Part shown: positions 1 to 64,000 of the stretch, piece by piece
Layout: the number at the start of each line of letters is the position of its first letter
Position numbering within the stretch: the first letter of the stretch is position 1
Assembly: GCA_029260855.1 (NCBI GenBank)
Contig: JAJDCK010000001.1
Location: 1,705-65,704, forward strand
Length of the DNA stretch: 64,000 nt
From: Candidatus Saccharimonadota bacterium
Lineage (GTDB): Bacteria; Patescibacteriota; Saccharimonadia; Saccharimonadales; OFTM59
Direction: 5' to 3'
Program-made: the position numbers and the translations under genes
Notes under the pieces: model-generated
Databases searched by the model: none
Told to the model about the DNA's origin: nothing
The model's input: the letters and a program-made list of their open reading frames with translations, nothing else

Positions 1-377
1 TCGTAGAAGAAAAAGATTTCGCTTTGGTGTGGCACTATCGAAATGTATCACCGGATCTAGCCTTTGTGCGCAAGGAAGAGCTAAAGATGGATCTTCAAGG
101 CCAACTTAGCGACAGCGAAATAGGTGTATTTGAAGGTAACAAGATTATTGAGATTAAACCAAAAAATATGCACAAAGGCGCGATTGTCGCTGAACTATTA
201 TCACAAGATAAGTGGGATTTCATAATGGCTATCGGAGACGATTATACCGACGAAGATATGTTCCGCGCCTTGCCAGAGCGGTCATATAGCATTCGTGTCG
301 GAGGAGGCGATACCGCGGCTCGGTATCAACTAGATAGTGTTGATGAGGTGATAAATTTGCTGGCAAATCTTAAGTAG
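1..377 (+). CDS. otsB: trehalose-phosphatase (HAD-IIB), C-terminal part; 5' end lies outside the window
   Basis: The frame is open from nt 3 (VEEKDFALVWHYRNV...). The HAD motif AIGDDYTDEDMF is typical of trehalose-6-phosphate phosphatases. Confidence 0.7.
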   Translation, partial: VEEKDFALVWHYRNVSPDLAFVRKEELKMDLQGQLSDSEIGVFEGNKIIEIKPKNMHKGAIVAELLSQDKWDFIMAIGDDYTDEDMFRALPERSYSIRVGGGDTAARYQLDSVDEVINLLANLK

Positions 378-422
378 GTTAGGATTATATACGCAAACCT
401 AAGAGAACATTTAGGAGGTGTC

Positions 423-815
423 ATGCTCAAAGACTCGAAAGCGTTCAGCGGTTTTTCAATTATGAATATTACAGAATCTAAGAAGTTCTATGTAGAAACA
501 TTGGGGCTTGATGTCTCAGAAGACTGGATGGGACTAGTCCTCAAAATCCCAGACAGCAACAACGTGTTCTTGTACCAAAAGGACGACCATACACCTGCAA
601 CATTTACAGTTCTTAACTTCCCCGTGGACGACATAGACAATGCGGTTAATGAATTGGTTAGTAGAGGGGTCGTTTTTGAACATTATGACGACCTGGGAAA
701 CGGTGCAAAAACAGACGGAACAGGCGTGCTGCGCGGTAGATCGGCGAATATGGGGCCAGATATTGCCTGGTTTAAAGACCCTTCCGGCAATATACTTTCC
801 GTATTACAGAGCTAA
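423..815 (+). CDS. VOC/glyoxalase-bleomycin resistance family protein
   Basis: 130 aa with the size and pattern of a single VOC domain. An AGGAGG RBS lies upstream of the ATG. Confidence 0.6.
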
Positions 816-906
816 TAGGTGTGCGGGTCTTCGTTGATTAGTATCTCACTGCCTACAGATCAGCTATAATGACATTCAACGTAAGTAAAATTGATCAAAG
901 GCTTTT

Positions 907-2568
907 ATGATATTGTCAGCAAATATTCGGGAGAAATCATTTGGCAGCAACCTGCTGTATAGTGGTGTAGATCTTGAGATTCAAAATGGTGAAAAGGTCG
1001 GCCTGATAGGTCGGAACGGTACGGGCAAGTCAACGTTATTCAATATCTTAAACGGCAAAGATAAAGACTATCAAGGCGAGGTCCAGATTAAGCGCGGGGC
1101 GATCGTTATTAGCAGCCGACAAGAACACCACGGCCACGAAGATAAGACTGTTCTAGAATATATTCAGGGCGACCTGCCAGACTATAAGCGCTTAACACAC
1201 ATTATAGACACTTATCCGGATTCAATGGGCAGCAACCAGACAAAGATCCAGACATTCAGCGATGCTCTGGTCAGATTTAATGAGCTCGGTTACTATCAGT
1301 TAGAGGATGAGATCAAGCAAGCCTTTGCTGTCTATCAGATTGACCCGTCCAATATGCATCGGGTTCTTGGGTCGCTTAGTGGCGGCCAAAAGCGCATGGT
1401 AGAACTTATCAAGGTGCAGCGCAGCCGAGGACATATTGCGCTAATCGATGAGCCCACAAACCACATGGATTACGTTGCAAAGCAGGCTTTTATCAAATGG
1501 CTACGCGCAGCAGATGAGGCTGTTTTGGTTATTACACATGACCGAGACGTGCTTAATAATGTCGACCGCATAATAGAAATACGCGACGGAAAAAGCTATG
1601 CCTTCCGCGGCAACTACGATACATACCTCCGAACCAATAAGGGCCAAATAACAGCCGAGGTAATAACGTATGATCTGACACAAAAACGGCTAGTCACACT
1701 CGCAGAAGACGTTGTGCGTTTCCGGCGCATGAAGGAAAAAGCTAGAACACCCGGAACCATCCGTAGGTTTAAGTCACAAGAGCAAAAAGCCAAAGATGAG
1801 CTAAATTTATTAAGTGCTCTTGAAAAACCGTCCTTTTGGATAGATCAAGAGTCGGCTAGTGGCATGACCCACAAAATGACCAGTACCTACGATAAATATA
1901 AGGCCACTAATATTAAAGTGCGCACACGCACGAAGGAAGCTACAGATAATAGCAACGCATTACTAAAAATTGACAAGTTGAGTTTAGGATATAACGGCAA
2001 AGCACTGTTTGAAAACGTAAGTTTCTCACTACGAACCGGCGAAAGACAAAGGCTTCATGGCCGCAATGGAGCCGGCAAAACTACGTTTGTTTCTGCGATC
2101 ATGGCAGAGGCACAAGGAGCCAACCCTACATCAGAACGTTTGTTCGGGAGTATTCAGATTGACAAGGGGCTTCGTATTGGACATTATGAGCAAGAAATTG
2201 ATTCTAAATACTTGAAGCTGACATTAAACGAGGCCCTTGAAAATGTTTTGCGCGACAAGGGGCTACCGATTAGTTCACAGCATATCAAGCAGCTTTTGAG
2301 TGATTACTTGTTTAACCCGTCTGTTGATGGAGATATGCCTGTAAGCCGTCTCAGTGGCGGTCAAAAAGCGCGCCTACAAATAATTTCTATGCTTGTTGAT
2401 GATCCTCAAATACTCATATTAGACGAGCCCACGAACCATTTAGACCTACCCAGCATTGAAGAGCTTGAAAACGCACTCATCCAATATCATGGAGCAATTA
2501 TCTACATTTCGCATGATAGTTTTCTGGCCACTAAACTTGGTGGTAAAACAGTTCTAATTGGGGAGTAG
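907..2568 (+). CDS. ABC-F family ATPase (two ABC domains, no TM domain)
   Basis: Two Walker A motifs (GRNGTGKST, GRNGAGKTT), two LSGGQ signatures and two Walker B motifs (LIDEPTNHMD, ILDEPTNHLD), with a charged inter-domain linker. Confidence 0.85.
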   Translation: MILSANIREKSFGSNLLYSGVDLEIQNGEKVGLIGRNGTGKSTLFNILNGKDKDYQGEVQIKRGAIVISSRQEHHGHEDKTVLEYIQGDLPDYKRLTHIIDTYPDSMGSNQTKIQTFSDALVRFNELGYYQLEDEIKQAFAVYQIDPSNMHRVLGSLSGGQKRMVELIKVQRSRGHIALIDEPTNHMDYVAKQAFIKWLRAADEAVLVITHDRDVLNNVDRIIEIRDGKSYAFRGNYDTYLRTNKGQITAEVITYDLTQKRLVTLAEDVVRFRRMKEKARTPGTIRRFKSQEQKAKDELNLLSALEKPSFWIDQESASGMTHKMTSTYDKYKATNIKVRTRTKEATDNSNALLKIDKLSLGYNGKALFENVSFSLRTGERQRLHGRNGAGKTTFVSAIMAEAQGANPTSERLFGSIQIDKGLRIGHYEQEIDSKYLKLTLNEALENVLRDKGLPISSQHIKQLLSDYLFNPSVDGDMPVSRLSGGQKARLQIISMLVDDPQILILDEPTNHLDLPSIEELENALIQYHGAIIYISHDSFLATKLGGKTVLIGE

Positions 2569-2687
2569 CTCACGGCGCCACGTTTTTCTATGCGGTAAGA
2601 GAAGCGCAAACAATAATTATGATGATTGCGGCTGTATATGTTTTGTGTGACTAAAATTTAAGATATAACACGAGGCAGACCAAGAAT

Positions 2688-3587
2688 TCAAAGAATTGTG
2701 CATAGTGCCCCTGGTAAGTTAGTAATCACGACTTCCGTGCTACCTTTAAGCCCGACTATTTCTCCATCAAGTTGCAGCAATGTATCTTCGCAGACATCAA
2801 AAGCATATGAGGAAGCACGTGTTGATTTCGGGGGTTTGGCCTGCGCCATTTGAATAAGCTGCTTAATCCTGTGTGACGGTGACCTAAACCCAATCATCTG
2901 TACTTCAAACAAGCCGTCATCCATACTTGACTCATCGGACAGCGTCAACCACCTTGCCATTTTTGGAGTGTTTGAAAAAATTAGACTATCAATTTTTTTA
3001 TATCTGCCGCGCCGTTTGATTTTGACCGGCTTAAACTTTGCGATAGATTTCGCTGCTATAATCTTATCGTTAAAGTTATTTACATCCGTAGAGTTTAGCT
3101 CCTTGCCGATGTACGGAGATAACCCTAGGCCTATATAAGAGTGAGCATATCTTTCCGTTCGCTGACCATTTTCGTTAGTGTACTGCGCCCCGAGTAAGTC
3201 TACCTGGCGAGTCCGGTTGTGCTGTATATTCGCAATCAGGGTTGATTCATTGCCTTTTAAGCTGCGAAAATGGTCGTTGGCATGACCAGCAGGTAGCACT
3301 CCGCAGATTGGCATTATTTTTGTTCGCGCCCGTACTTTCATAGCCCCATTGATTAGCTCGTTATAACCCCCGTCTCCGCTCGCAGCCAGAAGGACCACGT
3401 TCTCGCCACCGTGTTTTTCCGCCAGCTCTATAGCATGAAGCGCGTATTCGGTCGGGATGACCCGCACCGTTAAGCTTGGCATGGTTTTTTTTAACTGCTT
3501 CTCCAGCTTTAAAGACATTTTTCTACCAGGGCCGGTACTCACCGGGTTGTAGACTATTACTACCTCTTGTATTGCTTGATTACTCAT
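2688..3587 (-). CDS. diacylglycerol/lipid kinase family protein (YegS/BmrU-like)
   Basis: DAGK catalytic-domain pattern: VIVYNPVSTGPG ... LLAASGDGGYNELING. Confidence 0.7.
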   Translation of the reverse strand: MSNQAIQEVVIVYNPVSTGPGRKMSLKLEKQLKKTMPSLTVRVIPTEYALHAIELAEKHGGENVVLLAASGDGGYNELINGAMKVRARTKIMPICGVLPAGHANDHFRSLKGNESTLIANIQHNRTRQVDLLGAQYTNENGQRTERYAHSYIGLGLSPYIGKELNSTDVNNFNDKIIAAKSIAKFKPVKIKRRGRYKKIDSLIFSNTPKMARWLTLSDESSMDDGLFEVQMIGFRSPSHRIKQLIQMAQAKPPKSTRASSYAFDVCEDTLLQLDGEIVGLKGSTEVVITNLPGALCTIL

Positions 3588-3701
3588 AGCGCTGACACTA
3601 CATTATATGGGATTGCGCCATTAAGCGACACATTTTAACAATAAGCCGATTTCGACTGCGTGATTGAACAGACAATATTTAAAGACAGGCACTAAAAAAT
3701 T

Positions 3702-4712
3702 TTATACAGGGGTCTTCTTTTTGGATGACTGCGCATTAACTTCGTAACTAGTGTTGATAGATTCAAAGAAGTTAACAAGCTCAAGCGTATCATTAGCTGT
3801 AGCCATCCATTTAGCTGGGTTACTGACTTTGTACTCAGCCTCAAAGCCAAGCTCTTCCAGTCTACGATCCGCCAGATATTTAACGTATTGATTTATGTAG
3901 TCAGCGTTCAGCCCCAATATACCATTAGGAAGCAGGTCTTTATTATATTGCTCTTCCATAGCAACACCGTCTAGTATCATTTGTTTGATTTCTTGTGCAA
4001 ACTCTTCGGTTTGCAAGTCCGGGTTTTCTTCCAGCACGGTCAGTATTAGGTTGATCCCGAACTTGAGGTGGAGGGACTCATCCCTTACAACCCAACTGAT
4101 TAGTGATCCGAAGTTGCGTAGCAAATTGCGCTGGCGGAAAGACAGAGCAACCATGAAACCGCTATAGAACCAAAGTCCTTCTAGGATAATATTGTAGGCC
4201 ACTAAATTACGGACAAAATCTTTCTTGCCCTCAGTGGTAGTAATATCTATTTGGTTCTCGGTCATGCGTTTGATGAATTTGACCTCAAATTCTTCTTTTT
4301 TGATCATTGAGGGAACTGTTACATGGGCGGCATACGAATCTTCGCGCTCGATAGGAAATGTTTCCAGCACATACTCGAAACTCATGCAATGATTAGCTTC
4401 TTCCCACATCTGTTTGGCCAGGTACATGTGCGCTTCTGGCGCGTTGATGTATGGATAAACACCAAAGGCCAGAGCCTTATTGACTAACAGCTCATTTGGA
4501 TTAAAATAGCTCATTAAAAATTTTAGAGCGTGTTTCTCTTCGTCGCTGAATCTTTTGAAGTCAGCCAGATCTAAGTCAAGCTGAATCTCGTTAGGAAACC
4601 ATGTGTTACGCACCGCTTGCTCGTATAAATCATAGGCCCACTGATAACGGATCGGTTTAAGCAATAAGCCGTCTTGTATACCTGTCCCTAAAATACCCTT
4701 TGGTTGCGCCAT
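3702..4712 (-). CDS. nrdB: ribonucleotide reductase small subunit R2, class Ic-like (Phe at the radical site)
   Basis: Start taken at MAQPKGILG, ATG at 4710-4712, 1 nt after the upstream stop. Ferritin-like ligands are E74, E105-x2-H108, EGLWFYSGF and RDESLHLKFG. It aligns by eye along its length with Chlamydia trachomatis R2. Confidence 0.9.
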   Translation of the reverse strand: MAQPKGILGTGIQDGLLLKPIRYQWAYDLYEQAVRNTWFPNEIQLDLDLADFKRFSDEEKHALKFLMSYFNPNELLVNKALAFGVYPYINAPEAHMYLAKQMWEEANHCMSFEYVLETFPIEREDSYAAHVTVPSMIKKEEFEVKFIKRMTENQIDITTTEGKKDFVRNLVAYNIILEGLWFYSGFMVALSFRQRNLLRNFGSLISWVVRDESLHLKFGINLILTVLEENPDLQTEEFAQEIKQMILDGVAMEEQYNKDLLPNGILGLNADYINQYVKYLADRRLEELGFEAEYKVSNPAKWMATANDTLELVNFFESINTSYEVNAQSSKKKTPV

Positions 4713-4713
4713 C

Positions 4714-4923
4714 TTATTCACACCCTTCGCACTGAAACGCGTCTTGCGGGTCAACAGGCGCATTTATATTCAACCCCTTAATTTTTGCCCGAGCCTTTTG
4801 TTGTTCGGCTGCAATCGCTTGGGCGATCTGATTTAATTTTTCTTCTATATCCTCTTCAGCGTCGTCGATAGCGTCAACTGCATTCATTAATTTTTGTATT
4901 GTTTTGTTTGTGCTAGAAGCCAT
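4714..4923 (-). CDS. small helical protein with a C-terminal CEGC motif, between nrdA and nrdB
   Basis: 69 aa with AGGAG 8 nt upstream of the ATG. Its stop lies 1 nt before the nrdB ATG (TAA G ATG). The C-terminus is ...DAFQCEGCE. Confidence 0.65.
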   Translation of the reverse strand: MASSTNKTIQKLMNAVDAIDDAEEDIEEKLNQIAQAIAAEQQKARAKIKGLNINAPVDPQDAFQCEGCE

Positions 4924-4946
4924 GCTGTTTTCTCCTATTTATTAGT

Positions 4947-7340
4947 TTATGCGCTTGTTCGCTTAGCAAACCCGAAGCCTGCTTTGTTCTTTGAAATACT
5001 GGTAGACTTATTAACCTTAACCGTGCTTTGTTCTGCCGTGTGCCGCGGCTTCATATGCAGGTAATATGTGGTCTTTAGGCCTTTTTCCCACGCCTTGGTA
5101 TAGATATCGACCATATCGTCTATTTCGCGTGTTTCTAGGTACATGTTTCGTGACATGGATTGGTCAATCCACTTTTGGGCTCGTGCAGCTACCTCTATAA
5201 AAGCATATGGCGATAACTGGAACGAGGTCTTGTACACATCCCGGACTTCCTGAGGTATAGCCTCTATCTCCTGAATATCACCTTGAGCACGCAAAATATC
5301 TTCGCGAACTTCTTCCCATATACCTAACTCTTTTAGGTCATTCACAAGGTTAGCGTTCACTTCTAGGAACTTGCCATTTAGAGTGGCTCTGCTGAAAATC
5401 TGTGAAAACTGCGGATCAATTCCTGGTGTTGTGCCAGCAACATGGGCAATATTGGCCGTTGGTGCTATGGCCATCAGCGTTGCGTTGCGCATGCCCTTCT
5501 TGACTTTTTTGCGCAGCTTAGCCCAGTCCATTCTTTGAGTACGGTTTACTTCAATTTTGACTTTTCGATCCTTAGCAGTTGTTTCAAGCGTATCAAACGG
5601 GACCACACCTTGACTCCAGCGTGAACCTTTGTAGTTCGGGTAGCTTCCACGCTCTTCTGCTAGGCTAGCGCTTTCATCAATCGCATGGTAGCTGACAAAC
5701 TCCGCAATGCGATCGCTAAGCTCATAGGCCTGCTCGCTGTCGTACGGGAAACCAAGTCGCTCAGTTACGTCCGTAAAACCCATCACGCCCAGGCCAACGG
5801 CTCTGTTCATTTTGTTGGAATGCATGGCTTCGGGAATTGGGGTGGTTGTTATGTCAATCAGGTTATCTAGCTGGCGAATAGCAGAACGAACGCTAGATTC
5901 TAGGCGCTTCCAGTCAAAATCTTTCTGTTCATCTAGTAGGTGAGCCGACAAGTTAAGGCTAGCCAGGTTACACACCGCAATATTGTTCTCATCTTGCGGT
6001 AAGCATATCTCAGTACAAAGATTAGACATGTGAATAGTACCCGTGTTGTTGTTGAGGGCGCGGTTGTTGGTGGTGTCCTTCCAGGTCAGCCACGGATGCG
6101 AGGTAGTTTGTAGACTCATCAGTATTGATCTGAACTGCTCGCGCGCCTTAATTCTCTTGAATACACGCATCTTTCCGGATTCGGCTAGCTTGACATATTC
6201 GTTGTAACGCTTAGAAAAGGCAGAGCCGTAAAGCTCGTTTAGATCACTGACTTCAGCTGGGTCAAACAAATACCAGTCAGCGTCATTTTTCACTCGTTTC
6301 ATAAACTCGTCCGAAATCCATACGGCAGTATTGGCCGTTCTGGCGCGACGATAGGGGTCGCCAGAGTTTTGTTTAAGGTCAAGATACTGTGGGAAGTCGA
6401 GGTGCCAGTTTTCTAAGTAGAAACAAAGCGCGCCTGCCTTTTTCCCTTTGCGGCTGACAGCTCGCAAAATCGAGTCAACGGTATGCATGTAGGGTATAGG
6501 GCCAGTAGACACCGTATTTGTGCTGCGTACTGGCGAACCCTCCGCGCGAAGCTTGGTCATACTAAGGCCTATACCGCCAGTACCCTTACTCATCCACATG
6601 ACGTCACGGTTGGCTTTTGCGATTGATTCAATATCGTCCTGGACCTCCATCAAGAAACAGTTAGCTAGTTGCGGGAAGTGCGTACCAGCGTTAACGTTAG
6701 TTGAGCCGCCAGGGATATAGTCCAAGCGAGACATGTGCTCATAAAAGTTCAGTGCTGCTTCTGTTGGGTTCTTTTCGTTGAAGCTCAACCCCATCGCAAC
6801 ACGCATACGCGAATACTGAGGCACCTCAATCGTCTCGCCGTCTAGTCTACGCAAAGAGTAGCGATTCCGGCTAGTAATAACCCCAAGGTACTTCATAAGA
6901 TTGTCTCTTGAAGGGTCAATAGCAAGCGCAAGCTTTTTAAGGTCAAAAAGTTTGTCGTTCATGCGCTTGTCAAGTAGCCCCTCACGGACGCCATCCTTGA
7001 TATATTGAATAAATTTGGTCCGGTGAAGTTCTACCAGTTCTTCGTCAGTGTTGAAGTCGCCCAAAACTTGCTTGTAAATAGTTTTGAGCAGCAAGCGTGC
7101 CGCTATCGTGTCATAGTCAGGATCATCTTTGACGTTCTGTAGCGCAGTGTTGATCGCCGCTTGGTCCAGCTGCGTAGTAGTAATACCGTCAAACAATGTC
7201 AGCGACAGCTCAGTCGCAATCTGAACCACCTTAGAAATTTGGTCTGGGAGACCCCTTGACGCGCGCTCCAGCGCACGATTGATTCTGTCGGCGTTGTACG
7301 GCTCTCTCTTACCGTCGACGTGCTGGACAGTGATATCCAT
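4947..7340 (-). CDS. nrdA: ribonucleotide reductase large subunit R1 (class I)
   Basis: N-terminal ATP-cone-like segment (VDGKREPYNADRINRALERA) and active-site SNLCTEI. 797 aa, with no Cys in the last ~40 residues. Confidence 0.92.
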   Translation of the reverse strand: MDITVQHVDGKREPYNADRINRALERASRGLPDQISKVVQIATELSLTLFDGITTTQLDQAAINTALQNVKDDPDYDTIAARLLLKTIYKQVLGDFNTDEELVELHRTKFIQYIKDGVREGLLDKRMNDKLFDLKKLALAIDPSRDNLMKYLGVITSRNRYSLRRLDGETIEVPQYSRMRVAMGLSFNEKNPTEAALNFYEHMSRLDYIPGGSTNVNAGTHFPQLANCFLMEVQDDIESIAKANRDVMWMSKGTGGIGLSMTKLRAEGSPVRSTNTVSTGPIPYMHTVDSILRAVSRKGKKAGALCFYLENWHLDFPQYLDLKQNSGDPYRRARTANTAVWISDEFMKRVKNDADWYLFDPAEVSDLNELYGSAFSKRYNEYVKLAESGKMRVFKRIKAREQFRSILMSLQTTSHPWLTWKDTTNNRALNNNTGTIHMSNLCTEICLPQDENNIAVCNLASLNLSAHLLDEQKDFDWKRLESSVRSAIRQLDNLIDITTTPIPEAMHSNKMNRAVGLGVMGFTDVTERLGFPYDSEQAYELSDRIAEFVSYHAIDESASLAEERGSYPNYKGSRWSQGVVPFDTLETTAKDRKVKIEVNRTQRMDWAKLRKKVKKGMRNATLMAIAPTANIAHVAGTTPGIDPQFSQIFSRATLNGKFLEVNANLVNDLKELGIWEEVREDILRAQGDIQEIEAIPQEVRDVYKTSFQLSPYAFIEVAARAQKWIDQSMSRNMYLETREIDDMVDIYTKAWEKGLKTTYYLHMKPRHTAEQSTVKVNKSTSISKNKAGFGFAKRTSA

Positions 7341-7589
7341 TGTACCCTCCTTATTTTTGTAAGTTTTAATTTTGCCTCAAGCTCGCCCGTTCAGGGTTAG
7401 CTAAAAAGTAAAAGCTCCCACTTTCACATCCAGCTTACACGTGCTGCCCAAAAACGTAAAGACCAAATTTTGGGGCAACTATACCGAACGCAATGGCGTC
7501 TGGCGTCGCAGTTACAGTTTAAAAACTACTGTTTTTAAACATTTTCAGGGGAAAACCTGAAATTCCGGACGCTGGGTGTAGTGCTTAGT

Positions 7590-7645
7590 ACACCATATGT
7601 AGCGCTCGTATTTGAGTATACTACTCTATGGGTAGTTGTTGTCAA
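7590..7645 (-). promoter_or_regulatory. putative nrdA promoter with two imperfect palindromes
   Basis: On the minus strand: TTGACA (7640-7645), then 16-19 nt, then TAGTAT/TATACT (7615-7623). The palindromes are CTACCCATAGAGTAG (7621-7635) and GCGCTACATATGGTGT (7590-7605), with centres ~31 bp apart. Confidence 0.4.
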
Positions 7646-7820
7646 ACAATTTTCGTACTAGAATTTACTACAAGTTTGTTTTAAGGAGTTGGATTTCGTG
7701 TCTCATCTGGTCTGAAACATAAGTGAATACAAGGGGTTGCGAAACAGTCTGATAAATAACTAATAGCCAACTATATTTATAGTAGCTAAGCTGTAGGCGT
7801 TAATCTAATAAGGGGGGGTT

Positions 7821-7982
7821 ATGGCTAAATCAAACCGTGGGTTTGCGAGTATGAACAAGGCTAAGCAGAGAGAAATCGCCAGCATGGGTGGAAGTCGCAG
7901 CCCAAGCAATTTTAAAAACGACAGGGCCAAGGCCAGCCGGGCCGGTAAAAAAGGGGGGCGAAGTAGCAGACAAAGTCGGTAG
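7821..7982 (+). CDS. KGG-repeat general stress protein (YciG/Con-10-like), 53 aa
   Basis: Below the ORF-track size cutoff. Translation is MAKSNRGFASMNKAKQREIASMGGSRSPSNFKNDRAKASRAGKKGGRSSRQSR. A G-rich RBS lies upstream, and the repeat pattern matches KGG stress proteins. Confidence 0.7.
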   Translation: MAKSNRGFASMNKAKQREIASMGGSRSPSNFKNDRAKASRAGKKGGRSSRQSR

Positions 7983-8167
7983 TAATCTTCAGGATATGCC
8001 GGTTACAAGCCTGTGTCGCTCATGACTTGTGCTGAAATTGGGTACAAGGCTATACACTTGGCTTGGCTGTGGTTACCAGGCTTTACGGGATCATACATAG
8101 AAGCCCATGTCAAGCCACGAGAGTGTGTGGTTTGACCAAAGCAGGCATAGTGTGCTTGAATCGGATC

Positions 8168-8725
8168 ATGGCTAAAAAACAGTTAGGGTATTTACGCTCG
8201 TGTGTTGTTAGGGCCACTCGCGTACACTTCGCCTTAGTGTTTGTCTTGGCTTCTTCTATAGTGATATTTGACGGGTGGAACTACATTACTCTTGAGAATG
8301 CGCTAAACCGCTGGATGATTGTTGCGGCTTTATTGGTGGTCAATACAGTCGTCTGGTATGCCTCACGTAACCTTGGAAAAAAATCAGGATACTATAAGGC
8401 TTTGATGCTGGGGCTAATAGTGTCAGATATAGCTGTCGCGGCAATGTTCGTGTATAACGATCGAGGCATCGCTAGCCCCGCTGTTATGTTGTACGCCATC
8501 CCAATAGCCACTTCTGCAGTCCTGTACAGCCGTCGCGCTCTATTTGCCACCGCAGCCCTTTGTACCGCAGCTTACAACCTGACTGTTGTAAGCTACTTTG
8601 TCCTCAATTTTAATGAAGCAATTACTGTTCAACTTTACGGAACAGCTGCTCTGTACAGTGCTGTTTTCTTTGTAATTGCTGCCCTGCTATGGGTAGTAAT
8701 CACTCCATACGAACAAACCGACTAG
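8168..8725 (+). CDS. multi-pass membrane protein, unknown function
   Basis: Start taken at the internal MAKKQLGYL. About 5 hydrophobic helices. Confidence 0.55.
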   Translation: MAKKQLGYLRSCVVRATRVHFALVFVLASSIVIFDGWNYITLENALNRWMIVAALLVVNTVVWYASRNLGKKSGYYKALMLGLIVSDIAVAAMFVYNDRGIASPAVMLYAIPIATSAVLYSRRALFATAALCTAAYNLTVVSYFVLNFNEAITVQLYGTAALYSAVFFVIAALLWVVITPYEQTD

Positions 8726-8743
8726 GACTAAGTGACTCGCCTA

Positions 8744-9358
8744 CTAAATCATCAACTGCTTACGCTTGAAGAATAGTTTTGCCAAAAGCGCAAATATGAG
8801 CACACCAACGTAAAGTAGAGAGAAAGAGGCCGCGAAGACTACCAGGCTATATGTGTTTGTGTCCGCAAATAGCCTTTGCGCCAAAATTGCTACTAAAGGC
8901 GTGAGCACAAAACCCATAAGCATCCCCCATAAGACAATCAGTCCGTACAAAAGAATATGGGCAGAGAACTGAACGAAAACCTCACCCCAGAACCGCCAGC
9001 GGGTGTAATTGCTGGGATGCATGAAATGGGTGTCTACGTTAACGTCGTTTTTTACTTCGGCGTAGACATTATAGACAGACTGCGCCAGACTAAACACAAA
9101 CAAGCCGGTTAGGCTCCAAAATATAAAGACCGCACTTGACGGAACAAAAGTCAGGCCTTCGATAAATTCAAAGAACTTATCTGAATACATACGAAAAACA
9201 TCTTCGCCTGTCTGGGGTACATTACCGGTTTGATTTAGTAGATATGTAGTTATGTATGTGAGATTTGCAACGAACACTATTGCTACGGCGACAAAAAAAT
9301 ATAGCAAAACCTCAAGTTTGCTGGGGACAAGGTAGTCGCTAACTGTGTTCTTTAACAT
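8744..9358 (-). CDS. multi-pass membrane protein, unknown function
   Basis: Start taken at MLKNTVSDYL, because the longer ORF would overlap the sodA 3' end. Several TM helices. Confidence 0.55.
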   Translation of the reverse strand: MLKNTVSDYLVPSKLEVLLYFFVAVAIVFVANLTYITTYLLNQTGNVPQTGEDVFRMYSDKFFEFIEGLTFVPSSAVFIFWSLTGLFVFSLAQSVYNVYAEVKNDVNVDTHFMHPSNYTRWRFWGEVFVQFSAHILLYGLIVLWGMLMGFVLTPLVAILAQRLFADTNTYSLVVFAASFSLLYVGVLIFALLAKLFFKRKQLMI

Positions 9359-9441
9359 ATTTGTATAACGTTTACTGTGTTCATATAATACAGTCTTTGT
9401 CCGTTTTACTGTTAGGGGTTTATATAATTTTGTCGTTGGAC

Positions 9442-10032
9442 CTAAAGTCTTTTTGCTACAGCCGACCAGTTTACTACGCTCCACCAGTTCTCAATATACT
9501 CAGGCCTACGGTTTTGGTATTTCAAATAGTATGCATGCTCCCAAACATCAAGTCCAAGTAACGGTTTTATTCCATTCATGATCGGCGAATCTTGGTTGGG
9601 GGTGCTTATAATTTTTACACCGTTCCCGTCCTTCAGAAGCCAGACCCAGCCACTACCAAAACGAGCGGCGCCCGCACTAGCAAACTGTTTTTTGAACTCT
9701 TCAAAACTATCAAAAGACACTTTTATCCTATCGCTTAATTCACCGCTTGGTGAATTTTCACCTCCGGGTACCATCAGTTCCCAGAACAAACTATGGTTAT
9801 AATGTCCACCGCCATTGTTCTGTACGGCCGTGCGCTTATCTTCTGGTAACGATGAAAGATTTTGCAGCACCTCTTCAATGGTCTTGTCTGCCCATTCTGT
9901 AGCTTCCAGCGCAGTATTTAGCTTGTCAACGTATGTTTGATGGTGCTTGGAATGGTGCAACTCCATTGTTTTGGCGTCTATGTATGGCTCAAGTGCATCA
10001 TAGCTATATGGCAGTTTTGGTAGTAAAAACAT
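9442..10032 (-). CDS. sodA: Fe/Mn superoxide dismutase
   Basis: [19 protein letters not shown] and DVWEHAYYL motifs. Confidence 0.92.
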
Positions 10033-10089
10033 AGTGGCCTCCGGTTACCATACCAGTATATCAATAAGCTGGCATATAAGGCATCTAGC

Positions 10090-10962
10090 TTAGTTCTCGC
10101 TAAGGTGCTCCTTGTATACTTGCCATTCGCGGCTATTCAGTGGCAGGGCTGCCGCTAAATCAGCATAGCTAAGATTTGTGCTGAACTCGCCTTCGTCTAT
10201 AAATTCACTTGCAAGCCTGGCGGGCCTTACCGCCGTCTCCCATAAGCGGTCGTTAAAGTTTTCAACAAACTCACGGTCTGCTCCAAAATAGTAATGCATA
10301 AAGTGGTTGCCTACAGTTGTAGCCAAACGCTCCGGAAACGCTATAGAGTAATACTCAAAAATCGCGTCTTTTGACATATTTTCTATATCAGGGGTGAGCA
10401 CCAGACTAGGCGGGGCTAATTCACTAGCAACTCTCCCCATCAAACTAGCTATCCCTAATCTTTGAGTCGCTAGCGTTCTTAACCATTGCGGATCCTGCAC
10501 ACGATTTAATAAAATGCCCGCTAAACGGCCAAGCTCCCATGCCCACGTCATGTCTCTTACCTCATCTTTATGATACCGACTGTTCATTGATAACGAGGTG
10601 TCTTTTATATGGCCATATATGTTTAGGTGTATCTTAGCTACACTCATCCCCTTTGCATGCATCAGCTGCTCTTGCAAGTTTCCCCCAAAAGTCACGTCAG
10701 TATCTGTAGCTATGCTATGCGAGTCAACTGTCACATAGCCGCTTGCTTTTAGCCGGTCTGATACCCCTACTCCGTGTTTTAAAGGGACCTCCATGAGGCT
10801 TAAAGCGCTACTAACAAGCCCGATTCGTGACTCGAACATCTCAACCACATCAATCAACCCGCCTCGTTCCTTGGTAGTGTGGCGCTCATAACTGATCTGA
10901 TGAACGTTTGTCTCTAGCTCCGGATTATTCGAGCCGTCAAGCGAACTATTAACTACATGCAT
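10090..10962 (-). CDS. hypothetical protein
   Basis: 290-aa ORF in an operon-like position after trmD. No recognisable motifs. Confidence 0.55.
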   Translation of the reverse strand: MHVVNSSLDGSNNPELETNVHQISYERHTTKERGGLIDVVEMFESRIGLVSSALSLMEVPLKHGVGVSDRLKASGYVTVDSHSIATDTDVTFGGNLQEQLMHAKGMSVAKIHLNIYGHIKDTSLSMNSRYHKDEVRDMTWAWELGRLAGILLNRVQDPQWLRTLATQRLGIASLMGRVASELAPPSLVLTPDIENMSKDAIFEYYSIAFPERLATTVGNHFMHYYFGADREFVENFNDRLWETAVRPARLASEFIDEGEFSTNLSYADLAAALPLNSREWQVYKEHLSEN

Positions 10963-10983
10963 TTACTTTTTATATCATTATTA

Positions 10984-11664
10984 TTAATTTTGTTCAACCG
11001 CACGGCTATTTTTGTTACGCCATTTTTCAATTTCGGCATGATGACCCTTCAATAAAACGTCCGGTACCTTCATGCCCCGAAAGTCTTCCGGGCGGGTATA
11101 TTGTGGAAATTCTAGAGTCTTACCATCACTAAAACTTTCTATCTCAGTGCTTTTAGCACCGCCGAGCACCCCCGGCAAAAGCCTCACAACCGCATCCGTC
11201 ACGATCATAGCGGGCAGCTCACCACCAGTTAATACATAATCGCCTATTGATATCTGCTCGTCTATAAAAGCTGTCACGCGCTCATCATAGCCCTCGTAGC
11301 GAGCACAGACCAGGATCAGATTATCGAGCTGCGCAAGCTCTTTAGCTTTAGCCTGATTAAACCGCTCCCCTCGCGGCGTCATTAGAACCACTTTTTGCTT
11401 TTTGCTTTTTGCTTTTTGCGATTCATTCCCGTCATACGCTTTAGCTGCTTCAATAGCTGCCACAAGCGGCTCAGGCTTAAGCAGCATACCGTCGCCCCCA
11501 CCGTAAGGAGTATCATCAACCGTCTTGCGCTTTCCTAGGCCAAAGTCACGCAGATTTATATACGAATATTCAACAATTCCCTTGTCTTTAGCCTTGAACA
11601 ACATGCTAGTCTCCAGCACGGGCGGGAACATCTCTGGGAATAAACTAATAATCTGTATTAACAT
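10984..11664 (-). CDS. trmD: tRNA (guanine37-N1)-methyltransferase
   Basis: TrmD pattern: DDTPYGGGDGMLL, RYEGYDERV, SIGDYVLTGGELPAM. Confidence 0.92.
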   Translation of the reverse strand: MLIQIISLFPEMFPPVLETSMLFKAKDKGIVEYSYINLRDFGLGKRKTVDDTPYGGGDGMLLKPEPLVAAIEAAKAYDGNESQKAKSKKQKVVLMTPRGERFNQAKAKELAQLDNLILVCARYEGYDERVTAFIDEQISIGDYVLTGGELPAMIVTDAVVRLLPGVLGGAKSTEIESFSDGKTLEFPQYTRPEDFRGMKVPDVLLKGHHAEIEKWRNKNSRAVEQN

Positions 11665-11898
11665 CTCTAGGTATCATCCCATAAAATACAAAAACCTGCA
11701 ATTAAGCAGGTTTTTGTATCACATAAAGCTCCCATCTTCGCCAAGGCTTCGATGGGTAAACCCATTTTTTCCTCGAACGACTATGGCTCGCAGAGCTTTT
11801 ATATTTTTGTATTTGTTTTTTAACGCTGACGTCGCAGCCGTCAATAACTCAGCTATTGTAGCTGATTATGTTTTACCAAACAAGCCGTTTTCCACATA

Positions 11899-12354
11899 TT
11901 AAATATCTAGGTCGTCAAGGTCGCTAAGTTCTTGGCGGGTTCTTCGCAAAGCGTCACTTTCTTTTTCTTCTGGTTCTTCAGCCGGCCCCTGACTTGATGA
12001 TATTTCGTCTGGAGAGGTGTATTCGTCATTATCATCGTTACTGGTCTGGGCAGGCACGGTAGCTGCGCTGGCGTCGTCAGAGCTGCGCGTTGGACGTTCG
12101 CCATTTGACGTATCGATAATTTTCAGGTTGTAGCGGGCGTCATTTTTGGTGCCAAGTGCACGCAGTAATGTGCGTAGGCTTTGAGCAGTTGCACCACGCT
12201 TGCCGATTACCCTGCCCAGGTCTTCTGGGTCTACGGTGAGTTCAAGCAAGACGCCTTTTTCATCAACCCGTCTGTCAACCTTGACCGCGTCTGGTTTACT
12301 GACTACTGATTTTACGATAAATTCTATAAACTGTTGGTCAATAGTCGCATTCAT
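11899..12354 (-). CDS. KH-domain RNA-binding protein (YlqC/UPF0109-like) with an acidic C-terminal tail
   Basis: VIGKRGATAQSLRTLL KH core. Located between rpsP and trmD. Confidence 0.75.
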   Translation of the reverse strand: MNATIDQQFIEFIVKSVVSKPDAVKVDRRVDEKGVLLELTVDPEDLGRVIGKRGATAQSLRTLLRALGTKNDARYNLKIIDTSNGERPTRSSDDASAATVPAQTSNDDNDEYTSPDEISSSQGPAEEPEEKESDALRRTRQELSDLDDLDI

Positions 12355-12443
12355 GTACTGTCTATCCCTCCTTTTTCAGTCACTTGATGTACTGCCATTA
12401 TAGCAAATAAGTTGCTTATGTTCAGTGGCAAAAGATAAATATA

Positions 12444-12950
12444 TTAGATAATTTTTTCGTCATTAGCCGGCTTTTCAGAGCTTGCTTCAACAGCAATTTC
12501 TGTAGCGACGGAGGTTTCTGCTGGGGATTCTGCTACTGCTTCCACGACGACTTCAGCTGAGGTATCTGTGGTTTCAACTACAGCTTCTTCAGTTAGCTCC
12601 TCTTGCGGAGTCTTGGCAGCTGGAGTAGCTTTCTCGGCCGGGCGGTTGCGGCGGAGTTTGTCAGTATTCTTGATAACACCTTTTTTCTTGGCAGCAACCT
12701 GGACCCAGTCAGGCAATTTAACCTTTTCAGACTTCAGGATAGTTACGACACGAGGTGATGGTTGAGCTCCATTCTCAAGGTAAAAAGTAGCTTTTTCTTT
12801 GTCTAAAACCGTTAGCTTAGAGTGAGGGTTATAATGACCTAGCTGAGCGACAACCTTTCCGCTGGCAGGCGAGCGGCGGGCATCCTGAACAATCACGCGG
12901 AACTCTGCGTGACCTTTACGACCTGTACGTTGCATACGAATAGCTAGCAT
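12444..12950 (-). CDS. rpsP: 30S ribosomal protein S16 with a long low-complexity C-terminal extension
   Basis: Start taken at MLAIRMQRTGRKGHAEFRVIV. Canonical S16 N-terminus. Confidence 0.9.
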   Translation of the reverse strand: MLAIRMQRTGRKGHAEFRVIVQDARRSPASGKVVAQLGHYNPHSKLTVLDKEKATFYLENGAQPSPRVVTILKSEKVKLPDWVQVAAKKKGVIKNTDKLRRNRPAEKATPAAKTPQEELTEEAVVETTDTSAEVVVEAVAESPAETSVATEIAVEASSEKPANDEKII

Positions 12951-13057
12951 GTATCTTGTTCTCTTCTCTCCACCCAACGGCGAATTTATAGCTTATACAA
13001 CAATCCTGTGTATTCTACAGATAACCACCCCTTATGTCAACCTTATGGAATATTTGT

Positions 13058-13474
13058 TCAGTTATAGACACTAAGACAGGGAATATTTATTTCATGCAGT
13101 ACTGCGTCTTTACGCACCATACTTACTAATAAATCGGCCTCTCGGAGTGTTGCTGTTCCCAGTATTTTGCCCTGTTCTAGTCTTCTGAGGGTGTCAGCTG
13201 TTTGTTCAAAGCGCTTTTCAACCTCTAAAGGTTCAATGCCATTTATTCCGCTAATACGGCTTTTTATGCCTTTTATGTCTAGCGTGGTAACAGGTTGGTG
13301 GTTTTTGTCTTCTTCCTGAGCACTAAGTCTTAAGGCTAGTTCACCGCAGCTTAGTTTATAATAATCATGCAAAGGATCAAATGGCCGACTATCGGCCAAA
13401 CCAAGGGCTTCTTGCACCAAACCCGTTAGTTGTCTTAGCGGCTCACGCCGTACATCCATATATGGCATAGACAT
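13058..13474 (-). CDS. hypothetical protein
   Basis: 138-aa ORF with a TGgTATAAT-like element upstream. No recognisable motifs. Confidence 0.5.
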   Translation of the reverse strand: MSMPYMDVRREPLRQLTGLVQEALGLADSRPFDPLHDYYKLSCGELALRLSAQEEDKNHQPVTTLDIKGIKSRISGINGIEPLEVEKRFEQTADTLRRLEQGKILGTATLREADLLVSMVRKDAVLHEINIPCLSVYN

Positions 13475-13570
13475 ATATTTATCCTTTTTGTCTATATTAC
13501 TACATCTGTAGAATATATAATATTCACGTATATAATTATATTATACCACAGTTGTAAAGTATTTACAACT

Positions 13571-14269
13571 TTAAGTCTGGTATTTTTTAAGAGCGGCTTC
13601 GGCAGCGCCGACTTGGCCGATTTGCTTACTGGGGCCAGTCCCTTTGCCTTGTAATACACCGTTCACGTATACGCCCACGGTAAATATCTTATCGTGATCA
13701 GGGCCTTCTTCTGCTAATACTTTATAAACAGGCGTAAAACCATCTTGGTTTTGTACAAGCTCTTGCAGGTTGGATTTTGGATCCATCCATGACCCTGCCT
13801 TAAGAATCCCCTCAAATGTAACAAGCAAGCTCTTGGCTATGAAGTCTTTGGTAGCCTCGTAGCCTTTGTCCAAATACAATGCGCCTACAACAGCTTCGTA
13901 ACAATTAGCGAGTATCTGGGCCCTTGCCCTATTCGTGCCACGCTTCTCGCCGCGACTCAGCCGTAACAACGGCTCAAAGTCAAAACGATGTGCTGCAGCA
14001 CCGATACTCTCTGTGCGTACTAGTGAGCTTCGCCAATTAGTCAGGGTGCCCTCTGGTTCTGTAAAGTTGGCGTATAAGTATTCTGTGACTATTAGCTCTA
14101 GCACAGCGTCACCCAAAAACTCCAGACGCTCATTGTGTTCAGAAGCTGTCTTACGATGTTCGTTTACGTAGGACCGATGAGTAAAAGCCGTTACAAGCAA
14201 GCTCGCGTCGCTAAACACTACGCCTAGCTTATCTTTGGCAAATGCTTGGTAGATTGAAGTGTCTTGCAT
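13571..14269 (-). CDS. rnc: ribonuclease III
   Basis: NERLEFLGDAVL signature plus a C-terminal dsRBD. Confidence 0.92.
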   Translation of the reverse strand: MQDTSIYQAFAKDKLGVVFSDASLLVTAFTHRSYVNEHRKTASEHNERLEFLGDAVLELIVTEYLYANFTEPEGTLTNWRSSLVRTESIGAAAHRFDFEPLLRLSRGEKRGTNRARAQILANCYEAVVGALYLDKGYEATKDFIAKSLLVTFEGILKAGSWMDPKSNLQELVQNQDGFTPVYKVLAEEGPDHDKIFTVGVYVNGVLQGKGTGPSKQIGQVGAAEAALKKYQT

Positions 14270-14274
14270 AAATT

Positions 14275-14775
14275 CTACGTGTTAAAGTTCCTGATCTTTT
14301 TTAATCCAAGTAGGATTAGTTTTCCAATGTCATCATACTCTATTTTATCTAGCGCCTCACTGGCGGGGAACCATTTGATTCCGTTCATCCAGTCTTCTGG
14401 GTGCACGTCATCAGTGTCTCCAAGCCCTTGGATTAGAAAAATCTCGGTGGTCATCAGCACTAAGCTTGAGCCTCTGCGGTAACGAAAATTGATCTTACCC
14501 AACCAGTTAAGCACCTTCATCGCTTTCAGGCCAGTTTCTTCACCAACTTCACGCTCGGCAGTTTCTTTGGCGGACTCCCCTTCTTCTATGTGCCCTTTGG
14601 GGATAGTCCAGCGATTTTTGGCATCTTGAATTAACAGTATTTCAACTTCGTTGGTTCTTTGGTCGCGCCTGAACACAACGCCACCAGCTGTAGGTTCGCG
14701 CACAACTTCGTTGATCGTCGGCTTCCGATTAGCAACAAATTTTTTAAATCCATGGATGGGTTTAGGTCTTTTCAT
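14275..14775 (-). CDS. NUDIX hydrolase
   Basis: Nudix box GHIEEGESAKETAEREVGEETGL. Confidence 0.85.
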   Translation of the reverse strand: MKRPKPIHGFKKFVANRKPTINEVVREPTAGGVVFRRDQRTNEVEILLIQDAKNRWTIPKGHIEEGESAKETAEREVGEETGLKAMKVLNWLGKINFRYRRGSSLVLMTTEIFLIQGLGDTDDVHPEDWMNGIKWFPASEALDKIEYDDIGKLILLGLKKIRNFNT

Positions 14776-15251
14776 AATTCTTTGGCCTTATCGTTGAGGT
14801 GAGTCTTCTTGACTGGTCTCGATTTATCTTGTCGTTGACGTAGAACTGTTCCTAGAACACCGTTGACAAACTTAGAAGAGTTGTCGCCCCCAAATCCTTT
14901 CGCCAATTCCACCGCTTCGTTAATCACAACTTTCGGCGGGATACTCTTCTCGTGCAGCAGTTCATAAACCCCCAGCCTTAGTACCAATCGGTCCATGCGA
15001 GCTATCTGGTCAATGGGCCATTCGGGCGCCACCGGTTGAATGATTGCGTCTAGCTCGTCTTTGCGCTCGGTTATACCGTTAACTAGGCGCTCAATAAAGT
15101 CTTCGTCGTCAACTAGCGTCTTGTAGCGATGTATATTGCGTTTTGTAGACTGCTTCAGGTTAAAATTGTTGTCCTGACACTCCTGTCGAAGTTCTTGTTC
15201 GTACAGCGTCTGCAGTGCAATGATACGGCCGAGATGACGATTAGCACTCAT
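14772..15251 (-). CDS. nusB: transcription antitermination factor NusB
   Basis: NusB-like helical protein (RIIALQTLYE ... INEAVELAK). 4-nt overlap with the downstream gene. Confidence 0.85.
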   Translation of the reverse strand: MSANRHLGRIIALQTLYEQELRQECQDNNFNLKQSTKRNIHRYKTLVDDEDFIERLVNGITERKDELDAIIQPVAPEWPIDQIARMDRLVLRLGVYELLHEKSIPPKVVINEAVELAKGFGGDNSSKFVNGVLGTVLRQRQDKSRPVKKTHLNDKAKEL

Positions 15252-15302
15252 ATTGTTAAGTTAGTCCTTATCGTTCCAGTATACGCTCTGGATGGGCGTG
15301 TT

Positions 15303-15473
15303 TTAATTTTTTTCTGATTTACTGGCGGCCGAAACTGCTCTGCCGCTTTCACGCCTGGTTGTAAATGCTTTGACTGGTGATTTTGCGTTTACAGCACGAG
15401 CCAATTTAAGCACTAAATGACTGCGACGCATACCTGTCCGGCGGGGTGATGTGCGTTTTTTGGGTTTTCCCAT
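15303..15473 (-). CDS. rpmF: 50S ribosomal protein L32, 56 aa
   Basis: Below the ORF-track cutoff. Translation begins MGKPKKRTSPRRTGMRRSHLVLK..., the typical L32 N-terminus. GGAG lies upstream. Confidence 0.8.
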   Translation of the reverse strand: MGKPKKRTSPRRTGMRRSHLVLKLARAVNAKSPVKAFTTRRESGRAVSAASKSEKN

Positions 15474-15629
15474 AGCTTAGATAGCACTCCTTCTCTCTGT
15501 ATTACCGATGTATTATTCCCCCTATTCTACCCCAAATAACGACTAAAAACAACAGCTCACCCTTGTATCAGCAAAACACGCTATTACGGTTTTAATATAA
15601 TCATTAATTGTCTAAGCGCTGGACATGTA

Positions 15630-18059
15630 TTAGATTACGAAGTTAATGAGTTTGTTGGGTACATAAATAACTTTTTGAGCGGCTTTACCTTGCAAGTATT
15701 CAGCAATCTTTTCGTGCGATTGAGCGAGTTTTGTGACATCACTCTCGCTACTGGCAGCAGGCATCTCTATATTAGCCCTGACTTTGCCGTTAACCTGGAT
15801 AACAATTGTCATAGTTTCGCTTATCAGCAATTTTTCATCCCAAGATGGCCACTCACTGGTGTGGACCGACCCAGTATTACCCAGCCGTTGCCATAATTCT
15901 TCCGTTATATGAGGCGCAAAAGGCGCCAGCAATTGAATAAGCGTAGTCAACACAGCCTTCCATTGGGCTGATCCTAGTTTTGTAATCGTCTTGAGTTTGT
16001 AAAGCTCGTTGACTAGCTCCATAAGCGAGGCAATTGAGGTATTAAAACCAAGCTCGTGCATGTCTAGACTAACTGCCTTGGTAGCTTTTGCTAAAGCCCG
16101 TGGTAATTCTGGTGTGATGTCTTCAGATTCTTCTGACGCAATATGTTCCTGAACCAGTGTCCAAACACGCTGCAAAAATCTAAATGTGCCGCCCATACCT
16201 TCTACGCTCCAGGCCGCTGATTGATTCCAGGGGCCGATAAACAGTTCCATCAAACGGATAGAGTCCGCTCCGTAGCCTTGGCTAATCAGTTCATCGGGAG
16301 ATATTACATTGCCCTTGCTTTTACTCATTTTCTGGCCATCGGGGGCTAGAATATTGCCCTGATTACGGAGAGTCTTAAATGGTTCCTTAAATTCTATAAG
16401 GCCTTCATCAAACATCACCTTTGTCCAAAAACGAGCATAGAGTAAATGCATAACTGCATGGTCTGCTCCGCCAATGTAATCATCTACAGGCAGCCAGAAC
16501 TCAGCCTTACTTTTATCAAAGGCCGCATTGGCGTTATGCGGGTCAGCAAAACGTAAAAAATACCAACTACTACAGGCAAAACCATCCATAGTATCGGTTT
16601 CTCGCTCGGCCGGGCCGCCGCATTTAGGACAAGGCACATTGACAAATTCCTCTACGCGCGCCAGTGGGCTTCTGCCATCACCGCTGGGTTCATAGCTTTC
16701 TATTTCTGGAATGATCACTGGCAGTTGATCTTCTGGCACAGCTACCGCACCGTCCTTAGGACAATGGATTATCGGTATCGGCGCGCCCCAGTAGCGCTGA
16801 CGACTGATTAGCCAATCGCGGATTTTATAGTTGACGTGCTCGTCAGCAACACCGCTCTTATTTAGGTCAGCCACAATTTGCTCACGTGCTTCTTCTGAGC
16901 GCATGTCATCATATATACCGGAATTCATCATTAAACCCTCGTCGTGGGTGCAGGCCTCATCTGGTGCCTCATTTTGAACTACACGTATAATCGGCAGTTT
17001 GTATTTCTTTGCAAACTTCCAGTCACGTTCATCGTGCGCCGGCACTGCCATAATCGCTCCAGTTCCATAACCGCCAAGTACGTAGTCCGCAATCCAAACA
17101 GGAATTTTTGCATTATTTGCGGGGTTAGTGGCATATGAGCCTGTAAAAATACCTGTCTTTTCCCTGTCTGTTTCTTGCCTTTCTATATCACTTTTGGCCT
17201 GTGATTCTTTGACATAATCTTCTATGGATTTTTTCTGTCCAGTAGTTGTTATACGTTTAACCAGTGGATGTTCTGGAGCTAGGACCATAAAAGTGGCTCC
17301 GAATAAAGTGTCTGCCCTAGTAGTAAAAACGCGTATAACTTCACTACCCTCAGCCAGTTTGAAATCTATTTCAGCACCGGTGCTTTTGCCAATCCAATTT
17401 CGCTGCATTGTTTTGATTGCGTCGGACCACTCCAGATCTCCCAAATCCTCCAACAAACGATCGGCATACTCTGTGATTTTAAAGAACCATTGTTTTAAAG
17501 ATTTCTTCTCTACGTCACTACCACAGCGCCAGCACTTACCAGCTTCAACTTGCTCGTTTGCCAGTACAGTTTTATCAACAGGGCACCACCATTGGAGTCC
17601 TGTTTGCTGATAAGCTAAGCCTCTCTTATACAAAAGTAAAAACAGCCACTGTGTCCATTTATAATAACTTGGGTCGCTACTGTTTATTTCTCGTGACCAG
17701 TCGTAACTGAAGCCCATCTGGGCCAACTGTTCTTTAAATTTTGCCGATGCCTCTTTAATCATCAGGCTCGGGCTATTACCAGTTTTGATAGCATAATTTT
17801 CAGCCGGTAATCCAAAAGCATCCCAGCCCATAGGGTGGAGTACGTTTTGACCCTGCATGCGTGCAAAGCGAGCAATAACATCACCGATAGCATAATTACG
17901 TACATGGCCAACATGCATTGCTGCGCCACTTAAGTAAGGGAAAAATTCTAATACATACCGCTTGGGTTTGCTCGGATCTTCGCTGGCACGATAAATACCC
18001 TGCTCTTCCCAGGTTTTCTGCCACTTAGGTTCAATCTCTTTCGGATTATAGCGTTTCAC
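15630..18059 (-). CDS. leuS: leucyl-tRNA synthetase
   Basis: HVGH (HIGH) and KMSKS motifs. 809 aa with LeuRS-type CP1 and a zinc region. Confidence 0.95.
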   Translation of the reverse strand: MKRYNPKEIEPKWQKTWEEQGIYRASEDPSKPKRYVLEFFPYLSGAAMHVGHVRNYAIGDVIARFARMQGQNVLHPMGWDAFGLPAENYAIKTGNSPSLMIKEASAKFKEQLAQMGFSYDWSREINSSDPSYYKWTQWLFLLLYKRGLAYQQTGLQWWCPVDKTVLANEQVEAGKCWRCGSDVEKKSLKQWFFKITEYADRLLEDLGDLEWSDAIKTMQRNWIGKSTGAEIDFKLAEGSEVIRVFTTRADTLFGATFMVLAPEHPLVKRITTTGQKKSIEDYVKESQAKSDIERQETDREKTGIFTGSYATNPANNAKIPVWIADYVLGGYGTGAIMAVPAHDERDWKFAKKYKLPIIRVVQNEAPDEACTHDEGLMMNSGIYDDMRSEEAREQIVADLNKSGVADEHVNYKIRDWLISRQRYWGAPIPIIHCPKDGAVAVPEDQLPVIIPEIESYEPSGDGRSPLARVEEFVNVPCPKCGGPAERETDTMDGFACSSWYFLRFADPHNANAAFDKSKAEFWLPVDDYIGGADHAVMHLLYARFWTKVMFDEGLIEFKEPFKTLRNQGNILAPDGQKMSKSKGNVISPDELISQGYGADSIRLMELFIGPWNQSAAWSVEGMGGTFRFLQRVWTLVQEHIASEESEDITPELPRALAKATKAVSLDMHELGFNTSIASLMELVNELYKLKTITKLGSAQWKAVLTTLIQLLAPFAPHITEELWQRLGNTGSVHTSEWPSWDEKLLISETMTIVIQVNGKVRANIEMPAASSESDVTKLAQSHEKIAEYLQGKAAQKVIYVPNKLINFVI

Positions 18060-18084
18060 GCATTCACCTTATCACAAGAGGTGG

Positions 18085-19023
18085 CTAGGAGACAATCTGG
18101 CGCCAGTTGCCGAAGTCGTTGTCAGTGCCGCGCTGAACGGCTTCATATTTTTGCATAAGTTTGTTTGTAATCGGTCCGATGGCGCCACCATTGATTGGAC
18201 GCTTATCTACAGACAATACCGGGGTGATTCGTACGCTGCTGCCGCAGAGAAATGCTTCCTCGCATTTGTATAGTTCCGTCCGGTCAATACTGCGTTCTTC
18301 AACTTCTATGCCAAGTTTTGGAGCGATTTCCAGCAGGCTGTCGCGGGTAATGCCTTCCAAAATATCGGTCGAGGTATCTGGTGTTGCAAGTTTTCCATTA
18401 CGAACGACAAACAAATTTGCTACTGTCGCCTCGGCAACGTGTCCATTATGATCAAGCGCGATTGCTTCGTCGTAGCCATTCAGTAGGGCCTCGTTTTTCA
18501 TGAGTGAGGCGTTTACGTAGCTGCCGTTTATTTTGGCTTTGGCAGGGATTGAATTATCAACATTGCGCACCCAGCTGGAGATACAGGCATTAATACCGCT
18601 CCGCGACAGCACTTCTCCGAGAGGATAAATATAGGCGCTTAAACTATTCTTTAAGCCGTGTATTTTTGTACCAGCTACCAGCTCATCAACAAACACTGTC
18701 ACCCGAACCAGCGCGTCTTCCTGGATATTGTTACGGTTGATAAGCTCCAGCATGGTTTGCTCGAATTTTTCCCACGGCCACTCGCTGGCGAAGCTGTCAA
18801 AATCCATAATCTTCGCAGAGTTCACCAGCCGGCTGTAATGCTCTCGCAGCCGAAAAATATATAGCTTTTGCTGTTGCTTATTCCAGTTCAAACTAAAAAC
18901 CGTGTAGACAGAAAGCCCATACAAAACCGGCGAACTAGCAATGCTGACGTTTGCTTGTTCAAACGGTACGAAATCATTACGAAAAAACGCTTCACTTTTT
19001 TTATAATCAAACATGTTTCCCAT
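18085..19023 (-). CDS. class IV aminotransferase (branched-chain or D-amino-acid aminotransferase)
   Basis: Fold-type IV pattern (NGYDEAIALD, EATVANLF, GITR). Its position next to ddl and murF suggests a D-amino-acid role, which is inference. Confidence 0.75.
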   Translation of the reverse strand: MGNMFDYKKSEAFFRNDFVPFEQANVSIASSPVLYGLSVYTVFSLNWNKQQQKLYIFRLREHYSRLVNSAKIMDFDSFASEWPWEKFEQTMLELINRNNIQEDALVRVTVFVDELVAGTKIHGLKNSLSAYIYPLGEVLSRSGINACISSWVRNVDNSIPAKAKINGSYVNASLMKNEALLNGYDEAIALDHNGHVAEATVANLFVVRNGKLATPDTSTDILEGITRDSLLEIAPKLGIEVEERSIDRTELYKCEEAFLCGSSVRITPVLSVDKRPINGGAIGPITNKLMQKYEAVQRGTDNDFGNWRQIVS

Positions 19024-19032
19024 TATACCTTC

Positions 19033-19944
19033 TTAAAGTTTATAGTCTCGTTTCACTAACTCAACAAATTTTTTCATAAGTTCTGGGAAAGTCATGCCTG
19101 CTACTGCTGCAGCTTTGGGGTATAGGCTTTGGTTGGTCATCCCTGGTATTGTGTTAATTTCTAATATAATCAAATCTCCACTAGGACGTACGATCATGTC
19201 TACGCGTGATAAGTGCCGGGCACCTGTGACTTTATGTACTTGCTCCGCCAAAAATTTAGCTTTTGTTTGTAGGGCCTCATCAATAGAGACAGGCGGACAA
19301 AGCTCTTCAGTCTTGCCGTTATATTTGTTTTCATAATCAAATTCTCCCGCTTCAGGCGGTCTAATCTCAATGACAGGTAGCGCTGTTTGATCTAATATAG
19401 GCACCGTAATCTCTATGCCCTCAATTAACTCTTCTATTACAGCGCTCTGACTAACACGAAACACTTCAGCCAATTTTTCCGGGCTAGCGTCTTTAGGGTC
19501 ACGGACAATAAGCGTACCGATGCTTGACCCGCCCCCTACCGCCTTTACTACATGTGGCAGCTTGCGTAGGTCACTACTTTCATAGGCTTCCTCGGTAATT
19601 AATTCGCCCTTTGCAACCGGCAGCCCGGCTTCTTGTAGCGCTCTCCTGGTTAGCCACTTATCAAAACACATTGTGGAGTTTGTGCTGTCTGTACCTAGAT
19701 ATGGAAGTCCCCGCTGCTCTAATTCTGCTTGTATACTACCGTCTTCACCGCCAGCACCATGTAAAATCGGAAAGACTATGCCTTCTTGAACAATTAGCTC
19801 GTCCAAAACCGACAAGCCCTCAGTCGGGTCAGCAAAAGTATTTTCAAATCCTGCCTCTTCCAGTGCTTGACTAACTGCTGTTGCCGAACGTATTGACACA
19901 TCTCGCTCCGGTGAATTCCCGCCGCCAAGAACTAATACTTTCAT
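19033..19944 (-). CDS. ddl: D-alanine--D-alanine ligase
   Basis: MKVLVLGGGNSPERDVSIRS N-terminus and an ATP-grasp C-terminus (EINTIPGMT). Confidence 0.9.
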   Translation of the reverse strand: MKVLVLGGGNSPERDVSIRSATAVSQALEEAGFENTFADPTEGLSVLDELIVQEGIVFPILHGAGGEDGSIQAELEQRGLPYLGTDSTNSTMCFDKWLTRRALQEAGLPVAKGELITEEAYESSDLRKLPHVVKAVGGGSSIGTLIVRDPKDASPEKLAEVFRVSQSAVIEELIEGIEITVPILDQTALPVIEIRPPEAGEFDYENKYNGKTEELCPPVSIDEALQTKAKFLAEQVHKVTGARHLSRVDMIVRPSGDLIILEINTIPGMTNQSLYPKAAAVAGMTFPELMKKFVELVKRDYKL

Positions 19945-21227
19945 TATTTATCACTGTCTCGATGAAATTGCTTTGATTTTTTACTCAGCCAATCTGGTGT
20001 TTGACGTACAAGCTGTTTTTCGTCCTTCGGATCTGCCAGAAAATATTTAATAGCTTCTTCCGCATATACTCCGTTCTGCGAACCTTTGGCTAAGATAACC
20101 GCGCCGGGCTTTATAGCCTTTTTTATAAACTCGCCCGCCTCATATGGGCTATTAAAACGCTCTACCTTGCAGCCGCGTTTTTCTGCCGCTTCTGCAAGGT
20201 AACGATTAGCGTCAGGCCCGAGCGTAATAACTACATCTAATTTGTTAGGGTCACAATATTCGCCTACTTCGGCGTGGGCTCGTGCTGAATAATCACCCAG
20301 TTCGTTCATATTACCAAGAAGCGCTATTCGTTGAGGCGCGTCCGATTTATAAAGCGCGTCTAAAGCTGCTTTTACCGCGACAGGGCTTGCATTGTAGGTA
20401 TCATCAATTATAAGAGATTCGCTCAGGCCTTTAAGAAGTTTCATGCGGCCATTAAAGGCTTGTAATTGACCGATGCCTTCTATTATTTTAACCGCCGGGA
20501 TGCCAAGCTGATGTGCTACAGCTGAGGCCGCACATACAGAATAGAGCTCAACGTCAGCAACCCCCTTATACTGCGCACTAAGGCTTTGTCCATTGGCAAT
20601 AGTGATACTGATATCGTATTGGTTATCTTCAAAACTGTTGATAGTCGTACGGTAGTCGGCCAGCTCTTTGATAGAGTATGTGTAATATTCTTTATTAATT
20701 TCATCAATGTATTTTTGTGCACACAGATCTTTGTTGACCAACAGCACTTTAGAAAACGTCTGGGCAATTAGCTCTTCGCGCGCAACAGCGTCCAAATCTG
20801 CAAAAAACTCCATGTGCTCGGGCGTAATGGCCGTAATTACTAGCAGGTCTATTGATAAGTATTTAGAAAATTTCTGGATTTGACCAGGCGCATCGGTTCC
20901 TAGCTCTAAAACTACTACATCATAAGGGTATTCACCATAAATCTTTTTTTCGTTTGAGAGAATAGTTCTTAACCACGCCAGGGGACTAAACAAGCTAGGA
21001 ATGGGTTTATTGAAGAAGATCAGTGGTACGCTGACAATATCATTATAATTCCCATCTTGGTAACAAACTCTTTTATCGGTGGCCAAAAGCTTGGCAATAG
21101 CTCGTTTTGTGCTTGTTTTACCAATACTTCCCGTAACCGCAACAATACTAACAGGATGCTTGCGTACTAAGCGGCGTACTTGCCATCCAAGTATATTGGT
21201 AATTATGGCCTTAAAAGCCTTTTTCAT
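19944..21227 (-). CDS. murF: UDP-MurNAc-tripeptide--D-Ala-D-Ala ligase (Mur ligase family)
   Basis: VTGSIGKTSTK P-loop, DDTYNASP and GNMNELG. Directly upstream of ddl. Confidence 0.85.
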   Translation of the reverse strand: MKKAFKAIITNILGWQVRRLVRKHPVSIVAVTGSIGKTSTKRAIAKLLATDKRVCYQDGNYNDIVSVPLIFFNKPIPSLFSPLAWLRTILSNEKKIYGEYPYDVVVLELGTDAPGQIQKFSKYLSIDLLVITAITPEHMEFFADLDAVAREELIAQTFSKVLLVNKDLCAQKYIDEINKEYYTYSIKELADYRTTINSFEDNQYDISITIANGQSLSAQYKGVADVELYSVCAASAVAHQLGIPAVKIIEGIGQLQAFNGRMKLLKGLSESLIIDDTYNASPVAVKAALDALYKSDAPQRIALLGNMNELGDYSARAHAEVGEYCDPNKLDVVITLGPDANRYLAEAAEKRGCKVERFNSPYEAGEFIKKAIKPGAVILAKGSQNGVYAEEAIKYFLADPKDEKQLVRQTPDWLSKKSKQFHRDSDK

Positions 21228-21268
21228 CTTTAAAATTATAGGCGACAGGCTGATGAAATACTAATTAC

Positions 21269-22402
21269 TTAAAGCTCTTGCTCGTGGGTGGATAAAGAAT
21301 TTTGAAGTAGAGCGTTATTCGTTCTCACGCCTTTCAGTATGGCCCCGTAAAGCTCCCCAATGAGCTCTGTGATCGGACGAGCCCCTTCTGGCTTGCTGAT
21401 ATTGACCTTGTCGTACTGCACATTTATCTCAAAGGTACCTCTTATACTATTGGTCTCTTCGTCCTGTTTTGTAGTGCGACCAGTAAGCTTACTGATAGTT
21501 GTGCTTTTCTTGTCTACCCAGATGGTTAGCGGGGTTATATCACCATCAGCCAGTACATCATGATCAATTACGTGACTCGTGTCGATGCATTTTTTAATGC
21601 TCCTAAATACCGACAGCTCGTCAAGCCCTTCGCTAAACTCCGCTCCCTTGTTGTCATCAATCTCCAGCTCAAATTTTGTGGCAGAGCGACCGTTCACTGT
21701 GTCAGAAGAGACACTCTTAATGGTGACGAACGGGGCTTCATCATAACGACTTTCAAGCAGCTCCAGGTCCTTTTCTGTCATAGCAAACGGGAATATATCA
21801 ACAAGACATCTTGACCCCGCCTGGCTTAGCAGGGCTTCGTCTACTTCAAACCACTGATCTGCCAGTTTGTTGTTAACGAAATCAATCACCGAAACATATT
21901 CTGAGCTAAATAACTGCACCAAACTTTTTATACCATCAAGGTTACCGGTTTTGAGATAAAGGTTTTGCCCAATGCCACGCATCTCGCTCGTGACAGTAAA
22001 ATGGTTCACCGATATAGCAAGCTCAAACCGAAAAGCCCTCGCATCAACGTCAGTCTGACCAACAGTGCTTACCTTTACCGCCACCCTTTCAGCTGAGGGG
22101 TTTATGCTCTCAATGTTAATCACACTCGAAAAATTGCTTTGACGCTGTTTTGCCGTATTTACATAAGCACGCTTGAGTACATTTTCGGGGCGGTTCGGCA
22201 CCACAATGCCATAATATGTGGCCGCCAAGCTTCCGATCAAGAGCAAAGCTGCTATAGCAACAACTCTCTTTAGACTAAGCCCTTTATTTTTGCCCGGTCC
22301 ATTTAACGCTGGTTCGATCGTGGCGGCCGACCTAGCAACATATTGAGCGTCTGGTTGGTCATGATCCTCTACTGTTAATGGAGTTGACTTATCTTCGTCC
22401 AT
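21269..22402 (-). CDS. N-terminally membrane-anchored hypothetical protein
   Basis: One N-terminal TM helix (VVAIAALLLIGSLAATYYGIV) followed by a ~300-aa extracytoplasmic region. Confidence 0.55.
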   Translation of the reverse strand: MDEDKSTPLTVEDHDQPDAQYVARSAATIEPALNGPGKNKGLSLKRVVAIAALLLIGSLAATYYGIVVPNRPENVLKRAYVNTAKQRQSNFSSVINIESINPSAERVAVKVSTVGQTDVDARAFRFELAISVNHFTVTSEMRGIGQNLYLKTGNLDGIKSLVQLFSSEYVSVIDFVNNKLADQWFEVDEALLSQAGSRCLVDIFPFAMTEKDLELLESRYDEAPFVTIKSVSSDTVNGRSATKFELEIDDNKGAEFSEGLDELSVFRSIKKCIDTSHVIDHDVLADGDITPLTIWVDKKSTTISKLTGRTTKQDEETNSIRGTFEINVQYDKVNISKPEGARPITELIGELYGAILKGVRTNNALLQNSLSTHEQEL

Positions 22403-22461
22403 TTCAGGCGCTCCTAGGTTAAAGTGGTTGATGAGTCACGCACACAAAAAGCTAAAAATGT

Positions 22462-23367
22462 TTACTGTATATTCTGGAGCCTAGCTTGCAGTTCTTCAAT
22501 CGGTATCGTTTCTTCGGGCAGTGTTATTAAAGTTTCGTGGCCATAGCTGCTATATGCTTCCTGGCGAGCCGAACCAGCAAAAGCTACAGAAACAACCTGC
22601 CTAGAGGGCCCGTCTATCGTCATACTGAACTGAAACGGCTCTGCGTCAACAAAAGACAACGGATCAAGCTGTTCCAGCTGAGTCAGCCCCACGGCACGTG
22701 CGAATTCTTTCAGCATAGCTATATACTTGTCTGACCTCACTGATACATCGTAAGTGTAGTGGCTTCGCCCGCGTATAATCTCGCGCTTAGTTTTAGAGAA
22801 ATCAACCTCGTACACGACTTGATCTTTGATGATGTTTATAATTTCCGCTCGCTTCTCGTGCGGAACAAATCCCACAGGTATCACCCCGAGTACGTTCTCG
22901 CCAAACAACTCGCCGCGTGTTTCGCCGTCTTGCTCTGCTCCCCCGGATTTACCCCAAAAGCCAACTACATCGTTGAAGTCCAACGGCTGTCCGCTCAGGC
23001 CCTTCTGATCTGTATCTATAGAAAGGTAGCGAACAAAGTCTTCCGTAGGCGTGCCAACACTTTGCGTCCTAACAGAGGTCGCCTCCCCTTGCGTTAAGGT
23101 TGTCAACGAGCTGACTTGGGCGTTGTGCCCTGTAACAAGAGAAGATCGCTGCTCAAGCTTTTGAGAACCATTATCTTGCTCAACAAACCTGCCTATGCTG
23201 CGGGTTTTCATGCTATTGTCCAACGCTTTGTAAAACACATTTTCGGGGCTGCTAGCTATGTTCTTCCACCACACCGCCCCAGCTCCAATAAACATAATTA
23301 TGCCTATTAAAAAAAGCGTACGGGCTAGACTTATGCTTGTCCTTGCTTGTTTTGACTCGTTTGCCAT
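22462..23367 (-). CDS. N-terminally membrane-anchored hypothetical protein (same architecture as its neighbour)
   Basis: Start taken at MANESKQ (cat at 23365-23367). The longer track ORF reads through tRNA-Ala. Confidence 0.55.
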   Translation of the reverse strand: MANESKQARTSISLARTLFLIGIIMFIGAGAVWWKNIASSPENVFYKALDNSMKTRSIGRFVEQDNGSQKLEQRSSLVTGHNAQVSSLTTLTQGEATSVRTQSVGTPTEDFVRYLSIDTDQKGLSGQPLDFNDVVGFWGKSGGAEQDGETRGELFGENVLGVIPVGFVPHEKRAEIINIIKDQVVYEVDFSKTKREIIRGRSHYTYDVSVRSDKYIAMLKEFARAVGLTQLEQLDPLSFVDAEPFQFSMTIDGPSRQVVSVAFAGSARQEAYSSYGHETLITLPEETIPIEELQARLQNIQ

Positions 23368-23459
23368 GTCAGTACTATAACATCTACAATTAAAATATTT
23401 GTTTAGAGTGCTGAAAATATAGGAGTTTCGGCTCAAGCACGGCGTATTCCCGCACCTTT

Positions 23460-23536
23460 TGGTGGAGCATAAGGGATTCGAACCCTTGACCTCTTCCATG
23501 CCATGGAAGCGCGCTAGCCAGCTGCGCCAATGCCCC
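23460..23536 (-). tRNA. tRNA-Ala(GGC)
   Basis: Manual cloverleaf: acceptor GGGGCAT/ATGCTCC with G3:U70, anticodon loop AUGGCAU, T-loop TTCGAAT, encoded CCA. Confidence 0.9.
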
Positions 23537-23561
23537 TTCAAAAAGTGCGGAGGCACATGCA

Positions 23562-23591
23562 ATTATAAATTATTGACGTGTGTCCCCTCAA
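23562..23591 (-). promoter_or_regulatory. putative promoter of tRNA-Ala
   Basis: On the minus strand: TTGAGG, 18 nt, TATAAT, about 25 nt upstream of the tRNA 5' end. Confidence 0.35.
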
Positions 23592-23764
23592 AAACTCAAC
23601 CGATTATAACAAAAACTACCCTTTATAGGTAGTTCTTGGTTTCGTGCGCGCCCACCCGGCGGCGGGTGGTTTTGTTTTGATTTTTGTTTCACGCGGCCGC
23701 CATGGACGCACGAGATACTTTTACCATAAGATTTATAAATCAACTTGTCAACCCAATTGTTTGG

Positions 23765-24499
23765 CTAGTTGCGCATCCTCCCTTCTAGAGGCTCGCTACG
23801 CTCATTTTCTAACGGCATAACGTAGATCGTGAGGCTTATGGCAAATATAACTGCGAAACCGCACATGATACTAGGCAGGCCCATTGCAGTGTGTGGCCAC
23901 AGTAAGTTAATAGTGCTCGTTGGTATAATAAATGCAGCGTAGCTTAAAATCTGGGCTTTCAGAGCCTTGCGGACAGAAAGCTTTGCTTTGCGCGCAAAGC
24001 TAGAAGCAAAATACATAGTCACAAACAGCCAGATATAATAATGAATAAAAAACAGCCCACCAATAGGTGGCTGCAGCTGAAATATTACGTAATTACCCCC
24101 GCATGTATACCCTGTAAATGCTTGTGGGCTCAGCATAAATAGCCCCAGCCACAGGGCGCTGGTAGTATAAGCCAAAACCGTTATGCGACCCATCGGTTTC
24201 TTGGCAATCGCATGCGTCAAATGAAGTCCAAGCGACGGCAGCACTGTAATTGCAGCATATCCTATCCGCGACCAAGTTGGTGCGTTTACGCCCAGGCCAC
24301 CGCATACGAAGTATTCGGCTAGTTGAAAGGTTGCCAAACACACCAACAAGGTCGCGACCAGCCTTGTTACGCGACTCATCCTATATTTGAGCAACACGTA
24401 AGCGGCCATTCCAAGCTCAAGTAAAAAGGTCGCCATCATAACCGGTGGCGAAAAGCAGTATAGTTTGTTTGTTTTTTGTTTCACGATCAGCCTTGGCAC
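23765..24499 (-). CDS. multi-pass membrane protein, unknown function
   Basis: 244 aa with ~7 hydrophobic helices. Confidence 0.55.
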   Translation of the reverse strand: MPRLIVKQKTNKLYCFSPPVMMATFLLELGMAAYVLLKYRMSRVTRLVATLLVCLATFQLAEYFVCGGLGVNAPTWSRIGYAAITVLPSLGLHLTHAIAKKPMGRITVLAYTTSALWLGLFMLSPQAFTGYTCGGNYVIFQLQPPIGGLFFIHYYIWLFVTMYFASSFARKAKLSVRKALKAQILSYAAFIIPTSTINLLWPHTAMGLPSIMCGFAVIFAISLTIYVMPLENERSEPLEGRMRN

Positions 24500-24532
24500 T
24501 ATATTAACAGGCTTAATGTGAGTTGTGAAAAC

Positions 24533-26557
24533 TTAATTCAGCAAGCCTAGTAGTTGCTTTTCGTGTATAACGTGCGTACCAAACTTTTCAGCTCTAGCAA
24601 GTTTATTGGCGCCGACGTTAGCGCCCACCACTAAATAGTCCGTATCTTTGCCTAGGGATGACTGGAAGGTACCACCAAGGGCACGAATCCTTTCGGCTGC
24701 TTCTTCACGGCTCATGGACTCTAAGGAACCGGTAACTACAAATCTTTTCCCAGAAAGCTTGCCGCCGACCGTCTTAACATCTTGGGGCCACACACCAAGG
24801 CTGCGGAACTTGGCCAAAATACGCTGATTGTCATCATCCTCAAACCAAAACAGGATAGATTCGGCCACAATATCTCCGACACCTTCTACCTCCCTCAAGT
24901 CATTAAACGTAGCGTTGCCGAGGGTGTCTAAGCGTTTAAATCGATTAGCTAGATCTACTGCGGTTTGTACGCCCACATGCCTTATACCTAATCCGTACAA
25001 AAATCTGGCTAGCGGCGGGGTTTTTTGGGATTGTATGGCGTTAACCAGTTTTGTGGCCGATATTTCTGCAAAACGGTCCAGTCCTAGCAAATCTTCTTTT
25101 TTAAGTTCATATATATCCGCCGTGTCATTTATTAGACCAGAGTTGAGTAGTGCTATAACGTTCTTCTCGCCCAAGCCTTCTATATCAAGTGCCGCTTTGC
25201 TGGCGTAGTGCTGAATCCTCTTCCAGACGCGTGAAGGACAGCTGTTGTTCGGGCAGCGCCAGACAGCTTCGTCAGCCTTTAACTTTACCAGTCTAGTGCT
25301 GCATTCCGGGCAGTCCAAAGGCATCGTGAACTCTTTTTCCGTACCGGTGCGCAGTCTTAGTAAAGGCTCGATAACTTCGGGTATTATGTCTCCCGCCTTA
25401 TGGATAATCACCGTGTCGCCAACACGAATGTCCTTGCGTTTTACTTCGCTTTCGTTATGCAGGGTAGCCATCTGCACAGTGCTTCCGGCAACTAAAACGG
25501 GCTCCAATATAGCTACAGGCGTGGCCGACCCGGTACGGCCGATTGATATGAATATGTCTTTGACTTTTGTGGTCGCCTGTTCGGCTGGATATTTGTAAGC
25601 TGCAGCGCCACGCGGGGCCTTACCTACCACACCTAACCTGGCGTAAAGCAAACGATCGTTCACTTTTATAACCAGCCCATCAGTATTAAACGGCAGCTTG
25701 GCTCGCTTTTCTTCCCATTGATTTGCAAAATCCAGAATGTCTTTGCTGTCTTTTGCAAGCTTTGTTTCTGAATTTGCCTGTAGACCCAACTCACGTATAG
25801 CCTTGTATGCAAAATTATTAGTCACCACCTCACCGGGATCGTCGCGCAGTATGTCATACGAGTGAAAATGCAGCGGCCTTTCCGCAACTAGATTAGGGTT
25901 GAGCTGTCTTATTGTACCGGCGGCCGTGTTGCGAGGATTAGCAAATAATGGCTGTCCACTGGCGGCACGGGATTCGTTTAGTCTGGAAAAGTCTTTTTTA
26001 TACATGACTATTTCACCGCGAATTTCAGTGCGTCCTTTTAAAAATTTTTCGTACCCTGCGGCCTTACGCAGTCTGAGCGGCACCGACTCAATAGTTCGCA
26101 CATTAGCCGTTACGTCCTCACCAACCCGCCCATCGCCGCGAGTAACCGCACTAGTCAATATTCCATCTTCATAAACCAGCGCTGCCGCGAACCCGTCCAT
26201 CTTTAAGTCCATAAAATACTCCAGCCTAACGCTTGGCGGCAAAAATTTTTTAATCCGTTTAATCCACGCTTCTAGCTCGATTTGGTTAAACACATCGTTA
26301 AGACTGAGCATAGGTATACGATGCCCGATTGTTCGAAACCCTGAAATGGGCTCACCCGCCACCCTCTGGGTTGGCGAGTCCGGGGTTATTAGATCCGGGT
26401 ACTGGTCTTCAAGCTGGGTCAGCTCATGCTTAAGACTGTCGGCCGCCGCCTCGCTCATGACCGATTCGTCAAGCACGTGGTAGTGATACCTGTAGTCAGA
26501 TATTAGTTCGCGTAGTTTTTTAATACGCTCAGCTGCTTTTAGTTTATCGTTTTTCAT
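24533..26557 (-). CDS. ligA: NAD-dependent DNA ligase
   Basis: Start taken at MKNDKLKAAERI. KMDG adenylation motif, four-Cys zinc finger (CPECSTRL...CPNNSC), HhH and C-terminal BRCT. Confidence 0.93.
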   Translation of the reverse strand: MKNDKLKAAERIKKLRELISDYRYHYHVLDESVMSEAAADSLKHELTQLEDQYPDLITPDSPTQRVAGEPISGFRTIGHRIPMLSLNDVFNQIELEAWIKRIKKFLPPSVRLEYFMDLKMDGFAAALVYEDGILTSAVTRGDGRVGEDVTANVRTIESVPLRLRKAAGYEKFLKGRTEIRGEIVMYKKDFSRLNESRAASGQPLFANPRNTAAGTIRQLNPNLVAERPLHFHSYDILRDDPGEVVTNNFAYKAIRELGLQANSETKLAKDSKDILDFANQWEEKRAKLPFNTDGLVIKVNDRLLYARLGVVGKAPRGAAAYKYPAEQATTKVKDIFISIGRTGSATPVAILEPVLVAGSTVQMATLHNESEVKRKDIRVGDTVIIHKAGDIIPEVIEPLLRLRTGTEKEFTMPLDCPECSTRLVKLKADEAVWRCPNNSCPSRVWKRIQHYASKAALDIEGLGEKNVIALLNSGLINDTADIYELKKEDLLGLDRFAEISATKLVNAIQSQKTPPLARFLYGLGIRHVGVQTAVDLANRFKRLDTLGNATFNDLREVEGVGDIVAESILFWFEDDDNQRILAKFRSLGVWPQDVKTVGGKLSGKRFVVTGSLESMSREEAAERIRALGGTFQSSLGKDTDYLVVGANVGANKLARAEKFGTHVIHEKQLLGLLN

Positions 26558-27521
26558 GCGGTAGAAGTTCCCTGTAAAAACCATACATATAGCTGTGCAC
26601 TACAGCCAGACTAAGCATGGTTAAAACAAAAAAAGTCCATTCGGCAACAGGCGTCACATACAAGATTAGGGGGACCATGATTATCGCGGCCAGTAGCACT
26701 AAAATCACAGGCAAAAATATGACCTTTCTCATAGCCGACCATCGACGATGGCGGACTAGCCCCCTAGCCGAGCGAAGTGCTTGCATAGGGCGCATATCCG
26801 GTAGGGTCACTACGTACAGCGCAAAAATCGACGAGCTAATCATATAGAGAGACAAGAGCCCTGTCATGCCTAGCAGTAACTGCCAAACAACTTTTTCGCC
26901 AAGATTAATAGCCAAACCATTTCCTACGACCAATCCATATATTGTCGTACCGATTACGAGCGGTATTAGCTGCAAACCAATCACCAACATAACAATAATA
27001 AAAGGTATGAGCGGTGACATGCCGTTATAAAATGCATCGCGAATGCCTACCTTGCTGTTAGCGTGCGCTTGCCGAAGCGCCCATATTAAAGCCAGACTAA
27101 TTATTACGAGTAGCATTGATTGGTATATTGACGCCGTTTCACTCTCTACATTACCGGACGATGTGGCTAGAAAACCAAATATAGCAACGCTCGTGATAAG
27201 TTTGCCGTCACCGTCCGTAAGGGCCTCTTCCAGAGCTGACTTTATAGCTGGTAGGTTATTGCTTACCCCTAAGCCTTTTACTAGCATTATAGTCAATAAG
27301 AGATAGATGAGCATGATCCCAAAAAAAAGTTTTTTGTTAGCTACAAGTCGCCTGATCGCCGTTTTAAATAGTTTAAATGAGCTGGGTAGAGGGGGTCCCG
27401 GGTGCTTGATACGCTTACTTAAACGGAACGAACTATAGGTTGGTGGCCGGATCTTTCGCGATGATTTATTGGCTGCTATGGGAGCCTTTTTGGGGGGTAT
27501 TTTTTTGCTAGTTTTAGACAT
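26544..27521 (-). CDS. membrane protein with a K/P-rich N-terminus, unknown function
   Basis: Start taken at MSKTSKK, 1 nt after the htpX stop. About 6 TM helices. Confidence 0.55.
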   Translation of the reverse strand: MSKTSKKIPPKKAPIAANKSSRKIRPPTYSSFRLSKRIKHPGPPLPSSFKLFKTAIRRLVANKKLFFGIMLIYLLLTIMLVKGLGVSNNLPAIKSALEEALTDGDGKLITSVAIFGFLATSSGNVESETASIYQSMLLVIISLALIWALRQAHANSKVGIRDAFYNGMSPLIPFIIVMLVIGLQLIPLVIGTTIYGLVVGNGLAINLGEKVVWQLLLGMTGLLSLYMISSSIFALYVVTLPDMRPMQALRSARGLVRHRRWSAMRKVIFLPVILVLLAAIIMVPLILYVTPVAEWTFFVLTMLSLAVVHSYMYGFYRELLPHEKR

Positions 27522-27522
27522 T

Positions 27523-28401
27523 TTAGGCTCCACGCCCCATGTCTCGTAGGGCCTTAACTCGCTGCTCTATAGGTGGGTGGGTGCTGAATAAACTCGCCAG
27601 CGCTCGGCCTTTAAGAGGATTTGCAAAAAACAAATGGGCCGTAGAGGCGTTTTGGCGTTGCAGCCTACTACCTTGTGTGCCGATTTTTTCTAAGGCGCTA
27701 GCCAATCCCTCGGGGTAACGTGTCATCAAGGCTCCGCTGGCATCGGCCAAATACTCACGGCGCCTGGAAATCGCGAGCTGTATCAGTGTTGCAACAATTG
27801 GAGCCAAGACCGCCCCGACTATGCCTAAGACAAAAAAGACCTGGCTACTGTTGTTTTCGCCATCACGGTCCCTAAACCAGGTCATCCGCAGCATTATGTC
27901 GGCAAGTATGGAGATCACCGCTACTAACGCAAATACTACAAGCGACACCCTTATGTCGTAGTTCTTGATATGGCCCAGTTCATGAGCCATAACACCTTCC
28001 AGCTCTTGGTCGGTCGTTGCGTTAAGCAGCCCCGTAGTCACACCAACCACGGAATGGTTTGGGTCCCTTCCGGTTGCAAATGCATTCAATGCACGATCTT
28101 CAATGACATAAATCTTCGGCATCGGCAAGCCTTCTGTAATAGCCAGGTTCTCTACGATACGCCAGAGCCTTGGGTCGTCGCTTTTTTTAATCTCATGCGC
28201 TCCGTTCAAGCCAAGCGCCATCTTAGTGCCGGCTAAGTAACTGATAAGCGCATATATAGCCGCGCCAACCAGCACAAACGGCGTAATCGCCGGTTGGCCT
28301 GCATACTCGCCGAACAACCACCCCAGGCCAGCTACCATCGCCACGAACAGAGCCATCATCAGTACAGTCTTCCGCTTATTGGCAGCAATTTGTGAATACA
28401 T
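27523..28401 (-). CDS. htpX: M48 zinc metalloprotease HtpX
   Basis: HELGHIKN zinc motif, TM helices and REYLAD. Confidence 0.9.
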   Translation of the reverse strand: MYSQIAANKRKTVLMMALFVAMVAGLGWLFGEYAGQPAITPFVLVGAAIYALISYLAGTKMALGLNGAHEIKKSDDPRLWRIVENLAITEGLPMPKIYVIEDRALNAFATGRDPNHSVVGVTTGLLNATTDQELEGVMAHELGHIKNYDIRVSLVVFALVAVISILADIMLRMTWFRDRDGENNSSQVFFVLGIVGAVLAPIVATLIQLAISRRREYLADASGALMTRYPEGLASALEKIGTQGSRLQRQNASTAHLFFANPLKGRALASLFSTHPPIEQRVKALRDMGRGA

Positions 28402-28419
28402 CTTAGCCCCGGTGTTTGA

Positions 28420-28977
28420 CTAAAATTTAACTGTCGTAGGGTTAGCAATATTGGCTGATTCGGTTTCATCCACCTCAAAGAATTCGCGTTCCTTGAAACC
28501 CATCGTGCCAGCAAAAATATTTGTAGGGAATGTTTGAGCTTTTATGTTAAGGTCACGAGCTGAACCGTTATAAAAGCGCCTGGCAGCCTGAACCTTATCT
28601 TCGGTATCTACCAGCTCTTCTTGCAAGTGCTTAAAGTTCTCGTTGGCTTTGAGGTCAGGATAAGCCTCGGCTACAGCAAAGATGCTTTTCATGGCTGACT
28701 GAAACATATTGTCAGCCTTAGCTGCTTCGTGTGGCGTCTGTGCTCCCAGCATACTGGCGCGCGCTTTGGTAACACTTTCAAACGCTTCTTTCTCGTGTGT
28801 GGCGTAACCCTTGACGGTTTCAACTAGGTTAGGCACCAAGTCGGCCCGGCGCTTTAGCTGGACCGTGATATCGCTCCACGCTTCGTTTACACGCACATTA
28901 GCGCGGACCAAACCGTTATACATTGCAATTAAGCCAATTATTACAACCGCGACAATTATCAAAATAATAGTTAACAC
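28420..28977 (-). CDS. lemA: LemA family protein
   Basis: N-terminal TM helix plus LemA pattern (YNGLV, WSDITVQLKRRADLVPNLV, RFYNG). Typical lemA-htpX pair. Confidence 0.88.
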   Translation of the reverse strand: MLTIILIIVAVVIIGLIAMYNGLVRANVRVNEAWSDITVQLKRRADLVPNLVETVKGYATHEKEAFESVTKARASMLGAQTPHEAAKADNMFQSAMKSIFAVAEAYPDLKANENFKHLQEELVDTEDKVQAARRFYNGSARDLNIKAQTFPTNIFAGTMGFKEREFFEVDETESANIANPTTVKF

Positions 28978-29112
28978 TGCAGTTCCCCCTTTATGCTAGT
29001 ACCTTAATTATAACACTGCTACGCTTAAAATATTCATACAATTATGCCGCAAAGATGTGCTCTGTTCGCAGACAAGAAAAAAGCCCTATCCATTTAGATA
29101 GAACCTTTTTCG

Positions 29113-29198
29113 TGGTGGGCGAGGAGGGACTCGAACCCTCAAGACTTTTGGTCAGCGGATTTTAAGTCCACCGCGTATACCAATTCCGCCACTCGCCC
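29113..29198 (-). tRNA. tRNA-Leu(UAA)
   Basis: Manual fold: acceptor GGGCGAG/CTCGCCC, anticodon loop CUUAAAA, long variable arm, encoded CCA. Confidence 0.9.
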
Positions 29199-29219
29199 GG
29201 CGTGGATAAGGACGCAGTC

Positions 29220-29227
29220 ATTATACA
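29220..29227 (-). promoter_or_regulatory. extended -10 (TGTATAAT) upstream of tRNA-Leu(UAA)
   Basis: On the minus strand, TGTATAAT ends ~21 nt before the tRNA 5' end. Confidence 0.35.
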
Positions 29228-29300
29228 GGACGGGCACAGGGGTCCCCAAGCCGAGAGGATTCGACTTGGGGTAAAGCGAGGCTGTGCACGGAAGCTGGAA

Positions 29301-29328
29301 GTAAAAAGCTTCCGGTTTTTACGGAAGC
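29301..29328 (-). terminator. intrinsic terminator after tRNA-Cys
   Basis: On the minus strand: GCTTCCG-TAAAAAC-CGGAAGC followed by TTTTTAC. Confidence 0.55.
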
Positions 29329-29346
29329 TGAAGCTGCACAATGAGC

Positions 29347-29420
29347 TGGAGGCGCGTACCGGAATCGCACCGGTGTACAGGGTTTTGCAGACCCTTGCCT
29401 AACTACTCGGCCAACGCGCC
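29347..29420 (-). tRNA. tRNA-Cys(GCA)
   Basis: Acceptor GGCGCGT/ACGCGCC, anticodon loop CUGCAAA, discriminator U73 (a Cys identity element), encoded CCA. The T-loop TGCGATT is unusual. Confidence 0.85.
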
Positions 29421-29437
29421 ATCACGAAATCCCTACC

Positions 29438-29446
29438 ATTCTACCA
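29438..29446 (-). promoter_or_regulatory. extended -10 (TGGTAGAAT) upstream of tRNA-Cys
   Basis: On the minus strand, TGGTAGAAT lies ~17 nt upstream of the tRNA 5' end. Confidence 0.3.
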
Positions 29447-29501
29447 GACTACCATCGCTGCACAGTAATAGTGTGTCTGGATTTTCGCGTAATCCGAGCA
29501 G

Positions 29502-29529
29502 TTGTAAGTCTTGTAGAATGCGATATAAT
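29502..29529 (+). promoter_or_regulatory. putative promoter of the 29579 gene
   Basis: TTGTAA, 16 nt, TATAAT, about 50 nt upstream of the ATG. Confidence 0.4.
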
Positions 29530-29578
29530 ACAAACTAAGTAAACATAAGTACCGTCAAAATAGGTCTGGTTAATAAAA

Positions 29579-29935
29579 ATGACAGAGGGGTTGACAGGGC
29601 GCACAGGAAGCGAAAAGATGAGCAGTAACGAGTGGTTGCAGCTTTATGAAGCGGCGGTTGACGATTTACGCAGCGCGAACGTCGATATTGCCTCTAGCTT
29701 TTTGAACGGCCGTCAACCGGGCCAATACCCACTCTCTACACTACTTATTGCCCAAGCTAGGGCCGACAATGCGGGAGCAATGTTAGATTGTCTTTTGGCT
29801 GATTGGCCCGAGTTTGCCGCAAGGGTTAACGAGCCTCTAGAGCAAAAGGCTAGCAAAGAAGTTGCTGATGATTCGCAGCGGCTTTTACGCCCTACCTTTG
29901 TTCAAAAGATCGCTAATTTTTTAAGCACATCCTAG
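29579..29935 (+). CDS. hypothetical protein
   Basis: 118-aa ORF, one of the few plus-strand genes, with its own promoter-like element. Confidence 0.5.
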   Translation: MTEGLTGRTGSEKMSSNEWLQLYEAAVDDLRSANVDIASSFLNGRQPGQYPLSTLLIAQARADNAGAMLDCLLADWPEFAARVNEPLEQKASKEVADDSQRLLRPTFVQKIANFLSTS

Positions 29936-29992
29936 GTAAACGAATCAGTCTTAAGCTTGCCCGCACTTTCGTGACCGAGCTTTATGTGTGAG

Positions 29993-30256
29993 TTATTTTC
30001 GCTTAGTTTTTGTGGAAAGTCTGTCTAATAATGATGATTGGAGCAGGTTCCAGACAATTGAATTTACAAAAAAAGCTGCAATAGCAATTAGCGCTATAAG
30101 TACTATGTTGTGGCCCAACTCACCATTGAATAGACTGATAATTCCTGCGAGCATTACGACTATCACAGTCAACGCCAGATAGGCATGCTGCAGCTTTTGC
30201 CGTTCACTCTTTTGCGCATTCCAACTATTTAGCGAATCTTTTAGAACCTCAAACAT
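29993..30256 (-). CDS. small two-TM membrane protein
   Basis: GGAGAT RBS 4 nt before the ATG and two clear TM helices. Preferred over the antisense 29988..30182 ORF. Confidence 0.55.
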   Translation of the reverse strand: MFEVLKDSLNSWNAQKSERQKLQHAYLALTVIVVMLAGIISLFNGELGHNIVLIALIAIAAFFVNSIVWNLLQSSLLDRLSTKTKRK

Positions 30257-30502
30257 CCATATCTCCTATAATTAGATATATTATACTACCATTATATTTT
30301 TATGTCAATTTTATATTATTCCTATGTAGTTAGTCAGTTAAAAAAGTTATATATTGAAAAAAGTGCCCTATACGCGTCTCTTTTGGTTTCAGTTTGGTGC
30401 GGAGCTACAGAATTTACTTAAACTTTTTGGAGCGCTGGTTGACGGTAGTCTATCAAGCGCACCGCGCATTCCTGTTTCGCTCAAAAGCAGGGAGCTTGTT
30501 AT

Positions 30503-31459
30503 CTATTGAGCCTTACGCAAGCCCTCACGCCCCAGGCTGAGCCAATAATCAGTCTCTTCTGTGTCATTACCGTTTATATACTTCTCTTGGTGTGCGCCCA
30601 TAAATTCCATAGCTACGCCAGCAAGTGCGTATGCAGGTAGATACTTGCGCTCCTGGTCGGTCAGTGGGCAAAACTCACCATACTCATCTGCTACCAGCTC
30701 GCATTTCCGCTCTAGTGTCTCTGTACCGTTATCGTGAAGTAAGTTGGCAACAATTACCGCCAGCTCCTGTATGCGCGGGTAGTGATTGGCAACTGAAAAA
30801 TCTAGGATATATATCTTGCCGTCTTCGCCTTTAATAACATTCGCTTTAGTGAAGTCACCGTGTACAAAACAGTGTGGCAGGTCGTCTGTAGGGATAGCAT
30901 CATAGCCTGCAATCGCTTGCTCAACTAATGGTAAGTCTTCTGGCGCAATATACTGCTCTACCTTTTCAAGCATCGCGTGAATGTTTGGAATAGCCCAGCT
31001 ATCAAATAAATAGGGTGGTTCATAATCAATACTGTTTACCATAGCTGCTTGTTCCAGTACGTCTTTACGCTCTTCGTCTGATGGGGAGCGGTCTAGCTCC
31101 AAGAAACTCTTACCTTCAACAAATCGCATTAAAACGAGCGTAACGCCACTATCGCTATATGTCGTTTCGCCAGTATCAGTTGTTAATAGTTCTGGGTGAT
31201 GTACCCCAGCCTGTACGACCTTTTCCATTGTGGTGGCATAGCGAGTAATGTCTTCTGGTGTTCGTGTCTTAGCAAACATTTTGGCGACAAACTTTGCTTG
31301 GTCGGTTTCTATAATGACATTGCAATCTTCATAACCGACTTCAACGATACTACTCGCACTCAACTGACCAACGCCATAAGTTTCACAGACACGCTCAATG
31401 ACTGGCGTAAGGTCGCCTGTGTAATTTAGCCGGTCCGCTGGTGTTTGAAGTTCAGACAT
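30503..31459 (-). CDS. aminoglycoside/choline-kinase-fold phosphotransferase (APH family)
   Basis: Brenner motif HGDFTKAN and ILDFS. Start taken at MSELQT (ATGTCTGA overlaps the upstream stop). Confidence 0.75.
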   Translation of the reverse strand: MSELQTPADRLNYTGDLTPVIERVCETYGVGQLSASSIVEVGYEDCNVIIETDQAKFVAKMFAKTRTPEDITRYATTMEKVVQAGVHHPELLTTDTGETTYSDSGVTLVLMRFVEGKSFLELDRSPSDEERKDVLEQAAMVNSIDYEPPYLFDSWAIPNIHAMLEKVEQYIAPEDLPLVEQAIAGYDAIPTDDLPHCFVHGDFTKANVIKGEDGKIYILDFSVANHYPRIQELAVIVANLLHDNGTETLERKCELVADEYGEFCPLTDQERKYLPAYALAGVAMEFMGAHQEKYINGNDTEETDYWLSLGREGLRKAQ

Positions 31460-32285
31460 CAGCCAATAATTCCAAGTCTTGCGCGGATAACTCAATTGCA
31501 GTTGCCGCAATATTTTCGTCAATGTGCTGCTTATTTATAGCTTTAGGGATAGGCAATGTACCCTGTGTAAGCAACCACGCTAAAGCGACCTGAGCTGCTG
31601 TAGCATTGTGAGCCTTTGCAATATCTTGTATGACTTCACTATCTAGCACTTCCTGCCTCTTAACAGGTTGATAGGCAACTATATGGATATTATTTTCTCG
31701 GCAGTAATCCCAAAACTCTTGATTAACTTCATCTTTATAAAGCACATTGTAGTTCATTTGATTTGCCACAATCGGATGCTTTGCAATTTTGCGTGTTTGC
31801 TCCATATCGGCAACCGTGAAGTTACTAACTCCAAAATCGCGGACTATTCCTTCGTCAATCAATTCGTCTATTTGCGGAATAGCTTCCTGCCAGTTCACCT
31901 CATCCCAAGGTGCGTGAATGTACAGCATATCTAGATAGTCAGTACCCAGCTTTTTGAGCATCTGTTCAACCGTTGCACGGACTAAGCCATCGCCAACGCT
32001 TGTTTTCCATAGCTTATCAGCAATATATAAATCTTCACGCTTTAAGCCAGCGATTGCTTGACCGACAACCTCATCGGTATGAAATGCCCCGTACAGCTCA
32101 GCACAATCAATATGGTTCTGACCTTTGGAAATTGAATAGCGTATAGCCTCAGTCTCGGCTGCTTCATTATCGTAATTAGGCTCAGCTCCTTTGTACTTAG
32201 CACCTGGGTCAGCAGTGAATGTGCCGCCAATGTTCCAAGTACCGATGCCGATTGGAAAAAGTGTTTTGCCTGATTTTGTTTTCAT
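31452..32285 (-). CDS. aldo/keto reductase
   Basis: AKR pattern (IGIGTW, DCAELYG, HAPW, GVSNF). Start is uncertain: M at 32285, 32294 or 32297. Confidence 0.8.
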   Translation of the reverse strand: MKTKSGKTLFPIGIGTWNIGGTFTADPGAKYKGAEPNYDNEAAETEAIRYSISKGQNHIDCAELYGAFHTDEVVGQAIAGLKREDLYIADKLWKTSVGDGLVRATVEQMLKKLGTDYLDMLYIHAPWDEVNWQEAIPQIDELIDEGIVRDFGVSNFTVADMEQTRKIAKHPIVANQMNYNVLYKDEVNQEFWDYCRENNIHIVAYQPVKRQEVLDSEVIQDIAKAHNATAAQVALAWLLTQGTLPIPKAINKQHIDENIAATAIELSAQDLELLADV

Positions 32286-32310
32286 GTATCTCATCATAAC
32301 AAAATATGCC

Positions 32311-34941
32311 TTAAGTTTTTGCTGCTTTAGCTCGCTGCTTAATATCGGCAACCCAGTCCTTTAGGATTTGTAAGTGGTCTTTCAGATTGTCTGGAGTAGG
32401 TGTCTCTGTGCTACCAGCTTCGGCAGCTGGGTCATGCATATACTTTGCGCAGGTATGCATATTATCTGCGATGAGCTGCTTATCGGCATCGTCAATGAAA
32501 ATATCGTTAATGTTTCCCGGTTTCACATCTCTGCGATAGCGGATTACAATCCCGTTCAATAAAACTTCCTCTATCGCTCTTTCCCAGGTTCTCCTTAAAT
32601 CCTTATAAAAACTTTCTGTCTCGGTCTTGTAGTCTTCCTCATTATTTTCAAACTTGGCTTTAATGGGGTTTACTCGCTTCTCAAGAAAGTCAATTCGCTG
32701 TCCAGTCTTCATAGTGTCAAAGGGTAGGCTTTCACGCACGACACCAGGGCTTGAAACCTTTTCAATTGACCTAGCTGTATACCGTCCGCCAAGGTCGTTC
32801 ATAGCTCTCTCTAGCTCACTTGCGAATAGAACATTATGTGTAAATACAATCACCTGCCGAGTAAGCGCCTCTTGTGCTATGCGTTTTGCTATTCGCTCAA
32901 CATTGTGATGGTCCAATGAAGTTACAGGGTCATCAAAAACAATCGCTGATGTTGATGGGGTTATTGATAATTCTGCAAAAAATCCAGCAAGCGCAACACC
33001 TCTTTGTTCGCCCTCACTCATAATCTTCTCAATGTTGTCGCCCTTAAGGTCACCTGACTTGCCCGAGAGAATAATGGCACTAGAGGGAACGCCTTTTGTA
33101 GTTCTTCCTTTTACTAACTTCGCAGTAATTTTACCTAGGAATATTGCGTCAAGCTCGTCATTAAAAGTTTTGGCAAGTTTATCAATGATTAAACGCTCAC
33201 TTATATCACCAATTTTAGTACTTACTGCAAAAGTTTTGCTTGAATTTATTGCGTCCTGTAATACCTTCTTATCCTGATGAATATTAATATTTTCAAGGAT
33301 TTGTTTTTCGTAAGTGCTTAATGCCTTTTTTGATTTTAGATTCTTCAGCTTATCTAGGTCGGTCTGTAGCTGTCGCCTGAATTCATCGTCATCAAGAGGG
33401 GTCTTTATCTCTTCCCCTAATGCATTTACACATTCACTAAACCTAGTTATTTCTGCCTCAAGTTTTTTCAAGTCAGCGTACTTATCTATCTCATTAGAGC
33501 CATTGAAGATAGCCAGGTAATCTTGGTGCGCGTCTCTCGCCGTCTTAATGCTAGCCGAAAGTTTGGCGATGTCCTTATAGTCATCTCCGCTAAAATTTAC
33601 CAGCAGATTATCGTATGTGTCATCTAGGAGGTTGGCTCTGATAAACCCATCTCTAAGGGATTTGAAGACTGTATCTGCATTAGTAGCCAAGGACTGGCTC
33701 TTGTCATTAACAAAGCTAACAAAGTCACTGAACTTATCTGTGCTAGCCGATGAGATTGGCTGCTGACAAAGTACACACTTTGCCTGCTCGCCCGTGTGCG
33801 GAAAGGTATGCTCAGGATACGCAGACTTAGACGAGAATTCTTGTGCTGCTTCCCATAGGTTTTTCCATAAATCATTGCCCGTCCCGGTAATAAAGTTTTC
33901 ATTTTCAAACTTCTTTTTGCCAGCTTCGTCTGCCAACTTGCGCTTACTAACTGCGTCATCACGGGCGGTTATTATCTTATCTACATTTTCTGGGTCAAGC
34001 GCCTCCTGTAGCGTGTTGAGTTGAGTAAGTAAACCATTAAGCCTGGTGTATAGCTTGGTCCTCTCATCTCTAATTTTTTGTGGAGACTTCGTCTGCCTTA
34101 AGACAGTATCTTTTTCTAAAGCTATGATTTCTTGCTGTTCATCTAAAGTAAGGACCTTTTGAGCCTTAAAATCGTTTAGTGCCGTTTTGCCTGACAAGCC
34201 GCCGATTAATTCATGTGCCTTTGTACCGCTAAACTCCACAAAACTGGTTTCAAGGTTGTTAAGTGTGTCCGTCTTTGCTTGCAGGTCATCTTTCAGCTTT
34301 TGCGCAATAGCTTCAATAGCAATAGAGAGGCTGTCTAGAATATCCATACCAGCGGGCATGAATACCAAATCGTTCTCAGAGATTAAATAGTTGTGTCCGC
34401 TTTTACTATCAAAAACATGGACTGATTTTAACTGGGGGTCAGCTTCGCTACTGTTATCTAGCTGAAAGCTATGACTGCTTCCGTCAACTTCATAAAGGAT
34501 ATTGGCAATGCACTCACGCTCATGCTCACTATGCACATTGCCGCGTAGTTGCTCGCTATGACGACAATTACAACTATTTTTAAGAATTCTAGTGTATCCA
34601 GATTTACCAGAGGCATTATCCCCGTAAATCATGTTCAGCCCCACCTTTTCTAGAGGGAGCGGTGAACCATCGGTAATTGCATTTATATTTTGCGTTGCTT
34701 TAACTTCTGAAATTCTAACCCCGCCAGCAGAAGTTGCTCCGGTGTACTCATACTCCTCTAGCGGACTGCCTACTTTTTCGGCATATGCTTTTGGGTCAGT
34801 AGCTGCTTCAATTGCTTGAGCTGCGTAGAACCTGTATCGTTTATCATCAAGTTCGCCGCCAGAAAGAAGTTCAGCAACCAAAACTTGCTGCCACACGGGC
34901 TGACTTAAAGCCCACTTAACTATCTCGTCAATAATCTCCAT
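32311..34941 (-). CDS. RloC/PrrC-like ABC-type ATPase with a coiled-coil/CxxC zinc-hook insert (AAA_13-type); candidate anticodon nuclease
   Basis: Walker A GDNASGKS (107-114). About 420 aa of heptad-rich sequence with CVLC (389-392) near its midpoint. Signature SEGEQ (642), Walker B AIVFDD (666-671) and THN (701-703). The C-terminal ~170 aa contains LRRTWERAIEE and CAKYMHD. Confidence 0.6.
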   Translation of the reverse strand: MEIIDEIVKWALSQPVWQQVLVAELLSGGELDDKRYRFYAAQAIEAATDPKAYAEKVGSPLEEYEYTGATSAGGVRISEVKATQNINAITDGSPLPLEKVGLNMIYGDNASGKSGYTRILKNSCNCRHSEQLRGNVHSEHERECIANILYEVDGSSHSFQLDNSSEADPQLKSVHVFDSKSGHNYLISENDLVFMPAGMDILDSLSIAIEAIAQKLKDDLQAKTDTLNNLETSFVEFSGTKAHELIGGLSGKTALNDFKAQKVLTLDEQQEIIALEKDTVLRQTKSPQKIRDERTKLYTRLNGLLTQLNTLQEALDPENVDKIITARDDAVSKRKLADEAGKKKFENENFITGTGNDLWKNLWEAAQEFSSKSAYPEHTFPHTGEQAKCVLCQQPISSASTDKFSDFVSFVNDKSQSLATNADTVFKSLRDGFIRANLLDDTYDNLLVNFSGDDYKDIAKLSASIKTARDAHQDYLAIFNGSNEIDKYADLKKLEAEITRFSECVNALGEEIKTPLDDDEFRRQLQTDLDKLKNLKSKKALSTYEKQILENINIHQDKKVLQDAINSSKTFAVSTKIGDISERLIIDKLAKTFNDELDAIFLGKITAKLVKGRTTKGVPSSAIILSGKSGDLKGDNIEKIMSEGEQRGVALAGFFAELSITPSTSAIVFDDPVTSLDHHNVERIAKRIAQEALTRQVIVFTHNVLFASELERAMNDLGGRYTARSIEKVSSPGVVRESLPFDTMKTGQRIDFLEKRVNPIKAKFENNEEDYKTETESFYKDLRRTWERAIEEVLLNGIVIRYRRDVKPGNINDIFIDDADKQLIADNMHTCAKYMHDPAAEAGSTETPTPDNLKDHLQILKDWVADIKQRAKAAKT

Positions 34942-35093
34942 TAGAATAAGTTTACATCTGTAAACAGAGTTTGCATATCATTCGTTTTTATTACCAACTA
35001 TTTTAGTACTTTAATACTACTAAATGGGCGGGGGTGGTCTCCCTTCACCCCCGTTAATGACACTCCGCTGTATAAATGCCCAATTTTTGGGGG

Positions 35094-35372
35094 TAGAATG
35101 ACCAAGCGTTTTTTTGGGAGGAAAAAGGAAGTGCCGAATTTATGGGACTGACTTTGAAAAACACATTTTTTGATACAATAGGGTTACATTAACAATCAAC
35201 CGAATTCATTGTGTAGCCAACGCGGAGACTGGACCGCTTCAAAAAACTTCAGGGGCGTTTACAGCGAATTAACTGTGTAGGAATTACGAGGACGGCTCGG
35301 CATAAAACGGACTTACTAGCGGACTAACTGAGGTTTTTACTTCAAGGGGTCACACGGGATGTCCGTTTTTTT
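35094..35372 (+). ncRNA. candidate structured RNA or leader upstream of the recombinase gene
   Basis: TAGAAT -10-like element at 35094-35099. There are no ORFs longer than 26 codons on either strand. A 9-bp long-range stem AAAACGGAC/GTCCGTTTT (35304-35312 / 35361-35369) is followed by a T7 run. Confidence 0.3.
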
Positions 35373-35538
35373 ATTACAAAACAACCTAGAGCTGAGTATG
35401 GTGTCGTTGCTCAGCATCCTTTCAAGCTACGCTGAAACAGCAAACCAAGAGAAACCATATCTAGTAAAAGATGGCGTTAAAATCATTTTATAGACATACG
35501 CCTAAAGCTGCTTAAACTCTGTAAAGGATTATATACTT

Positions 35539-37239
35539 ATGGGTATGGCAGAACTTACCAGTACCCAGAAACTACTAGAGCTACTTCAAGCCGGTCTACC
35601 AAAAGCCCCAGGGGATGTGGATACAGGTACTATTAACTACGCCCTGTACGCTAGGAAATCTACTACCAGCGAAGATAGACAAGCCTCATCTATTGAAGAC
35701 CAGGTAACAGAGTGTATGGAAAAGGTTGTTGTACCAAACGACCTAAATATTGTTAAGGTCTATGAAGAGAGCTTCTCGGCAAAGATTGCTGATACGCGCG
35801 ATGAGTTTAAAGCGCTCATTAACGAGATAGAGAACGGTCATATTGATGGTCTCATTGCTTGGCATCCTGACCGTCTAGCGCGCAATATGAAAGAGGCGGG
35901 GGCGATTATTGACCTTGTAGACAGAGGACTAATTAAAGACCTCCGCTTTCCTACCTTCACCTTTGAAAACACTCCCGCCGGTAAAATGCTGCTCGGCATT
36001 ACATTTGTTATGGCTAAGCAGTATTCGGAACACCTTGCGGAAAGCGTTGACCGTGGGAACAAGCGAGCCATAGAGGACGGCGAGTTTATTGGTAAATTCA
36101 AGCACGGCTACACGGTTGATATTAACCGTACATTCCAGCCCGACCCTCGCAACTTCACGAAGGTTAAACATATGTTTACTATGGCTGTTGAGGGCAAGTC
36201 TCAAAAGCAAATCCGCGAGTGGATAAACGAGCAAGGCTACACGGTCCAAAAGCGCCCAGGTGGCGAGTATGAGCCTCACAAATGGGATAAGGACGATGTC
36301 TCAAAGCTCATCCGAGACCCGCACTACGCAGGTGTCCATAAATGGGGCAAGAACTTCACTGACCTTATGGAGGCTTACGATTTTGAGCCAATGATTTCAG
36401 TAGATGACTTCTTAAAGATAAACAAAGTTGATAGTCTCAACTCTGCAAAGATACTTGCCATTAGTAGACCACGAGGCGGCAACATTCGGGCAGACCTACT
36501 GAGGGGCAAGGTTTATTGTGGCGCGTGTAATAAGACACTCACCTCAATGTTGATTGATAAAAGGGATAAAGAAACCAAGGAAATTATTCAGTCACGCTAC
36601 TACTACAAATGCGAGACTGAGGGTTGCGCCGTAGAGGGTAGTTCTGCCCGTGCTGGATTAGTTGTCAGCGCCGCACAGCAGTTCTTTCAGGATTATTTAT
36701 TCATTACCAAGGGCAACTACGCCCACTTCGTTAAAGAGGCTGAAAAAGAGGCAAAGCGTAAGTCCGCAGAGTTTGACAGCATTATTGCTCGGTCAAAAAT
36801 CACTATCGCCAACAAGGAAAAATCATACGAGCGCACTAAAGATCTCATCCTCAAAAACCCTGACCTCAAAGAGCATTATGACCTAGATAAGTACAGCAAA
36901 GAGATTGAGAAAATAAGGAAGGACTTCGTTAAAGCTACGAAACAGCGCGACAACATCAAGAGCGCCATACCAACATTTGAAGAATACCTTAAACTTTTAG
37001 AAACCACCCCTGTTATCCTGGGCAAGATACGGGATATGAAGGTAATGGATGTGCTGCTAAGGATTTTCTTCTCTAATTTCACCATAATTCCAGGCGAAGA
37101 CGGCTTCCGTAAGGGGTCAACAGTGACCATAAAACTAAACGAACCCTGGGAAGGGTTCGTTGTTGCCAATGATTTCGTTCGTGGTGCGGGTAAAGGGACT
37201 CTAACCCTTGGCCTCGTCCTTGGCAAGGACGCGCTCTAA
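35539..37239 (+). CDS. large serine recombinase (integrase)
   Basis: N-terminal resolvase domain (YALYARKSTTSEDRQASSIEDQ), recombinase domain, Cys-rich zinc ribbon (CGACNK...YYYKCETEGC) and a coiled-coil C-terminus. The last 58 nt are antisense to tRNA-Gly. Confidence 0.88.
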   Translation: MGMAELTSTQKLLELLQAGLPKAPGDVDTGTINYALYARKSTTSEDRQASSIEDQVTECMEKVVVPNDLNIVKVYEESFSAKIADTRDEFKALINEIENGHIDGLIAWHPDRLARNMKEAGAIIDLVDRGLIKDLRFPTFTFENTPAGKMLLGITFVMAKQYSEHLAESVDRGNKRAIEDGEFIGKFKHGYTVDINRTFQPDPRNFTKVKHMFTMAVEGKSQKQIREWINEQGYTVQKRPGGEYEPHKWDKDDVSKLIRDPHYAGVHKWGKNFTDLMEAYDFEPMISVDDFLKINKVDSLNSAKILAISRPRGGNIRADLLRGKVYCGACNKTLTSMLIDKRDKETKEIIQSRYYYKCETEGCAVEGSSARAGLVVSAAQQFFQDYLFITKGNYAHFVKEAEKEAKRKSAEFDSIIARSKITIANKEKSYERTKDLILKNPDLKEHYDLDKYSKEIEKIRKDFVKATKQRDNIKSAIPTFEEYLKLLETTPVILGKIRDMKVMDVLLRIFFSNFTIIPGEDGFRKGSTVTIKLNEPWEGFVVANDFVRGAGKGTLTLGLVLGKDAL

Positions 37240-37258
37240 ACAACTGAGCTACACCCGC
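37182..37258 (-). tRNA. tRNA-Gly(GCC)
   Basis: Manual fold: acceptor GCGGGTG/TACCCGC, D-arm GCTC-AGTTGTTTA-GAGC, anticodon arm CGTCC-TTGCCAA-GGACG, T-arm AAGGG-TTAGAGT-CCCTT, encoded CCA. Confidence 0.85.
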
Positions 37259-37312
37259 ATGTTTGAACTGACATATTCTGTCAGAGTTCTGTGAGTTTTT
37301 AAAGAGCACGTT

Positions 37313-37330
37313 CTTGGCCTGGCAAGGACG
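37313..37330 (-). pseudogene. tRNA-Gly anticodon/variable-region remnant with a 7-nt deletion
   Basis: cttggcc|tggcaaggacg equals 37207-37213 plus 37221-37231 of the intact gene, lacking tcgtcct. Confidence 0.5.
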
Positions 37331-37358
37331 GTCACGCTAGCGCAACCACATTCTGCGG

Positions 37359-37507
37359 CCCCGACACTGACTTACTTGAAACAAGTTTCAAATCAGTCAG
37401 ATGTCCTTGCAATGAGCCACCAGCTCATCTCACCCGAAGCCTCCTTACTTTAAACAAGTTTAAAATCTGAAAGGCTTCCTTGCGAACTGCCACCGGGCAG
37501 TTCTCAC
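37359..37507 (-). repeat. two tandem ~75-nt structured modules (A 37434-37507, B 37359-37433)
   Basis: Shared frame GTGAGA-hairpin1-TYGCAAGGA-hairpin2(CTTG loop)-TCGG(GG), with covarying stems. See findings. Confidence 0.75.
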
Positions 37508-37533
37508 TCTAAACAACTGAGCTACACCCGCAT
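37507..37533 (-). pseudogene. truncated 5' copy of tRNA-Gly (positions 1-25 plus 2 upstream nt)
   Basis: 27-nt perfect direct repeat of 37234-37260. Confidence 0.8.
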
Positions 37534-37716
37534 CTTTGCGAAGCAAAGTTTGGCGCCCCCTCCCAAACAGCGGACTAAAGTCCTCTTTCGCTCAGTCATG
37601 CTCAGAGTAAACTTTTGCGCGCGACTTCGCTTCACCGACTGGTCGCTACGCGACCTTCCAGTTCGAGCCTGTGCGGCCATATAAATATTACAGTCTGATG
37701 ACTGAAATATTTATAA

Positions 37717-37792
37717 TGGTGGCTCCTCCCAGACTCGAACTGGGGACACAAGGCTCTTCAAGCCTCTGCTCTACCAACTGAGCTAAAGAGCC
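37717..37792 (-). tRNA. tRNA-Phe(GAA)
   Basis: Acceptor GGCTCTT/AGGAGCC, D-arm GCTC-AGTTGGTA-GAGC, anticodon loop TTGAAGA, encoded CCA. Confidence 0.88.
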
Positions 37793-37816
37793 ACGTCGGA
37801 ACCGATGGCCAGCTTA

Positions 37817-37838
37817 CACAAAAGCCATTGTTGGCTTT
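37817..37838 (-). terminator. intrinsic terminator downstream of the SPFH-MazG operon
   Basis: On the minus strand: AAAGCCA-ACAA-TGGCTTT followed by TTGTGT. Confidence 0.45.
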
Positions 37839-37945
37839 CGTTCCATCTTCTGGTCGATTCCTCCTCACAATTTTCCATACAGTCGCCTAATGGCTCCATG
37901 GTTTGAAAAATTGGCTAGGACAAGGGTTATTCTACTTCAAAGAGG

Positions 37946-38284
37946 CTATTTCTTCAAGAAGTGTTTCTTTTTGAAGCGGCCCTTGTCCCGACTTTCTAGT
38001 TTCGCTATTGAGTTTTCTAGCGCTGCATCCAGATCTATGCCTTCACTGTTAGCAACACAAATAATGCTGTATATAATATCGGCCAGCTCGTCAGCCAGGT
38101 CTTCGTGCTCTTCGTCTGCCTTTTTGGGTTTGTCGCCATATTTGTGATTAAGGATCCGCGAGACCTCACCAACCTCTTCTATGATTCGGGCCAGCTGACT
38201 TAACTGATGCCAATAAGGTTTTTCGTAGGCCTGCAATTCATCGTCAACTTGTTTCTGGTAACCTTTTAAGTTCATATGGCTCAT
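37946..38284 (-). CDS. MazG-like nucleotide pyrophosphohydrolase
   Basis: EEVGEVSRIL ... DELADIIYSIICVAN, characteristic of small MazG-family proteins. Confidence 0.75.
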   Translation of the reverse strand: MSHMNLKGYQKQVDDELQAYEKPYWHQLSQLARIIEEVGEVSRILNHKYGDKPKKADEEHEDLADELADIIYSIICVANSEGIDLDAALENSIAKLESRDKGRFKKKHFLKK

Positions 38285-38285
38285 T

Positions 38286-39029
38286 TTATTGCTTGTTTTG
38301 GCGTAGAACGTCTATGAGCTCCATCGGGAACGCAAAGAATGTCTTCTGGGAGGGTTCCGCAGAAATACGCTCTAAGGTGTTCAACGTACGGAGGTTAATT
38401 GCACCTGGCGTACCACTAAGCAACTTTGCTGCATCCGCCAGCGTCTGGGCCACCATTCGTTCAGCGTCGGCGTTAATAACGTTTGCACGTCGCTCACGCT
38501 CAGCCTCAGCCTGCTTTGCCATAGCCCGTTTCATATCCTGTGGCAGTTCAATGTTTTGAAGTTTGACGTTTTCAACATCTATACCCCATTTGTCGGTCTC
38601 AGCGTCTACAATTTTTTTAATCTGCATGCTGATTTCTTCTCGCTTTCCTAGAAGTTCGTCTAGCTCAACATTACCCACTACGTCGCGAAGCGCAGCTTGT
38701 GCGAACTGTGAAGTAGCATAGGTGTAGTTAGTCGTCTCAAGAACCGCCCTAGCTGGGTCAATTACCCTGAAGTAAACAACCGCGTCTACGCCAATAGTGA
38801 CGTTGTCTTTGGTAATAACTTCTTGCTTAGGCACATCAACCGGCGTGGAGCGTACATCAACTTTTCTTATGATCTGTATAACGGGGATAATGATATTAAA
38901 GCCGGGGCTACGTATACCCGTAAACTTACCCAGAGTCAGGACAATGCCGCGCTCGTATTGATTAATAATACGGATCCCGTTGATCAGTATTATGGTTATA
39001 AAAATTAGTGCGGTAGAGATTATAAACAT
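38286..39029 (-). CDS. SPFH/band-7 (stomatin/HflC-like) membrane protein
   Basis: N-terminal TM helix, then an SPFH core (YERGIVLTLGKF ... ALRDVVG) and a coiled C-terminus. Confidence 0.88.
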   Translation of the reverse strand: MFIISTALIFITIILINGIRIINQYERGIVLTLGKFTGIRSPGFNIIIPVIQIIRKVDVRSTPVDVPKQEVITKDNVTIGVDAVVYFRVIDPARAVLETTNYTYATSQFAQAALRDVVGNVELDELLGKREEISMQIKKIVDAETDKWGIDVENVKLQNIELPQDMKRAMAKQAEAERERRANVINADAERMVAQTLADAAKLLSGTPGAINLRTLNTLERISAEPSQKTFFAFPMELIDVLRQNKQ

Positions 39030-39057
39030 AGCACCCTAAGACCTCCGTTATGTTCTT

Positions 39058-39086
39058 ATTGTAGGTTTATTCTGTTAAGTTGCCAA
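39058..39086 (-). promoter_or_regulatory. putative promoter of the SPFH-MazG operon
   Basis: On the minus strand: TTGGCA, 17 nt, TACAAT, about 28 nt upstream of the start codon. Confidence 0.45.
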
Positions 39087-39196
39087 AAGATTTTATTTTT
39101 ATCCATGCCATGTCTTCTTCTACCACTACTCAGCACGCCACGTTCTTTAGTTTTTCATATCAATACCTTGTGGGCTGCCGCCTATAAGTATTGGTA

Positions 39197-39220
39197 ATAA
39201 AAAAGCCTGCTCCTTGCAGG
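39197..39220 (-). terminator. intrinsic terminator after the tRNA-Val 3'-end duplicate
   Basis: On the minus strand: CCTGC-AAGGA-GCAGG followed by CTTTTTTATT. Confidence 0.6.
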
Positions 39221-39228
39221 TTATTTAT

Positions 39229-39247
39229 TTGGTGGGTGATGAGGGAC
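39229..39247 (-). repeat. 19-nt duplicate of the tRNA-Val 3' end (T-stem 3' strand, acceptor, CCA)
   Basis: ttggtgggtgatgagggac is identical to 39411-39429. Confidence 0.8.
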
Positions 39248-39378
39248 AGCAGACTCCGTCCTTTATCCGCTGCGGCATGCTCGGAGCAAACTCCTGCGCG
39301 TGTCCTCACTACAACGACCCCGACCTTTGCCAGCTAAAGCTGTCAAGTCGGAGAACCGCGTCTGATTACATAGCCAAT

Positions 39379-39402
39379 ATAAAAACCCCGTGTAATACGG
39401 GG
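39379..39402 (-). terminator. intrinsic terminator directly after tRNA-Val
   Basis: On the minus strand: CCCCG-TATTACA-CGGGG followed by TTTTTAT. Confidence 0.6.
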
Positions 39403-39411
39403 CCTTTATAT

Positions 39412-39488
39412 TGGTGGGTGATGAGGGACTCGAACCCCCGACCCTCTCGGTGTAAACGAGATGCTCTAGCCAACTGAGCTAATCACCC
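39412..39488 (-). tRNA. tRNA-Val(UAC)
   Basis: Acceptor GGGTGAT/ATCACCC, anticodon arm TCTCG-TTTACAC-CGAGA, T-loop TTCGAGT, encoded CCA. Confidence 0.9.
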
Positions 39489-39516
39489 TTGATTGTCAAT
39501 ATAATAGCACATCTTT

Positions 39517-39603
39517 TGGTGCGGATGAGAGGACTTGAACCTCCATGAGCCGAAGCCCACTAGCCCCTGAAGCTAGCGCGTCTACCAATTCCGCCACATC
39601 CGC
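39517..39603 (-). tRNA. tRNA-Leu(CAG)
   Basis: Acceptor GCGGATG/CATCCGC, anticodon arm CTAGC-TTCAGGG-GCTAG, 15-nt variable arm, encoded CCA. Confidence 0.9.
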
Positions 39604-39659
39604 ATACTGTAATCAATGGTTCAAGATGTAATTATAAAGGACTTGGTCACGTCCCGCGA

Positions 39660-39732
39660 CCCCGAAACTTCGCTATTGGCAACAAGTTGCCATCGGAAGA
39701 TTTCCTTGCGAAGTGCCACCGGCACTTCTCAC
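39660..39732 (-). repeat. structured module C (third copy of the 37359-37507 family)
   Basis: GTGAGA-AGTGC CGGTG GCACT-TCGCAAGGA-...TGGCAA CTTG TTGCCA...-TCGGGG. Confidence 0.75.
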
Positions 39733-39795
39733 CTCCATGAGCCGAAGCCCACTAGCCCCTGAAGCTAGCGCGTCTACCAATTCCGCCACATCCGC
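39733..39795 (-). pseudogene. truncated 5' copy of tRNA-Leu(CAG) (positions 1-63/65)
   Basis: Part of a 66-nt perfect direct repeat (39731-39796 equals 39539-39604). It lacks the T-loop and the 3' acceptor strand. Confidence 0.85.
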
Positions 39796-39851
39796 ATTTT
39801 AGAGCAGCTGAGGATTGAACTTTACAATCTTACGAGGTATAAGCACAAAAC

Positions 39852-40139
39852 TCAAGCGTGGGGTGGAACTTTAGTATGCTTCTTCGAAAGTCGTCTACGC
39901 TCGTGAATGGACGTAATACCACGCAGGGCTACGATGACCCACACAACATCAAGCACGACGCTGATGTGTGCACTGCGGTTTAGGTTGTAGATCATCAACA
40001 ACCCAGCACCGAGCAAGTTATCTAGCTCATACCAGAACGATGTGTTTGTCCACCGTCCTATACTGGTCCTATAAAAACCAAACAATATCAGAGCTGCACC
40101 AGTAGTACCTATAAATGTAAGCAAAGCATCGGACATCAA
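39852..40139 (-). CDS. small three-TM membrane protein
   Basis: 95 aa with three hydrophobic helices and a basic C-terminus. Confidence 0.5.
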   Translation of the reverse strand: MMSDALLTFIGTTGAALILFGFYRTSIGRWTNTSFWYELDNLLGAGLLMIYNLNRSAHISVVLDVVWVIVALRGITSIHERRRLSKKHTKVPPHA

Positions 40140-40142
40140 TTA

Positions 40143-41780
40143 TTAGTTTCTCGGCATATGATCATACAGATGCTCCATTGAGTATTCTTGCCTGAGCAGT
40201 GGCTTGATGTCGTCAAGCTTTACGTTGATTTTTACACCTGGATTCAAGATGCCGTACGGATCAAACACCTGCTTAATCTTCTGGAAAAGTTCATAAATGT
40301 CTGCTCCATACAGCTGCTCAAGGTAAGGTGCACGCAAACGCCCGTCGTTGTGCTCGCCACTAGTACTGCCACCCAGCGCTATAACCATCTTGTAGTACTC
40401 ATCAATCAGCTTAAACACCTTCTGGCGATCACCGACCTGGCCCAGGTCCAAAAACGGTTGCATGTGCAGATTTGCATTTCCGGCGTGGCCCCATAACGCA
40501 GATCGTAGATGATAACGGCCAAATAATTCGTAAACATTTTGAATGTATTTTTGAAAATTTTCAACCGGTACTATGCCGTCCTCAATAATGGGCAAGGCTC
40601 GAAGATTGCCCTCTGTATGAGCTATGAGGGCGGCGGCACTGTGTCTAATCTTCCAAAGATCTTCTTTTTTTTCCGGAGTCTTTTCTACTTGATATGTCAC
40701 CTGATACTTACTTAATATTTTTATTGTTTTTTTTGTGAGCCGCTTTTGTGTGCGGTCATTTGGGTTATCGAACTCTACCAACAAAACAAGCTTCGGAAAG
40801 GGCGCGTCAACAATACCTTTAAGCTGGTTCGGGTTATGTTCGTGCAAAAAGTTCAGCAGATTTTCGTCAACCATTTCAATTGCGCTCGGAGTTTCCGGAA
40901 GTTCGCGAAGCTCCATCACGACCTGTTCTGCTACTTGGATGTCGTCAAAAAAAGCTGCTATCAGAGTTGTGTCCGGGTTATAAACTTCTGTCTCCACCGT
41001 AGCTTCTGTAACAATTGCCAGGGTACCTTGCGAGCCAACAATAAGTGGCGTCAGATCAAACGAGCCATCTTTGCGTTTGACTTCTGACAGCGCGTATCCA
41101 GCAGAGTTCTTGCTTACGCCGATTACAGACTTGCTGATAATTGCTTTATTATCTTCTATTAGCGTGTCAATGCTACGATAAACCTCGCCTTCAAAAGTCG
41201 CCAGGCCAAGTTTTTTGTTAAGCTCCCTTTTGTTCAAGCGACGCGTTTCTATAATTTCACCGTTGGCCAGAACGACCCTTAATGCTTTGACATAGTCACG
41301 AGTGCTACCATATTTGATGGTTTTCTCGCCGGAAGCGTTATTAGCTACAGCGCCGCCTAACGTACAGTACTCAATTGAGGACGGAAATGGTGGCAAAAAA
41401 CGGTTATGTGTATGTAGTGCTTGTTGCATTTTGCCATAATTGATTCCGGGTTCAACTGTAATAGCCCCGCTCTTGCCGTCTAATTCGATAATGCGATTCA
41501 TGTGTGCCGGGAACACCACCATAATGCCAGCACCTAATGCGCCACCCGCCTGATCCGTGCCGGCTCCTCGGGCGGTAATAGGCACTACTCGACCACGCTC
41601 TGCCAGCTGCCAGCTAAATCTGGCGGTTTTACGCACATCATTTTCATTGCGCGGATAGACAATTATAGAAGGCGTAACGGTAAACACACCGCCGTCAGTG
41701 GAAAAATATTTACGAGCATCCGCGGAAGTTATAACTTCGCCAGTTAAGTGCTCTTGCAAGTAATGTGCAACTTTATTCAT
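40143..41780 (-). CDS. FAD-binding oxidoreductase (GlcD/D-lactate dehydrogenase family)
   Basis: FAD_binding_4 pattern (ARGAGTDQAGGALG, LGGAVANNASG) and a C-terminal FAD-oxidase domain (GSTSGEHNDGRLR). Confidence 0.85.
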   Translation of the reverse strand: MNKVAHYLQEHLTGEVITSADARKYFSTDGGVFTVTPSIIVYPRNENDVRKTARFSWQLAERGRVVPITARGAGTDQAGGALGAGIMVVFPAHMNRIIELDGKSGAITVEPGINYGKMQQALHTHNRFLPPFPSSIEYCTLGGAVANNASGEKTIKYGSTRDYVKALRVVLANGEIIETRRLNKRELNKKLGLATFEGEVYRSIDTLIEDNKAIISKSVIGVSKNSAGYALSEVKRKDGSFDLTPLIVGSQGTLAIVTEATVETEVYNPDTTLIAAFFDDIQVAEQVVMELRELPETPSAIEMVDENLLNFLHEHNPNQLKGIVDAPFPKLVLLVEFDNPNDRTQKRLTKKTIKILSKYQVTYQVEKTPEKKEDLWKIRHSAAALIAHTEGNLRALPIIEDGIVPVENFQKYIQNVYELFGRYHLRSALWGHAGNANLHMQPFLDLGQVGDRQKVFKLIDEYYKMVIALGGSTSGEHNDGRLRAPYLEQLYGADIYELFQKIKQVFDPYGILNPGVKINVKLDDIKPLLRQEYSMEHLYDHMPRN

Positions 41781-41901
41781 ACCCGTTACTGACTAGTATA
41801 CCCTCTATTAGCATTACCATATCTCTAGAGAAACATGATAGCACAGAAGACCAGCCACTAGGAAAATTGTCTTGGCATAAAAACTCTGTTTTTGAAAAAT
41901 T

Positions 41902-42423
41902 TTATTGAACTTTTTTAATAATTTTATCTACGATACGTTCAACTGGTTGAGTGGCGTCAATCATCGTAGCTCCATGTTGACGATAGGTGTCTTCTGATGA
42001 TTTATGCCAGCTTAAAACGGCTTCCTGTTCGTGCGGAGCAAATGCGAATTCTGTTGAGAGCCTATTTTTCATTCTTTGTCTAAGTGTAGCCTCGTCCAAG
42101 TACAGATAAACTAACTCACCAAATAAATCCAATACGACTTTGTCGTTTTGAGTTGTACCACACAAGAATATAGGCTTGTTTTGAGCTTGTTTTGCAAGTT
42201 GCTTAACGTGCTTTCTGTCCATCATATAATGACGGGTTTTGTGCCACTCTCTAGTCCGTCGCTCCGACGACCCGTTCCACTCGCTTTGTTCGCCAGTGAC
42301 CTTATCGTAGTAGTGGGCTATACCTTCATCAATATCACAAGCTTCGTATCCACGCCTCAATAGCTCTTTACACACTGTTGACTTTCCTGCAGTCTCAATA
42401 CCTGTTATGTATATTAAAGCCAT
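41902..42423 (-). CDS. P-loop NTPase/kinase-like protein
   Basis: Start taken at MALIYITGIETAGKSTV (Walker A). The longer track ORF reads into tRNA-Leu(GAG). Confidence 0.55.
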   Translation of the reverse strand: MALIYITGIETAGKSTVCKELLRRGYEACDIDEGIAHYYDKVTGEQSEWNGSSERRTREWHKTRHYMMDRKHVKQLAKQAQNKPIFLCGTTQNDKVVLDLFGELVYLYLDEATLRQRMKNRLSTEFAFAPHEQEAVLSWHKSSEDTYRQHGATMIDATQPVERIVDKIIKKVQ

Positions 42424-42457
42424 TTTCTCTTCAGTACCAAACCCTATGCTCCTATAT

Positions 42458-42544
42458 TGGTGCGCGAGAGAGGACTTGAACCTCCACGTCCTTGCGGACA
42501 CTAGAACCTCAATCTAGCCTGTCTACCAATTCCAGCACTCGCGC
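42458..42544 (-). tRNA. tRNA-Leu(GAG)
   Basis: Acceptor GCGCGAG/CTCGCGC, anticodon arm CTAGA-TTGAGGT-TCTAG, long variable arm, encoded CCA. Confidence 0.9.
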
Positions 42545-43219
42545 CAACAATGCCTTACTAGCATACGGATCTGTTCTGATGAAATCAATAAATTTAATCC
42601 GTTTTCTGCTAAGTGATAATGCATTTATATCCGCATACATGAATGCAAAAAGTTTTTGAGAATCCGTTTTAGCATAAGTTAGAGTTAAACCGCCTCTATT
42701 TGGCTTAATCTTACCCGGGCTAGTATTTACAAGCTCTGTATTCATGGTTTGAATCCATTGTAAAAATTTTGAGCTCGCATTTATGAACCCCGTGTAATAC
42801 ATAAAACTATTTGACCAACGCTTATCCCAATATCCATAGACCGTGCCGTCACCATCAAAATAACCTCTTAAAAAACCAGCGTAGTATTCGCTAGGTAGGA
42901 CAATCTTTCCCATCGTCTTGCTCTTGGCAGTTGTAAGGCCTGACAGTAGCAAAAAATCATAAAATGCTACATTACTAAACTGGAGGTGATAAGCCATGTT
43001 TCCGTAAGGGCTTTGCTTCGTCGAAACTTTGACATTCATACACATTATCTGTTGCACGATATCTATTATTTCTTTGTCTTTTGATGTCACGTTAATATGC
43101 CTACCGTTATTAATCAGGCAACCGTCTGCCGCAATAAGCCCCACGATATAGGCGAGTTCGGAGTTCCATGTATAAAACTTTTTATATTTATAACGGCTCA
43201 TGTATAAATAGTATACCAT
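42509..43219 (-). CDS. free-standing LAGLIDADG homing endonuclease
   Basis: Two LAGLIDADG motifs (LAYIVGLIAADGCL and FLRGYFDGDGTV). The last 12 codons (ARVLELVDRLD*) are encoded by nt 1-36 of tRNA-Leu(GAG). Confidence 0.8.
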   Translation of the reverse strand: MVYYLYMSRYKYKKFYTWNSELAYIVGLIAADGCLINNGRHINVTSKDKEIIDIVQQIMCMNVKVSTKQSPYGNMAYHLQFSNVAFYDFLLLSGLTTAKSKTMGKIVLPSEYYAGFLRGYFDGDGTVYGYWDKRWSNSFMYYTGFINASSKFLQWIQTMNTELVNTSPGKIKPNRGGLTLTYAKTDSQKLFAFMYADINALSLSRKRIKFIDFIRTDPYASKALLARVLELVDRLD

Positions 43220-43276
43220 TTAATATAACTTGCTCGGGAGACACCCAGCCACATACCACAATCTACCTACTACTTT

Positions 43277-45061
43277 CTACTCTTTGTTTGTCCTACCCTG
43301 ACGAATCATCCAGTTATGTACGTTGCTTAGACGGTCCGATGCGCTGTTTGCGGTTTTCACATCAAAGTTAAATAGGTTACCCCGAACTATATACAGCAAG
43401 CGGGGTTGGTACAGGGCCAATGCGGGGGCATCGTTTCGCCAAGCCTCTAGAAATGGCTTATATTTAACTGCTCTCAACTCGGGGTCAATCCTAGTGCGAC
43501 CACCTTCCAGCGCCTGGTCAGCGGGCACAGAGCTGTATTCGCTGAAATTTAAACGGTTAGTAGCCTGTGCCGCCCCCTGTGTGCTGTGCCAGTAAGCATA
43601 TACGTCCGGGTCTGCGCCCAGGCCAATCCCATTCAATAGAGCACCGTAGTTATGGTCCCTAACAATTGTTTGAAAATCTGTTTCTTCTTGTTGCTCAATT
43701 TTTACCTGCACGCCGACGCTATGCCAAGATTTTTGCAAGAATTGTGTAACATATGTAAATTCGCTGCTGTTCTGAGCCTGTAGGGTAAAGGTTAGCGGCT
43801 GCCCGTCTTTTGCTCGCACACCATTAACACCCCTTAGCCACCCCGCTTCATCTAGGAGCCGGTTAGCTTCTTCGGTGTTCGTTTCTAGCTGGACTAGTTT
43901 TCGGTCATACGCAACATGATTGCGTAAAAAGGGGCCGTCCGCCGCAATAGCTGGATAAGCTAGACCGTTTACTAGCTCTACCCTGTCTACTGCACGAACA
44001 AGCGCCTGCCGGACACGCACATCACCCAACTGCTCGTGCGAGATTCTGAAGAACACCATCACCGCCCCCGTTATAGGCACGCTGTATGCTTTAGTAGCTT
44101 CGGCCTGTTCCACAAAATCAGGCACACTATTAAGACCAACCATAGCGTTAACTTCTTTTTCCTCAAAACTCTTTAACAGCCGCTGGTCATCCCTAAAAGT
44201 ACGCACTATGAATCGCTGTAGTTTTGGGCTACCAGCATGGTAACGGCTGTTCGGAGACAAAGCTATACGCTCTTCGCGCTCCTCGGGCGTAGCGCCGCGA
44301 ACTTCAACCGTTTCCCACTTGAACGGGCCTGACCCTATCGGATTAGCGGTATTGAAATTCACAGAGCGTAGCTGGCTAACAGGCACGTCTTTGAGCAAGT
44401 GCTTTGGTACCAGCCCACTTGTTAACGAGTGCGGGAACGAAGCCAAAATATTCGGCAATGTAAATATGACCGTACTAGCATCAGGGGCTTCAACAGTGAT
44501 ACCTCGCCAACTAATAAACAGCGGAGACTTTGCATCAGGGTTCTGTATGAGTTGATAAGTAAATAAAATATCCTCCGAGGTGAGGGGTTGACCGTCGTGC
44601 CAAAAAAGCTGGTCCCTGAGCACCACAGTATACCGCCGGCCACTCTCGTCTACCGACCAGGACTTCGCTAGATCACCAACAAGTACACTTCGCTCGTCAT
44701 ACTTGAGTAATCCGGCAAAGATTAGACTTGAAACTGTTTTGTCCACCCCGGCTACTGCGTATATCGGGTTCGCGTTTGTGAATGAGCCAATAACACCCTC
44801 GGTATAAATTCCTCCAGGTACAGGGCGAAAATCACGGTAATACGAGCTCAGAGCTCGTATCTCGGTAACAACAATACCTGCCAATAGGATTAGCAGCGTC
44901 ATCCAGCTAATAACAAAACGACGCACCACATATAGTCTGCTAAGCCTACGGAAAAAATGCCGTTCTATTTGTTCCTCAGCCTGCTCACCGATATCTTCTA
45001 CCTGGCGACGCCTGTGTTTATAGCGTCTGCGCCAAATTAAACGCGTAGTTCTATTTATCAT
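43277..45061 (-). CDS. ABC transporter substrate-binding protein, family 5 (peptide/nickel), membrane-anchored
   Basis: N-terminal TM anchor followed by an SBP_bac_5-like body of about 500 aa. Confidence 0.8.
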   Translation of the reverse strand: MINRTTRLIWRRRYKHRRRQVEDIGEQAEEQIERHFFRRLSRLYVVRRFVISWMTLLILLAGIVVTEIRALSSYYRDFRPVPGGIYTEGVIGSFTNANPIYAVAGVDKTVSSLIFAGLLKYDERSVLVGDLAKSWSVDESGRRYTVVLRDQLFWHDGQPLTSEDILFTYQLIQNPDAKSPLFISWRGITVEAPDASTVIFTLPNILASFPHSLTSGLVPKHLLKDVPVSQLRSVNFNTANPIGSGPFKWETVEVRGATPEEREERIALSPNSRYHAGSPKLQRFIVRTFRDDQRLLKSFEEKEVNAMVGLNSVPDFVEQAEATKAYSVPITGAVMVFFRISHEQLGDVRVRQALVRAVDRVELVNGLAYPAIAADGPFLRNHVAYDRKLVQLETNTEEANRLLDEAGWLRGVNGVRAKDGQPLTFTLQAQNSSEFTYVTQFLQKSWHSVGVQVKIEQQEETDFQTIVRDHNYGALLNGIGLGADPDVYAYWHSTQGAAQATNRLNFSEYSSVPADQALEGGRTRIDPELRAVKYKPFLEAWRNDAPALALYQPRLLYIVRGNLFNFDVKTANSASDRLSNVHNWMIRQGRTNKE

Positions 45062-45064
45062 ATT

Positions 45065-45277
45065 CTAGGCAGCAACATGCAGGACAAGGGAGGCAGCGAA
45101 CACAAAAGCCAGAATAATTGTTGCTTGATGTAGTGTTCGGTCGGAACCCCTCCTGACGGTGTTGACTTCCGCACTCCCGCCAAGTCCGGCCCCCAGGCTT
45201 GCTCCGCGTGTCTGAATTAGAATAAAGATAGTCAATAAGATTCCCGAGATGATGGTGAGTAGGTTGTAAATGCTCAT
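45065..45277 (-). CDS. secG: preprotein translocase subunit SecG
   Basis: 70 aa, two TM helices, and LIQTRGASLGAGLGG typical of SecG. Confidence 0.7.
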   Translation of the reverse strand: MSIYNLLTIISGILLTIFILIQTRGASLGAGLGGSAEVNTVRRGSDRTLHQATIILAFVFAASLVLHVAA

Positions 45278-45636
45278 CGTTCCTCCAAAATAGTCGTCAC
45301 CAAATAGTTTACCAGTCCTATAACGATACCCGCAATTATCGCCGAGGTAAAGCTCGTTACATACAGCTCCGGATATAACCGGCTAACTATGGCGACCATA
45401 AGTCCATTTACTACAATCATAAAAAGCCCAAGGCTGAATAGAATTGCGGGCAAAGATAAAATAATAACTATGGGTTTTATGATGCTGTTTACTATGGCAA
45501 GAATAAGCCCTGCTATTATGATGACCCCGATACGGCTATCGTATGTGATACCACTAAAAAGACCAGCGGCTACCCACAGCCCGAGGCTACATACGAACCA
45601 GCGCACAGCAAATCGATACATTCCACTATGTGACAT
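45274..45636 (-). CDS. holin superfamily IV-like (YvlD/PF04020-type) membrane protein
   Basis: 120 aa, 4 TM helices, with the characteristic IINSIIKPIV..LSLP pattern. Confidence 0.65.
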   Translation of the reverse strand: MSHSGMYRFAVRWFVCSLGLWVAAGLFSGITYDSRIGVIIIAGLILAIVNSIIKPIVIILSLPAILFSLGLFMIVVNGLMVAIVSRLYPELYVTSFTSAIIAGIVIGLVNYLVTTILEER

Positions 45637-45654
45637 AATCCCGCCTATTGTAAT

Positions 45655-46872
45655 TTAGAACAGGGATTGGAGCAAGCCAGCGCTTAGATTGTCAACACCG
45701 CCATCAGTAATCACTACGTCATCTTCTATTCTTACACCTATACCCTCTTCGGGTATATAAATCCCGGGTTCAACAGTTAGCACTGTGTTGACCTCAAGCG
45801 GATGTTCAACCTCACCAGCATCGTGTACATCAATGCCCAAGTAATGTGAGCTAGAGTGCGGATAGTATTTGCGTATGCTTTCGCGGTCAATGGTTTTGAT
45901 AAGACCCAGCCCTCTAAGCTTTTCACCCATAAATTTTTCTATCTGCTCTTCATACTCGCGCAATAAAACGCCAGGCTTCAGCAAACTAACGGCAAAATTC
46001 TGAACCTCCGACACGCTACTATGCACTGCTTGTAGTCTTGTGCTGGGTTGGCGAGCCCAAGTCCTAGTCAGGTCGGCCGCATAATTGCGGTATTCTGCCC
46101 CTACGTCTATAAGTAGTGCATCGTTGGCCCCAACCGGAGCTCTGTTGTTCACCGGGTGTATCTGGCATCCCCGGGCACCAGCCGCAATAATTGGGACAAA
46201 ACTGTGTCCTGAACCACCCCGCCCGACAAATTCCCTGCTAAGCTCTAGCTCAATCTCAAACTCACCTTCATAAAGATTTTTATTAAACTTGCTATGGACG
46301 ACCGTTAATGACTCGACTGTTATGTCCACCGCCTTAGCTATTGCCTCAAGTTCAGCCGGTTGCTTTATCATTCGCATACGCTGTAGATGCGCCCTCAGGT
46401 CCAACAACTTAATGTCTTGGTTAAAATATTCTATGTCTTTAACGAGCTTACGTCTTGCGGGGTTAGTATACATCCCTAGTGATTTGATAAATGCAGGCGA
46501 AGGAGATAGGGTGGCTACATTTTTGACTTTCTTAATGCGTGAACCCAGGCGCTTCCAGCCATCTTTTTCGGAGAATACTTGGCTAATGCCGCTCACCGTC
46601 TTTAGTGCTTCGATATCTATAGCGCCGTCAAACGCCTCACGCACAACTGAGAGTTCGGGAATTATCAAATACTCATTCCCTTTATCTATGACAAGTAGAA
46701 TATTGGGGACATCAATACCTGTTAAGTACCAGAAGCTGCCGTCTTGTTTAAACGGAAAGGTGCTATCCATGCTTCGCTGTAAAGCTCCGTTAGCAGTAAG
46801 CACAATGAGCGAGCTGTCATTAAAGAGGCTCAATAATTTAGAGCGGTTTCCTTTGAAAAAATCGGCGTCCAT
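45655..46872 (-). CDS. pepP: M24 family Xaa-Pro aminopeptidase
   Basis: Pita-bread metal ligands (DVGAEYRNYAADLTRT, HYLGIDVHD, EPGIY, RIEDDV). Confidence 0.85.
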   Translation of the reverse strand: MDADFFKGNRSKLLSLFNDSSLIVLTANGALQRSMDSTFPFKQDGSFWYLTGIDVPNILLVIDKGNEYLIIPELSVVREAFDGAIDIEALKTVSGISQVFSEKDGWKRLGSRIKKVKNVATLSPSPAFIKSLGMYTNPARRKLVKDIEYFNQDIKLLDLRAHLQRMRMIKQPAELEAIAKAVDITVESLTVVHSKFNKNLYEGEFEIELELSREFVGRGGSGHSFVPIIAAGARGCQIHPVNNRAPVGANDALLIDVGAEYRNYAADLTRTWARQPSTRLQAVHSSVSEVQNFAVSLLKPGVLLREYEEQIEKFMGEKLRGLGLIKTIDRESIRKYYPHSSSHYLGIDVHDAGEVEHPLEVNTVLTVEPGIYIPEEGIGVRIEDDVVITDGGVDNLSAGLLQSLF

Positions 46873-46881
46873 ATCGGCTGT

Positions 46882-47598
46882 CTAGTATACGCGCCTGCTC
46901 AGCTCGCTCCAAAAAGCCTTGTGCCAGTTGTGATGCCCCCGATTATTCGGATGAAAATAGTCAGCAGCATAAATAAATAAATTGTCGTTAGCTTTGGTTG
47001 TTTCGTGTAATCGCGCAGTGCTCAGTTTCTTTCGGTTGGTTAGTTCATGAATTATCTTGTTTGCACGGGGCACGTTCTCTTCAACCCCACGCTTAATCCC
47101 GCCGCCAAAATACGGTATTTCGGCAACGACAGTATTAGCAGGCAGACCGTCCACTAGCTTTTTCATGTCACTACGGAACACATCCTCATCCCAGCCCTGA
47201 GCCAGATCATTAGACCCAAGGCCTACTGTCACCACATCCGGTTGGTAGGCCTTAAGTGCTGGCAATTGTTTTTCAATGCCATCGTTAATTTTTGCGCCAG
47301 ACTTACTTAAGTTAACGACTCGAACGGGCTGGCCCGTTTTTTGTTCCAGTGACTCTGCTATAAGCCCTACATATCCTTTGTTAGGAGAACTGGCTCCGAT
47401 ACCCACACCAACAGAATCGCCTAACGCCACGTACAGTAGTTCGTCGGCCTGATAAGACACGCTAGCACGTGCTTTCCAATATTTTCCGTAGCGGCTGCCT
47501 TGGTGCGCAAGAATGACTAAAAAAATAATTTCTATTAATACCGCCAGGAGGAGTAGGGTTCCGACTATAATCACTATGAGTTTATTATACTTCTTCAT
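46882..47598 (-). CDS. SGNH/GDSL hydrolase, membrane-anchored
   Basis: N-terminal TM helix, GDS block (VALGDSVGVG), GLGSNDL and a C-terminal DxxH-like block (DYFHPN). Confidence 0.8.
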   Translation of the reverse strand: MKKYNKLIVIIVGTLLLLAVLIEIIFLVILAHQGSRYGKYWKARASVSYQADELLYVALGDSVGVGIGASSPNKGYVGLIAESLEQKTGQPVRVVNLSKSGAKINDGIEKQLPALKAYQPDVVTVGLGSNDLAQGWDEDVFRSDMKKLVDGLPANTVVAEIPYFGGGIKRGVEENVPRANKIIHELTNRKKLSTARLHETTKANDNLFIYAADYFHPNNRGHHNWHKAFWSELSRRVY

Positions 47599-49117
47599 TA
47601 AACTTCGCTGGACTGGCTTTATGTTCGGAGCTCAAATATTGGCGCAGTATGGTTGTTTTTTTTACGCCCAGTATCTTTTCTAGTTCTATCTGCCGAGCCT
47701 GCATGATGCCCTTCATGGAACCAAACGTCTTCAGTAGCTTCCTGCGCGTAGCTGGCCCGATTGTTGGTATGTCGTCAAGTAAGCTCGTGGTCTGGCGTTT
47801 TGATTTCAGTGTTGTGTGGTAGCTGACCGCAAAGCGGTGCGATTCGTCACGGATTCTTTGCAAAAGTTTTATGACATTTGTGTTTTTGGGCAAGTTCACT
47901 AGCGTGTAGTCGTCGGTCTCTGCTATGAAGCCACCAAGCTTATACACAAACTCGGTATTCAAATCAACTGACGATTTATGCTTATTAACTACAATCTGTT
48001 CTTCGCGCTTGGCCAGTCCGATAAAAGGCAATCGCACCAATCCGTGCTCGTCGCGGGCACGAATAGCTGCATCTAGCTGCCCTTTGCCACCGTCAACAAG
48101 CACCAGACTCGGCAAGCCCCATTGCTTTGTGTTGCGCGCACTAAGACGCCGCGCAATCGTTTCGTGCATATTATAGAAGTCGTCGTTATGATTAAACTGA
48201 GTTTTGAATTTGCGATACTCGCTTTTATTGCTTGCGCCATTTGTAAAAACAACCATGCTTGCGACAACGTCAGTGCCTTGCTGATGGCTGATATCGTAAC
48301 CTTCAATCCGCTTAGGAAACGCTTCCAGCCGAAGCAGATCAACCAGCTCGCCCAGAGCGTGATCCTTGCTTATATCTAAAAACTCCTTGTCACTAAAAAT
48401 TACCTGTCGCGATAAACGCTGCAACGCGAACAACTGGTTTCTGCTTTTCACCGCTTTTTCAAACTCAGCTTTCTTGGCGTATGTTTTCATTTCTTTTTCC
48501 AACTCATGCTCAATACTTTTACGCTTACCTTCAATAACCATCATAAGTTTGCGTAAATTTGCACGGTATTCTTCAAGCTTAGTTTTGCCTTCTTCTAGCC
48601 CCGGGTCCAACCCCAAATGATAGTGCAAATTTGCACGTTTTTGTCCTGGTATTCGTTTAGTCGCAAAAGGGAACACTTTTCTAAGGAGTTTTAGTGCCTG
48701 GCTAACGCTCCCTGCGCTCAGGTACGGGCCATAGTACCGCGCCCCATCATCTAGGGGGCGACGCGTCGTACCAACAGTAGGAAAATCACTATTGTAGTCA
48801 ATCCTTATGTAAACCATCGATTTATCATCGCGTAGCAAAATGTTATAACGCGGCATGTAGCGTCGCACCATTTCGGCTTCAAGAAACAACGCCTCAAGCT
48901 CACTGTCCACGCACATCCAGTCAACATCTACAATTTCCGCCACAAGCGCTTCTGTCTTGGCGTCACGCGCACGACTCTTTTGAAAATACTGGCGTACGCG
49001 GTTACGCAGACTGGCCGCCTTACCCACATACACAATCTCCCCTGATTGATTTTTATGAAAATACACGCCCGGCTCTTTGGGCAACTCCTTGAGTTTTTTT
49101 TCTAATTTCTCGGTCAT
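47585..49117 (-). CDS. uvrC: excinuclease ABC subunit C
   Basis: GIY-YIG N-terminus (GVYFHKN...YVGKA), UVR domain, endonuclease domain and C-terminal HhH. Confidence 0.9.
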   Translation of the reverse strand: MTEKLEKKLKELPKEPGVYFHKNQSGEIVYVGKAASLRNRVRQYFQKSRARDAKTEALVAEIVDVDWMCVDSELEALFLEAEMVRRYMPRYNILLRDDKSMVYIRIDYNSDFPTVGTTRRPLDDGARYYGPYLSAGSVSQALKLLRKVFPFATKRIPGQKRANLHYHLGLDPGLEEGKTKLEEYRANLRKLMMVIEGKRKSIEHELEKEMKTYAKKAEFEKAVKSRNQLFALQRLSRQVIFSDKEFLDISKDHALGELVDLLRLEAFPKRIEGYDISHQQGTDVVASMVVFTNGASNKSEYRKFKTQFNHNDDFYNMHETIARRLSARNTKQWGLPSLVLVDGGKGQLDAAIRARDEHGLVRLPFIGLAKREEQIVVNKHKSSVDLNTEFVYKLGGFIAETDDYTLVNLPKNTNVIKLLQRIRDESHRFAVSYHTTLKSKRQTTSLLDDIPTIGPATRRKLLKTFGSMKGIMQARQIELEKILGVKKTTILRQYLSSEHKASPAKFNEEV

Positions 49118-49668
49118 GGCTTCAGTTTCTTGATATTCTCAACTGGCCGATAAGCGCTCATTAGTTTTCGTTCAACTTGGCGAGTTCTGAAGATACGATC
49201 CAGCGGGTTGTCGTTACCTAGACCCCCAACCCAGATAGTAGTCATACCCGCACGTTTGGCGCCCCACATATCAGCTATAAGCTTATCTCCAATCATGGCA
49301 GTCTCGGCTGGCTTAGAGTTGAGCTCTTTATAAACGCGCTCAAAGAAACGCTTGCTTGGTTTACGGGTAAACAGTGTGGCGCGCACGACTTTTGCTTCTA
49401 TACTGTTAGCCAGGGGTTGTAGATCATTAGTTATGCGATTACTTGCAATGCACCATTTTTTAAAAAGATGGCGCTTGCTGCGCAGAAACTGCTTGGTCAC
49501 GCGCATCATGGTCTTGCCGCGAAAGTTCACCAGCGTACTGTCGGCATCAAAGGCAACATAATGGATGCCGTGTTTTTTCAGCAGAGCAAAATCAATGTCA
49601 TCCAGCGACGATGCCATATAGTCCGGCACAAATCGGGGCGTTCGCGCACCCCTTTTTAACGCTATCAT
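49114..49668 (-). CDS. HAD-IIIA phosphatase, YqeG-like
   Basis: Start taken at MIALKRG. FDADSTLV motif I and a C-terminal GDKLIADMWGA. Confidence 0.7.
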   Translation of the reverse strand: MIALKRGARTPRFVPDYMASSLDDIDFALLKKHGIHYVAFDADSTLVNFRGKTMMRVTKQFLRSKRHLFKKWCIASNRITNDLQPLANSIEAKVVRATLFTRKPSKRFFERVYKELNSKPAETAMIGDKLIADMWGAKRAGMTTIWVGGLGNDNPLDRIFRTRQVERKLMSAYRPVENIKKLKP

Positions 49669-49675
49669 GTAGCTA

Positions 49676-50539
49676 TTATAAGGCAGAACTCGCCTGGACC
49701 ACCACACACTGCTCGCAATATTCGGTAGATACACAAGATGGACAAACCAACACCAGACGATTGCAGGCTACGTTGCTACAGTTGGTGTGGTTGCTTGTGT
49801 CACCCTGGCAGTGTACGCATTTTCCAATATCTTTACTATTTTCTGAAAAACCTACGTTCAAGCGCTTGTCGAATACATAACATTTCCCCTCCCACAAACC
49901 CTCATCTTTGAACTCTTGACCGTATTTTACGATACCGCCGTCTAGGTGATAGACCTCACCAAAACCTTTGTGCCGCATATAGGCACTTAAGTATTCACAC
50001 CGCACGTCACCGGTACAATACGTTAATATTGGCTGGTCTTTGGGCAGTTTTTCAAGCTCATGCTTTATGTCGCGAAAGTTTTTAATTTTTGGCTTAATGA
50101 CATTCCTGCCCTTAAATGCGCCGATCTCGCTTTCATAATCATTGCGCGCATCTAGCACTATGGCATCAGGGTTCTTTTCAAGGTAGCTGTGCCAAGCTTT
50201 CGGCTTAAGGCCTTTAGTGCTGTTAAATACATCGAAATTCTCCTCGGGCGCTAATGCTACAAGCTCCGGCCGGACTTTTATAGAGAGGCGCGGGAAATCA
50301 TCACGCTCACCATCACTCCATTTGTATTGGGCTTTTTTAAACAGCGGGTGCCTGTTCATATCCCGAATGTACATTTTCACGTTTTCCATTTCGCCACCGA
50401 CCGTACCATTGATTCCTTGTTTAGCAATAATGATACGCCCTTTAAGATTAAGCCGCTCACATAAATTTCTTTGCCAAAACATGACGGTCTCCGGGTCAGG
50501 TACAGGAACAAATTTATAGTACAAAATAATCTTTTGCAT
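49676..50539 (-). CDS. trhO: rhodanese-domain protein TrhO/YceA (UPF0176)
   Basis: N-terminal YYKF...LKGRIIIAKQGINGT, rhodanese active-site CTGDVRCE, and a C-terminal Cys cluster. Confidence 0.85.
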   Translation of the reverse strand: MQKIILYYKFVPVPDPETVMFWQRNLCERLNLKGRIIIAKQGINGTVGGEMENVKMYIRDMNRHPLFKKAQYKWSDGERDDFPRLSIKVRPELVALAPEENFDVFNSTKGLKPKAWHSYLEKNPDAIVLDARNDYESEIGAFKGRNVIKPKIKNFRDIKHELEKLPKDQPILTYCTGDVRCEYLSAYMRHKGFGEVYHLDGGIVKYGQEFKDEGLWEGKCYVFDKRLNVGFSENSKDIGKCVHCQGDTSNHTNCSNVACNRLVLVCPSCVSTEYCEQCVVVQASSAL

Positions 50540-50608
50540 AGTCCTTTATTATACCAAACTAATCTATACCGTATTCATAATTACGACGGCCGTACTATAA
50601 TTGAATAC

Positions 50609-51091
50609 ATGGCTCAATTAAGCCCGTCTGCAAGGTATGTACTTGAAGCACTTATTCCCTACAGTGAGGCTAACTTGCGGTTAGCGTTTAAGCCCGCGTC
50701 CTTCTTCCAGATTTTAGAGAAAAAAAGCAAAACCAAGCAACGCACACTAAGAAGCGCCTATTATCGAGCTGTGCAAAAAGGATTGTTGACGATTGACGAT
50801 ACAGGAATTCCACGCCTAACAGCAAAGGGCCGACACAAGATTAAGCCCTATAACCCTGTAAGCCTCGCAAGAAACTCTTGCCTGCTAGTAGTCTTTGACA
50901 TTTTAGAAACCGAGCGCGCCAAACGTAATCATTTGCGGGCATTGTTACGTGAACTTTCCTTTAAAAAGGTCCAGCAAAGCGTATGGGTGTCACAGTATGA
51001 TCACCGTGAATATTTGGCGATGGAGCTTAAAGAATATGATCTACTAGCCAGCGTGCTGGTATATGAAGCACTAAAACTCCCTCTTAAGTAA
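50609..51091 (+). CDS. PaaX-like / Cas2-fold domain regulator-like protein
   Basis: Start taken at MAQLSPSARY. The C-terminal LLVVFDILETERAKRNHLRALLRELSFKKVQQSVWVS resembles the PaaX C-terminal/Cas2-like fold. Confidence 0.5.
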   Translation: MAQLSPSARYVLEALIPYSEANLRLAFKPASFFQILEKKSKTKQRTLRSAYYRAVQKGLLTIDDTGIPRLTAKGRHKIKPYNPVSLARNSCLLVVFDILETERAKRNHLRALLRELSFKKVQQSVWVSQYDHREYLAMELKEYDLLASVLVYEALKLPLK

Positions 51092-51430
51092 GTTTCATTT
51101 TTGCGACGGCCGTCAGTGTTTTGAATATGGTGGTGTGTATTTTTTATCTTTCGTTCGGCAATCTTTAGGGCTAGCGCTTTATAAGAACTGGGTGGGAAGG
51201 TTTGGAAAAATTTTGGAAAATCCTTTATAACAGTGGTATAATTGTTGACATTATTACAAATTTAAGGAAAGGGCTGTACCAATAGTGTTCTGTAATTCTG
51301 TCAATGACTTTATCTGTGCTAACTTAGCCGCCCTGACCACTTCATAGCCATCCAGCAAAATTCTGAAATAAAAAGATAGTTTTTAAATCGTGTTTCATTA
51401 ATAAATGTGGGGGAAGGAGACTCCCGTATA

Positions 51431-53212
51431 ATGCCAAAAAGCCTTAACGAACAAGCGATCAGACTTGTGCTCTCACATTACTGGCAGCAACTGAAGCTAG
51501 ACAAGCGCTACGCTTTGCCTGGTTTGTTGTTGCCAGGTATCTGCAGTATTTTGGTGTTTTACGTGCCACCTATAATTATCGCTAAGATTCTAAACTTTTT
51601 AGGCGCAAACCCAGACTTCAATATTGTTCAGCTGATGCCTTACGTTGCTGCCTTTGCAGGATCATGGCTACTTGGTGAAATTTGTTGGCGTATCGGCGAA
51701 CATTATGTTATACGGGCTGAGACGCAAGGTAATCAGCGGTTATCTGTTAATGCGATGGATTATCTTTTCGAAAAAGACCTGGGTTTTTATAACGATAATT
51801 TTGCTGGATCACTTACAAAAAAAGTTATGGGCTATACGGGCAGCTATATTCGACTGTTTGATACATTATTGTTCAATATTAGCCCCCGGCTCATACCACT
51901 GATATTTGTCATCTTTGTGCTGGCTAGCTTCTCGCCATGGTTGATCGTGACCTTACTGGGTATGACCACCCTCACCTTGTTGATTGTTTTGCCTAGAATA
52001 AAACACCGTCAAAAACTTGTCGTTGCCCGTGAGCGGGCCGCGAACGTATTGTCTGGTAACATCTCTGACACTATTGCTAATATGGCCGCAGTGAAGGGAT
52101 TTGCGAAAGAACTCTACGAAAAGTCTCGGCACACTTCATACAGCCAAGACCACAGCGACAAAATCAAGCAATCATGGGATTATCAGAACTTACATATAAA
52201 TACGATAATCTCCCCGCTTTACGTATTAACAAACGCACTAGGGCTTGTGCTGGCTTTGACCGTAAGCCGCGGCAACGCTTCGGCAGTTGAAGTTGTTGTT
52301 GTTACCTTCAGCTACTTCACATTAGTGACTCGGGTCATGTGGGAGTTCAACATGGTTTACCGTGTTATTGAAACTAATCTGACTGAGGCTGCTCAATTTA
52401 CAGAGTTGCTGCTCAGCAGACCGACGATTTCGGATGCAAAAAATTCTGAGCCTCTTAATGTCAAGCAAGGAGTTATAAGGTTTCATGATGTTGTTTTTCG
52501 TTATCATGATAATCGTGGTGACCATCTCTTCAGTGATTTTAATCTTGATATAAAGGATGGGGAGAAAATCGGTCTGGTTGGACGTTCTGGCGGAGGAAAA
52601 ACCACTCTGACCAAACTTCTTCTGCGGTTTATGGATATTGATTCAGGGAGTATTTCCATCGACGGACAAGACATTACTAAGCTTAAACAGCATGATCTCA
52701 GAAGCGCTATTACCTATGTACCCCAGGAACCATTATTATTCCACCGTAGTCTTAGAGAAAATATACGATACGGTGATACCGATGCGGTTGACGCAGAAAT
52801 TGAAAAAGCGGCTAGGTTAGCCCACGCACATGAGTTTATAGAAAAACTACCTGACGGGTACAGGACGCTGGTGGGCGAACGTGGAGTCAAACTGTCGGGC
52901 GGACAACGACAACGTATAGCAATCGCTAGGGCCATGCTTAAAAATGCGCCGATACTTTTATTGGACGAGGCAACTAGCGCTCTAGACTCAGAGAGCGAGG
53001 TATTAATTCAAGACGCCTTGTGGAAATTAATGAAAAACAAAACAGCAATAGTTATTGCCCATCGTTTAAGCACCATTCAGCGCATGGATCGTATTATCGT
53101 GCTGGATGAGGGTAAAATCGTTGAAGAAGGCAGTCACAGAGAATTGCTAGCTAAAAGCGGAACGTATGCTCGTCTGTGGGCCCATCAATCGGGTGGATTT
53201 TTAGAAGATTAA
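51431..53212 (+). CDS. ABC exporter, fused permease-ATPase (MsbA/MdlB-like)
   Basis: AGGAGA RBS 9 nt before the ATG. Six TM helices followed by an NBD (GRSGGGKTT, LSGGQRQR, LLLDEATSALD). Confidence 0.9.
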   Translation: MPKSLNEQAIRLVLSHYWQQLKLDKRYALPGLLLPGICSILVFYVPPIIIAKILNFLGANPDFNIVQLMPYVAAFAGSWLLGEICWRIGEHYVIRAETQGNQRLSVNAMDYLFEKDLGFYNDNFAGSLTKKVMGYTGSYIRLFDTLLFNISPRLIPLIFVIFVLASFSPWLIVTLLGMTTLTLLIVLPRIKHRQKLVVARERAANVLSGNISDTIANMAAVKGFAKELYEKSRHTSYSQDHSDKIKQSWDYQNLHINTIISPLYVLTNALGLVLALTVSRGNASAVEVVVVTFSYFTLVTRVMWEFNMVYRVIETNLTEAAQFTELLLSRPTISDAKNSEPLNVKQGVIRFHDVVFRYHDNRGDHLFSDFNLDIKDGEKIGLVGRSGGGKTTLTKLLLRFMDIDSGSISIDGQDITKLKQHDLRSAITYVPQEPLLFHRSLRENIRYGDTDAVDAEIEKAARLAHAHEFIEKLPDGYRTLVGERGVKLSGGQRQRIAIARAMLKNAPILLLDEATSALDSESEVLIQDALWKLMKNKTAIVIAHRLSTIQRMDRIIVLDEGKIVEEGSHRELLAKSGTYARLWAHQSGGFLED

Positions 53213-53955
53213 GACTGGTTGTCGTTGGGTTTAGGTTCTTTTTGTTGTTTAGTGCCTGGCTGGTCCTCTGCGGACTGCGGCTCTTGGTCAGCGCCAGCTC
53301 CATGTTCGGACTCAACATCCTCGGCTTCTCCAGCCGTTTGCTCTGCATGTTCAGCAGCTGCGGCATTGGCTTCTGCTTCTTGGTCTTTTGGCATTTCCAC
53401 GACCGCTAACTGTGTTTCGGGAGGAGTTAAGACCGTTACACCAGCGGGAACCTTTAGATCTGCGACCGTAAGGTGGTCACCAACTTCAGCCAAGGTAGAT
53501 GGATCAATAAGCAGCTGGTCGGGCAGGTCTTTTGGCAGTGCCTTTACCTCAACATGGTCAAGCTGCTGTAAGATCATAAGGCTAAGCTTCTCTGCCGGAA
53601 TGTCTACGTCCATAAACTCAACTGGAATTTCAGCTTCTACGGCTTCGTTTTGTCTTATGGCCTGAAAAACTACGTGGCGCATGCGCCGTTTGGCCGGCTC
53701 ATAATCCACATCTTTTATAAGTGCCAAATGGTTTTTAGCACCGACTTTTAATTCTACAGGGTGGTGCTTTCCCGCCGCCGCATACGCCTTGCTTAAGGCT
53801 ACATAATCGCCCGACACATGGATAGACGGCTTGCCGTGATCATGAATAACCGCAGGGACTAGACTCTTTGCGCGCAAACCCTGCAAACCCTTGCCTATAA
53901 TTGTGCGTTCTACTAACTCAATACCGATACTGTCGCTGGACATTTGTTCCTCCAA
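53209..53955 (-). CDS. rplY: 50S ribosomal protein L25/Ctc form with an acidic C-terminal tail
   Basis: L25 N-domain (GKGLQGLRAKSLVPAVIH) plus a Ctc-type C-domain. Confidence 0.85.
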   Translation of the reverse strand: MEEQMSSDSIGIELVERTIIGKGLQGLRAKSLVPAVIHDHGKPSIHVSGDYVALSKAYAAAGKHHPVELKVGAKNHLALIKDVDYEPAKRRMRHVVFQAIRQNEAVEAEIPVEFMDVDIPAEKLSLMILQQLDHVEVKALPKDLPDQLLIDPSTLAEVGDHLTVADLKVPAGVTVLTPPETQLAVVEMPKDQEAEANAAAAEHAEQTAGEAEDVESEHGAGADQEPQSAEDQPGTKQQKEPKPNDNQS

Positions 53956-53999
53956 ATTTTCTGTTTCCTTATTATAGCAAACAAGTTAACCTTATAGGT

Positions 54000-54653
54000 A
54001 TGTTTGATGTTGCACAGCTCATACAAGCAGGCGGCATTTTACTAATTGCAGCAATCGTGTTTGCTGAGTCCGGCTTGTTGGTCGGCTTCTTTCTCCCTGG
54101 CGACTCACTTTTGTTCGGGGCTGGTCTGGCGGCCTCTCAGGGGCGATTTTCACTTTTAGCTTTGATCTTGGCCGTGATAGCCGCAGCGATAATTGGTGAT
54201 AACGTCGGCTACAGTATCGGTAGACGTGCAGGACCTCGTCTTTTTCGTCGCAAGGACAGTTTATTTTTTAGGCAAGAATATCTGGAACAGGCCGAAAAGT
54301 TTTATAAACGTCATGGCGGAAAAACCATAATACTAGCGCGCTTTACGCCAATTGTAAGAACATTCGCTCCCGTCGTCGCAGGTGCTAGCAAGATGTCTCG
54401 CGAACGTTTTCTGCTTTTTAACGTTGTTGGCGGGGTAATATGGGGCGCCGGGCTACCTCTATTGGGCTACTGGATAGGTGGGAGAATCCCGCACCTTGAT
54501 AGACACATCGAAACTGTCATGATTGGTGTTGTTGTCGCCAGCTTGGGGCTAGCCTTATTTCACTTACTGAAAGACCAGGAGACACGCAAACTCCTAGCCG
54601 ATAAGGCTCGTGTCGTGCTTCGTAATATCCTTCTGAACAAAAAAATAGACTAG
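54000..54653 (+). CDS. DedA/VTT-domain membrane protein
   Basis: Start taken at MFDVAQLIQ. FAESGLLVGFFLPGDSLLF and ARFTPIVRTFAP motifs. Confidence 0.85.
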   Translation: MFDVAQLIQAGGILLIAAIVFAESGLLVGFFLPGDSLLFGAGLAASQGRFSLLALILAVIAAAIIGDNVGYSIGRRAGPRLFRRKDSLFFRQEYLEQAEKFYKRHGGKTIILARFTPIVRTFAPVVAGASKMSRERFLLFNVVGGVIWGAGLPLLGYWIGGRIPHLDRHIETVMIGVVVASLGLALFHLLKDQETRKLLADKARVVLRNILLNKKID

Positions 54654-54656
54654 ATT

Positions 54657-57467
54657 CTACAGAGTTTTTTTCAGAAACTGCCCCGTATAGCTTTTGCCGT
54701 GTCTTGCAACAACATCTGGAGTCCCCTCAGCAACAATCTGACCACCCGCATCGCCACCTTCGGGACCCATGTCGATTACATGGTCCGCGTTTTTAATGAC
54801 ATCAATGTTATGCTCGATCACTATCATACTGTTGCCTGCGTCCACGAGCGCATGCAACACACTGAGCAGCTTATTAACATCAGCAACGTGTAGACCCGTC
54901 GTAGGTTCATCAAGTATATAAAGCGTACGCCCGGTCGGTCGGCGCGATAGCTCGGTAGCTAGCTTAACTCGCTGTGCCTCGCCACCAGATAAAGTAGTAG
55001 CGGGCTGCCCAAGTGTGATGTAGCCTAGGCCAACCTCTACTAAAGTCTGTAGCTTACGTGCTATTACTGGAATATTATTAAAAAATTCTGACGCAGTTTC
55101 GCAGGTCATTTCAAGAATGTCACTGATAGCCCTGCCTTTATAGTGGACTTCTAGAGCTTCACGGTTATAGCGCTTGCCTTTGCACATATCGCACGGCACG
55201 TATACGTCAGGCAAAAAATGCATCTCAATTTTTATGATGCCGTCACCGGCACAGTTTTCGCATCGTCCACCGCGGACATTGAAACTAAATCTACCCGGGC
55301 CATAGCCCCGGACCTTAGCTTCAGGCACACTGGCAAATAGTTCACGAATTGGGGTAAACAGCCCTGTATAGGTTGCGGGATTTGAGCGAGGGGTGCGTCC
55401 GATTGGTGACTGATCAATAATAATGGCTTTATCGAGGTGCTTTATACCTTCTATGTCGTCATGCCGCCCCGGTACAGTATTGGCGCGCATGAGTCGGGCC
55501 GACAGCTCTCTCGCTAGAATATCGTTGATCAAAGATGATTTGCCGGAGCCAGATACGCCACTCACAACCACCAGCTTACCCAAAGGAATACTGACGGTTA
55601 CGTCTTTTAGGTTATTCTCCTTCGCTCCTCGAATAATAAGCTGCTTGCCACTTCCGGGGCGTCGCTTTTTTGGAACAGGAATGTTTTTTTCACCACGCAA
55701 ATACTGCCCGGTGATACTGTTTTTTGACTTCGCTACTTCGCTTGGTTTTCCTTCGGCTACAATATGACCACCATGTATACCCGCTCCGGGGCCCATGTCG
55801 AGAAGATAATCTGCAGTTCGAATCGTTTCTTCGTCATGCTCAACTACAATTACTGTATTCCCCAGATCTCTTAGGTGCTTGAGTGTACGGATTAAGCGTT
55901 CATTGTCGCGCTGATGTAGCCCGATACTGGGTTCGTCCAACACATACAGAACCCCCTGAAGCCCAGAGCCAATCTGAGTAGCCAAGCGAATTCGCTGCGC
56001 CTCACCGCCTGAAAGTGTTACTGCACTGCGCGCAAGATTCAAGTAGTTGAGCCCTACATCCTGCATGAAAGTTAGGCGAGCGCGGATTTCTTTTAATATT
56101 TGGCGAGCTATCTGTGATTCTTTTGCATCAAGCTTCAGACCATCAAAAAACTTGATCGCCTCATCGATGCTTAGCTCGCAAATATCCATGACTGAAAGTT
56201 TGGCAACGGTAATAGCTAATACTTCCGGCCGAAGACGACGGCCATGGCATTCGTGACAAGGGCGCTCCCTCATAAAACGCTCTATGTCACGACGCATAAA
56301 ATCACTATCTGTTTCTTTATGGCGACGCTCTAGGTTCGGTATTACCCCTTCATAAGTTGTCTCAAACGAGCGCCCCATACTTAGGCTAACTTTGTATTTA
56401 TCGCTGCCGGTTCCGTAAAGGATTTTGTCCAAATCTTGCTGCCTAAGCTCACTTGTAGGCACACTAAGACTAAACCCGTATCTGTCCGCGACAGCTTGCA
56501 TTTTTTTCATATACCAGGCGTCAGCGTTGACGCGATTAAATGGACGAATTGCGCCTTCTGAGATTGTGAGCCGCCCGTTCGGTATCACTAGCTCAGGATC
56601 AACTTCCATACGTGAACCCAGCCCGGTACAAACTGGGCACGCACCATGCGGGCTGTTAAAACTAAACGTTCTAGGTTCTAGTTCTGGTATAGCCACATCC
56701 GGATGCTCAATGCATGCATACATCAAACTATAAATAAATTCTTCACCGCTATCGGCGTTAACGATTTTCAGTCGCCCGTCCGCAATATCAAGCGCCTGTT
56801 CTACGGACTGCGTTAGCCGGCTCTTCCCCTCGTCGTCATTAATTAACCGATCAACCACAAGATCAATTGTGTGTTTGAATTTTTTATCTAGCTCAGGGAA
56901 TTCATCCAGGGCGTAAACTACGCCATCCACACGCACGCGCGCAAACCCTGCTCGTTGATATTGTTCGGGTATATGCTCAAATGCCCCCTTTTTATCCATA
57001 ACTATGGGTGACAACACCATCAAGCGGACACCCTTGGGAAGCGAAGAAACTTTATCAACTATTGCAGTTGATGTCTGGCGCACAACTGGACGAGCACAAA
57101 TCGGGCAATGAGGTATGCCAACTCGCGCAAACAGCAAACGCAAATAATCATAAACTTCGGTTACGGTAGCTACCGTACTGCGCGGATTACGGGAGGTTGA
57201 TTTTTGGTCAATACTAATGGCTGGGCTGAGACCATCAATCTGGTCAACGTTGGGCTTTTCCATAAGGCCCAGGAACTGTCGGGCATAGCTACTAAGGGAT
57301 TCGACGTAGCGACGCTGCCCTTCAGCGTAGATAGTATCAAACGCTAAAGACGACTTACCGGACCCGCTGAGCCCAGTAATAACAACTAATTTACCGCGAG
57401 GAATCTCAACATTAACATTTTTCAGATTGTGTTCACGCGCACCCTGGACCTTTATAACGTCTCCCAT
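54657..57467 (-). CDS. uvrA: excinuclease ABC subunit A
   Basis: 936 aa with two ABC modules ([18 protein letters not shown]), zinc modules and LSGGE signatures. Confidence 0.95.
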
Positions 57468-57552
57468 AAACCTCCTTTAGGGTCAGGAGAGTATAGCAAA
57501 AATCAGGGAAAGATTCCAGTCTTCTGAGCCGTACACCTCTGCAATAATGTTT

Positions 57553-58299
57553 TTATGTATTGATTAAATCACTGTTGGTATGAATCGAAACCTTACAGTC
57601 AAAATCACCAAGCGCCAGTCGGCCGATTGTAGGAATGTACTGCATAAGCTCCTCCCGCAGCAAATTTCTTTCGTCCCACGATGAATCCTCAGGGAATCTG
57701 GCCGATGGAATGCCTGGAGGTGACATATATGGCGATGCAGCTTTTTTAGACTGAGAATGTCCTATCAAAGCTCTTGCTAATATGCCAGCTTGATCTTTCA
57801 ACATATCAGTCACTGGTAAACTCTCAGACAACGTGAGCACTAGGTCCTTGGTGTTAAGTAAATAGTTCGGCTGAATCATCAAATCGTCACAACAAATTTG
57901 AACTCCTTCTTGTTTTGGTATGTCGTGCTGAAGACCGCTCTGTTCCAGGTTTCTGCGCAATTCACTTTTGTGTCTCCGGTTCGGGTTTAATTCATTTACA
58001 AGCCAGTTAAAGTTAGAGTGCACATTGAGTCGCAGTGGGGCTTGCAAGTAAAGAAGGGTTAGATGCGGCTTATCATTGACACTGAGCCTGGGCGATCCAG
58101 TATCCTGCACTAAGTATCGGGTTGTCGCTTTATCTCCACACTCAACGTTGTACGGAGTAGAGTATGAAGTTATTCCGTCATTACCAAAGATCTGATAGCC
58201 GTAGTGGTGTACCAGTCCAAGAAATTTGTCCAGCCCTCTAACTCGGCGGAATACTTCAAGAGAGCTATAGCCCTCTTGCTCTCGATTTGGTGATGCCAT
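57553..58299 (-). CDS. hypothetical protein
   Basis: 248-aa ORF containing KPHLTLLY. No confident family assignment. Confidence 0.5.
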   Translation of the reverse strand: MASPNREQEGYSSLEVFRRVRGLDKFLGLVHHYGYQIFGNDGITSYSTPYNVECGDKATTRYLVQDTGSPRLSVNDKPHLTLLYLQAPLRLNVHSNFNWLVNELNPNRRHKSELRRNLEQSGLQHDIPKQEGVQICCDDLMIQPNYLLNTKDLVLTLSESLPVTDMLKDQAGILARALIGHSQSKKAASPYMSPPGIPSARFPEDSSWDERNLLREELMQYIPTIGRLALGDFDCKVSIHTNSDLINT

Positions 58300-58357
58300 T
58301 ATAAGTAAGCTCGCATATTATTGCATTATATCAGTTTTATGACCTCGTTTTTAGAGC

Positions 58358-59236
58358 TCAGGTGTTTATGTTAACTATAGCTCTTGGGGGGTAAAAGGAT
58401 ATGTTGGGTGGAGGCAGGTCCGTATCTATTGTAGAATTGCCGTAAGCCCTAAAGACGGTTATATGAGGATAGAATCTCTGGACACTCCTGTCAATTACAC
58501 TAGGTTTAAAGTCTTCTTCGTACACTAGATAGTCTACTACTTCTTTTCTCTCAGTATGAATCTGGTCGTTGGCATCTAGGCCTACAGCATACTTAAAATG
58601 GCCCACTTTTTCTAGCACTTGGTTTACGGCATATCGAGCCGGCGTCCATAAAATTCGTGGGGAGCCTACGTCAGCTTGCTGGCGCTCTAAAATGGCAAGG
58701 CGTTCTTCCTCGGACCAACCATTAAGAAATTGCTTGCAGGGATTTTGTATTTGTTCTCCTGGCTTTGCTGCGCGACTATCCGAAAACTCCGCATCTACTT
58801 CGCTCAGGTTGACCTCAAGCATAAATCCAAAACCCCAACGATCTTCTCCTTCAGCGTGTTGATTAAATCGCTTTGCAAGCTGCCTCATGCGTTGTATAAC
58901 AGCGCGTCGGTCTTGAAATAACTTATCCTGGAATCCCAGGTTAATAGCAGTAGCGGTCACGAGAGTGCATCCCATGTCGCTCAATCGTCTTGGCTCACCC
59001 TTCCCATAATTTTTTTCACCTAGATCATCAAGGTAATCGTTCCAGACCTTTTTTTCTTCTACATCGCCATAGTTTACTTTTCGCACTATGCGCAATTCGG
59101 GCGATCGTAGCCCGCTTTTTACGGGATGATTGTCTTGGATACCCCTCATATCCTTATAAGTATCTCCACGATTTCGGTTGCCACTGCCCGTCATTTGCAT
59201 ACGTTGTGCCATGTATGTTTTACCCTCACCCACCAC
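58358..59236 (-). CDS. hypothetical protein
   Basis: 292-aa ORF containing YPHITVFRAY. No confident family assignment. Confidence 0.5.
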   Translation of the reverse strand: MVGEGKTYMAQRMQMTGSGNRNRGDTYKDMRGIQDNHPVKSGLRSPELRIVRKVNYGDVEEKKVWNDYLDDLGEKNYGKGEPRRLSDMGCTLVTATAINLGFQDKLFQDRRAVIQRMRQLAKRFNQHAEGEDRWGFGFMLEVNLSEVDAEFSDSRAAKPGEQIQNPCKQFLNGWSEEERLAILERQQADVGSPRILWTPARYAVNQVLEKVGHFKYAVGLDANDQIHTERKEVVDYLVYEEDFKPSVIDRSVQRFYPHITVFRAYGNSTIDTDLPPPNISFYPPRAIVNINT

Positions 59237-59451
59237 TTTGTTTTAAAGTTTTGAACTTATGTTCAGTGTAGCAGCATATGTTTCTGCCCGCTAGTATTTT
59301 TGTGTTAGGCTTGTTCGTGTTATGAATATTAAAGCCCCGATTCAGGGTCAGGAAGTTTTTTGGTCGCAATATTTGGGCGCCAGGGCTGTGAAATGACATT
59401 ACTTGGAAGTTACGTAGCCGGCAAATCATAAGAGAGGGGTATAGTATAGGG

Positions 59452-59868
59452 ATGCGACATGTGCGACAGATTATTTTAGATGGTCTTGGGATACTGCTCA
59501 TCTTGGCCGCGCCATTCCTCGGTATACTACCAGGCCCGGGTGGAATCTTAGTATTCGCAGCTGGCTTGTGGCTTTTAGGCCACAATCATGGCTGGGCCAA
59601 AAGATGGCTCGAAAAAACAAAACAAAAAAGCCTGAACTTGGTTGATAGCTTTTTTGTAAACAATCCGTTAGTTCAGGCTCTTTATGATCTTGTAGCCGTT
59701 TTATTAATAATACTTGGCGTGTATATACTAGATACGCGTAGCGGCACCATACCAATTACTTTTGCTAGTCTTTTCAATGTGCTTGGCTTAAGCGTAATTC
59801 TTGGCAACAGAAAACGACTTCAGCGCTTAACAAAGTATCTTTCCGAACTAACCAGTACCAAGAAATAA
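59452..59868 (+). CDS. PGPGW-type small membrane protein
   Basis: ILPGPGGILVFAAGLWLL motif and 3-4 TM helices. Preferred over the overlapping antisense ORF 59226..59585. Confidence 0.6.
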   Translation: MRHVRQIILDGLGILLILAAPFLGILPGPGGILVFAAGLWLLGHNHGWAKRWLEKTKQKSLNLVDSFFVNNPLVQALYDLVAVLLIILGVYILDTRSGTIPITFASLFNVLGLSVILGNRKRLQRLTKYLSELTSTKK

Positions 59869-60122
59869 TTTATAGCATAAGAATTTATAGAATATACTTG
59901 CTTTTTCTTCAATTACTGTATATTCTATACTAATTAATGGTGTGACGGTTATGCTAGAGTTCATCGTTCTTGGCCAAGTGCCTGGAACACATATTCAACT
60001 TACTTTTCCCCAAATACTTACCGTATCTGAACTATACATTCTGTGTTTACTGGTTTTGTATGAAATACATGTTCGGCGCAATATCGTACTTCGGCTCGGT
60101 GGTACAAAAATTCTGAAAAAAG

Positions 60123-61562
60123 CTATCCTAAATCTGAAGGCATAATTGACTGACCGTACAGTATCAGCTCGTCCAGTATGTAGTTCTGTTCCGGGCTCAA
60201 GCTCTGCCTGGCCTTTAATTCTTCAATCTGTCTAAAGTAGTCTGCCAAGCGACTCTTATTGCCACCCCCAAATAGTTTTTGTTCTTTATAAATATTCCAT
60301 TCGGCACGTTCCTTGTCTGTTAGATATTTATAAAAATTACGTGCTTTATATAGGGGCAAAAGAGCCTGAAGCCGCTGGTCCTTAAAGTTTACGTCCAGAC
60401 CCGCCAGGTCATCACTTCCGGCCGCACGTACGATACTCATTTTGGTTTTGTCCAAGTCGCCAAAGAAACCTTCATACAAACGAGCATCTACGTCATCTTC
60501 TGTTTCTAGTAATCGTGCCTGCTGCTTTTCGTCTAACAGCTCCAGGGCGTGCAAAACAGATCCAATAAATTCTTTGCTTTCCTTTAAAACCTTAAGGTTT
60601 TTTTTGATTTGTGCCATGTTAAGCCCTAGCCGCTCCCTGCTTGCTTCGTCTAGAACCGACAAAGGGGCAATGGCTGGACATCTGTTAAACTGTATGGTTT
60701 TAATTGGTAAGCGCGGATCTGAGGAGTCTTTTTTCCAGCGCCATGCTTCAGCAAGAGCAGGAGGCGATAGTTTCAGAAACGGGGTCGGGTCCTCTCGCAA
60801 GTCATATACCAGTGCACCTTTTCTTTTCGGGTGATCTGCAAGCTTACGTACAATGGTGGTTTTTTGGTGTTTGTGGTCATATTTTCCGGAAGTATAAATA
60901 AATGGCTGATCCCTGTTTACCAGTTCATCAACTTGGTTGCGCCCGCGCATACTAAGCAGAAAATCAAAAAGCTTTGGTTGTTTGTTCTTAATAAGCCTGG
61001 CTAGCGCCAGGGTTGCGTTGACATCACTAAGCGCATCATGGGCATCATGATGATCCAGGTTGTTGATAGCTGCCATCAGCTCTAAGCGACAGCTTGGCTT
61101 GCCTGTAGAGTCCACTGGCCACTCAATACCATCCGGTCTAAGCGCCCTGGTCATCCTAACTACATCTAGCAAATCCCAACGCGAACGACCCTCTTGCCAC
61201 TGCCATTCATACGGATCATAGAAATTGCGATAGTGTAAATAGCGCATAAACTCGTCATCAAACCGCACAGTGTTAAACCCAGCGAAGATAGTATCGGGCA
61301 CGACAACCTCGGCATGGAATATTCTTAAGAAATCCGCCTCTGTAATACCGTCAGCGCGGCTTTGCTGAGGAGTTATACCAGTCACAAGCACCGCTGCTGG
61401 GTCAGGTAGCACGTCATCACTTAACGCAACCAAGAAGTTGTAAGGGTTGCCTAGCGGTTTTAGGTCTAGGTCTGTACGTTGACCAGCAAACTGCACAATA
61501 CGCGCATTCCTAGGGTTGAACCCTGATGTTTCTAGGTCATAAAAGAAAAAACTGGTTGCCAT
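60123..61562 (-). CDS. sbcB: exodeoxyribonuclease I
   Basis: DEDDh exonuclease N-terminus (FFFYDLETSGFNP ... HDALSD) plus an SH3-like/helical C-terminus. 479 aa. Confidence 0.9.
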   Translation of the reverse strand: MATSFFFYDLETSGFNPRNARIVQFAGQRTDLDLKPLGNPYNFLVALSDDVLPDPAAVLVTGITPQQSRADGITEADFLRIFHAEVVVPDTIFAGFNTVRFDDEFMRYLHYRNFYDPYEWQWQEGRSRWDLLDVVRMTRALRPDGIEWPVDSTGKPSCRLELMAAINNLDHHDAHDALSDVNATLALARLIKNKQPKLFDFLLSMRGRNQVDELVNRDQPFIYTSGKYDHKHQKTTIVRKLADHPKRKGALVYDLREDPTPFLKLSPPALAEAWRWKKDSSDPRLPIKTIQFNRCPAIAPLSVLDEASRERLGLNMAQIKKNLKVLKESKEFIGSVLHALELLDEKQQARLLETEDDVDARLYEGFFGDLDKTKMSIVRAAGSDDLAGLDVNFKDQRLQALLPLYKARNFYKYLTDKERAEWNIYKEQKLFGGGNKSRLADYFRQIEELKARQSLSPEQNYILDELILYGQSIMPSDLG

Positions 61563-61641
61563 TGGGTACTAGTTTAGCACCCCCTAATTACACAGTCTTC
61601 ACTTATACACCTTTATGCTACAAGGATGCACGATTGATTTT

Positions 61642-62916
<1,275 letters not shown>

Positions 62917-62949
62917 TTAGTTAAGAGTACAGAGGTTAGGGGGTTGCGT

Positions 62950-64000
62950 CTAGTAGATAAACCGGTAGTTACTAAACTGGTCAGGGGTAATTGTGCGGTA
63001 AGTAACCCGACCCCACGACGGGTAGTTCATGTCTGATACCCGGAAAGAGCCGTCAGGATTTTCTTCCTCAACATATGCTACATGGCCGAGCCCACCGATA
63101 TTTGCATGCCACAAGACAGCTCCAGCAACAGGCTTAGTCCCTATGGTTAATCCTGAGCGCTGCGCTAAATAATACCAGCTAATAGCGTTACCAAGGTTTG
63201 TTGGCAGGGGCCTACCGGACTCAATACGGCGTCTGGCGGCATGCCAAGTACACCAGCCGTAGTCGTAGCCGTTACCACCGTAACGTGCGGTCATAGAGCC
63301 AACCGCAAAACTGTTGGCCGTTGCAGAGTAAATAGGACGTCTATTGGGCTGCACACCATCGGCAATAATGATACGGTCGCCTACTTGCAGGCCGCTTATT
63401 TCAGCATCGTTCATCTCAATCAATTTTTGCTTGTTAGCATTGTAGCGCTGCGACAAACTATCAACTGTATCCCCAGCCTTGACCACATAAACAATCCCGT
63501 TAGTTGGCGGAATAAACAGCTCCTGATTAGCTTGTAGATTATCGCCGCTCAGCCCGTTTGACCACCGTATTGAATCAGACGTAACACCAAACTTGGTGGC
63601 CAAACTCGCAACAGTGTCTCCTGGCTGGACTGCATACTTAGTGATGTCTTTTTTAGATTTAAGTTCGGTATTAACAATCTGGGGTTTGGCGACGACCGAG
63701 TTCTCTGCTGGCGAGACCGCTAGCTGCGCGTTTACACTGTCTGCATGATTTACCACGGCAACCGTTTCATCTAATCGCGTCATTTTAGCCACATGTACGG
63801 CAATGTCGGCTGAGGATAGCTGATCAAGCGGATTTGCAGGGGTGCCCGAATTAGCTGTTTTTGCAATTGCGTTATGAGCCACAGGACCTACCGCCGGGGA
63901 GTCGTTGGATACAAAAACAATAACCGCAGCCAGTAAAGCCAGATTTGCAAATAAAAGGCTATAGCGAACTACCCGTTTCTTAGAACGGTGGATATGCTTC
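62950..64000 (-). CDS. secreted or anchored peptidoglycan hydrolase: 2x LysM + CHAP domain; 5' end lies outside the window
   Basis: The frame stays open upstream of the GTG at 63882 through a TM/signal segment (YSLLFANLALLAAVIVFV) to the window edge. Two LysM repeats and a C-terminal Cys/His CHAP pattern (GWCTW ... GHVAYV). Confidence 0.8.
   Translation of the reverse strand, partial: KHIHRSKKRVVRYSLLFANLALLAAVIVFVSNDSPAVGPVAHNAIAKTANSGTPANPLDQLSSADIAVHVAKMTRLDETVAVVNHADSVNAQLAVSPAENSVVAKPQIVNTELKSKKDITKYAVQPGDTVASLATKFGVTSDSIRWSNGLSGDNLQANQELFIPPTNGIVYVVKAGDTVDSLSQRYNANKQKLIEMNDAEISGLQVGDRIIIADGVQPNRRPIYSATANSFAVGSMTARYGGNGYDYGWCTWHAARRRIESGRPLPTNLGNAISWYYLAQRSGLTIGTKPVAGAVLWHANIGGLGHVAYVEEENPDGSFRVSDMNYPSWGRVTYRTITPDQFSNYRFIY

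Follow-up and report, generated by a model that had tools for sequence, protein, structure and literature searches.

A small three-hairpin element in partial tRNA duplicates of Saccharibacteria, more likely a mobile insert than a new RNA gene

Small structured inserts are known from several systems. IS200/IS605 derivatives and REP/REPIN sequences, which are mobilised by HUH Y1 enzymes, are tiny and ORF-less, have no terminal inverted repeats, give no target duplication, carry strand-specific covarying hairpins and insert beside a short specific sequence; in IS608, nucleotides at the foot of a hairpin recognise the target or cleavage site through base pairing. Rickettsia palindromic elements and MITE-like repeats are selfish hairpin inserts of ~100 nt that are lineage-specific and tolerated in genes or RNA genes of reduced genomes, and no transposase is known for them. 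Group II and group III introns and twintrons combine a 5′ end of the GUGYG type with nesting and with a 3′ exon paired to an internal strand; group III introns are ~100 nt long and are not known outside euglenoid plastids. In archaea of the Thermoproteales, short, related, ORF-less introns lie in sense orientation at non-canonical positions in the D, anticodon and T arms of many tRNA genes of one lineage, a pattern termed ‘intron transposition’ (reviewed in PMC4090602, PMC4033280). Patescibacteria are unusually rich in tRNA introns, and their group I introns are at least 200 nt long, have a P3–P9 core, occupy the anticodon loop of functional genes and are detectable with RF00028, whereas group II introns are reported to be absent from this phylum (PMC13011429).

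Here we describe an 86–88 nt element of Saccharibacteria that resembles each of these systems and fails the defining tests of every one. By analogy, its mode of action would be closest to that of IS200/IS605-derived or REP-type hairpin elements, and its distribution closest to archaeal tRNA intron transposition. The one dated insertion, of 86 nt between CGG and GGT, has neither inverted repeats nor a target duplication, as in IS200/IS605, but there is no conserved 4–5 nt target 5′ of the left end and the conserved target bases lie 3′ of the insert instead. The element also differs in having three hairpins rather than one per end and in following the orientation of the tRNA gene. A tblastn search of the window and the flanks of all loci (~0.95 Mb) with two approximate TnpA queries gave no Y1 transposase of the IS200/IS605 type at E<0.6. 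With neither terminal inverted repeats nor a target duplication of fixed length at the dated insertion, it is not a classical (DDE) MITE. The archaeal introns sit in functional genes and are cut by EndA at bulge-helix-bulge motifs, whereas the element has a bacterial host, nearly all of the tRNA copies it occupies are dead and partial, and its 3′ junction lies within a continuous helix; it lacks 3-nt bulges flanking a 4-bp helix at both junctions, and its removal restores a tRNA in only 2 of 83 copies. Its 5′ GUGAG resembles the GUGYG of group II introns, but it has no domain V AGC triad, bulged branch-point A or 3′ AY (it ends in ...GU), and the Rfam group II intron models have no match on it. 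It shares with the Patescibacteria group I introns the phylum and the tRNA host genes, and there is a partial parallel in a G.U wobble at a junction in a helix; in the dated insertion this wobble is at the 3′ end of the element, whereas in group I introns the wobble of the guide helix marks the 5′ splice site. The unit has no RF00028 match at E≤10 and no P3–P9 core. Rickettsia palindromic elements are single palindromes, often in frame in protein genes, while the element has three separate hairpins, is strictly tRNA-linked and is accompanied by partial tRNA duplications.

Three copies (A, B and C) are present on the minus strand of the 64-kb stretch of DNA that was analysed (the window), as a first-pass annotation from the sequence had recognised. 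The frame GTGAGA-N5-8-GGTG-N5-6-TYGCAAGGA occurs three times with none expected (100 shuffles), and a covariance model built from other genomes (R1) matches the three copies at 104.9, 74.9 and 45.0 bits (E-values from 4e-22 to 2e-8), with no match elsewhere in the 64 kb. That annotation had placed a module of ~75 nt here, which is a real repeat but too short, the third hairpin having been missed. The full order is GUGAGA-P1-UYGCAAGGAAA-P2-UUUCGG-P3, with the covarying P3 hairpin (GGUCGCG-GAA-CGUGACC) following directly after UCGG. From the alignments the inserted unit appears to be 86 nt, or 88 nt once three to four P3-completing bases are counted. Each window copy folds into P1 and P2 as originally drawn (z-scores of −4.3, −4.6 and −2.5), and the opposite strand folds about equally well, so that the strand is not chosen by folding energy alone.

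Copy C (39645–39732, minus strand) is complete, with P1, P2 and P3 in 88 nt (R1 104.9 bits, E=3.9e-22, model positions 1–88). It is abutted by a 5′ fragment of tRNA-Leu(CAG) (39733–39795, minus strand) that runs from position 1 to the 5′ strand of the T stem and exactly repeats the first 63 nt of the intact gene; the 5′ junction of the copy maps to TGGAG^GTTC of the tRNA. The repeat in full is 67 nt (39731–39797, identical to 39539–39605) and includes 2 nt upstream together with a GT common with the start of the element. The tail of the unit (39604–39644, minus strand) consists of a decayed T-loop/T-stem remnant AAGTCCTTT, a short inverted T-arm copy CTTGAACC and a spacer, and a terminator-like hairpin (39655–39638) straddles the junction of P3 with the T-arm remnant. 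The intact tRNA-Leu(CAG) gene, the functional copy beside the interrupted partial one, is at 39517–39603 (minus strand; ARAGORN; Rfam tRNA 54.5 bits).

The tRNA-Gly unit is more complex. A 25-nt 5′ fragment of tRNA-Gly(GCC) (37508–37532, minus strand), comprising the 5′ strand of the acceptor and the D arm and ending TTAGA^, repeats part of the intact gene (a 32-nt repeat of 37507–37538 and 37234–37265, 97% identity), and the 5′ junction of copy A maps to TTAGA^GCGC of this tRNA. The 5′ part of A (P1 and P2; 37434–37507, minus strand; R1 45.0 bits) lacks its P3 and belongs to an older copy split by copy B (37348–37433, minus strand), which extends from GTGAGATGAGC to GCAGAATGT. The R1 alignment of B (37433–37344, 74.9 bits) continues through GGTT, these being the first four bases of the displaced P3 of A (GGTTGCG-CTAG-CGTGACC; 37330–37347, minus strand), which double as the completion of the P3 of B. 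The remainder of the unit (37259–37329, minus strand) is an anticodon-arm remnant folded back on itself GTCCTTGCCAGGCCAAGAAC and a spacer of 50 nt, followed by the intact tRNA-Gly(GCC) (37182–37258, minus strand; ARAGORN; Rfam tRNA 67.8 bits). The arrangement of the Gly unit is conserved in four other loci (L113, L009, L060 and L012).

One of these provides a direct empty-site comparison and dates one insertion, that of B. Locus L113 (GCA_029260875.1) was found by a homology search with the protein of the flanking gene, and its SPFH protein is 95% identical to that encoded beside the window tRNA cluster. It contains the same Gly unit with a single module (9146–9237, 45.4 bits), and alignment with the window shows an exact 86-nt extra segment in the window between ...TTCGG and GGTYGCGCTAG..., so that the displaced P3 of A is collinear with GGTCGCGCTAGTGTGGCC in L113. 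Because the gap separates P2 from P3 of copy A, the two copies are nested and not tandem as previously described; and while A and C do begin where a tRNA 5′ fragment ends, as had been stated for all copies, B begins inside A. From this alignment B appears to be a clean 86-nt insertion, with no target duplication, no inverted ends (GTGAGA... and ...AATGT) and a position ambiguous by at most 1 nt. Its 3′ end lies directly after the U of the conserved P3 G.U pair, and its P3 is completed by the target-derived GGTT, its 5′ strand being GGCC where relatives have GGUC. Copies of the B-type subfamily (P1 GAUGAGCC/GGCUCAUC) are nested at the same CGG^GG site in three further loci (L048, L071 and L102), the hosts being unrelated A copies beside other tRNAs, with the leftover P3 of A following in each; there is a degenerate nested example in L027. 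The linker plus P3 of A (UUCGGGGUCGCG) resembles a T arm (UUCGGGGGUUCGA), which may be the reason that A is targeted.

Building a covariance model and searching more widely, as the first-pass annotation had proposed, gave 100 copies in 81 related loci. When species genomes were scanned with the exact pattern (185,579 species, one genome per species), the element was present essentially only in Saccharibacteria; the scan gave 110 loci, including ~80 full elements in Saccharibacteria/Saccharimonadales MAGs (a few labelled otherwise); the remaining matches are chance occurrences within coding sequence of other phyla. At all of the ~80 Saccharibacteria-type loci the frame continues into the complete conserved element, every match is small and complete in itself, none being joined to a larger element, and the pattern scan of the species genomes found no parent element with the same 5′ end. 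Three pattern scans of viral contigs gave one chance coding match (L001) and six loci without an R1 match. No Rfam 15 family (4227 models) matches 37344–37507 or 39645–39732, either at gathering thresholds or at E≤10, in agreement with the earlier impression that the module was not tRNA, tmRNA, RNase P, SRP or hammerhead, and the Rfam matches in the window plus 23 related loci are confined to tRNA, rRNA and a single, unrelated group I intron. A tRNA-derived origin had also been suggested, but RF00005 and ARAGORN match the flanking genes alone, with no tRNA match on the module at E≤10. We found no description of the element in the searchable literature, and the family appears to be previously undescribed and restricted to the Saccharibacteria lineage. 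With the strict pattern its distribution is patchy, with one to a few copies per genome and different tRNAs in different genomes. Identity of copies is similar within a genome (0.744) and between genomes (0.737; permutation p about 0.3), which argues against frequent recent bursts and fits old, constrained copies; recent within-genome bursts were rejected on these grounds.

Seventy-three distinct copies were aligned in 97 columns, with a consensus structure of 34 base pairs, 22 of which show compensatory change on both sides. Paired cells amount to 97.8% as against 79.1% in column shuffles, the observed values are attained in none of 500 shuffles, and shifting the pairing registers by 1–3 columns collapses pairing to 25–46%. 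The proposal that this is a selected fold rather than a decaying repeat is thus supported by the alignment. Across the copies there are 150 G.U/U.G and 16 A.C/C.A combinations (48:16 without the two fixed wobble columns), and because G.U exceeds A.C in this way the structure is placed on the tRNA-sense strand, the strand originally assigned. One G.U pair in P3 is near-invariant (66 of 73 copies). The CUUG tetraloop of P2, described as conserved from the window copies, is only the commonest loop (38/73), others including CUAUG, CUGG and CUAG. Part of the cross-genome conservation of GUGAGA, GGUG and UYGCAAGGA is imposed by the search pattern, and copies found only by R1 vary in the 5′ motif (GUGAAA, GCGAGA and GUGAGG).

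All 71 copies with an intact tRNA gene within 200 nt are on the same strand as the tRNA and none is opposite, a rule that holds even where tRNAs occupy both strands of one locus (e.g. L023), and all 71 lie within a partial duplicate of that same tRNA. The copies adjoin ~17 different isoacceptors and are located in three tRNA arms; the intact tRNA is upstream of 42 copies, downstream of 25 and on both sides of one. No RNA host was identified for copies without a nearby tRNA in loci L034, L045, L051, L073 and L036. Two arrangements predominate. In the first (T1; 42 copies) the intact tRNA is followed by a terminator, an inverted tRNA 3′ part that runs directly on from the T-run of the terminator, a turn of 3–5 nt, ~8–10 nt of forward tRNA sequence, the element, and then the rest of the tRNA through CCA, often with a second terminator after it. 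In the second (T2; 25 copies, both window loci among them) the element comes after a 5′ fragment of the tRNA, in some cases with a few bases of the leader, and before ~10 nt of further tRNA sequence; a short inverted stretch, a spacer and the intact tRNA follow. Both arrangements are present at some tRNAs (L019, L102), and there are serial T1 units in L095 and L110. The T1 units are located after the tRNA terminator, so transcription there would be by read-through only, and a scan for consensus promoters is at chance level (4 found, 3.5 expected). Although the inverted arms are complementary to the exon sequence that flanks the element on either side, the element itself is missing from them. 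Decay of the arms, or lack of their acceptor strand, is frequent even where the element is intact; in L038 (95 bits) and L077 (98 bits) the flanking arms or fragments are decayed and the element stems are perfect. This suggests constraint on resident copies, through a possible host-level function or gene conversion.

The 5′ junctions were mapped by placing the 5′ flank of the element on the adjacent intact tRNA, and the 52 mappable ones all directly precede a G. Downstream of the junction the first three bases are GGT (26), GTT (17), GCG (5), GCA (2), GTC (1) and GAG (1), such that 43 of 52 have GGT or GTT. Thirty-seven sites are in the T stem, 11 in the D loop or at position 26, two in the anticodon arm and two are unclassified, although one of the last two (in the tRNA-Leu(UAG) of L102) also maps to the anticodon loop. 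Upstream the context is variable, the last exon base being G in 38, A in 8, C in 5 and T in one. The 5′ junction is 1 nt before P1 and the 3′ junction is within the continuous P3 helix, where the three bases after the ...GU of the element form the outer P3 pairs and covary with the 5′ strand (GUC/GAC, CUC/GAG, CCU/AGG, CCC/GGG and GCC/GGC). The junction position varies by 1–3 nt between units and its placement is ambiguous by 1–3 nt, so that a loss of target bases is possible.

The element is most likely a tiny selfish mobile element rather than a new working RNA gene, and the interpretation that we favour, at somewhat better than even probability, is a small, non-autonomous, ORF-less and structure-dependent mobile element of Saccharibacteria. 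The copies have moved recently, and a mobile origin fits best because of the presence/absence polymorphism, the nested insertions and the ~17 tRNA contexts. The original suggestion of the terminal structure of a miniature tRNA-targeting mobile element is thus retained as to mobility, but the larger element that it implies is unsupported because every Saccharibacteria match is a complete small unit. The element would act as a single strand of tRNA-sense polarity, either RNA or single-stranded DNA, with its three hairpins kept by compensatory change and its movement dependent on a trans-acting activity. Entry would be into tRNA-like sequence immediately 5′ of a G, with the T-stem or D-loop GGU as the usual site and position 26, the anticodon arm or the T-arm-like linker (CGG^GGUC) within another copy as the others. 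Pairing of the P3 5′ strand with the bases at the place of the target GGU(Y) would put the 3′ junction within a helix, directly 3′ of the U in the near-invariant G.U. Insertion would inactivate the tRNA copy entered and would be lethal in a working gene; the survivors would be insertions that lie in a redundant partial duplicate beside an intact gene or that arose along with one, and the T1 and T2 arrangements would be near-universal because only these insertions survive. The junction wobble, the pairing of P3 with the 3′ exon partly via G.U, the coupling to tRNA orientation and the arms without the element point towards an RNA route, and the IS200/IS605-like traits, the L021 fold-backs (see below) and the reported absence of group II introns from the phylum (PMC13011429) point towards a DNA route. 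Simple selfish mobility is countered by the lack of a mobilising enzyme or parent element in our searches, by the absence of any within-genome excess of similarity and by the intact elements in decayed flanks, and it is for these reasons that host function is kept as an unlikely but real alternative and an intron or ribozyme as a rather improbable one.

A host-functional structured RNA would be a cis-acting or released small RNA (e.g. a processing, stability or protein-binding module) co-transcribed with tRNAs, for which the partial tRNA copies are mere vehicles into tRNA transcription units. This agrees with the strong conservation of structure and of the P3 G.U pair, the specificity for the sense strand, the constant position on the tRNA strand within ~100 nt of a tRNA gene, the persistence of elements among decayed relics, the lack of excess similarity within genomes, and the synteny of the Gly unit in at least five genomes. 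It is harder to reconcile with the patchy distribution and the differing tRNA neighbours between genomes, with the degeneracy of copy A in two related genomes and the disruption of one copy by another, with units that would be transcribed only by read-through past a tRNA terminator, and with the occupation of the same slots by unrelated insert families. We therefore regard a host RNA as unlikely. A new minimal tRNA intron or ribozyme of ~86 nt, removed by self-splicing or by an endonuclease and ligase and spread by reverse splicing or ‘intron transposition’, is rather improbable. The 5′ strand of P3 would then be an internal guide for the 3′ exon GGU(Y), with the G.U wobble marking the reaction site, and the partial copies with fold-back arms would be relics of intron loss or of cDNA-type repair from spliced or uninterrupted transcripts; arms without the element are as a copy of spliced RNA would be. 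The sense orientation within tRNA loops and arms, the GUGAG 5′ end, the 3′ junction that directly follows a wobble in a helix to which the 3′ exon contributes its first bases, the two genes (L086 tRNA-Glu and L079 tRNA-Gly) that are complete but for the element, the nesting reminiscent of twintrons and the abundance of tRNA introns in Patescibacteria (PMC13011429) are all compatible with this. However, a splice-join test of removal, with 107,760 joins over 83 pattern-selected copies, restored a tRNA only for the otherwise complete tRNA-Glu of L086 (D loop) and tRNA-Gly of L079 (T arm), and functional introns in general were rejected; the restored T loop of L079 would read GGAGAGU, without U54 and U55. 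An intact gene adjoins nearly all copies, as it should if the tRNA copy that is entered is killed by the insertion, the element has neither a group I nor a group II core, the junctions vary by 1–3 nt, and 86 nt is far below the size of any known self-splicing intron.

Two further explanations have much less weight. If the repeated tRNA ends were attL/attR of elements with deleted interiors and the module a leftover arm, this would account for direct repeats of the tRNA 3′ end, beginning in the T arm and flanking inserts of ~180 nt much like tRNA-borne att sites, and for the large serine recombinase gene that abuts tRNA-Gly in the window, L113, L115 and L116. But the module splits the repeat at the would-be crossover instead of lying beside it, occurs as well at sites in the D arm and the anticodon arm and within another copy, and in the nested case is an 86-nt insertion without att-like repeats. 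Serine recombinase homologues are near just three of the 81 loci (L101, L111 and L017), on which basis linkage to a neighbouring large serine recombinase was rejected, and we consider integrase scars very unlikely. Hairpin-rich by-products of fold-back (template-switch) replication errors near tRNAs, with no selected element at all, would be consistent with the several kinds of insert and with the fold-back arms and partial duplications common near tRNAs (48 and 27 of 142 tRNAs, as described below). By contrast, the same 88-nt sequence and fold recurs in ~100 copies from dozens of species and ~17 tRNA contexts with compensatory changes, and the chance expectation of the pattern in the window is zero; as judged from the family and these changes, the by-product explanation is in effect refuted.

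If the mobile-element interpretation is correct, then Saccharibacteria, which are ultra-small and genome-reduced and from which purging of junk DNA is expected, carry a family of very small, structured and mobile inserts with tRNA genes as their specific targets. The inserts are associated with a striking remodelling of tRNA loci, which comprises fold-back arms, partial duplications, serial arrays and, between close relatives, local inversions. They would offer a tractable case for how selfish elements persist in minimal genomes and how essential single-copy genes survive being targeted, as well as for a trans-acting activity that recognises a three-hairpin single strand. Annotation is affected too, in that standard tools overlook or miscall the tRNA fragments, and the occasional interrupted tRNA genes, to which the units give rise. 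Were the element instead an intron or ribozyme, it would represent a new class of catalytic or spliced RNA, and as an intron it would be the smallest mobile one known and a bacterial counterpart of archaeal tRNA intron transposition.

For 142 tRNAs in element loci, a sample biased in that the loci were selected for carrying the element, the 3′ end is repeated downstream in 48 and the 5′ end is repeated upstream in 27. Seventeen of the tRNA-end repeats carry other inserts, including longer relatives of the element in L012 and L024, and some T2 fold-backs take in sequence from upstream of the tRNA (L021). Three models were considered for the origin of the fold-back arms: hairpin-primed copying of the interrupted strand, integration of a small circle by a Campbell-type mechanism, and a GG crossover like that of IS607. 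Each fails, either because the arms cross the site without the element or because of a mismatch with the G count at the dated junction. A template switch at the palindrome of the terminator would fit the duplication-inversion-duplication layout, but not the presence of the element in one arm alone, and no simple insertion model accounts for arms that lack the element.

There is also evidence for turnover at these sites. Copy A scores ~45 bits in the window and in L113, compared with 84–102 bits for orthologous Gly units (L009, L060 and L012), and resident copies can decay. The slot after tRNA-Val is occupied by this element in L060 and by an unrelated ~70-nt insert (‘module-2’), set in the same architecture, in the window; in L113, module-2 is after tRNA-Leu instead of tRNA-Val. 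We note that, compared with the window, L113 has the Leu-Val pair and tRNA-Phe in inverted orientation.

Partial tRNA duplications are common across 81 Saccharibacteria loci and the additional loci L113–L117. Among the 142 tRNAs in this set, the last 20 nt recur within 450 nt downstream in 48, and the first 16 nt recur upstream in 27. Seventeen of these partial repeats contain inserts other than the ~88 nt element; one such insert, conserved in L115–L117, is a 25 nt hairpin located within the D loop of a tRNA-Leu(GAG) fragment. We also note a second conserved insert family, module-2, which is unrelated to the element and has the core GAGGACACGCGCAGGAGUUUGCUCCGAGCAUGCCGCAGCGGAUAAAGGACGGAGUCUGCU. 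In the window it follows tRNA-Val (39248–39318, minus strand) and tRNA-Phe (37565–37640, minus strand), and it is present in L113 (4455–4525) and L060 (about 3930–3990). Module-2 takes the place of the T loop in a partial copy of the tRNA 3′ end, and the layout is the same as for the element, with a terminator followed by a fold-back arm (an inverted copy of part of the neighbouring tRNA), the insert and the 3′ fragment. Single-sequence folds of module-2 were no better than those of shuffled sequences.

The element itself also occurs in multiple-copy arrangements. Serial arrays are present in L095 (2848–3116) and L110 (5914–6190), where one tRNA is followed by two consecutive units, each made up of a terminator, a fold-back arm, the element and a 3′ fragment; the terminators differ between the two units. 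The only inverted pair seen is at the contig start of L010, where copies at 16–103 (plus strand) and 111–198 (minus strand) are arranged tail to tail with a 7 nt gap and together form a large palindrome. Longer relatives are located after tRNA-Leu GAG in L012 (about 3090–3190) and upstream of the tRNA-Gln at 191–265 in L024, and have the order GUGAG, a lengthened P1, CGCAAGG, P2, CGGGGUCGCG, an AU-rich extra hairpin and CGUGACC. Neither is detected by R1, the covariance model built for the element, which points to a wider superfamily.

Comparison of L113 (4303–4693 and 6103–6178), from a 95%-related genome, with the window (39412–39603 and 37717–37792) shows that the tRNA-Leu(CAG)/tRNA-Val pair and tRNA-Phe have each switched strand between the two, although the protein genes on either side keep a collinear order. 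The two also differ in the acceptor stem of tRNA-Leu(CAG), GCGCGAG against GCGGAUG. The window also encodes a 566-residue large serine recombinase (35539–37239, plus strand) with Resolvase, Recombinase and zinc-ribbon domains, and tRNA-Gly(GCC) (37182–37258, minus strand) is antisense to the final ~58 nt of its gene. The recombinase similarly adjoins tRNA-Gly in L113, L115 and L116, and this recurrent adjacency suggests that it belongs to an integrated element with tRNA-Gly as the attachment site. Elsewhere in the window, the spacer between tRNA-Cys and tRNA-Leu(UAA) (29198–29347, minus strand) holds a hairpin, CCCCAAG-UCGAAUCCUCUCGG-CUUGGGG, with a T-loop-like UCGAAUCC within it, and may be a further tRNA-derived relic.

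Follow-up and report, generated by a model that had tools for sequence, protein, structure and literature searches.

An 86-nt structured module inside a truncated tRNA-Leu(CAG) copy of a Saccharimonadota genome: a candidate miniature mobile element of tRNA genes

Introduction

Islands and prophages that target tRNA genes are the closest described counterpart of the locus considered here: their attL and attR sites form a direct repeat of part of a tRNA around the insert, and one gene remains intact. In integrase-type elements the repeated portion is usually the tRNA 3' part, resulting from a crossover in the anticodon loop or T-loop. Large serine recombinases act without long repeats, and the exchange of their 2-bp core entails no loss. 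Saccharibacteria, with their tiny genomes, have single-copy tRNA genes. The tRNAs of Patescibacteria carry group I introns at position 35/36 (PMC13011429).

We analyzed a stretch of 64,000 nt (the window) from contig JAJDCK010000001.1 of the Candidatus Saccharimonadota bacterium assembly GCA_029260855.1. Its tRNA-Leu(CAG) locus resembles a tRNA-targeting island in its partial-tRNA repeat next to an intact gene and differs in that only 126 nt, with neither a gene nor a recombinase, lie between the repeats, and in that the repeat covers tRNA positions 1–65.

Results and Discussion

Organization of the tRNA-Leu(CAG) Locus

ARAGORN placed all eight tRNA genes of the window on the minus strand; the sole intact tRNA-Leu(CAG) (Rfam, 54.5 bits) is preceded, in the direction of transcription, by a truncated copy of itself at 39797..39732 (Table 1). 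The repeat search of the window gave a 67-nt direct repeat with 100% identity (39539–39605 = 39731–39797), which confirms the perfect duplication reported in the preliminary description and lengthens it by one base from 66 nt. From the position and strand of the intact gene it follows that the repeat consists of two upstream nucleotides and tRNA positions 1–65; the tRNA portion had been given correctly, and the single upstream nucleotide has to be replaced by two. Both the repeat search and ARAGORN reproduced the geometry originally described, with the 5' part duplicated and the intact gene downstream. The break after the 5' strand of the T-stem was also found as stated: the truncated copy ends in GGAGG-T, that is, the T-stem 5' strand and T54, and passes straight into module C (39731..39646).

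Read along the minus strand, the order is the upstream flank, AT plus tRNA positions 1–65, the 86-nt element, CAAGTCCT, T-TATAAT-TACAT, CTTGAACC, ATTGATTACAGT, and AT plus the whole tRNA. The spacer of 126 nt starts with the 86-nt module, whose first T belongs also to the repeat, and is completed by the 8 nt of CAAGTCCT, the TATAAT box, CTTGAACC (39625..39618), and 14 further nucleotides. After the module, the tRNA resumes for 8 nt with one T-loop nucleotide absent; the distance from the module end to the start of the intact tRNA-Leu is 43 nt. The hexamer of the TATAAT promoter proposed earlier for the intact gene is present but is only −10-like, and a sigma-70 promoter scan around it returned 0 sites, with no −35/−10 pair. 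With the module removed, the truncated copy was not recognized as a tRNA by ARAGORN because the 3' acceptor strand is missing.

Table 1. Coordinates of the Leu locus and of the other features of the window discussed in the text.
Feature	Position	Strand	Evidence or remark
Large serine recombinase ORF, 566 aa (Resolvase + Recombinase + Zn-ribbon)	35539..37239	+	
Element upstream of tRNA-Gly (37182–37258)	37259..37538	−	Repeat search, covariance model R1
Element downstream of tRNA-Phe (37717–37792)	37539..37716	−	
Element downstream of tRNA-Val (39412–39488)	39229..39411	−	Identical in independent assembly L084
Intact tRNA-Leu(CAG); downstream repeat copy = 39539–39605	39517..39603	−	ARAGORN, Rfam, repeat search
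CTTGAACC: degenerate inverted T-loop copy, antisense of tRNA raw positions 63–70	39618..39625	−	
TATAAT, −10-like hexamer, 27 nt upstream of the intact gene	39631..39636	−	Without −35 partner
CAAGTCCT: tRNA raw positions 67–74 (T-loop 3' part and start of T-stem 3' strand); raw 66 absent	39638..39645	−	
Module C, 86 nt, three hairpins	39646..39731	−	R1, 103.8 bits, E = 5e-23, model positions 1–86; fold and covariation
Upstream repeat copy: 2 nt + tRNA-Leu(CAG) 1–65, ends at T54	39731..39797	−	Upstream flank = tRNA 1–64, score 128

Module C as a Structured Family

When one genome per species was scanned with a degenerate pattern, 83 loci were obtained, and about 70 of these contain module C. 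Most are labelled Saccharibacteria, and the few with labels of other taxa or of "bacterium" show Saccharibacteria-like GC where checked. The first 69 copies were gathered by a pattern fixing TGAGA, GGTGGC, and YGCAAGGA, so that the invariance of these motifs is partly a matter of ascertainment; the covariance model built here (R1; 86 positions, 33 pairs) later recovered copies that deviate in the fixed motifs, such as L043 1711–1798. R1 gave 3 matches within the window, and across 70 loci that come from at least 58 Saccharibacteria assemblies it gave 83, in line with the initial impression that module C is truly a repeated module. The copy at Leu matches the model over its full length and lies in sense inside the partial tRNA copy, beside the intact cognate gene.

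The alignment of 62 distinct copies gives a fold of three hairpins: P1, formed by TGAGA..YGCA with a GGU loop, the long hairpin P2/P3, and P4, a 6-bp hairpin with a conserved G.U pair. Standard pairs make up 97.7% of the cells in this 62-sequence alignment. Double-sided changes are present in 21 of the 33 pairs, with 346 double-change cells against 97 in shuffles, and controls slid by 1–3 columns are about ten-fold lower (~0.05 vs 0.475). Of the 62 sequences, 57 keep the G.U pair of P4, and another pair switches between G-C and G-U. Wobble pairs of this kind are possible only on the tRNA-sense strand, which means that the selected fold is that of sense RNA or sense single-stranded DNA. Module C is conserved as a folded sense-strand nucleic acid.

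A search of positions 36800–40000 against Rfam 15, at the gathering score and at E values up to 10, gave only tRNA matches and noise, with none for module C or for the second module, B, described below. No description of the element was found in the searchable literature, where the group I introns of Patescibacteria tRNAs come nearest. Module C apparently represents a widespread structured RNA-like family that has so far been undescribed.

Arrangement and Entry Sites

Typing of the flanks with ARAGORN showed that nearly all copies of module C have the orientation of the tRNA, lie inside a partial tRNA copy, and adjoin the intact cognate gene. There are two arrangements. In class 1 (about 20 copies, including both module C loci of the window), the module is upstream and the tRNA 5' part is duplicated; the order is tRNA 5' part, module, 6–11 nt of further tRNA, an AT-rich stretch, and the intact tRNA, and the 5' part reaches raw position 17, 25, 37/38, or 50–54/62–64. 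Duplication of the 5' part, which the preliminary description had treated as an exception, is found in about one third of the copies of the family. In class 2 (about 40 copies), the module is downstream and the 3' part is duplicated, in the order intact tRNA, terminator, short stretch, module, and tRNA 3' part through CCA. Here the 10–13 nt before the module are the variable loop and the T-stem 5' strand, and the 21–22 nt after it are the remaining tRNA. Both classes can flank one gene together, as in L016, L019, and L076. A terminator of the type TCCTCCGTCG-hairpin-CTATGGAGGATTT stands just after CCA in L003, L055, L067, L040, and L018, the tRNA genes or fragments of which differ.

Entry takes place in the D-loop, at the hinge (position 26), in the anticodon loop, or in the T-loop, each unpaired in the cloverleaf, with entry positions 17, 25, 37/38, and 54. 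G is the last base of the left flank at all 29 scorable junctions. The tRNA nucleotides replaced by the module, mostly GT or TT, number exactly 2 in 24 of these junctions and 3–4 in the other 5. The rule for module C is entry behind a G at an unpaired tRNA position, with two nucleotides replaced. Nested insertions use its own linker, CGGG|GU (window 37433–37506, L022, L035, and L076), and in the few copies that lie in non-tRNA hairpins the left flank is likewise RGGG.

Outside any recognizable tRNA, module C was observed at L051 4222–4307, L038 4744–4829, and L033 627–712, with GGG as the left flank in all three. The L051 copy is within a short hairpin adjoining 5S/23S rRNA genes. It was considered whether tmRNA is the host of the L038 copy, which was not supported.

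Inverted Target Copy and Duplication Boundaries

The interrupted copy and the intact gene are separated by a stretch that contains the target site, uninterrupted, in inverted orientation. This inverted copy follows the module by 8 nt in class 1; in class 2 it precedes the sense piece and may span the whole tRNA 3' half. In the window the inverted copy has 26 nt at Gly and is reduced to a degenerate 8 nt at Leu. The inverted copy contains no module and must therefore have been templated by uninterrupted tRNA sequence.

When the inverted and interrupted copies were compared, the aligned positions comprised 584 Watson-Crick, 46 G.U, 41 A.C, and 118 other combinations. A functional RNA hairpin between the inverted copy and the interrupted tRNA piece was rejected, as there is no excess of G.U over A.C (46 vs 41); with no such excess of wobble pairs, the inverted copy behaves as a neutral, decaying by-product. 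L006 has two module C copies tail-to-tail, 17–102 (+) and 112–197 (−), 9 nt apart (CGAGTCCTA); the pair is a perfect fold-back with the module in the inverted arm, while the usual inverted copies are module-less. The same Saccharibacteria contig has a group I intron at 7202–7409 (−; RF00028, 74.5 bits) that is unrelated to module C.

The identity between partial and intact copies ends 0–3 nt from position +1 of the tRNA in 14 of 16 class 1 loci, and of 23 class 2 loci 19 have its end 0–2 nt from CCA. The duplicated segment spans the distance from the entry site to the tRNA 5' or 3' end and no further.

Relatedness of the Copies and Turnover among Relatives

In 36 of 39 informative comparisons, the nearest relative of a module at another locus is at a tRNA for a different amino acid, a count that rests on a highly conserved sequence of 86 nt and might be distorted by gene conversion among the copies. 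Grouping by similarity mixes class 1 with class 2 copies. The Leu copy of the window is 95.4% identical to the tRNA-Pro copy in L075/L083, and the three copies of the window differ strongly among themselves. As judged by these similarities, near-identical modules occupy different tRNA genes and both arrangements, so that the tRNA parts appear to be derived from the target and not carried by the element. Of the earlier proposal of a very small element with its own tRNA 5' replacement, the small size holds, while the origin assigned to the tRNA part probably does not.

In the syntenic relative L043, Gly has a single module against two in the window, and Val has module C in place of the module B of the window. 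Its syntenic Leu site is a plain tRNA-Leu(GAG) without a module, where the window has the Leu(CAG) pair. In L179, a tRNA-Leu(CAG) identical at 84 of 87 positions follows a similar ORF end and has a TATAAT box, with no module in the 91 nt of sequence available upstream. The comparison with empty sites called for by the preliminary description thus yielded these two module-less sites, but no strain-level pair of filled and empty versions of one locus was found, and look-ups of exact proteins for strain variants returned only the same strain. A metagenome scan with the 28-mer of the Leu T-arm and acceptor gave mostly unrelated high-GC bacteria and 0 matches with module C, L179 being the only informative one. 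Relatedness, boundaries, and the turnover seen in L043 and L179 together suggest that module C moves from one tRNA gene to another and gains flanks from the local tRNA at each insertion.

The gene between the small membrane ORF and tRNA-Val is tRNA-Leu(GAG) in L043 (1429–1515) and tRNA-Leu(CAG) in the window (39517–39603), which has its own tRNA-Leu(GAG) 3 kb from the Leu(CAG) site. The tRNA genes themselves seem to have been exchanged or moved between the two.

Sister Elements, Module B, and Full-Length Interrupted tRNAs

Module B has about 68 nt (...GAGCAUG..AGCG..GGAC-loop-GUCC-GCUGU) and ends in GCUGU after a short hairpin. It is located in the T-loop, after TTCG, in displaced 3' fragments of the tRNA-Val and tRNA-Phe of the window, and occurs elsewhere at L043 3903–3970 and L024 6840–6904. 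The Val element is made up of a terminator, an inverted tRNA remnant, GGTCGGGG-TCG, module B (39246–39313), and a 19-nt duplicate of the tRNA-Val 3' end (39229–39247); the Phe element comprises an inverted remnant, module B (37567–37635), and a diverged tRNA-Phe 3' end. The Gly element consists of tRNA-Gly positions 1–25 (37514–37538), a nested pair of module C copies (37433–37506 and 37345–37432), sense positions 28–38 (37320–37330), and the inverted copy (37294–37319). With module C at Leu and Gly and module B at Val and Phe, four of the eight tRNA genes of the window carry such elements.

Full-length interrupted genes were observed as well. L010 2900–3150 is a full-length tRNA-Pro(GGG)-like sequence with module C at 37/38 and a 27-nt T-loop hairpin ending in GCGCTGT, with no intact tRNA within 8 kb; its contig is labelled Burkholderiaceae but has 44% GC and is therefore probably misbinned. 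L057 2700–2900 (−) is a promoter-equipped full-length tRNA-Gly(GCC) with module C at 54/55, in which one T-loop nucleotide is absent and the anticodon stem has an A.C mismatch. No intact tRNA-Gly copy was found within 8 kb of it, and L057 is the key case for whether interrupted copies can be sole copies.

Origin of the Duplication

We favor, with middling confidence, the reading of the Leu duplication as the footprint of a miniature mobile element, the sole constant part of which is the 86-nt structured module C. Its core, a conserved strand-specific structured module of 86 nt that appears to be mobile among tRNA genes and to reside in partial decoys beside working genes, is well supported by the sequence comparisons. 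In the course of events that we propose, module C would move between tRNA genes, and the tRNA parts around it would be copied from the local target at insertion, in a copying step with a strand switch. Insertions would survive only when an intact copy of the gene is made or kept, which would explain the partial decoy beside a working gene. At Leu, the native upstream region would now feed the truncated copy and the module, with the AT-rich TATAAT stretch serving the intact gene. The insertion enzyme may be a large serine recombinase acting in trans; alternatively, a route at the level of RNA or single-stranded DNA may be used. The entry sites, the 2-nt loss, the fold-back copy, and the boundaries at tRNA ends suggest copying on a single-stranded, tRNA-shaped substrate, which could be RNA that is then reverse transcribed or single-stranded DNA with strand switching. 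Against mobility of this kind, the geometry (8 nt, then a fold-back) fits no known transposition chemistry, no transposase, integrase, or reverse transcriptase was tied to the mini-elements, and neither an excised nor a circular form was observed. Against copying of the tRNA parts from the target, the same junction ends four islands, two of them with a recombinase, which fits an element carrying its own tRNA segment.

These islands bear on an alternative that we consider rather unlikely, namely that the Leu locus is a cargo-less derivative or scar of a recombinase-driven island in whose attachment region module C splits a tRNA-like segment. A crossover with the chromosomal tRNA gene left of the module would duplicate the 5' part and one right of it the 3' part, and the mini-elements of about 190 bp would be islands minus their genes, possibly mobilized in trans by a large serine recombinase. 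At four loci (L013, L075, L003, and L022), a module C junction closes islands of 2.6–4.3 kb. In L013, 4.3 kb lie between tRNA-Gln and the junction of module C with a tRNA 3' fragment; within this island, a large serine recombinase of 569 aa is convergent with the tRNA and overlaps it, and three further ORFs include a HEPN-like one. The L075 island, at tRNA-Pro, is organized likewise and again ends in module C plus a tRNA 3' fragment; it forms a tandem 4.1-kb unit in which an attP-like junction is exposed. L003 (2.6 kb, S24 peptidase) and L022 (4.2 kb, Schlafen AlbA_2) share the junction and contain cargo but no recombinase. The recombinase of the window runs antisense through the 3' part of tRNA-Gly with its last 58 nt, is 32% identical to that of L013 over 335 residues, and is arranged likewise in its overlap with the tRNA. 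A period of about 190 bp common to both arrangements, and duplications that stop at the tRNA ends, as expected of an att segment under selection, also agree with an island origin.

On the other side, a recombinase was found within 8 kb at only 3 of about 70 loci, and the one nearest to the Leu element is 2.3 kb away at another tRNA. Near-identical modules at tRNAs of different amino acids and in both arrangements are hard to reconcile with an element that needs a matching tRNA segment, and neither entry in the D-loop and at position 26 nor the 2-nt loss is typical of the products of serine or tyrosine integrases. No second tRNA-Gly fragment or attR that would mark the far end of an island of the window recombinase was found in the window. 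The search of IMG/VR gave no module C; its single pattern match was a chance match in DNA with 58% GC, and a phage origin was rejected. As for the earlier suggestion of a scar left by a larger element, the locus is unlike a classical integrase scar in having tRNA sequence on both sides of the module, whereas the islands with the same junction elsewhere speak for it.

Next to the window recombinase, the ORF at 32311–34941 encodes an AAA_13/SMC-like ATPase. A LAGLIDADG_3 ORF (236 aa, 42509–43219, −) ends 36 nt inside the 5' part of tRNA-Leu(GAG) (42458–42544) and may be another mobile gene abutting a tRNA.

It is improbable, in our estimate, that module C is a functional RNA retained by the host, such as a processing signal, an insulator or self-cleaving RNA, a stable small RNA, or a decoy with tRNA fragments. 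Such a role would account for the strong conservation of structure with its sense-strand G.U pairs, for the co-orientation with the highly transcribed tRNA genes in every case, and for the unrelated module B filling the same T-loop niche. It would not be expected from the differences in copy number and position between close relatives, the many tRNAs without a module, the neutral inverted copy nearby, or the nested and palindromic copies. A host RNA function and mobility of module C are compatible with each other and not mutually exclusive.

A bolder proposal, to which we also give little credence, is that modules C and B are a new mobile RNA, ribozyme-like and joining itself to tRNA loops after G, with the chimeras being copied back into DNA beside the parent gene. 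This would explain the sense-only orientation and the entry only at unpaired positions, the duplications that start or stop exactly at mature tRNA ends, the fold-backs of the template-switch type, and the easy retargeting between tRNAs.

It is very improbable that module C is a genuine tRNA intron, which a group I ribozyme or protein enzymes would remove to leave a second working tRNA-Leu. The module does lie in tRNA loops, the canonical 37/38 site included, L062 minus its module is a normal tRNA-Glu, the full-length interrupted genes of L057 and L010 have no intact copy within 8 kb, and tRNA introns exist in Patescibacteria (PMC13011429). Most copies are, however, partial, and the Leu copy is without the tRNA 3' end, so that removal of the module yields no tRNA; simple excision cannot restore the loop, since 2 nt are lost at the junction; no Rfam intron model matched, and 86 nt is far below the size of any group I intron. 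A spliceable intron at the Leu locus was rejected on account of the incomplete exons and missing junction nucleotides.

An assembly artefact, which the exact 67-nt repeat with copies only 192 nt apart in an apparently metagenome-derived genome could suggest and which had been named as what would undo the initial observation, is the least credible explanation: the upstream flank was found in two independent Logan assemblies (SRR15505512 and SRR15505513), both of which break exactly at the repeat, ending 27–30 nt inside it as expected of a true repeat in a k-mer graph, a third independent assembly (L084) is identical across the adjoining tRNA-Val element, and the same architecture occurs in at least 58 other assemblies.

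Overall, half of the tRNA genes of the window carry such elements despite the tiny genome with single-copy tRNAs. Under the miniature-element reading, the element could colonize essential tRNA genes and leave them working, since it would reside in a partial copy that acts as a decoy. The annotation of tRNAs and islands in genomes of the candidate phyla radiation is confounded by tRNA copies that are interrupted or partial. The islands with a serine recombinase and defence-like genes (HEPN-like, Schlafen AlbA_2, and S24 peptidase) bear on gene exchange in these episymbionts. If module C were indeed catalytic or mobile as RNA, it would represent a mobile RNA of a new class and might serve as a tool.

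Comparison with Known Systems

With tRNA-targeting islands the module C family shares the stacking of events at one tRNA, and a few related loci close a kilobase island with a recombinase. It differs by entry in the D-loop and at position 26, by the loss of two target nucleotides, and by the inverted target copy, and what stays constant in it is a folded, RNA-like module found again at many different tRNAs. Elements of large serine recombinases (phiC31, Bxb1, and A118-type integrases; SCCmec ccr) are similar in that a recombinase abuts a tRNA in the window, L013, and L075; the Leu element itself has no recombinase, and only co-location is seen in these three.

Introns of tRNAs, both group I and the archaeal bulge-helix-bulge introns at non-canonical positions, are likewise structured sense inserts in tRNA loops, sometimes at 37/38. 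Module C differs by its 86-nt size, the lack of a match to an intron model, the usually incomplete exons, and the 2 missing nucleotides. The group I core model RF00028, which does detect the true group I intron in L006, has no match in the window. Archaeal-type introns have complete exons, and at Leu the exons are incomplete and 2 nt are missing. With an intact gene beside the Leu copy, splicing is not needed, nor is it possible at this locus.

Folded single-strand sites, such as integron attC and the attP of CTX phage, are, like module C, in part conserved in structure rather than in sequence, and strand-specific. The integron crossover is G|TT, and the left junction of module C likewise follows G. 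Module C differs by being without an integron integrase, Xer context, or cassette array. The mechanisms of integron attC, retrons, IS200/IS605, IS91/Helitron, and IS607, as well as hammerhead, hairpin, pistol, and hatchet ribozymes and the T-box, find no support in the junctions, with neither a fit to the junction rule nor a model match for any of them.

MITEs, Rickettsia palindromic elements, and REP/BIME are, like module C, short structured noncoding elements that spread in multiple copies in related small genomes. Compared with MITEs and other IS-derived elements, the ends of module C are not inverted repeats, and the target loses 2 nt and has no duplication of fixed length. From MITEs and palindromic repeats module C is further distinguished by its strict tRNA-sense orientation, its targeting of tRNA loops, and the covariation of a single-strand fold.
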